Source: Gaiellaceae bacterium (GTDB taxonomy: Bacteria > Actinomycetota > Thermoleophilia > Gaiellales > Gaiellaceae). Taken from it: a stretch of 30,828 bases of DNA. Both the position numbers and the translations under genes were made by a program. The notes under the pieces were generated by a model, which saw nothing but the letters and a program-made list of their open reading frames with translations, was not told the origin of the DNA and ran no database searches. This document shows, in pieces, positions 1 to 30,828 of this stretch. How positions within the stretch are numbered: the stretch's first letter is position 1; the number at the start of each line of letters is the position of its first letter. The stretch is taken from the NCBI GenBank assembly GCA_035634675.1, contig DASQCM010000209.1, forward strand, positions 1 through 30,828. Reading direction: 5' to 3'.

Positions 1-51
1 GATTCGCTCGAACGAGGGATTTCGGCCCGGGCCGAATAGCATCGGATCGCT

Positions 52-2253
52 GTGACTTCTGTACTCGAGTCGAGGCCGCCCCGCTTCACGGCGAAACAAG
101 CCGCGAAGATCGCGGCCGACGTCTTCGGCATCCACGGGAGCGCCTCCGACCTCGGCAGCGAGCGCGACCAGGCCTTCCTGATCGACGACGACGGCCGGGA
201 TGGCGTGCTCAAGATCTCGAACAGCGGGGAGGATCCTGCGGCGCTCGACCTCGAAGAGTCCGCGATCGCGCACGTTGTCGCCGTCGACCCGGACCTGCCA
301 ATGGCCCGGCCGCTCGCGCCAAGCGAGGCGATCGACGGCCACTTCGTCCGCCTATTCGAGCGCATACGCGGTCGCAAGGCCGGCCCCGAGCTCGACGACG
401 CTGCGGTGCGGCACGTCGCCGCAGTCCACGCACGCCTCTGCCTCGCGCTGCGGTCGTTCTTCCATCCCGCGGCGGGCCGCGAGCTGCTCTGGAACCTCCG
501 CGCGACGCCGCGGCTCCGGCCTCTGCTCGAGGAGATCGAGGAGCCGGAGAGGCAGGCCCTCGCCTCACGGACGATCGCCGGGTTCGAGGAGCGCGTGGCG
601 CCGGAATGGCCGCGCCTGCGGGCGCAGGTCGTGCACGGAGACTTCAACCTCGACAACCTCCTGCTCGACGAGCACGATTGCGTCGTCGGGATCCTCGACT
701 TCGGCGACTGCTGCCACAGCGCGCTCGCGGCCGACGTCGCCGTGCTGCTGGCATCGCTACTGCGCGGCCGCCCGCTGGACGACGCTTTCCGGGTCGCACG
801 GATCGCGCTCGACGGCTTCTCCTCCCGCGTCCCCCTCGAGCAGCTCGAGCTCGAGCTGCTCGGCGACCTTGTCGCCGCACGCCTTGCCGCGATCGTCTCG
901 ATCAGCGCCTGGCGCGGCCGCCGCTTTCCCGAGAATGCCGCCTACATCGAGGCCTGGGACAACGACTCGTGGCAGCTCCTCGAGCTGCTCGACGCGCTCG
1001 ATCCGGCGGAGGTGGCCCGGGAGCTCGGCGCCGGCCGCCGGCCCGTGGTGACCAGCGAGCTCGCTCGAAAGCGCGAGCGGTCGCTCGGCGCGCTCCTGAC
1101 GCCGCTCACGTACGCCCGTCCCGTCCACGCCGTCCGGGCCGAGGGCGTCTGGATCCACGAAGCCGACGGCGCCAGGCTCCTCGACGCCTACAACAACGTC
1201 CCGGTCGTGGGGCACTGCCACCCGCGCGTGACCGAGGCGGTCGTCCGCCAGACCCGGCTGAGCGCGGTGAACGCGCGTTACCTCGCGGAGCCGCTCGTCG
1301 AGCTGGCCGAGCGGCTGCTTGCGACGTTCCCGGAGGAGGCGGGTCTCGACACGGTGCTGCTCGTCAACTCGGGGAGCGAGGCGAACGACCTCGCATGGCG
1401 TCTCGCCGCAGGCGCGACGGGCCGCGACGGGGCGCTCGTGACCGACAACGCATATCACGGCGTCACCACGGCTGCGGCCGCGCTCTCGCCCGAGGACTGG
1501 CCTCCGGGGGACCCGCCGACTCGCATCGCGCGTATCCCACCGCCCGGTAACGGGGCGGCTCTCGACGAAGCGCTCGACGCCGCGCTCGACGAGCTCGACG
1601 GTGACCTCGCCGCGACGTTCCTCGACGGCTCGCTCATGAGCGACGGGATCTTCGTCCCCGAGGCTTCGGAGCTTCGCCTCCTCGTCGACTGGACGCACAA
1701 GGCAGGAGGGCTCTACGTCGCGGACGAGGTCCAGGCCGGCCACGGCCGCCTCGGCCCCGAGCTCTGGTCGTTCGCGCGCCACGGCATCGCACCGGACGTC
1801 GTCTCGCTCGGCAAGCCGATGGGGAACGGCTATCCCGTCGCCGCGGTCGTCACGCGGCGCGAGCTCGCCGAGCGGTTCCCGTATTCAGGCAGGACGTTCT
1901 CCACCTTCGGCGGCAACCCGGTCGCGGCGAGCGCCGCCCTCGCCGTGCTCGACGTGCTCGAAGACGAGCGGCTCCCGGAGCAGGCGGCCGGCGTGGGCGA
2001 GCGCCTGCGAGCAGCGATCGCTGGACTCCGCAAACGGAACGTGGTGGAGGTACGCGGCAGAGGCCTCCTCGCAGGCGTCCAGCTCTCGAGCAGCGAGCTA
2101 GCCGGACGGGTCGTCGACGCGCTACGCGACGAAGGCGTTCTCGTCGGACTGACAGGCAAACACGACGACGTTGTCAAGATCCGGCCGCCGCTCGTCTTCG
2201 GCGACGAGCACGCGGAGCTGCTCGTCACGGCGCTCGACCGCGTCCTGCCCTAA
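52..2253 (+). CDS. Fusion of an APH/choline-kinase-like phosphotransferase (N-term) and a class-III PLP aminotransferase-family domain (C-term); hydroxylysine kinase/phospho-lyase (AGPHD1-AGXT2L)-like, 733 aa
   Basis: N-term ERDQAF, VLKI, HGDFNLDNLL, ILDFGD kinase motifs; C-term LDAYNNVPVVGHCHP, NSGSEANDLA, ADEVQAG, SLGKPMGNG (PLP Lys), STFGGNP, KIRPPL. GTG start 9 nt after a TAGCAT -10-like hexamer. Confidence 0.85.
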   Translation: MTSVLESRPPRFTAKQAAKIAADVFGIHGSASDLGSERDQAFLIDDDGRDGVLKISNSGEDPAALDLEESAIAHVVAVDPDLPMARPLAPSEAIDGHFVRLFERIRGRKAGPELDDAAVRHVAAVHARLCLALRSFFHPAAGRELLWNLRATPRLRPLLEEIEEPERQALASRTIAGFEERVAPEWPRLRAQVVHGDFNLDNLLLDEHDCVVGILDFGDCCHSALAADVAVLLASLLRGRPLDDAFRVARIALDGFSSRVPLEQLELELLGDLVAARLAAIVSISAWRGRRFPENAAYIEAWDNDSWQLLELLDALDPAEVARELGAGRRPVVTSELARKRERSLGALLTPLTYARPVHAVRAEGVWIHEADGARLLDAYNNVPVVGHCHPRVTEAVVRQTRLSAVNARYLAEPLVELAERLLATFPEEAGLDTVLLVNSGSEANDLAWRLAAGATGRDGALVTDNAYHGVTTAAAALSPEDWPPGDPPTRIARIPPPGNGAALDEALDAALDELDGDLAATFLDGSLMSDGIFVPEASELRLLVDWTHKAGGLYVADEVQAGHGRLGPELWSFARHGIAPDVVSLGKPMGNGYPVAAVVTRRELAERFPYSGRTFSTFGGNPVAASAALAVLDVLEDERLPEQAAGVGERLRAAIAGLRKRNVVEVRGRGLLAGVQLSSSELAGRVVDALRDEGVLVGLTGKHDDVVKIRPPLVFGDEHAELLVTALDRVLP

Positions 2254-2292
2254 CAGTGACGTTTCGGCAACGAAGTCGTATCGTCCCGCGCA

Positions 2293-2844
2293 ATGGCCGT
2301 GGAGAAGACCGATGCCCAACTCGTTTCGCGTTGCCGTGACGGCGATCCCGCCGCCTGGAACGAGTTCGTGGAGCGGTTCTCGCGCTACGTCTATGCCATC
2401 TGCGGCCGCGGCTTCCGCCTCGCGCAGCAGGACGCCGAGGACGTCTTCCAGGAAGTCTTCGCCCGCGCCTACGAGCGGCTCCCGGAGCTGCGGAGCGACG
2501 ACGCCGTGCGCCCGTGGCTCGCGCAGCTGACGCGACGCCTCTGCATCGACAAGCTACGCCTGCTCGCGCGCGACACGCCGTCGGACACCGAGCCGGACGA
2601 GCGGGAGGTCGACGACCTGCTCGCGTCGCTCGACGACGCGATGACCGTGCGCGCTGCTCTCGACAAGGTCGGCGACCCGTGTCGCGAGATCCTCGACCGC
2701 TTCTTCTGCCGCGACGAGAGCTATCACACCATCGGCGAGGCCCTCGAAATCCCGGCCGGCACCATCGCCAGCCGCATCTCCCGCTGCCTCGAAAAAGTTC
2801 GTGGAGAATTCGATGGAAGGAGTCGGGGCTCTCGCCCGTCATGA
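2293..2844 (+). CDS. ECF-type sigma-70 factor, 183 aa
   Basis: Region 2 (AWNEFVERF...DAEDVFQEVF...WLAQLTRRLCIDKLR) and region 4 HTH (ESYHTIGEALEIPAGTIASRISR); no region 3. Confidence 0.92.
   Translation: MAVEKTDAQLVSRCRDGDPAAWNEFVERFSRYVYAICGRGFRLAQQDAEDVFQEVFARAYERLPELRSDDAVRPWLAQLTRRLCIDKLRLLARDTPSDTEPDEREVDDLLASLDDAMTVRAALDKVGDPCREILDRFFCRDESYHTIGEALEIPAGTIASRISRCLEKVRGEFDGRSRGSRPS
2815..2842 (+). promoter_or_regulatory. Third ECF-type promoter copy, inside the 3' end of the sigma gene, upstream of the 84-aa ORF
   Basis: GGAAGG-AGTCGGGGCTCTCGCC(16 nt)-CGTCAT; same spacing as the two peptide promoters. Confidence 0.5.
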
Positions 2845-2852
2845 GGAGTGAG

Positions 2853-3107
2853 ATGAACGCTTACGACGAGGAGCGCATCGGCCGCTTGCTACGCCTTCTG
2901 CCACCCGCGCCCGAGGGTTGGGTGCGAGCTGCACAGGAGCTGCCGGCCGCGCGTGCGATGCTCGACGAGCTCGTCGCGCGTGCCGAGCAGGACGCCGCTT
3001 TCCGGCTTCAGCTCCTGGCCGATCTCGAGCGCGCCGTCGCCGCGGCCGGTTACGAGCCCTCGCCGTACGTCGTCTCGCGGCTGCGCCAGCTAATCGAGGC
3101 GGTCTAG
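2853..3107 (+). CDS. 84-aa hypothetical protein; candidate anti-sigma/partner with an NHLP-leader-like C-terminal helix
   Basis: ATG at 2853 after GAGGAG, directly downstream of the sigma gene. MNAYDEERIGRLLRLLPPAPEGWVRAAQELP...LDELVARAEQDAAFRLQLLADLERAVAAAGYEP. This is the 3' part of the 2514..3107 ORF-track entry. Confidence 0.7.
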   Translation: MNAYDEERIGRLLRLLPPAPEGWVRAAQELPAARAMLDELVARAEQDAAFRLQLLADLERAVAAAGYEPSPYVVSRLRQLIEAV

Positions 3108-3145
3108 AACAGCGCGGGACGCGGCCCCGGTGAGACACTGACGCG

Positions 3146-3721
3146 GTGCTCACGGGCCTCTCCCTCCCCGCGCTCCTCGAAGAGCTGGCTGCGCCGCGCG
3201 AGGTTCCGGGCGCCGGCTCCGCTCTCGCAGTCGCCCTGGCGGCGGCAGCCGCCGTCGTGCAGATGACCGCGCGCCTGTCGCCCGAGAGCTGGGCGGAGGC
3301 GGCAGGCGTCGCCGCTCAGGCCGATTCGCTGCGGGAGCGGGCGGCGAGGCTCGTCGACGAGGACGCGGAGGCGTACGGGCGGGCGCTCGAGGCCCGCGCG
3401 GCGGTGGACGAGGGCCAGAAGCCGGAAAGCCGCGACTGGGCTCTCGGGCAGGTCACGGCGGCCGCAGCCGAGCCGCCGCTGGACCTCGCACGCCTGGCCG
3501 CGGACGTGGCGGAGCTCTGCGCGGCCGCCGGCCCGCGGGTGGAGGTGCGCGTCCACGCCGACGTGGCAGCTGCGGCCGCCCTCGCAGCCGCCGTCGCGCG
3601 CGGCGCGCGCGAGCTCGTGGCCGTCAATCTCACCGCCCTCCCAGGTGACGGCCGCATCGAGGAGGCTGACCGGCTCGTCGCAGTCGCCGACGCCGCGGCC
3701 GCGAGGGTCGCCGGCGCATGA
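3146..3721 (+). CDS. Formiminotransferase-cyclodeaminase C-terminal (FTCD_C / cyclodeaminase-cyclohydrolase) family protein, 191 aa
   Basis: SLPALLEELAAPREVPGAGSALA matches the family's PGGGS N-terminal motif; LVDEDAEAY, AAEPPL and RELVAVNL motifs; all-helical and Ala-rich. Confidence 0.75.
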   Translation: MLTGLSLPALLEELAAPREVPGAGSALAVALAAAAAVVQMTARLSPESWAEAAGVAAQADSLRERAARLVDEDAEAYGRALEARAAVDEGQKPESRDWALGQVTAAAAEPPLDLARLAADVAELCAAAGPRVEVRVHADVAAAAALAAAVARGARELVAVNLTALPGDGRIEEADRLVAVADAAAARVAGA

Positions 3722-3722
3722 A

Positions 3723-3749
3723 GAAGGCCCGGCTGAGGACCGGGCCTTC
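3723..3749. terminator. Hairpin between convergent FTCD_C and peptide gene 1 (likely bidirectional terminator)
   Basis: GAAGGCCCGG-ctgagga-CCGGGCCTTC, perfect 10-bp stem; shares its stem sequence with the hairpin at 4036-4063. Confidence 0.7.
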
Positions 3750-3784
3750 AGGTGACACTCAGATTGTTCGCGCGAGAGTCGGAT

Positions 3785-3952
3785 CTAGATGTGGCGGGGC
3801 GAGTCCATCCGGACGTTCGCCTTCCGCACGTGCGCCTCGACCTCGTCCTCGTCGTCGCCCTCGGCGACCGGCTCGTCGGTCATACCGTGACCGCCGCCAT
3901 GACGGACGTGGCCCTCGACCTCGTCCTCGTCCTTGCGCTGCTCGTCCGACAT
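3785..3952 (-). CDS. Small acidic cassette peptide 1 (55 aa), candidate precursor: MSDEQRKDEDEVEGHVRHGGGHGMTDEPVAEGDDEDEVEAHVRKANVRMDSPRHI
   Basis: ATG at 3952 preceded by AAGGAGGAGCA; paralogous to 4080..4274; own promoter-like motif and downstream hairpin. The true start is internal to the 126-aa ORF-track entry. Confidence 0.85.
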   Translation of the reverse strand: MSDEQRKDEDEVEGHVRHGGGHGMTDEPVAEGDDEDEVEAHVRKANVRMDSPRHI

Positions 3953-3995
3953 TGCTCCTCCTTGGAATCTCTGCGCCATCCGGCGCTGTCGACCA

Positions 3996-4025
3996 CTAGA
4001 CGACGGACGCCGGACAAATCTTCCC
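3996..4025 (-). promoter_or_regulatory. Putative ECF-sigma promoter of peptide gene 1
   Basis: Minus strand reads GGGAAGA-TTTGTCCGGCGTCCGT(16 nt)-CGTCTAG; same boxes and spacing as 4325-4354. Confidence 0.7.
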
Positions 4026-4033
4026 GGGACCGC

Positions 4034-4063
4034 AAAAAGGCCCGGCACTCGGGCCGGGCCTTT
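4034..4063 (-). terminator. Rho-independent terminator after peptide gene 2
   Basis: 11-bp stem AAAGGCCCGGC/GCCGGGCCTTT with a 6-nt loop, ending in a T5 run on the minus strand, about 16 nt after the stop codon. Confidence 0.8.
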
Positions 4064-4079
4064 CGCGTGAAAGGTAGGC

Positions 4080-4274
4080 CTAGATGTGCCGCGGCTGGGA
4101 CTTGCGAACGTGCGCCTCGACCTCGTCGTCGCTCTCGGGCTCGTCGTTGATTCCGTGGCCGCCACCGTGGCGGACGTGGCCCTCGACGTCGCTCTCGTCG
4201 GTCATACCGTGACCGCCGCCATGACGGACGTGGCCCTCGACCTCGTCCTCGTCCTTGCGCACCTCGTCCGACAT
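4080..4274 (-). CDS. Small acidic cassette peptide 2 (64 aa), candidate precursor: MSDEVRKDEDEVEGHVRHGGGHGMTDESDVEGHVRHGGGHGINDEPESDDEVEAHVRKSQPRHI
   Basis: ATG preceded by AAAGGAGGAGCA; three [D/E]VE[G/A]HVR cassettes; the two HVRHGGGHG copies differ at 5 synonymous positions with no amino-acid change. Confidence 0.88.
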   Translation of the reverse strand: MSDEVRKDEDEVEGHVRHGGGHGMTDESDVEGHVRHGGGHGINDEPESDDEVEAHVRKSQPRHI

Positions 4275-4324
4275 TGCTCCTCCTTTAGAAGTCTTTGCGC
4301 CTCGTATGTGGCGCTGTCATCTCT

Positions 4325-4354
4325 CTAGACGGTCCTGGGAGGACGAATCTTCCC
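4325..4354 (-). promoter_or_regulatory. Putative ECF-sigma promoter of peptide gene 2
   Basis: Minus strand reads GGGAAGA-TTCGTCCTCCCAGGAC(16 nt)-CGTCTAG. Confidence 0.7.
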
Positions 4355-4399
4355 ACCGACCCTTCAAATTCGCAACACAGCCTGAGATCCTCCTCGGTT

Positions 4400-6040
4400 G
4401 TGAGCCCCTTCGCCGCTTCGCTCCACGCCTTTCGGGGGGTCTTCGCGAACCGGCAGGTTCGCAAGCTCCAGATCGCCGACGTCGGCGCGACCCTTGGCGG
4501 CTGGGCCTACGCCGTCGCGCTACCCGTCTACGCCTACCACGCCGGCGGCGCCCGCGCCGTCGGGCTCCTGTTCTTCGCCCGCTTCGTCTTCGCAGCCCTC
4601 GCTGCTCCGTGGCTCGGCGTCGCCGCCGACCGTTGGTCGCGGCGCCAGCTGATGTTGATCACGGACATCTTCCGAGCCGCACTCTGCGGCGGCATGACGG
4701 CCGTGGCCGTCACCAGCGGCAACGCCTACGCCGTCTACGTGCTGGCGGTGCTCTCGTCGGTGGCATCCGTGGCGTACAGCCCGGCACAGGGAGCACTGCT
4801 GCCGTTGCTCGTAGAGACTCCCGAAGAGCTCACCGCAGCGAACGTCGTCAGCAACACCATCTCGAGCGTGGGCATGTTCGCCGGACCGGCGCTCGGCGGG
4901 ATATTGCTGGCGCTGAGCGGACCCGCCGCTGTCTTCGCCTTCAACGGCGCCGTCCTCGTCTGGTCGGCGGCTTTCGTAGTCCAGGTGCCGCGCGACAAAC
5001 CACCCGAGAGAACGGAGCGCCCGCGCCTCTGGCCGGAGCTGACAGCGGGATTCTCAGCGGTGCTGCGACGGCCGGCGCTCAGAGTCATCGTCGGCCTCAC
5101 CGGTGCCCAGACCCTTACGTCAGGTCTGCTCGAGGTGCTGCTCGTGGTACTGGCCATCAACCTTCTCCACGCTGGCAATGCCGGGGTCGGCTGGCTCAAC
5201 GCCGCGATCGGCATCGGCAGCATCGTGGGCGCCTTCGTCGTAGCCGTCGTCGCCGCACGGCGTCGGCTTGCAACAGGCTTCGCGCTCGGGATCGTCGTCT
5301 CGGTGGTCCCGATCGCGCTCGCCGCGGGGGTCTCCACGCTGGCACCTGCACTCGTCCTCTTCGGCATCATCGGTGCCGGCTCCGTCCTCGTGGAGGTGGG
5401 AGGGATCACGCTGCTCCAGCGCTCGACCGAGAACGAGGTGCTAGGGCGCGTCTTCGCCGTCATGGAGACCACGATCCTCGGCGCGCTGGCCATCGGCTCG
5501 CTCGTGGCGCCGGCCCTCGTGAGCTGGCTCGGCTCGAAGGGCGCGCTTATCGCGACAGGCGTCTTCTTACCCCCGCTTCTCCTGCCGCTCTGGCCGAGCC
5601 TGCGGCGCATCGATGCCGAGGCTGTGATCGCGGAAGAGCCGCTCGAGCTGCTCCGGAGGATCGAGATCTTCGCGGAACTGCCGGAGCCTGTGCTCGAGCG
5701 GCTGGCGGGCGGCGCGACCGGAGTTTCCACGGCCGCGGGTCAGGTCGTGATCGCCCTGGGAGAGGTCGGCAACCACTACTACGTCATCGCAGCGGGACGG
5801 GCCGTCGTCGAGCCCGAGGAGGGCGCGAAGCGGGAACTCGGGCCCGGCGAGGGGTTCGGCGAGATCGCCCTACTGCGCGACGTGCCGCGAACGGCAACGG
5901 TGCGGGCGGTCGAACCGCTCCAGCTCTACGCGATCAAGCGTGACGACTTCCTCGCCGCGGTCACCGGACATGCGCCGACCCTCGCGGCGGCGGAGAACTT
6001 CGTCCTGTCGCGTCTTCCCGCAGGCGCGCTTCTCGGCTAG
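4400..6040 (+). CDS. MFS transporter fused to a C-terminal cyclic-nucleotide-binding (CAP_ED) domain, about 546 aa
   Basis: About 12 hydrophobic segments, motif A-like GVAADRWSRR; C-term GEVGNHYYVI and GEGFGEIALLRDVPRTATV phosphate-binding cassette. GTG 4400 chosen as start because it follows a TGA-GATCCT -10-like element. Confidence 0.88.
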   Translation: MSPFAASLHAFRGVFANRQVRKLQIADVGATLGGWAYAVALPVYAYHAGGARAVGLLFFARFVFAALAAPWLGVAADRWSRRQLMLITDIFRAALCGGMTAVAVTSGNAYAVYVLAVLSSVASVAYSPAQGALLPLLVETPEELTAANVVSNTISSVGMFAGPALGGILLALSGPAAVFAFNGAVLVWSAAFVVQVPRDKPPERTERPRLWPELTAGFSAVLRRPALRVIVGLTGAQTLTSGLLEVLLVVLAINLLHAGNAGVGWLNAAIGIGSIVGAFVVAVVAARRRLATGFALGIVVSVVPIALAAGVSTLAPALVLFGIIGAGSVLVEVGGITLLQRSTENEVLGRVFAVMETTILGALAIGSLVAPALVSWLGSKGALIATGVFLPPLLLPLWPSLRRIDAEAVIAEEPLELLRRIEIFAELPEPVLERLAGGATGVSTAAGQVVIALGEVGNHYYVIAAGRAVVEPEEGAKRELGPGEGFGEIALLRDVPRTATVRAVEPLQLYAIKRDDFLAAVTGHAPTLAAAENFVLSRLPAGALLG

Positions 6041-6669
6041 CCCGACGTCTCCGCGAGAACGCGCTCGAGCGCGCGGAGCAGGTCGAACGCCGCATCGCGG
6101 TCCTCCTCCTCGAGCCGCGCCGCCACTCGCGCCAGCGGGGCGAGCCGGCCCTCCCCCGCGAGCGCCTCGCGCGCCCTGCGTGCCCGCTGCAGGAGGTCGA
6201 GCGCGATCGCAGCCTGGTTCGCGAACAGGCCGAGCAGGTCGATCTCCCTCAACCTCACCCTCGACTCCGGCGGCCGGTCGAGCACCTGGAGCACTCCCAG
6301 CGCGCGCTCCTCGACAAGCAGCGGCACCGACATCATGCTCTTCGGCACGTACCCGGTCGACTCCGCCTGTGAGCGAGACCAGCGCGTGTCGGCGGTCAGG
6401 TCGTCGACGACGAGCGGTTGTCGCGTGGTGAGCACCCAGCCCGCGATCCCATTCCCGGCCGGGAAGCGCATGCCGATCAGCTCTCCCTCCCCCTCGCCCG
6501 CGACGGCCTCGAAGACGAGCTCCTCGGCCTCCTCGTCGAGCAGGAAGACGGACGCGGCCTTCGCGCCGAAGATCGCCCGTGCCACCTCGACCGTGGCCTG
6601 CAGCAGCGAGCGATGCGCCTCGTCCGCCCCGATCACTCCGGCCGCGACGGCCGCTTCGAGGTCGCTCAT
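6037..6669 (-). CDS. Stand-alone GAF-domain protein, about 210 aa
   Basis: ARAIFGAKAASVFLLDEEAEELVFEAVAG...GIAGWV...PLVVDD...SMMSVPL...LGVLQVLD...DLLGLFANQAAIAL. ATG 6669 overlaps the S8 stop codon (ATGA). Confidence 0.85.
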   Translation of the reverse strand: MSDLEAAVAAGVIGADEAHRSLLQATVEVARAIFGAKAASVFLLDEEAEELVFEAVAGEGEGELIGMRFPAGNGIAGWVLTTRQPLVVDDLTADTRWSRSQAESTGYVPKSMMSVPLLVEERALGVLQVLDRPPESRVRLREIDLLGLFANQAAIALDLLQRARRAREALAGEGRLAPLARVAARLEEEDRDAAFDLLRALERVLAETSG

Positions 6670-7514
6670 GCGATGCCCCGCGCGTTCGACGCCGTCTGGT
6701 AGAGGACGCTTTTGAGCTGGAACGGCGTCAGGTCGGGGTGCTTGCCGAGGACGAGCGCGCAGATCGCCGCGATGTGCGGCGTCGCGAAGCTGTTGCCCGT
6801 GCAGCGCAGCGTCCCGCCGTCTAGCCACGCAACGTCGAGGTCGAGGCCGCGCCCGAAGAACTCCACCGGCGGCGAGGGGTTGTAGTAGAAGGTCAGCGGG
6901 TCGGCCTCCTCGTGGCTGCCGACGGAGATGACGCTCGCGAAACGCCACGGGAAGCTCTCGACGGGCATGTTGTGGGCCGAGGCGACGAGGAGCACGCGCC
7001 GGAAGTAGGCGTGATCGGCGAGCTCGTGCAGCCGTTCGACGTACTTCGTCCGCGTCGTCGACAGGCTCATGTTCACGATCTGGAAACCCTGCTCGATCGC
7101 CCAGCCGAGCCCGTGCAGCATGATCTCGCCGCCGCCCGTGTAGCCGGCGCCGAGGACGCGGACGCTCGTCAGCTCGGCATCCGGCGCGACCGAGCGGATG
7201 ACTCCCGCGCAGGCCGTCCCGTGCCCGCAGAGGTCACCCTCGTCGTCGTCGACGACCTGGAGCTCCCCATCGTCGTCGCGCACGACGGCGACCGAGCGTT
7301 CGACCTTGCCGACGAGCGGATGGTCGAACTCGACGCCGCTGTCGAGGATGCAGACGCGCACGCCTGCGCCGGTGGAGCCGTCCCACGCCCACTCCCGCGT
7401 CACCTGCTCGGGTAGCGTCACGGGCACGCGAATCCGGTCGACGGCCTCCGCGGGCAGGCTCCAGGCCGGAAGCTCCTCCTCTTCCTCGTACTCGTGCAGT
7501 TCGACCGCGTTCAT
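6666..7514 (-). CDS. S8 (subtilisin-family) serine peptidase without signal peptide, 282 aa
   Basis: Catalytic triad motifs ILDSG (Asp), GHGTACAG (His), TGNSFATP (Ser); oxyanion segment SAHN; acidic non-hydrophobic N-terminus. Confidence 0.92.
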   Translation of the reverse strand: MNAVELHEYEEEEELPAWSLPAEAVDRIRVPVTLPEQVTREWAWDGSTGAGVRVCILDSGVEFDHPLVGKVERSVAVVRDDDGELQVVDDDEGDLCGHGTACAGVIRSVAPDAELTSVRVLGAGYTGGGEIMLHGLGWAIEQGFQIVNMSLSTTRTKYVERLHELADHAYFRRVLLVASAHNMPVESFPWRFASVISVGSHEEADPLTFYYNPSPPVEFFGRGLDLDVAWLDGGTLRCTGNSFATPHIAAICALVLGKHPDLTPFQLKSVLYQTASNARGIA

Positions 7515-7536
7515 CGCGGGCCGATCATCGCACAGC

Positions 7537-8208
7537 TCAGCCTGAAATCAGCACCGGCGTTCCTAGCGGCACCGTCCGCATCAGGTAGCGGACGTCGGAC
7601 TCGTCCATGTGCAGGCAGCCGGCGGAGACGGCCGAGCCCTGCCCCACGCCGGCGTGGATCGCGACGTAATAGGTGATGTGCGTGTTCCACCCTGCGGGCA
7701 GCCGCGGCTGGCGGGCCGTCAGGACGAGGATGCGCGGACCGAGCGCCGGGCCGAAGGGCCCCGTGAGCTTCTCCGCGATCGCGAAGCGACCGGTCGGAGT
7801 CGGGGAGCCAGGCGCGCCGATCGCCACGGGGATCGTCCGCACGATCCTCCCGCCTCGCAGGACGTCCAGCTGACGCCGGAAGAGGGAGGCGCGGAGCGTC
7901 CAGCGGACCGGGTGGACGCCGACGTCGCGCCCGAACTTCGCCCAGGCGAAGTGTCCGTTCGGCAGGGCCTCCGCGGTGACCTGGACCCAGTGGCCGCGGA
8001 CGCCGACGACCCCGAGGACGAGCGGGCCGCCGAGCGGGCCGCGGGGCCCGACGCGCATGAGCGGCTTCCCGCCCGGCCGGGTGCGGAGCACCAGGGTCTG
8101 GTGCAGCGGCCTCGCGGCGAGAGCCGCCGTCGCCCCGTTGGGCGGCGCTCCGATATGCGAGGCAGCCGCGAGCGCGGCGGCTAGGTATGGGATCAGCCCG
8201 TGAGCCAT
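7537..8208 (-). CDS. L,D-transpeptidase (YkuD) family protein, 223 aa
   Basis: IPVAIGAPGSPTPTGRFAI and AIHAG...SAGCLHM...VPLGTPV (catalytic His/Cys); hydrophobic N-terminus. Confidence 0.85.
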   Translation of the reverse strand: MAHGLIPYLAAALAAASHIGAPPNGATAALAARPLHQTLVLRTRPGGKPLMRVGPRGPLGGPLVLGVVGVRGHWVQVTAEALPNGHFAWAKFGRDVGVHPVRWTLRASLFRRQLDVLRGGRIVRTIPVAIGAPGSPTPTGRFAIAEKLTGPFGPALGPRILVLTARQPRLPAGWNTHITYYVAIHAGVGQGSAVSAGCLHMDESDVRYLMRTVPLGTPVLISG

Positions 8209-8228
8209 CTGCCTGTAATTGTGCCGCA

Positions 8229-8924
8229 GTGCGTGTCCGCGACCTGAACTGGCTCCAGCTCGAGGAGTATCTGCGCAGCGACGACCGAATCGTGCTCCCG
8301 ATCGGCTCGACCGAGCAGCACGCCTACCTTTCGCTCGAGACCGACAACATCCTCGCCGAGCGCGTCGCCGTGGAGGCCGCGGAGCCGCTCGGCATCCCGG
8401 TCCTACCGGTGCTCGCCTATGGCCTCACGCCGAGCTTCGGCGCCTATCCCGGCTCGCCGACACTCCGCGTACGGACCCTCGTCGCTGTCGTGCAGGACCT
8501 GCTCGACGCGCTTCAGTCGCAGGGCTTCCGACGGATCCTGATAGTGAACGGGCACGGCGGCAACGTGCCCGCGGACGCCGCCCGGCGCGAATGGGGCGCT
8601 GCGCATCCCGAGGCGGAGGTGCTGTTCCACAACTGGTGGCTCGGCCCCGCCGTCTGGTCGCTCGTGCAGGAGCTCGACCCGGGCGCGAGCCATGCCTCGT
8701 GGATGGAGAACTTCCCCTGGACGCGCCTGCCCGGAGTCGAGCTCCCGAAAGAGAGAAAGGAGCCGCTCGCGCAACCGCTACCCGCAGTGCCGGCCACGAT
8801 GCGCGAGGTGGCGGGCGACGGCCAGTACGGAGGCTTCTACGAGCTGCCGGACGAGGACGTCCTGCGGGTCTGGGCCGCCGGCGTCGAGGAGACACGCGCA
8901 CTCCTCGACCACGGCTGGCGCTGA
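8229..8924 (+). CDS. Creatininase/creatinine amidohydrolase family protein, about 231 aa
   Basis: LPIGSTEQH, TD, NGHGGN and HASWME metal-ligand motifs; GTG start at 8229 inferred (MRVRDLNW). Confidence 0.85.
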   Translation: MRVRDLNWLQLEEYLRSDDRIVLPIGSTEQHAYLSLETDNILAERVAVEAAEPLGIPVLPVLAYGLTPSFGAYPGSPTLRVRTLVAVVQDLLDALQSQGFRRILIVNGHGGNVPADAARREWGAAHPEAEVLFHNWWLGPAVWSLVQELDPGASHASWMENFPWTRLPGVELPKERKEPLAQPLPAVPATMREVAGDGQYGGFYELPDEDVLRVWAAGVEETRALLDHGWR

Positions 8925-8981
8925 ACACGCCGGCTGTGGAAGGATTGCGCCCTCAAGGTCTTTCGAGGGAAGGGGGAAGTA

Positions 8982-10166
8982 ATGCGTCTCGGGCTCCTGT
9001 GTGCTCTCGTTCTCGCTGTGGCAGCCACACTCGCGGGCGCGGCCGCTGCGCCGCGCGCCCATGCCGCGGCCGGCGGCCAGTCGCTCTGCATCGGCCACCA
9101 CCCGGAGGAATACATCTGGTACACGGGAAGTTGCACCGGCCACGACGAGCCCGAGATAGATCCGCTCTCGAACGCTCCCGGCTCGGCCCAGGACCTGACC
9201 TGGACGCTCGTCCTGCCGACGAACGAGGCCGGAACGACCAAGGCTGAGGTCGGCCAGGTCGACTCGGTGGGGCCGACCTTCTGGATCGGCGGCACCGTCA
9301 CCGACCCGCTCAGCCTCTTCGGCCAGGCCTTCCTCGAGCTCCAGTTCTATCCGAACAGCCTCGTCACGAACTGCGCCTCGGGCGGCGCCTACAACGTGGT
9401 CTACTCGGCAAATACGTATACCGCCTGCTCTCCGGTCTGGATGGTCTCCCAGAACGGCAACTCGGAGTCGACGGCGTTCAACGCCATGCTCACCGACAGC
9501 GCGACCGGCGGCCCGCTCGTCATGCACGCCGGTGACACGATCACCGACCGCCAGTACGTGACCGCGGCAAGGGACGGGATGCACATCACCGTCACCGACG
9601 TCACGACCGGCCACGCGGGGACGATCGTCCTCAACAGCAAGCAGGCCGGGCCGCTGATGCCGGGCTACAGCGTCCAGAAGCTCGGCAACTCGCTCGGCTG
9701 GGGCCTCGTGCACGACGCCCCGAACTCGCTCGTCTGGGAGATCGGCCACACCGGCAACTACACCTCCCCGGCCGGCAAGTACTGCATCCCCGGCAGCGCG
9801 ACCAAGCCGCCCTGCTACTCGTTCGACGTCCCGAAGTGGCTGACGTTCAAGCCGCTCCAGATCAAGGGCGTCACGTTCGGCGACGGCAGCGCGGCGAAGT
9901 CGTGGGCGGCCGTCTCGGATACCGGCGGCGAGGCCGAGATCTTCGGCAACTCGTTCGTCGGCCCGACGACCTGCCCCGGCTACGGCGGGCCGTTCTGCAC
10001 CTATCCGTGGTTCGCCTTCAACGGGACGCTGAATGCCTTCACGTATGGCGGGAACTATCCCGGCACCACGAAGGACTTCGGCCAGGCGCTGCAGTTCCAG
10101 CAGGACGAAAACTGCGCAAGCCCGGCGGACGGGTCTCCGCAGTACTGCGCCACCGTCCTGAAGTAG
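8982..10166 (+). CDS. Secreted Cys-rich hypothetical protein, 394 aa
   Basis: Sec-type signal (MRLGLLCALVLAVAATLAGAAAAPRAHA), RBS GGGGAAG, 10 Cys in the mature region, beta-rich G/T/S/N/Y composition. Confidence 0.8.
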   Translation: MRLGLLCALVLAVAATLAGAAAAPRAHAAAGGQSLCIGHHPEEYIWYTGSCTGHDEPEIDPLSNAPGSAQDLTWTLVLPTNEAGTTKAEVGQVDSVGPTFWIGGTVTDPLSLFGQAFLELQFYPNSLVTNCASGGAYNVVYSANTYTACSPVWMVSQNGNSESTAFNAMLTDSATGGPLVMHAGDTITDRQYVTAARDGMHITVTDVTTGHAGTIVLNSKQAGPLMPGYSVQKLGNSLGWGLVHDAPNSLVWEIGHTGNYTSPAGKYCIPGSATKPPCYSFDVPKWLTFKPLQIKGVTFGDGSAAKSWAAVSDTGGEAEIFGNSFVGPTTCPGYGGPFCTYPWFAFNGTLNAFTYGGNYPGTTKDFGQALQFQQDENCASPADGSPQYCATVLK

Positions 10167-10174
10167 GCGAGGCC

Positions 10175-11272
10175 TCAGTGGGCGCGTAACCAGCTCGCGA
10201 GGTTGCGCGCCTGCTGAGCCGCGTTCGCACCGACGGCCGGTGGGGCGACGGCGTGCGGCCCCGAGTTCGGTCGCGGCGCATTCCCTCCGCCGGACAGCGC
10301 AAGGGCGGCCACCAGACCCGCGAGCACAGCGGCAGCAAGTGCTCCCGCGGCTGCAAGGCGCCGCGGCGTCCAGCGCCTAGTCGCCGTCCTGGAGGACGGC
10401 GCCAGGATCTCGGTCGCGCGCCGCGACGGATCGGCCGGCAGGCTCAGCGTCTCGGCCTCCGTCGCGACCGGCGCGAGGCGCTGCGCCAGCGCAGCGGCCG
10501 ACGGCGGCCGGTCCTCCGGCCGAACGGCGAGGCACGCCGTCACCGCATCGACGAGCTCGGGCGGGGCCGAGCGGACACGTCCGGCGAAGTCGGGCAGGTC
10601 GAAGGCACCGCCGGCGCCCAGATCGGCCAGAGACGTGGCCGTTCGGGCCGGCTCGCCCGTCAGCAGCTCGTAGAGCACCGCGCCGACGGCGTAGATGTCC
10701 GCGGCAGCGGTGACCTGCTCGCCGCGCGCCTGCTCCGGCGCCAGATAGCCGGCCGTGCCAAGGACGGTGCCGACGAGCGTGACGCGAGTCCCCTCGTGGC
10801 CGACCGCGATGCCGAAGTCCCCGAGCTTGAGGACTCCGTCCGACCCGAGGAGGAGGTTCTGCGGCTTGACGTCCCGATGCACGAGACCCGCGGCGTGCGC
10901 TGCCGCGAGCCCTGCGCACATCTGCAGCCCGAGCTTGGCCACCTCTGGCGCCGGCCGCGCGCCGCGACGCGCTACGAGGTCCGCGAGCGTTCCGCCCTCG
11001 ACGTACTCCATCGCGATGAAGGGACGGCCGCCGTCCTCGCCCACGTCGAAGACGCGCACGACGTTGGGGTGCGAGAGCCTCGCGGCCAGTCGCGCCTCCC
11101 GGAGAAAGCGGCGCCGCAGCTCCTCGTCCCGCGCGAAGTTCTCGGCGAGCCGCTTGAGCGCCACCGGCCGGTCGAGCTCGACGTCGTGCGTGAGCTCGAC
11201 CGTCGCCATCGCTCCGTGGCCGAGCGGCCGGACGAGCTCGTACCGCTCCGCAAAGCGCTGAGCGGCGCTCAC
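10175..11272 (-). CDS. Hanks-type Ser/Thr protein kinase with C-terminal TM helix, about 365 aa
   Basis: GHGAMATV, VALK, HRDVKPQN, DFG, GTAGYLAPE, DIYAVG; TM segment AAAGALAAAVLAGLVAALAL; GTG 11272 overlaps the upstream TGA. Confidence 0.92.
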   Translation of the reverse strand: MSAAQRFAERYELVRPLGHGAMATVELTHDVELDRPVALKRLAENFARDEELRRRFLREARLAARLSHPNVVRVFDVGEDGGRPFIAMEYVEGGTLADLVARRGARPAPEVAKLGLQMCAGLAAAHAAGLVHRDVKPQNLLLGSDGVLKLGDFGIAVGHEGTRVTLVGTVLGTAGYLAPEQARGEQVTAAADIYAVGAVLYELLTGEPARTATSLADLGAGGAFDLPDFAGRVRSAPPELVDAVTACLAVRPEDRPPSAAALAQRLAPVATEAETLSLPADPSRRATEILAPSSRTATRRWTPRRLAAAGALAAAVLAGLVAALALSGGGNAPRPNSGPHAVAPPAVGANAAQQARNLASWLRAH

Positions 11273-11667
11273 TTGTCCTTCCCATGGTGGTCGTGGTCGT
11301 GCCCGTGCGCATGGTCGTCGTGCGGCTTGGGCGGCGCCTGCGGCGGCTTGGCCTGCACCGCTACCGGCTGCGGCGTGCACGTGATCCGATCTGCGAGCGA
11401 GTTGACGCCGGTGACGAGCGGCCCTTGCAGTCGTGCTGGAACCCTGGCCTTCTTCCCAAGGATCTCGTCCCGAAGAGTGGATGCGAGGCGCTGCGCGCGG
11501 CAGCCCTGCCCGTGGGCGGCGGCACTCGCGATCGACGACGCCTGCGCAGCCCACTGCTCCGCGAGCGCGGGCGGCAGCCCCCGTGCGGCGGTCGTCTCCG
11601 GACGCGCGGAGCCGCCACAGCCGACGGCTGCGAGCACCACGAACGTGACCGCGATGAGCCTCAACAC
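11269..11667 (-). CDS. Lipoprotein with His-rich C-terminal tail, 132 aa
   Basis: Signal peptide with lipobox LAAVG-C; ends KPHDDHAHGHDHDHHGKDK; RBS GGGGAAGG; translationally coupled to the kinase. Confidence 0.75.
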   Translation of the reverse strand: MLRLIAVTFVVLAAVGCGGSARPETTAARGLPPALAEQWAAQASSIASAAAHGQGCRAQRLASTLRDEILGKKARVPARLQGPLVTGVNSLADRITCTPQPVAVQAKPPQAPPKPHDDHAHGHDHDHHGKDK

Positions 11668-11738
11668 CTTCCCCTTGTACCCGTCATCGCCTTGCCCGAT
11701 CCTTCCTTTCAGGGTCCCGAACCGTTAAAGTCTTGTTA

Positions 11739-11933
11739 ATGCCGATGTTGCATGGCTGTGGGTTCCCCGGTTGCTCGACCTTTACGTTGAGCACCTACTG
11801 CGTCGAGCACGAGCTCCTCGTGCGCGCCGTCAAAGAGTCCGAGCGGACGCACGGTCTGGCCGATGACCGGCCTGAGGACGCTCCCTTGACGGCGGCGACG
11901 CGGCACGAAGCGCAGGCTCCGGCCGCGCTCTAG
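11739..11933 (+). CDS. Small protein (about 64 aa) with C-x4-C-x8-C-x2-H putative zinc motif
   Basis: MPMLHGCGFPGCSTFTLSTYCVEHE...; fills the gap between flanking genes; exact start (11733/11739/11745) uncertain. Confidence 0.55.
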   Translation: MPMLHGCGFPGCSTFTLSTYCVEHELLVRAVKESERTHGLADDRPEDAPLTAATRHEAQAPAAL

Positions 11934-11978
11934 CTCGCCGCAGAGACGGCATTTCGCGCTGGTACTCTCGGCGGGGTC

Positions 11979-12830
11979 ATGCGCGTCCTTCCGTCCTCGC
12001 CCCGCGCCCGGCGTCGCTTCTTTCGGCTCGGGGTCGTCGTCCTCGTCGTGGCTGCGATCGCGGGGGCCGCGGTGTTCATCCGGAGCCCGAAGCAGCCGCC
12101 CCGGGCGCCGGCGAAGAACGCGCCGCCCGCCCAGGTGGTGAAGCAGAGCAAGCACGTCTCTCCTGCCGACCGGCGCGCGATCGACCGGACTCTCGACCGG
12201 TTCATTCCGGCGGCGCTCGACGACAGCTCGCCTGCGACCGCCTGGCGCCTCGCAGGCCCGGATCTCAAGGGAGGGACGACGGAGAGCCAGTGGCGCCACG
12301 GCACCAGCCCGATTCCGTTCTACCAGCCACGTGGCAAGACCTTCCACAACTGGACGACCATCGACGCGGGCCCCACTTACGTCGACTTCAACCTCCTCGT
12401 CCACCCGCGCAAGGGGGCCAAGACGTCGGCGTCCTACGTGTTCGCGGGCTCGATGGTGAAGCGCGGGGGCCGCTGGCTCGTGAACGGGCTGTACACGACT
12501 GCGATCTTCGCCAAACCGACCAAGACCGGCCAGCATGAGGTCGGGCCCGCGGATTTCGGCGCCGGGCCCGCAGCTAGCAGCAACGAGGCGCCGCCGCCGC
12601 AGACGAGCGGAGGCAACGTGCTGGGACAGACCTGGCTGCTCGCCGCGGGAGGCGTCGTCCTGCTCGCGCTTCTCTTCCCGCTCGGCCTCGGCGTCGCTTC
12701 GGTCGTGAGGGAGCGCCGGAGCCGCAAGCGCTACGCGCAATCGGTGACACGGGAGCTGCCGCCGCTGCCGCGTAGCTATGGGACGTCACAGCCTCCCGGC
12801 GGCGCCCCGATGGGTGGCCAACAGCACTAA
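11979..12830 (+). CDS. Membrane-anchored hypothetical protein (N- and C-terminal TM), paralog of 12861..13436, 283 aa
   Basis: TM GVVVLVVAAIAGAAVFI; soluble domain ending KRGGRWLVNG; second TM WLLAAGGVVLLALLFPLGLGV. Confidence 0.75.
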   Translation: MRVLPSSPRARRRFFRLGVVVLVVAAIAGAAVFIRSPKQPPRAPAKNAPPAQVVKQSKHVSPADRRAIDRTLDRFIPAALDDSSPATAWRLAGPDLKGGTTESQWRHGTSPIPFYQPRGKTFHNWTTIDAGPTYVDFNLLVHPRKGAKTSASYVFAGSMVKRGGRWLVNGLYTTAIFAKPTKTGQHEVGPADFGAGPAASSNEAPPPQTSGGNVLGQTWLLAAGGVVLLALLFPLGLGVASVVRERRSRKRYAQSVTRELPPLPRSYGTSQPPGGAPMGGQQH

Positions 12831-12860
12831 CTTTCCTTTGGTACGTTGGTCTAAGTTCTC

Positions 12861-13436
12861 ATGGACTCTTCCTCGAGCTCGCCCTCAGGCGGCATCCTTT
12901 CTTCGCCCCGCGCCCAGCGCCGCTTGCTGTTCCTCAGCGGCGGAATCCTTGCCGTGGGGCTCATCGTCTTTTTCGTGACCTACTTCCACGGGTCGAGCGG
13001 GTACAACTCGCCGATCTCGAACAAGCCCGCGCAGAGCGCGCCGAAGCAGGTCAAGGCGGCACCGGACCCGGCCGCCTTCAAGGTGGCGCGGAAGTTCATC
13101 GAGACAGCGCCTCTGCGGAAGAACCTCGATGTCGCGTACCCACTGGTCAACGCAGAGATCAAGGGGACGCAGACTCGGAAGCAGTGGGACAAGGGCAACA
13201 TCGCGGTCCTGCCCTACCCGGCGGGCAACGCGAAGACAACAGGGTTTCAGGTGCTGTGGTCGTACAAGACGCAGATGATGCTGGTCGTCGACCTCGTGGC
13301 GCGGAGGGGTACGGACGTCCGGCCTCACCTCCCCTTCTTCCTCGGTCTCAAGCGCGCCGGCAACAAGCCGAACGGTCGCTGGCTCGTGAATTACTGGGAA
13401 GCCGACTGGGCCCCGCCCGTCCCGACGAACCAGTAA
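12861..13436 (+). CDS. Membrane-anchored hypothetical protein, possibly NTF2-like, 191 aa
   Basis: TM LLFLSGGILAVGLIVFFV; shares SSPRAxRR, KGxxTxxQW and GRWLVN motifs with the upstream gene. Confidence 0.75.
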   Translation: MDSSSSSPSGGILSSPRAQRRLLFLSGGILAVGLIVFFVTYFHGSSGYNSPISNKPAQSAPKQVKAAPDPAAFKVARKFIETAPLRKNLDVAYPLVNAEIKGTQTRKQWDKGNIAVLPYPAGNAKTTGFQVLWSYKTQMMLVVDLVARRGTDVRPHLPFFLGLKRAGNKPNGRWLVNYWEADWAPPVPTNQ

Positions 13437-13460
13437 GTAGCTAGGAGGGTCTCGCGAAGT

Positions 13461-13492
13461 TGAAGCCGCGCGTCTTTGGCGCGCAGGTTTCA
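13461..13492. terminator. Imperfect hairpin between convergent genes
   Basis: TGAAGCC-GCGCG-TC-ttt-GG-CGCGC-a-GGTTTCA; needs G-U pairs and one bulge. Confidence 0.35.
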
Positions 13493-13502
13493 GGCCGTGA
13501 GA

Positions 13503-13955
13503 TCAGACCGGGCGAACAAGCCCGCGGCGGGGGCCGTCGGGCGTGGGACGCTCGAAGGCGACGTGCCGGACGCCGAGGTTCTGGTCGATGTTCGGATGAA
13601 CCGCAGCGCCGGTTGGCCAGAGCCCGGACGCCGCTGAGGTTGCGCCGACTTCGCCCTCGAGCGACACGGCCGACACGGCGACGAGCACAGCCGCTGCCGC
13701 AGCCGCTGTGACGGCTGCAACCCGGGCCGCGAAGCGCGTGGCGGACGCAGGCCGGCGCGTGAGCCAGAAGTAGGGTGCGGGTTCGAGCGGCGCCGAACGG
13801 AGCACCTCTGTCGAGACGCGCGCACGCGCAGCAAAGGCCGCGCACGCAGCGCAACGCACGAGGTGCCGTTCGAGCATCAGCGTCTCGTGCGCCGACAGCT
13901 CGTCGTCGAGCTGAAGCGAGAGACGCTCCCGCGCCTGGTCGCAATTGGTCCTCAC
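13503..13955 (-). CDS. zf-HC2 (ZAS) anti-sigma-like membrane protein, 150 aa
   Basis: CDQARERLSLQLDDEL...HLVRCAAC (HxxxCxxC) followed by a TM segment VAAVTAAAAAAVLVAV. Confidence 0.82.
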   Translation of the reverse strand: MRTNCDQARERLSLQLDDELSAHETLMLERHLVRCAACAAFAARARVSTEVLRSAPLEPAPYFWLTRRPASATRFAARVAAVTAAAAAAVLVAVSAVSLEGEVGATSAASGLWPTGAAVHPNIDQNLGVRHVAFERPTPDGPRRGLVRPV

Positions 13956-13985
13956 ATCAGCTTTGACGCCGATAGGTGGTCAGAG

Positions 13986-14978
13986 TTAGGCATTTCTTCG
14001 AATACGTGCACCTGTTCGAATCCGCGGGTCGAGCCAAGCGTACGCAACGTCCACGATGAAGTTCATGAGGATCACCGCGAACGTAATGACGACGATGCAC
14101 CCCACGACGACCGGCACGTCGTCCCGCTGGGCCGCTCCGATGAGCTCGGAGCCGAGGCCGTGCAGGTTGAACACCTTCTCGATGAAGAGCGCGGCGCCGA
14201 ACGCGAGCGCGATGTCCATACCGAGCACCGTGACGACCGGCAGCATGCTGTTGCGCAAGATGTGGTGCACCACGACCCGACGGCCGGAGGCGCCTTTGGC
14301 CCGAGCGGTGCGGACGTAGTCCTCGCCGGCGATTTCGAGGATGCCGGCCCGGATCAGCCGAACGTAGAGCGCCGCGAAGAGGACCATGAAGCTCACCCAC
14401 GGCAGGATCAGGTGGTACGCCCAGTGGGCCGGGCCGTTGCACTCGCCTCCCGAGTGCGGGAAGAAGTTGCAGTAGTCGGAGATCGGCGTCCAGCCGAGCT
14501 TGAAGCCGAAGACGTAGGCCAGGATCAGGCCCAGGAAGAACGGCGGCATCGAGATGCCGACGAGCACGAACAGCATCGCGAGGCGGTCGAACAGCGAACG
14601 AGGCCTCAGCGCCGAGAGGATCCCGACCGGGATCGAGATCAGGAGCCAGAAGAACACACCGCCCAAGACGAGTGACGCGGTGACGCGCGCGTCCTGGCCG
14701 ATGATCCAGCGCACGGACGTGCCGTTCTGGAACGAGTAGCCGAGCGACTGGTGACGGATGATGTTCCAGACGAAGATCCAGTACTGCTGGTAGAAGGGCA
14801 CGTCCAGGTGCAGCTGGCTACGGATCTCCGCGAGCAGCGTCGGCGAAGCGGCGAGGCCGACCCCGGTTATCCGGGCCGGGTCGGCCGGGACGAGAAAGAA
14901 GATCACGTACACGATCAGGGTCGCCATGAAGAAGAGCCAGACGGCCCAGAAGATGCGCCCGATCAGGTAACGAATCAG
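13986..14978 (-). CDS. Opp/Dpp-type ABC permease, OppB-like paralog 2 (probable CTG start), about 330 aa
   Basis: EAA loop EDYVRTARAKG; LRNSMLPVVT; NFIVDVAYAWLDPRI. The N-terminus aligns with paralog 1 only if extended to CTG 14978, which follows GGAGAGG. Confidence 0.88.
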   Translation of the reverse strand: MIRYLIGRIFWAVWLFFMATLIVYVIFFLVPADPARITGVGLAASPTLLAEIRSQLHLDVPFYQQYWIFVWNIIRHQSLGYSFQNGTSVRWIIGQDARVTASLVLGGVFFWLLISIPVGILSALRPRSLFDRLAMLFVLVGISMPPFFLGLILAYVFGFKLGWTPISDYCNFFPHSGGECNGPAHWAYHLILPWVSFMVLFAALYVRLIRAGILEIAGEDYVRTARAKGASGRRVVVHHILRNSMLPVVTVLGMDIALAFGAALFIEKVFNLHGLGSELIGAAQRDDVPVVVGCIVVITFAVILMNFIVDVAYAWLDPRIRTGARIRRNA

Positions 14979-15038
14979 CGGAGCCGCCCTCTCCGGTTCA
15001 CATCCGACTTATACCGCCGGAAGGTCCGGCCGGATTCG

Positions 15039-15419
15039 TCAAAAAAAGTGCCGCGTCGGGTCGAAGCCGGCGCCGATGAACACGAGTGCGAGGCCGAACA
15101 GAAAGAGCCCGAAGGAGTTCCGCTTGGACTCGCTTCGCTCATCTGACGTCGCGCGCCGGACCGAGCGCGGGAGGAGGCCGCCGCGGACGCCGGGCGACGG
15201 ACCGTCCCGATCCTCTCCCCACTCGGGTCGCAACGGTCCCCGCACGCCGATGACGAAGCTGCCGATCAGGACGGCCACGCCGGCGACGTAGAAACCGACG
15301 GCGAGCGCGCGCAGCAGGTTGGCGCCGTCAAGCGCTCCGATGACGAGCGACACCACCGCTGTCAGGCTGACGACGACTGCGACGAGGACTGCTATCCGCC
15401 GGAGCGCTCCGCGGAGCAA
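15039..15419 (-). CDS. Small membrane protein inside the ABC operon, 126 aa
   Basis: Three hydrophobic segments; TTG start immediately after the OppF-like stop codon. Confidence 0.65.
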   Translation of the reverse strand: MLRGALRRIAVLVAVVVSLTAVVSLVIGALDGANLLRALAVGFYVAGVAVLIGSFVIGVRGPLRPEWGEDRDGPSPGVRGGLLPRSVRRATSDERSESKRNSFGLFLFGLALVFIGAGFDPTRHFF

Positions 15420-16471
<1,052 letters not shown>

Positions 16472-16475
<4 letters not shown>

Positions 16476-17503
16476 GCAGCGCTCCCTTCCGCCGCATCGA
16501 GCGCGGCCTTCTTCGCGTCCCAGATCCGGGCCCGATCCTCATCGGCGAGATGGCAGCGGAAGCTGTGGCCCTCGCCTACGACTCCGGCCCGCAGGTCCGG
16601 CAACTCCTCGCGGCAGCGGTCGAACACGTACGGGCAGCGCGGGTTGAAGGCGCAACCCTTCGGCGGCCGCAGCAGGGAGGGCGGCTGGCCCGGGATCTGC
16701 TCGAGGCGCTCTGCTGTGGCGTTGAGCCGCGGCAACGAGCCGAGCAGCCCCCAGGTGTACGGCATCTCGGGCTTGGCGAAGAGGTCGTGTACCTCCGCCT
16801 TCTCGACGACCCGCCCGCCGTACATCACGAGCACGTCGTCGGCGAGCTCCGCGACGACGCCGAGATCGTGCGTGATCATGATGATCGCCATCTCGTGCTC
16901 CTGCTGCAGCTTGATCATCAGCCGCAGGATCTGAGCCTGCGTCGTCACGTCGAGCGCCGTCGTCGGCTCGTCGGCGATCAGCACCTCCGGGTTGTTGATC
17001 AGCGCCATCGCGATCATGACGCGCTGGCGCATGCCGCCGGAGAACTGGTGGGGGTAGTCGTCGACCCGGGTGTCGGCGCGCGGGATCTCGACCTCCTTGA
17101 GGATGTCGACCGACCGGCGGCGCGCCTCTGCGCGCGTCACGTCGTTGTGCAGCATGACGGCCTCTTCGAGCTGCCAGCCGATCGTCTTGACCGGGTTGAG
17201 CGACGTCATCGGGTCCTGGAAGATCATCCCGATCCGCCGGCCGCGGATGCCCCGCATCTGCGACGTGCCCAGGCCGAGAATCTCGCTGCCGTCGAAGACG
17301 ACCGAGCCGGTCGTCTCCGTATGCCGCGGGTCGTTCAGGCCCATCACGGTCAGGAAGGTCACGCTCTTGCCGGATCCCGATTCGCCGACGACGCCGAGCG
17401 TCTTTCCCTTCTCGAGCGAGAAGCTCACGCCCGAGACGGCCTTGACGATTCCGTCGTCCGTCTGGAAGCGTGTGTGGAGATCGTTGACTTCGAGCAGCCC
17501 CAT
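16472..17503 (-). CDS. oppD: Oligopeptide ABC transporter ATP-binding protein, OppD/DppD-like, about 343 aa
   Basis: [38 protein letters not shown]. Start ATG 17503 (alternative GTG 17509); the ORF-track N-terminal extension is a shadow of the permease. Confidence 0.92.
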
Positions 17504-17505
17504 CG

Positions 17506-18480
17506 TCACTCGAGCCGAATTCTCGGGTCGAGCCACGCGTACGCGACATCGACGATGAAGTTGAAGATGATCACCGCGATGCACGCGAAGACGACTACTC
17601 CGACGACAACGGGCAGGTCGTCCTTGTTCGCCGACTGGATCAGCTCCGAACCGAGGCCTCGCAGCTGGAACACGGTCTCGGTGAAGACGGCGCCGCCGAG
17701 CGCGAGCCCGATGTCCATGCCGAGAATCGTCACGACCGGGAGCATGCTGTTGCGCAGCACGTGCTGCATCAGCACGCGCGAGCCGGGGGCCCCCTTCGCG
17801 CGCGCCGTCCGGACGTAGTCCTCCGACATCGTCTCCATCACGGTCGCCCGGATCAGGCGCACGTAGAGGGCGGCGAAGAGGAACATGAACGTCAGCCACG
17901 GCAAGATCAGGTGGTACGCCCACTGGGCGGGACCTGAGCATGAGCCGATCGTCCCGCTGCCCGGGATCAGGTTGCAGTAGCCGGCGATCGGGGTCCAGCC
18001 GAGCTTGAAGCCGACGATGTAGGCGAGGATTAGGCCGATCCAGACGGCCGGCGCGGAGATGCCAATCAGGACGAAGATCATCCCGAACCGGTCCATGAGT
18101 GACCGCGGCCGCAGGGCCGAAATGATCCCGATCGGGATCGAGATCGCAAGCCAGAAGACGGCGCCGCCGAATACGAGCGAGGCCGTAACCGGCGCGTCCT
18201 GACCGATGATCCAGCGCACGGAAACGCCGTTGACGTACGAGAAGCCGAGCGAGCCGTGGCGGACCAGGTTCCACATGAACAGCCAGTACTGCTGGTAGAT
18301 CGGCAGGTCGAGGTGGAGGCTGTGCCGGATGTGGACGATCTGCTGGGGCGTGCAGTGCGTCCCGCAGGCGATCGACGCCGGGTCGCTCGGTATGACGAAG
18401 AAGATGATGTAGGTGATGACCGTCGCGCAGAAGAACAGGAAGATGGCCCAGAGGAAGCGACGGATGAGGAAATAGACCAC
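17506..18480 (-). CDS. oppB: Opp/Dpp-type ABC permease, OppB-like paralog 1, 324 aa
   Basis: IPSDPA...LHLDLP N-terminal domain, EDYVRTARAKG EAA loop, LDPRI C-terminus. Confidence 0.9.
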   Translation of the reverse strand: MVYFLIRRFLWAIFLFFCATVITYIIFFVIPSDPASIACGTHCTPQQIVHIRHSLHLDLPIYQQYWLFMWNLVRHGSLGFSYVNGVSVRWIIGQDAPVTASLVFGGAVFWLAISIPIGIISALRPRSLMDRFGMIFVLIGISAPAVWIGLILAYIVGFKLGWTPIAGYCNLIPGSGTIGSCSGPAQWAYHLILPWLTFMFLFAALYVRLIRATVMETMSEDYVRTARAKGAPGSRVLMQHVLRNSMLPVVTILGMDIGLALGGAVFTETVFQLRGLGSELIQSANKDDLPVVVGVVVFACIAVIIFNFIVDVAYAWLDPRIRLE

Positions 18481-18504
18481 TGGTTCTGAAGTCTAGTTTG
18501 GGAG

Positions 18505-18541
18505 AACTCTGGAGGGGCGCGTGAAGCGCCCCTCCAGAGTT
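18505..18541 (-). terminator. Perfect 16-bp stem-loop between the SBP and permease genes (attenuator or mRNA-stabilising hairpin)
   Basis: AACTCTGGAGGGGCGC-gtgaa-GCGCCCCTCCAGAGTT; only a weak U-tract follows. Confidence 0.75.
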
Positions 18542-18565
18542 GATGCGATTCGGCTTGGTGCTTTC

Positions 18566-20242
18566 CTAGCCCACCGACATTGCGTTGAGGATCGGATAGC
18601 CGAAGTAGTTGTTGTAGATCACGTTCTTGACCCGCTTCGCGGTCAGGTACCGGAAGGTCGGGATGTAGAGCGGGAACGCCGGAGCGTACTTCGTCATCAA
18701 CGTCGCGTCGAGCTTGGCGTAGGCCTGGGCCCGAGCCGCACCGGACTTGTTCGACGCAGCGTCCATCTGCTTGTTGAACGCCGAGTTGTTGAAGTAGAAG
18801 TAGTTGACGTTGCCGGTTGCCGCGATCGAGCGACCATCGAAGTTCACGTTGATGAAGTCGAACGGATCGAAGTAATCGGCACACCAGCCCGAGTGGGCGA
18901 TGTTGTAGCTCGTGCCCTTCGTCTCGATCGGACCGTAGTAGTCGTTCGGGTCCGACGGCTGCAGATTCGCCTTCATGCCGATGTGCTGGATCTGCGACTG
19001 CATGAACTCAGCCTCGTTCGTGCGGAAGTGGCTCGCAGCGTTGTAGTAGATGTTGATGGCCGGCTGGTTGTTCAGCGCGGCTCCACCAACGGCCTTCGCC
19101 TTGGCGAAGTTCGGGAAGTTCCCATACGCCTTGAGCTTCTTGTAGCCGGCGAGGCCCGGGATCAGGATCTGATCGGACGACTTACCGGCATACGGGCCGA
19201 GCTGCTGGATGATCGGCGTGCGCCCGATCGCGTAGTTCAGCGCCTTGCGGACGTCCGCGTTGTTCGTCGGTGCCTTGGCGTTGTTGAACGCCTCCCAGAT
19301 GATGCAGGAGTTGTTCCCGACGTGGAACTGGCTCTTGTTCGGGCCGCCGTACTTCTTCGAAACCGTCGAGACGTCAGACGCCGGCACGCCGGCCATGTCG
19401 AAGTCCAGCTGGTTCTTTTCGATCTGGAGAAGCGCAGCCTCGCCATCCGAGTTCGGGAAGCTCTGGATCACGATCTGGTTCGGGTTGGCCAGGCGCTGAC
19501 CGTGGTAGAACTTGTTCCGCTTCAGCACGGTGGTCCGTCCGAGCTGGTTGCTCGCGATGTAGTACGGACCCGCCGACGGGTACTTGGTGATTCCACCCGA
19601 GCTCTTGGTGTACGCCATGTTCGGCTTGACTGCGCCGAACCACTGCATACCGAGAATCGAGGTGAACGTCGGGTTCGGCTTGACCAGGTGGAAGGTGAGC
19701 GTGAGCCCCTTCGCGCTGATGCCCGAGATATGGGCCGCCTTGCCGTCGGTGAACGCCTGCGCGCCGACGACCATCTTGTTCAGCTGGTCGAAGGTGCCGT
19801 ACTGCGCGTACATCTTCGGGCTCAGGATCCGCTCCCACGCCCGCGAATAGGACTTCGCAGTGACGGGCCCGCCGTCATTGAATTTGAGACCCTTCCGAAT
19901 CTGGAACGTGACCGTCTTGCCGTTCTTCGAGATCGTCGGGAACGACGTCGCGGCCTCCGGGAAGAGCTGGGTCCCGGCCTTGCCGGCCTTGTTCGGGAAG
20001 TTGACGAGCAGCAGCTGCGTCGAGTAGAGCACTTCCCAGTCGTTCGTGACGTACGCGAGGCCCGGGTCGAGCGTGTCGAACGCACCAGCCGACTGGGCCA
20101 CGTTGAGCGTGCCGCCGCGGAGCGACTTCGCGGAGCCGGACTTCTGCGTGGCAGAAGAGGCAACCCCGACGGTCGTCGCCGCGATGAGCAACGCAACTCC
20201 CGTGCACAACATCAGCAGGGAGAGCACATGCTTCCTGCGCAT
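18566..20242 (-). CDS. oppA: Family 5 (OppA/DppA-like) ABC substrate-binding protein, about 558 aa
   Basis: FDTLDPGLAY, TVTFQIRKGLKFNDG, SAGPYYI, VRKALNYAIGR, GWCADYFDP motifs; ATG 20242 preceded by GGAAGGAG. Confidence 0.9.
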   Translation of the reverse strand: MRRKHVLSLLMLCTGVALLIAATTVGVASSATQKSGSAKSLRGGTLNVAQSAGAFDTLDPGLAYVTNDWEVLYSTQLLLVNFPNKAGKAGTQLFPEAATSFPTISKNGKTVTFQIRKGLKFNDGGPVTAKSYSRAWERILSPKMYAQYGTFDQLNKMVVGAQAFTDGKAAHISGISAKGLTLTFHLVKPNPTFTSILGMQWFGAVKPNMAYTKSSGGITKYPSAGPYYIASNQLGRTTVLKRNKFYHGQRLANPNQIVIQSFPNSDGEAALLQIEKNQLDFDMAGVPASDVSTVSKKYGGPNKSQFHVGNNSCIIWEAFNNAKAPTNNADVRKALNYAIGRTPIIQQLGPYAGKSSDQILIPGLAGYKKLKAYGNFPNFAKAKAVGGAALNNQPAINIYYNAASHFRTNEAEFMQSQIQHIGMKANLQPSDPNDYYGPIETKGTSYNIAHSGWCADYFDPFDFINVNFDGRSIAATGNVNYFYFNNSAFNKQMDAASNKSGAARAQAYAKLDATLMTKYAPAFPLYIPTFRYLTAKRVKNVIYNNYFGYPILNAMSVG

Positions 20243-20342
20243 TTGACTCCTTCCATCGCGGGTCCGCTCGCCCTCACGAACGGCCCGGTTGAGGTGAGTG
20301 AGAGACACCAGCGACTACTGAGACGATTTCGTGTCGAAAGAG

Positions 20343-21401
20343 TTAGATCGTGCCGCGCGGGTCGAACGCGTCACGCAGGCCGTCGCCGAAGAGGTTGAAC
20401 GCGATCGTCGTGAAGAGGATGGCGAGGCCCGGGAAGATCAGGATCCAGACGTCGGTCTGGTAGAACGCCGGCGCCTGCGCAAGCAGGTTGCCCCAGCTAG
20501 GCGTCGGCGGCTTGATGCCCAGTCCGAGGAAGGAGAGGCCGGCCTCCGCGAGGATGTTCGTCGCGACGAGGATGGTCGAGTACACGATGATCGGCGCAAC
20601 GAGGTGCGGCAGGAGGTGCGAGCGCATGATTCGCCAATCGCTCGCCCCCGTCATCCGCGCAGCCTCGATGAACTCCTTCTCACGCAGCGAGAACGTGACC
20701 CCGCGCATGATCCTGGCCGGGTAGAACCAGCCGAACGCCGTGAGGATCAGGGACAGCTCGAAGACGCCGTTCGGCAGGAAGCCGAGCGTGATGGAGTTGA
20801 GCTTGTTCCCGGCGACGATCTGCAGCGCGATGATGAAGAGGAGGTACGGGAACACCATCACGATGTTGATCATCTGCGAGATGACCGTGTCGATCCAGCC
20901 GCGGAAATAGCCGGCGATGAGGCCCATCACGACGCCGATGAAAACCGAGCCGAGGGTGGCGAAGACGCCGACCTCGAGCGACACCTGCGCGCCGTAGAGG
21001 ATGCGCAGGAACATGTCGCGGCCGAGATTGTCGGCGCCGCCCATGACGAGGAAGGTGTGCCCGTACTGGTTCACGAGGGAGGCGGGCGGATGCTCTCCCG
21101 CGAAGTACGGCAAGGCGGGGATGTGCTTCCAGGGCCCGACGGGCACCGGGCCCGGGTACGTCACGCCGTAGCCGAACTGGGCGTCCGGCCCGTGGCCGAG
21201 CAGGTGAGCTGCAACCGGCGCGCCTATGAAGGCGGCGATGAAGAGGAAGATGATGAAGCCGACGCTGCCGAGCGCCAGCTTGTCGCGGCGGAAGCGGATC
21301 CAGACGAGCTCCCAGTAGCCGCGTGCCTTTACTGCCTCCGGCTCCTCCGGCACGTCGAGCGGAACATCGATGGTGGTCGGGGTGTCGACGCGTACAGTCA
21401 C
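20343..21401 (-). CDS. oppC: Opp/Dpp-type ABC permease, OppC-like, 352 aa
   Basis: FRRDKLA, GADNLGRD, EKEFIEAARMTGAS, EAGLSFLGLG...PSWG, FNLFGDGLRDAFDPR. Confidence 0.92.
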   Translation of the reverse strand: MTVRVDTPTTIDVPLDVPEEPEAVKARGYWELVWIRFRRDKLALGSVGFIIFLFIAAFIGAPVAAHLLGHGPDAQFGYGVTYPGPVPVGPWKHIPALPYFAGEHPPASLVNQYGHTFLVMGGADNLGRDMFLRILYGAQVSLEVGVFATLGSVFIGVVMGLIAGYFRGWIDTVISQMINIVMVFPYLLFIIALQIVAGNKLNSITLGFLPNGVFELSLILTAFGWFYPARIMRGVTFSLREKEFIEAARMTGASDWRIMRSHLLPHLVAPIIVYSTILVATNILAEAGLSFLGLGIKPPTPSWGNLLAQAPAFYQTDVWILIFPGLAILFTTIAFNLFGDGLRDAFDPRGTI

Positions 21402-21477
21402 AGCCGCGGGGGGGAAGGTATCTCAAAGGTGGCGTTGCTGCCACCCGTTCGTAGCATTTGGACGCTTGGCGCGGGCA

Positions 21478-23406
21478 TTAGTTAGGGAGTTGTTGGCTAC
21501 TCGCAAGCTGGGCAAACCAGTCGAGCGCTGCGGGGTTCGCGAGCGAGTCCCGGCTTGCGACCTCGTCCGCCGCCGCGCCCATCAGCAGCCGCTTCACCGG
21601 CACTTCGAGGATCTTCCCCGACAGCGTGCGGGGAATCTCCGGGGCGGCGACCACCTCGTCGGGGACGTGGCGCGGCGAGCAATCCTCGTGGATGCGGCGG
21701 CGGATCTCCGACTCGAGGCTCTCGTCGAGGGCTGAGCCATCGCGGAGGACGACGAACAGCGTCATTCGGCTGCCGTCGCCGGCGGGGACGTCCACGACGA
21801 GCGCGTCGAGGATCTCCTCGAGCGCGAGCACGCTGCGGTACAGCTCGCTCGTCCCCATCCGCACGCCACCGCGATTGATCGTCGCGTCAGACCGGCCGGT
21901 GATGATCGCCGTCCCTCGCGCGGTGATCTCGATCCAGTCTCCGTGCCGCCAGACGCCGGGGAAGGTCGAGAAGTAGCTCTCGCGGTAGCGCGACCCGTCC
22001 TCGTCGCCCCAGAGATAGAGAGGCATCGACGGCATCGGCTCGGTGATGACGAGCTCGCCGACCTCGCCGACCAGCGGCCGTCCGTCCTCGCTCCAGGCCT
22101 CGACGCTCGCTCCGAGCGCGCGCGCCTGCAGCTCGCCGCGGTAGACCGGCAGCGTCGGCACGCCGCCGACGAACGCGGTGCAGACGTCGGTGCCGCCGGA
22201 GGTGGAGAAGAGCCAGACGTCCTCGCCGAGGCGGTTGCGCACCCAGTCGAATCCCTCGGGAGCGAGCGGCGACCCCGTGGAGCCGACGCTGTCCAGGCGC
22301 GAGAGGTCGCGGCCGGCCTTCGGCTCCACGCCCGCCTTCTGGCAAGCCGCGATGTAGCCGGCGCTCGTTCCGAAGGTCGTGATCCCGGCCGCGTCGGAAA
22401 GATCCCAGAGTGTTCCGAGGTCCGGGTGGGCCGGATTCCCGTCGAAGAGGACGATCGAGGCCTCCGAGAGGAGGCCCCCGACGAGAAAGTTCCACATCAT
22501 CCAGCCCGTGGTCGTGAACCAGAAGAGCCGGTCGCCGGCCCGCGCGTCGAGGTGGAGGCGAAGCTTCTTCAGGTGCTCGAGGAGGATGCCGCCCTGGCCG
22601 TGCACGATCGCCTTCGGCAAGCCGGTCGTGCCGGAGCTGTAGAGCACCCAGAGCGGATGGTCGAAGGGGAGCTGCTCGGGCTCGAGTTCGGCGGTCGGCA
22701 GCTCCCAGTCGCCGCCGGCCAGATAGGGGAGCACGAACGTCCGCTCGAGTGTGGGCAGCTCTCGCTGTAGCTGCGCGATCGCCTCCGCGCGGTCGAAGTC
22801 CCTGCCGCCGTAGCGGTAGCCGTCGACGGCGAGGAGAACCTTCGGCTCGATCTGGGCGAAGCGGTCGACGACGCTGCGGACGCCGAACTCCGGCGCGCAG
22901 CTCGACCAGGTCGCGCCGATGCTCGCGCAGCCGAGGAAGGCCGCGACCGTCTCGGGGATGTTCGGGAGGTAGGCGGCGACGCGGTCGCCGGCCACGACGC
23001 CGGACTCGCGCAGCGCTGCCGCCACCGCCCCGGCGCGAGCTCGCAGCTCGCCCCACGTCCACTCGCCGAGCGGGCGTAGCTCCGAGGCGTGGCGGATCGC
23101 CACCTCGGAGTCATCGCGGCCGCGGAAGACGTGCTCCGCGTAGCTCAGTCGTGCGCCGGGGAACCAGTCCGCGCCGGGCATCTCGCGCGTCGTGAGCACG
23201 CGCACGTACGGCTCGCTCGCCTGGACCTCGAAGAACTCCCAGATCGATCCCCAGAAGCCGTCCAGCTCGTCGACCGACCATTGCCACAGGTCGGGATAGC
23301 CCTCGAGCTCGAGGCCGCGCGTCTCGTTCAGCCACTCGCGGTAGCGCGTGATCGTGGCGGACGCGATGCGCTCGGGGCTCGGCGTCCAGACGATCGGCGG
23401 CTCCAT
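21478..23406 (-). CDS. acsA: Acetoacetate--CoA ligase, 642 aa
   Basis: YSSGTTGLPKAIVHG, FTTTGWMMWN, SGGTDVC, WRHGD, GRSDATINRGGVRMG, PRTLSGKILEVPVK. Confidence 0.9.
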   Translation of the reverse strand: MEPPIVWTPSPERIASATITRYREWLNETRGLELEGYPDLWQWSVDELDGFWGSIWEFFEVQASEPYVRVLTTREMPGADWFPGARLSYAEHVFRGRDDSEVAIRHASELRPLGEWTWGELRARAGAVAAALRESGVVAGDRVAAYLPNIPETVAAFLGCASIGATWSSCAPEFGVRSVVDRFAQIEPKVLLAVDGYRYGGRDFDRAEAIAQLQRELPTLERTFVLPYLAGGDWELPTAELEPEQLPFDHPLWVLYSSGTTGLPKAIVHGQGGILLEHLKKLRLHLDARAGDRLFWFTTTGWMMWNFLVGGLLSEASIVLFDGNPAHPDLGTLWDLSDAAGITTFGTSAGYIAACQKAGVEPKAGRDLSRLDSVGSTGSPLAPEGFDWVRNRLGEDVWLFSTSGGTDVCTAFVGGVPTLPVYRGELQARALGASVEAWSEDGRPLVGEVGELVITEPMPSMPLYLWGDEDGSRYRESYFSTFPGVWRHGDWIEITARGTAIITGRSDATINRGGVRMGTSELYRSVLALEEILDALVVDVPAGDGSRMTLFVVLRDGSALDESLESEIRRRIHEDCSPRHVPDEVVAAPEIPRTLSGKILEVPVKRLLMGAAADEVASRDSLANPAALDWFAQLASSQQLPN

Positions 23407-23415
23407 GCGCGACCG

Positions 23416-23440
23416 ATCGTAGTCGGGCCGTCGCTAAGGT
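23416..23440. promoter_or_regulatory. Back-to-back -10-like elements for leaderless acsA (-) and gltA (+)
   Basis: TACGAT (minus, 23416-21) 9 nt before ATG 23406; TAAGGT (plus, 23435-40) 6 nt before GTG 23447; no SD before either gene. Confidence 0.55.
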
Positions 23441-23446
23441 CAGCCG

Positions 23447-24694
<1,248 letters not shown>

Positions 24695-24712
<18 letters not shown>

Positions 24713-25597
24713 CTCCTCCCGTTGTCCCGGCGTCAACGGGTCGGCCAAAGCGGCGAGCGCCGGACGCAGGTGCTCCGGGCGGCGCGGGCCCACGACGACC
24801 GAGACACGACGGTCGCCGAGCAACCACGCGAACGCCAGCGTGGCCGGGTTTCCTCTGCGTTCGAGCTGCTCGAGTGCGTTGTACACACGGTCGTCCCGGA
24901 GGTGCTCATACGGGCCGGGGCGCATCGTCATCCGCGAGCCCTCCGGCGCCTCAGCGTCGCGGCGGTACTTTCCGGTCAGCCAGCCGCCCGCGAGAGGGCT
25001 GAACGCTTGGAACCAGACGTGCATCTCCGCGGAGAGGGGAAGCACGTCGCGCTCGACCTCACGGTCGAGCAGCGAGTACGAGTTCTGGACAGCGCCGACG
25101 TTCCCGAGGCCGAGTACCCGCCGGAGCTGCGCCGCGTCGACGTTGCTGAACCCGTAGGCGCCGATCTTGCCTCCCGCGACGAGCTCGTCGAACACGCCGA
25201 CGACTTCGGCCACCGGCACGTCGGGGTCCCAGTCGTGGGCGAGGTAGAGGTCGACGCGCTCGACGCCGAGCCGCCTTAGGCTCGAGTCGATCTGCCGTCG
25301 CACGCGCGCCGGCGCCAGTCCGTGATCCTCGCCCTCGTTCATCGGGTTGAAGGTCTTCGTCGTTAGCCGCAGCCCGTGGTGGCGACGCGAGCGGATCCAC
25401 TCCCCGATGTACGTCTCGCTACGGCCGCCGCCGTATGCATCCGCGGTGTCGAACCACGTGATGCCTTTGGCCCAGGCCGCGTCCATGAGCTCGAAGGCCT
25501 GCTCTTTGGTCTCGCCCCGGCCGAAGAAGGCGGGCGCGGAGCCGATGCCACCGAAGTTGCCACAGCCGAGGATTAGGCGAGGGTAGGCTCGGTCCAT
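24695..25597 (-). CDS. Aldo/keto reductase, about 300 aa
   Basis: LGCGNFG, FDTADAYG (Asp/Tyr), LTTK, YLAH, QNSYSLL, SPLAGGWLTGKY; start at ATG 25597. Confidence 0.88.
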
Positions 25598-26765
25598 GGC
25601 CGCGACCGTACTGGACGTCCATGCTGCGCGCGCCCGCTTCTCGTCGCTGGGCGACGGCGGCTTCGTGTTCCTCGACGCGCCTGGCGGCTCGCAGGTGCCG
25701 GACGAGGTCGGCGACGCGATCGCCCGCACGCTGCGCGACGCCTCGGCGAACATCGGCGCGCTCTACGAGACGAGCCACCGGGTCGAGCGGATCCTCGCCA
25801 CGGCCCGCGACGACGCCGCGCGCTTCCTGAACTGCTCTGCCGACGACGTGATCTTCGGCCAGAACATGACCGTGCTCGACTTTGCGCTGTCGCGAACCGC
25901 CGCGCGCGACTGGGGCGAGGGCGACCGCATCCTCGTCTCGCGGCTCGACCACGACGGCGGCGTGTCGCCCTGGGTGGAGCTCGCCGCCGATCGCGGCTTC
26001 GAGCTCGAATGGGTGGACGTCACGCCCGACCTGCGCCTCGACTACGACGATCTCGAGCAGAAGCTGGACGATCGTGTCCGCGTCGTCGCGTGCGTCGCCT
26101 CGTCGAACGCGGTCGGCACGATCGTGGACGTCGCGCGCGTGTCGGAGCTCGCCCACTCCGTCGGCGCGCTCTGCTGGGTCGACGCGGTGCAGTACGCCGC
26201 ACACGTGCCGACGGACGTTCGAGCTCTCGGCTGCGACCTCTTCATCTGCTCGGCCTACAAGTTCTGCGGCCCGCACCTCGGGCTCGCATACGGCAGGCAC
26301 GAGCTGCTCGAGTCGTGGCACCCGTACAAGGCGCGGCCGGCGTCGTCGCATCCGGTCGGGCGGAGGTTCGAGCCGGGCACCGCGCCGTACGAGCTCCTCG
26401 CCGGCTTCTCGGCGACGATCGGCTACCTCGAGTCGCTCGGCGGCATGCCCGCCATCGCGGAGTACGAGCGCGAGCTCGGGCAGCGCTTCCTCGACGGACT
26501 TCCCGACTCGGTCACCGTCTACGGGCTGCAGTCGATGGACGGGAGAGTGCCGACGTTCCTGCTCAACGTGGACGGCCTCCCCGCGGCCGACGTCGCAGCA
26601 CGGATGGCCGAGCAGGGCTTCGGCGTCTGGGCGCACGACAACTGGTACTCGCTCGGGCTGCGCGAGAAGCTCCCGTATCCGGACAGCGCGGTCCGCGTCG
26701 GGCTCATCCACTACAACACCGCCGACGAGATCGACCGCTTCAACATCGCGCTCGCCGAGTTGTAG
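25596..26765 (+). CDS. Cysteine desulfurase-like class-V PLP protein (VC1184-type subfamily), 389 aa
   Basis: FLDAPGGSQ, LDHDG, VDAVQY, SAYKFCGPH (PLP Lys), FEPGT, VRVGLIHYNT. Confidence 0.85.
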   Translation: MAATVLDVHAARARFSSLGDGGFVFLDAPGGSQVPDEVGDAIARTLRDASANIGALYETSHRVERILATARDDAARFLNCSADDVIFGQNMTVLDFALSRTAARDWGEGDRILVSRLDHDGGVSPWVELAADRGFELEWVDVTPDLRLDYDDLEQKLDDRVRVVACVASSNAVGTIVDVARVSELAHSVGALCWVDAVQYAAHVPTDVRALGCDLFICSAYKFCGPHLGLAYGRHELLESWHPYKARPASSHPVGRRFEPGTAPYELLAGFSATIGYLESLGGMPAIAEYERELGQRFLDGLPDSVTVYGLQSMDGRVPTFLLNVDGLPAADVAARMAEQGFGVWAHDNWYSLGLREKLPYPDSAVRVGLIHYNTADEIDRFNIALAEL

Positions 26766-26769
26766 TATC

Positions 26770-26785
26770 ACGAACATATGTTCGT
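26770..26785. promoter_or_regulatory. LexA (SOS) box overlapping the dinB start codon
   Basis: Perfect 16-bp palindrome ACGAACATATGTTCGT matches the Gram-positive/actinobacterial CGAAC-N4-GTTCG consensus; -10 TAGTAT at 26763-68. Confidence 0.88.
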
Positions 26786-27944
26786 CCTGCACGCGGATGC
26801 GGATTCGTTCTTCGCGTCGGTCGAGCAGCGGGACGACCCCAGGCTCCGCGGCCGGCCGGTCATCGTCGGCGGCGGCGTCGTGCTCGCGGCGAGCTACGAG
26901 GCGAAGGCCTACGGGATCCGCACTGCGATGGGCGGGCGGCAGGCGCGGCGCCTCTGCCCCGACGCCATCGTCGTGCCGCCGCGGCACACCGCATACGTTG
27001 AGGCAAGCCGCGCGATGTTCGCGGTCTTCGAGGACGCGTCGCCCGTCGTCGAGGGCCTGTCGATCGACGAGGCGTTCCTGGACGTGCGCGGAATGGAGCG
27101 GATCGCCGGCACGCCGGTCGAGATCGCCGTGCGGCTGCGTGCCGCGGTACGCGACCGGGTGGGGCTGCCCGTCACCGTCGGCATCGCCCGCACGAAGTTC
27201 CTCGCGAAGGTCGCAAGCGGCGTTGCGAAGCCCGACGGCCTGATAGCCGTACCCCCGGACCGCGAGCTCGAGTTCCTCCACCCCCTGCCGGTCGACTGCG
27301 TGTGGGGCGTCGGCCCGGCGACCGCGCGGCGGCTGCAGGCGTGGAACGTTCGGACGGTCGGCGAGCTTGCCGCCCTCTCGGAGTCCACGCTCGTCGCGAT
27401 GCTCGGCCGGGCGACGGGCCGCCAGCTGCACGCGCTCGCACGCAACCGCGATTTCCGGCGCGTGGAGCCGGGAAAGCGGCGCGGCTCGATCGGCTCGCAG
27501 CGCGCGATCGGGCGCGGGCGACATTCGGCCGAGACGATCGACGCGACGCTTGTCGGGATCGTCGACCGGATCACTCGGCGGCTTCGGACGGCAGGGCGCG
27601 TCGGCCGGACGGTCGTGCTTCGCCTCCGTTTCGGCGACTTCGAGCGGGCAACGCGCTCGCATACCCTCACGTTCGCGACCGCGAGCACGCAGGTGATCCT
27701 CGTCACGGCGCGTGCACTCCTCGCGACCACGACGCCGCTGATCGAGCGCCGCGGGATCACGCTGGTCGGGTGCTCCGTCGCAATGCTCGAGGACGACCGG
27801 ACTCGCCAGCTCCTGCTCGGACCTGACGAGGCGGTCGACGCCGCCGTCGACGCAATCCGCGACCGTTACGGCAGCGCGGCGATCACGCGCGCCGTCCTGC
27901 TCGGCCGCGACCCCGGCTTCTCTATGCCGATGCTGCCGGACTGA
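26778..27944 (+). CDS. dinB: DNA polymerase IV (Y-family), 388 aa
   Basis: HADADSFFASVE, AASYEAK, SIDEAFLD, KFLAKVAS...KPDG, WGVG; SOS box. Confidence 0.93.
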   Translation: MFVLHADADSFFASVEQRDDPRLRGRPVIVGGGVVLAASYEAKAYGIRTAMGGRQARRLCPDAIVVPPRHTAYVEASRAMFAVFEDASPVVEGLSIDEAFLDVRGMERIAGTPVEIAVRLRAAVRDRVGLPVTVGIARTKFLAKVASGVAKPDGLIAVPPDRELEFLHPLPVDCVWGVGPATARRLQAWNVRTVGELAALSESTLVAMLGRATGRQLHALARNRDFRRVEPGKRRGSIGSQRAIGRGRHSAETIDATLVGIVDRITRRLRTAGRVGRTVVLRLRFGDFERATRSHTLTFATASTQVILVTARALLATTTPLIERRGITLVGCSVAMLEDDRTRQLLLGPDEAVDAAVDAIRDRYGSAAITRAVLLGRDPGFSMPMLPD

Positions 27945-28854
27945 CGATCCGGGCGTACACGTCGAGGTCGATGTTCCCGCCGCTGACGATGCAGACGCAG
28001 CGGTCGTCGCGCCTCAGCGCGGCCGCCAGCGCGAGAGCGCCGGCGCCTTCGGCGACGACGTGGGCGCGGGCGGCGAGCAGGCGCACGGCCTCCTCGACCT
28101 CCGTGAGCGGGAGCGCAACCGCCTCGTCGACGAGCTCGCGCGCACGCTCCCACACCCCGGGCAGCAGCGCGCGGCCGCCGGCGCCGTCCACCCACGACGC
28201 CTGGAACTCGATCTCCCGCGGCTCTCCGGCCGCGAACGCCGCGGCCAACGGGGCCCCGGTCTCCGGCTCGGCGGTCACGACGTGTACCTGCGGCCGCAGC
28301 GCCTTGACGACGCTCGCGATCCCCGACGTCAATCCACCACCGCCCCACGGGATGACGACCGAGTCGAACTCCGGTGCGTCCTCCACGATCTCGAGACCGA
28401 TCGTGCCGTTCCCCGCCATCACCGCTTCGTCGCCCGACGGGTGGATGAAGAGCCCGTCCACGCCGTCGCGACCGTGGTCGACCATGGCCTGCCACCACTC
28501 CTCGTGCGTGACCGGCACAAGCTCCGCCCCGAGCGCCTCGATCCGGTCGAGCTTCGTGCGCGGTGCACTGTCGGGGACGATCACGCGCGCCGGCACACCG
28601 GCCTCGCGCGCAGCCCAGGCGACGCCTTGCGCCATGTTCCCGGCGCTCGCCGTGACGACGCCCGACTCCAGTTCCGCGGGCGATGCCGCCCGGACCGCGG
28701 ACAGTGCGCCGCGGAGCTTGAAGCAGCCGATCGGCTGGAGGCACTCCAGCTTTAGCCGGATTCGTTCGTCGGTGCCCAGCGGGACGACCGGCGTGCGGAG
28801 GACGTCGTCGCCGATCCGCTCGCGCGCCCGGCGAATCTCATCGAGCGGGATCAG
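27922..28854 (-). CDS. Threonine/serine dehydratase-like PLP enzyme, catalytic domain only (probable CTG start), about 310 aa
   Basis: LRTPVV, LKLECLQPIGCFKLRGA (PLP Lys), SAGNMAQG, PWGGGGL, EGAGA, SGGN; no ACT domain. Confidence 0.85.
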   Translation of the reverse strand: MIPLDEIRRARERIGDDVLRTPVVPLGTDERIRLKLECLQPIGCFKLRGALSAVRAASPAELESGVVTASAGNMAQGVAWAAREAGVPARVIVPDSAPRTKLDRIEALGAELVPVTHEEWWQAMVDHGRDGVDGLFIHPSGDEAVMAGNGTIGLEIVEDAPEFDSVVIPWGGGGLTSGIASVVKALRPQVHVVTAEPETGAPLAAAFAAGEPREIEFQASWVDGAGGRALLPGVWERARELVDEAVALPLTEVEEAVRLLAARAHVVAEGAGALALAAALRRDDRCVCIVSGGNIDLDVYARIVSPAASA

Positions 28855-29576
28855 GTCGGGTCGCTCTCCTTGGCGAGCTCGGTGAGGTCGGTACGCACGG
28901 TCCAGAGCTCCGGGAACATCTTGTGCTTGATCAGCCCGGCGAGCAGCTCGACCGGCGTGCCCTGAGTACCCACGACGTCCTCGCCGATCACGCGCCCGAC
29001 CATCTTCACGTGGCGGAAGCGCCAGATGCCGACCTGCTCGTCCCAGTCGATGAGGGCCTCGGCGAGCTGGTACAGATCCTCGTGCTCTCGGCCCTGCGTG
29101 TAGACCTCGAGCAGCGACAGCCCCCGCTCGCGCCGCAGCGCGTCGAACGCCGCGTAGAGGCCCGGCGAGACCTGCCGGACTCCGCGGAAGCCGGGCGAGT
29201 CGAAGCCCGAGCCGTGGCCGAGCACGCGCCGCACCTCCTGGTACTCCCACGGCGACATGAGCTCTAGGTGCTCGAGGAACGAGACGACGTGGCGCACGGC
29301 GGCGTTCGCCCGCCGCAGCAGTCGCAGCGCGCCTGCGAGGTCACGCGCCTCGATCAGCCGCGTCGCCTCCTCCACCTCCATCCACGCATGCTTGAGCCAG
29401 AGCTCCGACGACTGGTGGACGGTCTGGAAGAGGAGCTCGTCGCGGTGCACCCACTCGTCCGGCGCCTTCTGGAGAGCGAGCAGCTCGTCGGTACGGAGGT
29501 AACGCTCGTAGTCGCTCGCGCCCTCGCCGGGCAGGATCGGCTTGAACTCCTCCTCGTCGCCGTGCGGGGCTTCCAC
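28851..29576 (-). CDS. Tryptophan 2,3-dioxygenase-family heme protein (divergent), 241 aa
   Basis: YERYLRTDELLALQ, DELLFQTVHQSSELW, GSGFDSPGF, RHVKMVGRVIG (proximal His), GTQGT, FPELW. Confidence 0.85.
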   Translation of the reverse strand: MEAPHGDEEEFKPILPGEGASDYERYLRTDELLALQKAPDEWVHRDELLFQTVHQSSELWLKHAWMEVEEATRLIEARDLAGALRLLRRANAAVRHVVSFLEHLELMSPWEYQEVRRVLGHGSGFDSPGFRGVRQVSPGLYAAFDALRRERGLSLLEVYTQGREHEDLYQLAEALIDWDEQVGIWRFRHVKMVGRVIGEDVVGTQGTPVELLAGLIKHKMFPELWTVRTDLTELAKESDPT

Positions 29577-29586
29577 GGCGCCGACC

Positions 29587-30654
29587 CTACTGGAAGATCT
29601 GCATCGGGAGGCCCGCGAGTGGGACGCCGCCGTCCTCGGTCACGAGCCACGTGTCCTGCATGTAGAGGCACTCCACGCCGTCCGCTGCGATCGCGTGCGG
29701 ATGCATGGAGAAGACCATGTTCGTGGCAAGCTCGGTCTCGACGGCCTCGCCGATCTTCGGGTGCTCGATCATCGTCATCCCGATCGAATGGCCCGTGACA
29801 TGGCCGAGGTGGTAGCCGCGCTGCGTGAAGCCGGCCGAGACCGCGCGGTGGACGTCGTGGGCGGTGGCGCCCGAGCGGAGGGCGGTCTGCGCGACGGCGT
29901 AGTACTCCTCATACGCTTCGAGCATCCGCTTCACCTCGTCGCCCGGCGTGCCGAGCGCGCGGGAGACCTCCACCCAGTGTCCGCCCGGCCCGGCGATCTC
30001 GAGGGACGGGATCGTGAACTCGCCGAAGACCGTGTCGTCGCGCGCGATCGCGAACTCGGCGCCGACGAGCACCATGTTCATCGTCAGCCGGCCGCAGCCG
30101 CGCTCCACGAACAGCTCCTCCGCCGGCGCGAGCACGTCGGCGGCGGTGCGGCCCGGCGCCCAGGCCCGGTGGAAGGCGTGGAAGCCGGCGACATTGATCG
30201 CGACGCTGTCGCGCACCGACTCGAGCTCGGCGTCGGACTTCACCGCCCGGGCGAGGTCGAATGCCACGTCCCACGAGACGAGCTCGGCCGCGTCGGCGAG
30301 GGGCCCGTAGTCGCGGACGGTCAGCACGTAGTCGAGCCCGTAGACGCCGACCCGCTTGCCACGGAGCCGGTCGGCGAGCCACTCGCCCGGCCGATCGGCG
30401 AAGACCTGGTCGGCGATTTGGGAGTCGCCGTGCTCGCCGACGTAGCGCGCCTCTGCCGGGAAGACGATCGCCGGATCGCCCTCTCGCGGCACGAGCACGT
30501 AGGCGTAGCGATGGACGATCTGGAAGCCCGACAGGTACGTGACCGCCCCTTCGAAGCCCGTGTACTCGGAGCCGCAGACGAGTGCGGCGTCGAGCCCGTC
30601 CCGCTCGAGCGCCTCGCGCACCCGCTCGTGCCGTGCGGTCAGCTCTGCGTCCAC
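29587..30654 (-). CDS. M24/creatinase-fold (Xaa-Pro peptidase-family) protein with non-canonical metal ligands, 355 aa
   Basis: Creatinase_N-like N-terminus (GLDAALV...YLSGF), RAVKSDAEL, GHSIG, DTWLVTEDG; GTG start with SD AAAGGAG. Confidence 0.82.
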   Translation of the reverse strand: MDAELTARHERVREALERDGLDAALVCGSEYTGFEGAVTYLSGFQIVHRYAYVLVPREGDPAIVFPAEARYVGEHGDSQIADQVFADRPGEWLADRLRGKRVGVYGLDYVLTVRDYGPLADAAELVSWDVAFDLARAVKSDAELESVRDSVAINVAGFHAFHRAWAPGRTAADVLAPAEELFVERGCGRLTMNMVLVGAEFAIARDDTVFGEFTIPSLEIAGPGGHWVEVSRALGTPGDEVKRMLEAYEEYYAVAQTALRSGATAHDVHRAVSAGFTQRGYHLGHVTGHSIGMTMIEHPKIGEAVETELATNMVFSMHPHAIAADGVECLYMQDTWLVTEDGGVPLAGLPMQIFQ

Positions 30655-30827
30655 GATGCCTCCACTCCTTTCACGAGCGCCTGGATCGCCGCGTTGAGCG
30701 GCGTCGGGATGCCGTATTCCCGGCCGAAGCGGACTATGCCGCCGTTGAGATAGTCCACCTCCGTAGGCCGCCGCGCCTCGACGTCCTGAAGCATCGACGC
30801 CTTGTGGTCGTAGGCGACGTCCTTGCG
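30639..30827 (-). CDS. Ketopantoate reductase (PanE/ApbA) family, C-terminal fragment (5' part outside window)
   Basis: Translated by hand: RKDVAYDHKASMLQDVEARRPTEVDYLNGGIVRFGREYGIPTPLNAAIQALVKGVEASWTQS*; SMLQD...TEVDYLNG is the ApbA_C signature. Confidence 0.88.
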   Translation of the reverse strand, partial: RKDVAYDHKASMLQDVEARRPTEVDYLNGGIVRFGREYGIPTPLNAAIQALVKGVEASWTQS

Positions 30828-30828
30828 C

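What the first reader, a model, noticed from the sequence alone, without database searches (positions are those of the whole stretch)
2815..4354. Three copies of an ECF-type promoter (GGAAG[A/G]-N16-CGTC) define a local regulon
Seen: GGAAGA-N16-CGTCTA upstream of both peptide genes (3996-4025 and 4325-4354, minus), where the boxes are conserved but much of the spacer differs. GGAAGG-N16-CGTCAT lies in the last codons of the sigma gene (2815-2842), 10 nt before the 84-aa ORF. Established: ECF promoters commonly have a GGAA/GAAC -35 and a CGT/GTC -10. Inference: the adjacent ECF sigma (2293-2844) drives the peptide genes and its putative partner. The third copy cannot be explained by the peptide-gene duplication.
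Basis: partly seen in the sequence, partly recalled or inferred. Interest (0 to 1): 0.72.

Follow-up and report, generated by a model that had tools for sequence, protein, structure and literature searches.

The report
ECF sigma promoter and small regulon
A soil actinobacterium (family Gaiellaceae) carries an alternative sigma factor whose predicted promoter, GGAAGR-N16-CGTC, precedes its likely inhibitor gene and a few small acidic histidine-repeat peptide genes; comparison with about 100 related genomes supports this, but the circuit is of a known type.

Summary
All three GGAAGR-N16-CGTC sites lie where stated.

**Peptide promoters.** In 80 related Gaiellaceae loci, 95 of 101 peptide genes picked by protein features alone carry the strict motif. 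The spacing is fixed at 16 nt and the spacer sequence varies.

**The third copy.** It lies in the last codons of the sigma gene and is not chance. All 100 sigma/84-aa-ORF loci examined have the motif or a one-mismatch variant (92 strict, 8 variants), including one locus where the sigma tail is read in another frame. It ends 7-10 nt before the ORF's start codon in most loci, which implies a leaderless or near-leaderless mRNA.

**Own genome.** Only four sites score high: the three peptide genes (one is on another contig) and the sigma 3' end.

**The 84-aa protein.** A complex model gives ipSAE 0.84 against a best control of 0.01. Its N-terminal part sits between sigma domains 2 and 4, as an anti-sigma factor would.

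**Sigma's own promoter.** No copy of the motif lies upstream of the sigma gene, which appears to use a housekeeping-type leaderless promoter. The wiring is therefore negative feedback, as in Corynebacterium glutamicum sigH-rshA.

**RNA.** Contigs from four soil metatranscriptomes cover peptide gene B only between its promoter and terminator.

**Not shown.** Sigma dependence and exact transcription start sites are untested. This is a new member of a known kind.

The parts
2256..2284 (+). Putative housekeeping (SigA-type) promoter of the sigma gene. -35-like GTGACG at 2256-2261, 17-nt spacer, -10 TATCGT at 2279-2284, 8 nt before the ATG. No Shine-Dalgarno sequence, so the sigma mRNA is probably leaderless.
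   Evidence: Inference. A TANNNT hexamer ends 6-10 nt before the sigma start in 46 of 59 loci, and an SD-like sequence is present in only 2 of 59. The generic sigma-70 scan found nothing at its 9-of-12 threshold.
2293..2844 (+). ECF (group 4) sigma factor, 183 aa.
   Evidence: Pfam Sigma70_r2 and Sigma70_r4, and TIGR02937 at 83.6 bits. A profile of orthologues matches solved ECF sigmas (AlgU, RpoE, SigW, SigE) at E about 1e-16. Orthologues occur in 22 of 41 related genomes.
2815..2843 (+). ECF-type promoter inside the last codons of the sigma gene. -35 GGAAGG at 2815-2820, 16-nt spacer, -10 CGTCAT at 2837-2842, then the invariant G at 2843. It would drive the 84-aa ORF and probably the next gene.
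   Evidence: Present in 20 of 20 loci and in 72 of 80 further loci, with the other 8 as one-mismatch variants. It is kept in L020, where the sigma tail is read in another frame, and in L021-L025, where the sigma stop lies inside the spacer.
2853..3107 (+). 84-aa soluble partner of the sigma, a probable anti-sigma factor. The N-terminal part (residues 3-34) is predicted to bind the sigma. The C-terminal half resembles an NHLP / 'Frankia peptide' RiPP leader. An alternative ATG at 2841 overlaps the sigma stop codon (ATGA), which suggests translational coupling.
   Evidence: Complex model: ipSAE 0.84 against a best control of 0.01. The interface involves sigma residues 19-60 and 112-173. PF14407 is matched by 25 of 26 orthologues, all below the family cut-off. 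The sigma gene lies directly upstream in 79 of 80 loci.
3146..3721 (+). FTCD_C-like (cyclodeaminase / cyclohydrolase-like) protein, probably co-transcribed with the 84-aa ORF.
   Evidence: Pfam FTCD_C, E 5e-23. Metatranscriptome contigs at 2976-3182 and 2937-3109 reach across the ORF84 stop codon, and the first also reaches the FTCD_C start. The gene is syntenic with sigma/ORF84 in the genus and adjacent to the sigma in family f5.
3726..3741 (-). Intrinsic terminator hairpin after peptide gene A.
   Evidence: Terminator scan.
3785..3952 (-). Peptide gene A. 55 aa, acidic, with [DE]VE[AG]H cassettes.
   Evidence: ORF list. Paralogue of gene B. No Pfam or NCBIfam family.
3973..3986 (-). Hairpin near the 5' end of the peptide A leader (GCGCC, 4-nt loop, GGCGC), followed by the Shine-Dalgarno sequence GGAGGAG.
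   Evidence: A hairpin starts 10-11 nt after the -10 hexamer in 79 of 108 peptide leaders. In 85 of 108 the fold energy is -5 kcal/mol or lower.
3996..4024 (-). ECF-type promoter of peptide gene A. -35 GGAAGA at 4024-4019, -10 CGTCTA at 4002-3997, G at 3996.
   Evidence: score 27.3.
4039..4055 (-). Intrinsic terminator after peptide gene B: 6 G-C pairs followed by a T run.
   Evidence: Terminator scan.
4080..4274 (-). Peptide gene B. 64 aa, acidic, with three [DE]VE[AG]H cassettes. Found as a short RNA in soil metatranscriptomes.
   Evidence: Metatranscriptome contigs of 220, 235 and 228 nt match 4080-4299, 4067-4301 and 4077-4303 with no mismatch, in three different studies. Depth is zero over 4356-4500 and 3971-4047.
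4296..4313 (-). Hairpin near the 5' end of the peptide B leader (GCGCC, 8-nt loop, GGCGC).
4325..4353 (-). ECF-type promoter of peptide gene B. -35 GGAAGA at 4353-4348, -10 CGTCTA at 4331-4326, G at 4325.
   Evidence: score 34.9.

Best explanation
GGAAG(A/G)-N16-CGTC(T/A)NG is the cognate promoter of the ECF sigma factor encoded at 2293-2844 in this Gaiellaceae genome.

**Proposed circuit**
1. The sigma gene is transcribed, probably without a leader, from a housekeeping-type promoter. It shares that mRNA with the 84-aa gene, whose translation is coupled to it.
2. The 84-aa protein clamps its N-terminal helices between sigma domains 2 and 4 and holds the sigma inactive.
3. When the sigma is released by an unknown signal, it initiates at the three promoters in the window and at two more elsewhere in the genome.

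**The promoters**
- One lies in the sigma gene's own last codons. It gives a leaderless or near-leaderless mRNA for the 84-aa inhibitor and the FTCD_C-like gene downstream. This is negative feedback that shuts the response off.
- One lies in front of each peptide gene. Each gives a short monocistronic mRNA with a hairpin near its 5' end, a strong ribosome-binding site and its own terminator. The products are small, acidic, probably disordered His-repeat peptides.

**Status of each step**
- Shown: the motif, its conservation, its positions and the presence of peptide RNA.
- Modelled: sigma/ORF84 binding.
- Inferred: which sigma reads the motif, the transcription start sites, the inhibitory role of ORF84 and the function of the peptides.
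For: **The motif and its conservation**
- The motif lies exactly at the three stated places.
- All 20 sigma-orthologue loci (56-100% identity, four genera in three families) carry it at the sigma 3' end. It ends 5-10 nt before the conserved small ORF. It persists where the sigma tail is read in another frame (L020) and where the stop codon lies inside the spacer (L021-L025).
- In 80 further Gaiellaceae loci, 72 are strict matches and 8 are one-mismatch variants. The sigma gene is directly upstream in 79 of 80.

**Peptide genes**
- 95 of 101 peptide genes, chosen by protein features alone, have the strict N16 motif within 110 nt upstream.
- The boxes and the G after the hexamer are invariant while the spacers vary.

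**Specificity**
- A weight-matrix scan of the own genome gives four sites at 27-37 and the next best at 17.9.
- A stringent 29-mer form gives 68 hits in 121 genomes of the order, against 7 for the reversed control. At least one hit occurs in 33 of 65 ORF84-positive genomes and in 5 of 56 ORF84-negative genomes.

**Proteins**
- The sigma is an ECF sigma.
- The complex model scores ipSAE 0.84. The best of 3 controls scores 0.01. The calibration mark was reached by 58 of 80 solved complexes and 2 of 110 mismatched pairs. The interface covers both sigma domains.

**RNA**
- Contigs from four soil metatranscriptome studies cover peptide gene B from 4067-4080 to 4286-4303 and nothing beyond the promoter or terminator.
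- Terminators follow both peptide genes.

**Precedent**
- C. glutamicum sigH-rshA has the same wiring (PMC3489674).
Against: - No experiment links this sigma to the motif. The genome encodes at least 29 sigma-70-family proteins, so another ECF sigma cannot be excluded.
- The -35 box has G where most ECF promoters have the C of 'AAC'.
- No copy of the motif lies upstream of the sigma gene, which is atypical for ECF sigmas.
- The RNA evidence consists of assembled contigs, not reads. Their upstream ends (4299-4303) lie 12-21 nt short of the predicted start (4315-4320), so they could also reflect a processed 5' end.
- In one clade the ORF84 start lies 16 nt after the -10 box, so the mRNA is not strictly leaderless everywhere.
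- ORF84 has no fold or family match to known anti-sigma domains.
- The related loci are kin, so the counts overstate independent support.
Confidence: 0.78

Rival explanations
1. The motif is a real ECF-type promoter, but a different sigma factor encoded elsewhere in the genome reads it. The adjacent sigma/ORF84 pair is then a target of that sigma, not the regulator.
For: The genome has at least 29 sigma-70-family genes.
Against: The motif is physically tied to this sigma gene in 100 of 100 loci across several families. The stringent motif is enriched only in genomes that carry the pair. No close paralogue of the sigma exists in the own genome at E of 1e-20 or below. A sigma-dependent promoter for the sigma's own anti-sigma factor is a known design (PMC3489674).
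Confidence: 0.12
2. The two conserved boxes are the operator of a DNA-binding regulator (repressor or activator) and not a promoter. Transcription starts elsewhere.
For: No transcription start site has been mapped. Sequence downstream of the -10 box (GAGAGATGAC and the GCGCC hairpin) is also conserved in the peptide leaders, so other regulatory elements exist there.
Against: The boxes are neither direct nor inverted repeats of each other. The rigid 16-nt spacing with a free spacer, and the GGAA / CGTC content, are the ECF promoter pattern. At ORF84 the motif ends 7-10 nt before a start codon that often has no Shine-Dalgarno sequence, which fits a leaderless start. RNA contigs of peptide B begin downstream of the boxes, and depth is zero upstream of them.
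Confidence: 0.05
3. The third copy (2815-2842) is a chance match, or a by-product of the codons for the sigma's C-terminal tail. The 84-aa ORF is then expressed only from the sigma mRNA.
For: The loose pattern occurs 34 times in the genome. In this window a good Shine-Dalgarno sequence and an ATGA overlap already explain coupled translation.
Against: The motif is kept when the tail is read in a different frame (L020, L084, L086, L088). It is also kept when the stop codon falls inside the spacer, so that the -10 box is non-coding (L021-L025, L109, L115). In distant families it is even closer to the peptide-promoter consensus, GGAAGAT..CGTCTRG.
Confidence: 0.03

Closest known systems
Corynebacterium glutamicum sigH-rshA operon (Busche et al. 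2012, PMC3489674)
   Same: - The ECF sigma and its anti-sigma factor are co-transcribed from housekeeping (SigA-type) promoters.
- An extra sigma-dependent promoter upstream of the anti-sigma gene drives the anti-sigma gene alone. The authors propose that it shuts the response off.
- Its -35 box is TGGAAGA, the same core as here.
   Different: - RshA is a zinc-binding (ZAS) redox sensor. ORF84 has no Cys or His and no ZAS motif.
- The SigH -10 box is GTT, not CGTC.
- The rshA start sites lie 62-66 nt upstream of its start codon. Here the promoter abuts the start codon.
- The regulon there has about 60 transcription units of thiol and heat stress genes. Here it is a handful of peptide genes.
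Generic ECF sigma / anti-sigma modules (classification of Casas-Pastor et al. 2021, PMC7826278)
   Same: - The sigma has two domains, sigma-2 and sigma-4.
- A small partner is encoded immediately downstream.
- The promoter is bipartite, with a GGAA-type -35 box, a CGTC-type -10 box and rigid spacing.
- The regulon is small.
   Different: - No positive autoregulation was detected.
- The -35 box reads AAG instead of the usual AAC.
- The partner belongs to no described anti-sigma family.
- The ECF group could not be assigned, because the group HMMs are not available here and the paper's text and held files gave nothing on this motif.
NHLP / 'Frankia peptide' RiPP leader domains (PF14407, NF038399)
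   Same: Residues 37-80 of ORF84 align to the leader part of these profiles in 25 of 26 orthologues.
   Different: - Scores are below the family cut-offs (33 against 48 bits).
- No core peptide follows the domain.
- The protein is paired with a sigma factor, not with a modifying enzyme.

Membership tests
ECF (group 4) sigma-70 factors | Only regions 2 and 4 are present, and the protein is about 170-200 aa. | tested here: met
   183 aa. Pfam Sigma70_r2 (residues 26-90) and Sigma70_r4 (123-170). TIGR02937 scores 83.6 bits against a cut-off of 42.9. PDB profile hits are all ECF sigmas.
ECF (group 4) sigma-70 factors | The cognate promoter has an AAC-containing -35 box and a CGT-containing -10 box at fixed spacing. 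| tested here: inconclusive
   The -10 box CGTC and the rigid 16-nt spacing are met. The -35 box is GGAAG(A/G), with G in place of the usual C. Recognition by this sigma is not shown.
ECF (group 4) sigma-70 factors | Positive autoregulation from a copy of the target promoter upstream of the sigma gene (common but not universal). | tested here: not met
   No motif lies upstream of the sigma gene in the window or in the related loci. A TANNNT box is found there instead, in 46 of 59 loci.
ECF (group 4) sigma-70 factors | A co-transcribed anti-sigma factor binds sigma-2 and sigma-4. | tested here: inconclusive
   The complex model scores ipSAE 0.84 against a best control of 0.01, with contacts on both domains. 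There is an ATGA overlap and universal adjacency. This is a model only, and inhibition has not been tested.
ECF12 SigH/SigR with ZAS anti-sigma factor (RshA/RsrA) | The anti-sigma factor carries the HxxxCxxC zinc motif. | tested here: not met
   The window's ORF84 has no Cys and no His, and no column of the orthologue alignment has a conserved Cys or His.
ECF12 SigH/SigR with ZAS anti-sigma factor (RshA/RsrA) | Promoter GGAAT-N16-19-GTT. | tested here: not met
   The -10 box is (C)GTC in all sites. The consensus was taken from PMC3489674.
Class I anti-sigma domain (ASD) proteins | Helical ASD fold recognisable by structure or profile. | tested here: inconclusive
   The AlphaFold model has three helices and mean pLDDT 83.5. 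Foldseek against the PDB gives no hit below E 3.8. There is no anti-sigma family hit in Pfam. Small helical proteins are hard to match, so this is not evidence of difference.
NHLP-clan / PF14407 RiPP precursor peptides | Profile match above the family cut-off, and a core peptide after the leader. | tested here: not met
   33.3 bits against a cut-off of 48, and 34.2 against 40 for NF038399. The protein ends with the leader-like domain. The similarity is reproducible, in 25 of 26 orthologues.

The most novel reading that the evidence does not exclude
The 84-aa protein founds an undescribed class of soluble anti-sigma factor. A short N-terminal segment clamps the sigma and is fused to a RiPP-leader-like (NHLP / PF14407-like) domain.

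That leader-like domain would be the signal input. It would be recognised or cut by the leader-handling machinery encoded nearby in the genus, namely the cytoplasmic S8 protease with its GAF protein. Peptide processing would then control the very sigma that transcribes the hypervariable His-repeat peptide genes.

Such a circuit would couple a RiPP-type recognition module to transcription in one of the most abundant uncultured soil actinobacterial families.
Probability: 0.2. Interest if true: 0.75.

Novelty: new member of a known kind. Interest (0 to 1): 0.5.

Why it matters
Gaiellaceae are common soil bacteria with almost no cultured members and no experimental genetics. This analysis gives them a high-confidence sigma factor / promoter / regulon assignment from sequence alone.

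- The promoter consensus is precise and can be used for annotation and reporter design.
- The feedback wiring is conserved across the order.
- The target genes, small acidic His-repeat peptides, are detectably transcribed in soil metatranscriptomes.

It also flags a partner protein that matches no known anti-sigma family. The circuit type itself (ECF sigma, anti-sigma factor, cognate promoter, negative feedback) is well known, so a specialist would find it useful but not surprising.

Tried and rejected
- **ECF group assignment.** No ECF-group HMMs are available. The text of the reclassification paper has nothing on this motif and none of its supplements is held. A literature search for Gaiella ECF sigmas found nothing relevant.
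- **Fold search for ORF84.** Foldseek against the PDB gave no meaningful match, best E 3.8.
- **Feature search in the ESM Atlas.** ORF84 and peptide B fall only into clusters of hypothetical actinobacterial proteins. Peptide B is modelled as disordered, pLDDT 0.33.
- **Homologues of peptide B.** 23 proteins were found, all unnamed or 'hypothetical' and none with a Pfam domain.
- **Rfam.** The region 2200-4500 gave only a sub-threshold terminator-like hit, so the leader hairpin is not a described RNA family.
- **Generic sigma-70 promoter scan.** It found no site at its threshold, so the housekeeping promoter proposed for the sigma gene rests on conservation only.
- **Motif upstream of the sigma gene (autoregulation).** Searched for and not found.
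- **Loose pattern as a genome-wide regulon finder.** Rejected as too frequent: 34 hits in the own genome and 25-37 per related genome, against 11-19 for the reversed control.
- **Exact start-site mapping.** Not possible.
Full report
**1. The observation**

The window is contig C209 of a 2.0-Mb, 70% G+C metagenome-assembled genome that is 74% complete. Titles of related records place it in the Gaiellaceae (Gaiellales, Thermoleophilia).

GGAAGR-N16-CGTC occurs at 2815-2840 (+), 4024-3999 (-) and 4353-4328 (-), exactly as reported. Shuffles predict 0.34 matches per window.

The loose pattern is not rare. There are 34 copies in the genome, so the three hits prove little by themselves.

The two minus-strand sites lie 44 and 51 nt upstream of two tandem paralogous genes for acidic peptides of 55 and 64 aa. 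An alignment of the two units shows conserved boxes, a diverged 16-nt spacer, a conserved leader and a strong Shine-Dalgarno sequence. Each gene is followed by an intrinsic terminator.

**2. Comparative evidence for the peptide promoters**

A third paralogue sits on contig C37 of the same genome. It has GGAAGA-N16-CGTCTG at the same distance upstream. Eleven peptide genes from four genomes all carry the motif.

In 80 further Gaiellaceae loci I picked peptide genes by protein features only: 35-170 aa, at least 20% acidic residues, at least two [DE][VFIL][ED][AGS]H cassettes and a Shine-Dalgarno sequence. The results for the 110 nt upstream were:

| Class | Genes (of 101) |
|---|---|
| Strict motif, N16 | 95 |
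| N15 or N17 spacing | 1 |
| Relaxed variant | 4 |
| No motif | 1 |

The spacing is always 16 nt, the spacer sequence is free, and the base after the -10 hexamer is always G.

The leaders share a G+C-rich hairpin that starts 10-11 nt after the hexamer in 79 of 108 cases. It would therefore lie within a few nucleotides of the predicted 5' end of the mRNA.

**3. The third copy is conserved, not chance**

In all 20 loci that hold an orthologue of the sigma, the motif lies at the sigma 3' end and ends 5-10 nt before the start of a conserved 84-98-aa ORF. These loci have 56-100% identity to the window's sigma and come from four genera in three families.

Three observations exclude a coding by-product:
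- In L020 the sigma tail is read in another frame and has a different peptide sequence, yet the DNA boxes and spacing are kept.
- In L021-L025 the sigma stop codon lies inside the spacer, so the -10 box is non-coding.
- In the distant families the site reads GGAAGAT..CGTCTRG, closer to the peptide-promoter consensus than in the window.

In 80 more loci, 72 have the strict motif and the other 8 are single-mismatch variants (GGAAGC, GGTCTAG, AGTCTGG, or T after the hexamer). The sigma gene is directly upstream in 79 of 80.

The gap between the -10 hexamer and the start codon is 7-10 nt in most loci, often with no Shine-Dalgarno sequence. One clade has 16 nt. This is the geometry of a leaderless or near-leaderless mRNA, which is common in Actinobacteria (established knowledge).

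In the window, an ATGA overlap at 2841-2844 and a GAGGAG box also allow coupled translation from the sigma mRNA.

**4. Specificity and phyletic link**

A weight matrix built from the sites scores four places in the own genome at 27-37: the sigma 3' end and the three peptide genes. The next best place scores 17.9.

One lower-scoring site with perfect boxes (C164:14581) lies just after a stop codon. It precedes a 257-aa protein that has a C-terminal membrane anchor and the sequence SEVEAHG.

Relatives have further sites 6-9 nt before the start codon of other small genes. One is a recurrent 66-68-aa protein.

A stringent 29-mer form of the motif gives 68 hits in 121 genomes of the order, against 7 for the reversed control. 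Hits are present in 33 of 65 genomes that encode ORF84 and in 5 of 56 that do not, and those five have one hit each, close to the control rate. The ORF84-positive count includes G084, an unpublished genome with no motif hit. Without it the figure is 33 of 64. The genomes are related, so these are descriptive counts and not independent trials.

**5. The proteins**

The sigma has regions 2 and 4 only and matches TIGR02937 and solved ECF sigmas.

The 84-aa protein has no Cys or His, no membrane segment and no anti-sigma family match. Its C-terminal half matches the leader part of PF14407 / NF038399 (NHLP clan) below the cut-offs, reproducibly in 25 of 26 orthologues.

A complex prediction with my own alignments gave ipSAE 0.84-0.85 in three runs, against a best control of 0.01. 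The calibration mark was reached by 58 of 80 solved complexes and 2 of 110 mismatched pairs. These counts hold only roughly here, because my own alignments were used. Contacts involve sigma residues 19-60 (domain 2) and 112-173 (domain 4), and ORF84 residues 3-34 and 71-76. This is the topology expected of an anti-sigma factor. It is a model, not a measurement.

The monomer model has three helices and mean pLDDT 83.5, with no fold match in the PDB.

**6. The sigma's own transcription**

No copy of the motif lies upstream of the sigma gene in any locus. Instead, a TANNNT hexamer ends 6-10 nt before the start codon in 46 of 59 loci, and an SD-like sequence is present in only 2 of 59. In the window the hexamer is TATCGT at 2279-2284, with GTGACG 17 nt upstream.

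I infer a housekeeping-type, leaderless sigma mRNA. The only feedback seen is therefore negative: active sigma makes more of its inhibitor.

**7. RNA evidence**

Four soil or rhizosphere metatranscriptome runs from different studies hold contigs that match peptide gene B, three of them with no mismatch: 4080-4299, 4067-4301, 4077-4303 and 4080-4286. Word depth over gene B is 3-231.

Depth is zero over the promoter and the upstream region (4356-4500). It is also zero over 3971-4047, the stretch between the two genes that holds most of B's terminator and A's promoter. It is near zero over most of the sigma gene.

Two contigs (2976-3182 and 2937-3109) reach across the ORF84 stop codon, and the first also reaches the FTCD_C start.

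These results show a short, separately bounded peptide transcript with silent flanks, which argues against DNA carry-over. They do not map the start. The contig ends lie 12-21 nt short of the predicted start and inside the leader hairpin.

**8. Comparison with known systems**

The closest known wiring is C. glutamicum sigH-rshA. There the sigma and anti-sigma factor are co-transcribed from SigA promoters, and an additional SigH-dependent promoter (-35 box TGGAAGA) drives rshA alone. The authors propose that it shuts the response down (PMC3489674).

The present system differs in several ways:
- The -10 box is CGTC, not GTT.
- The anti-sigma factor is not a ZAS protein.
- The promoter abuts the start codon.
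- The regulon is small and peptide-centred.

I could not assign an ECF group.

**9. Verdict**

It needs three refinements: a leaderless anti-sigma transcript, no positive autoregulation, and at least two further regulon members outside the window.

This is a new, well-supported member of a known kind of circuit. The unusual partner protein and the hypervariable, transcribed peptides are the parts most worth pursuing.

Noticed in passing
window 3973-3986 and 4296-4313 (-); also 108 peptide leaders in L001-L121: A G+C-rich hairpin (GCGCC, variable loop, GGCGC) starts 10-11 nt after the -10 hexamer in most peptide leaders. It would lie within a few nucleotides of the predicted mRNA 5' end and may be a stabilising 5' stem-loop. 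The metatranscriptome contigs end inside it.
   Followed up: partly
G000 contig C164:14581-14609 (+), gene from 14641: A fifth site with perfect boxes (GGAAGATT..CGTCTGG) lies directly after a stop codon. It precedes a 257-aa protein with a C-terminal membrane anchor and an SEVEAHG motif like the peptide cassettes.
   Followed up: partly
L097, L098, L099, L106, L116 (about 1.1 kb downstream of ORF84, opposite strand); G032:C4:235014: A small protein recurs in other Gaiellaceae clades (66-68 aa, conserved ARxRHADLLREA). Its start codon lies 9 nt after the same promoter, so it is probably another leaderless regulon member. The G032 site has a similar N-terminus with its start 6 nt after the promoter.
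   Followed up: no
window 3146-3721 (+); L039 5308-5886: An FTCD_C-like helical protein stays next to the sigma/ORF84 pair across families. It is downstream of ORF84 in the genus and upstream of the sigma in family f5. It appears co-transcribed with ORF84 in metatranscriptome contigs. Its role in the module is unknown.
   Followed up: partly
window 4382-6040 (+) and G000 contig C37, upstream of position 1950 (-): The gene for an MFS transporter fused to a cNMP-binding domain has a paralogue directly upstream of the third peptide gene on C37. The association of peptide and MFS-cNMP genes therefore occurs twice in this genome. It is also syntenic in the genus, together with a GAF protein and a cytoplasmic S8 protease.
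   Followed up: partly
L042-L121 peptide genes: The peptide family is hypervariable. Cassette number ranges from 1 to about 8 and length from 44 to about 150 aa. The inter-cassette sequence differs between strains (for example PPKYGANDEP, GSYGANDEQR, HKASHKAS), while the N-terminus MSDEQRKDEE and the [DE]VE[AG]H cassette are kept.
   Followed up: no
window 2279-2292 (+): The sigma gene itself seems to be leaderless. TATCGT lies 8 nt before the ATG and there is no Shine-Dalgarno sequence. This is conserved in most orthologous loci, even where the upstream gene differs.
   Followed up: partly
window about 4286-4296 (-), run X15: One metatranscriptome contig of a strain variant of peptide B runs straight into Illumina adapter sequence about 10 nt beyond 4286. 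This hints at a fixed RNA end, either primary or processed, near the 3' side of the leader hairpin.
   Followed up: no
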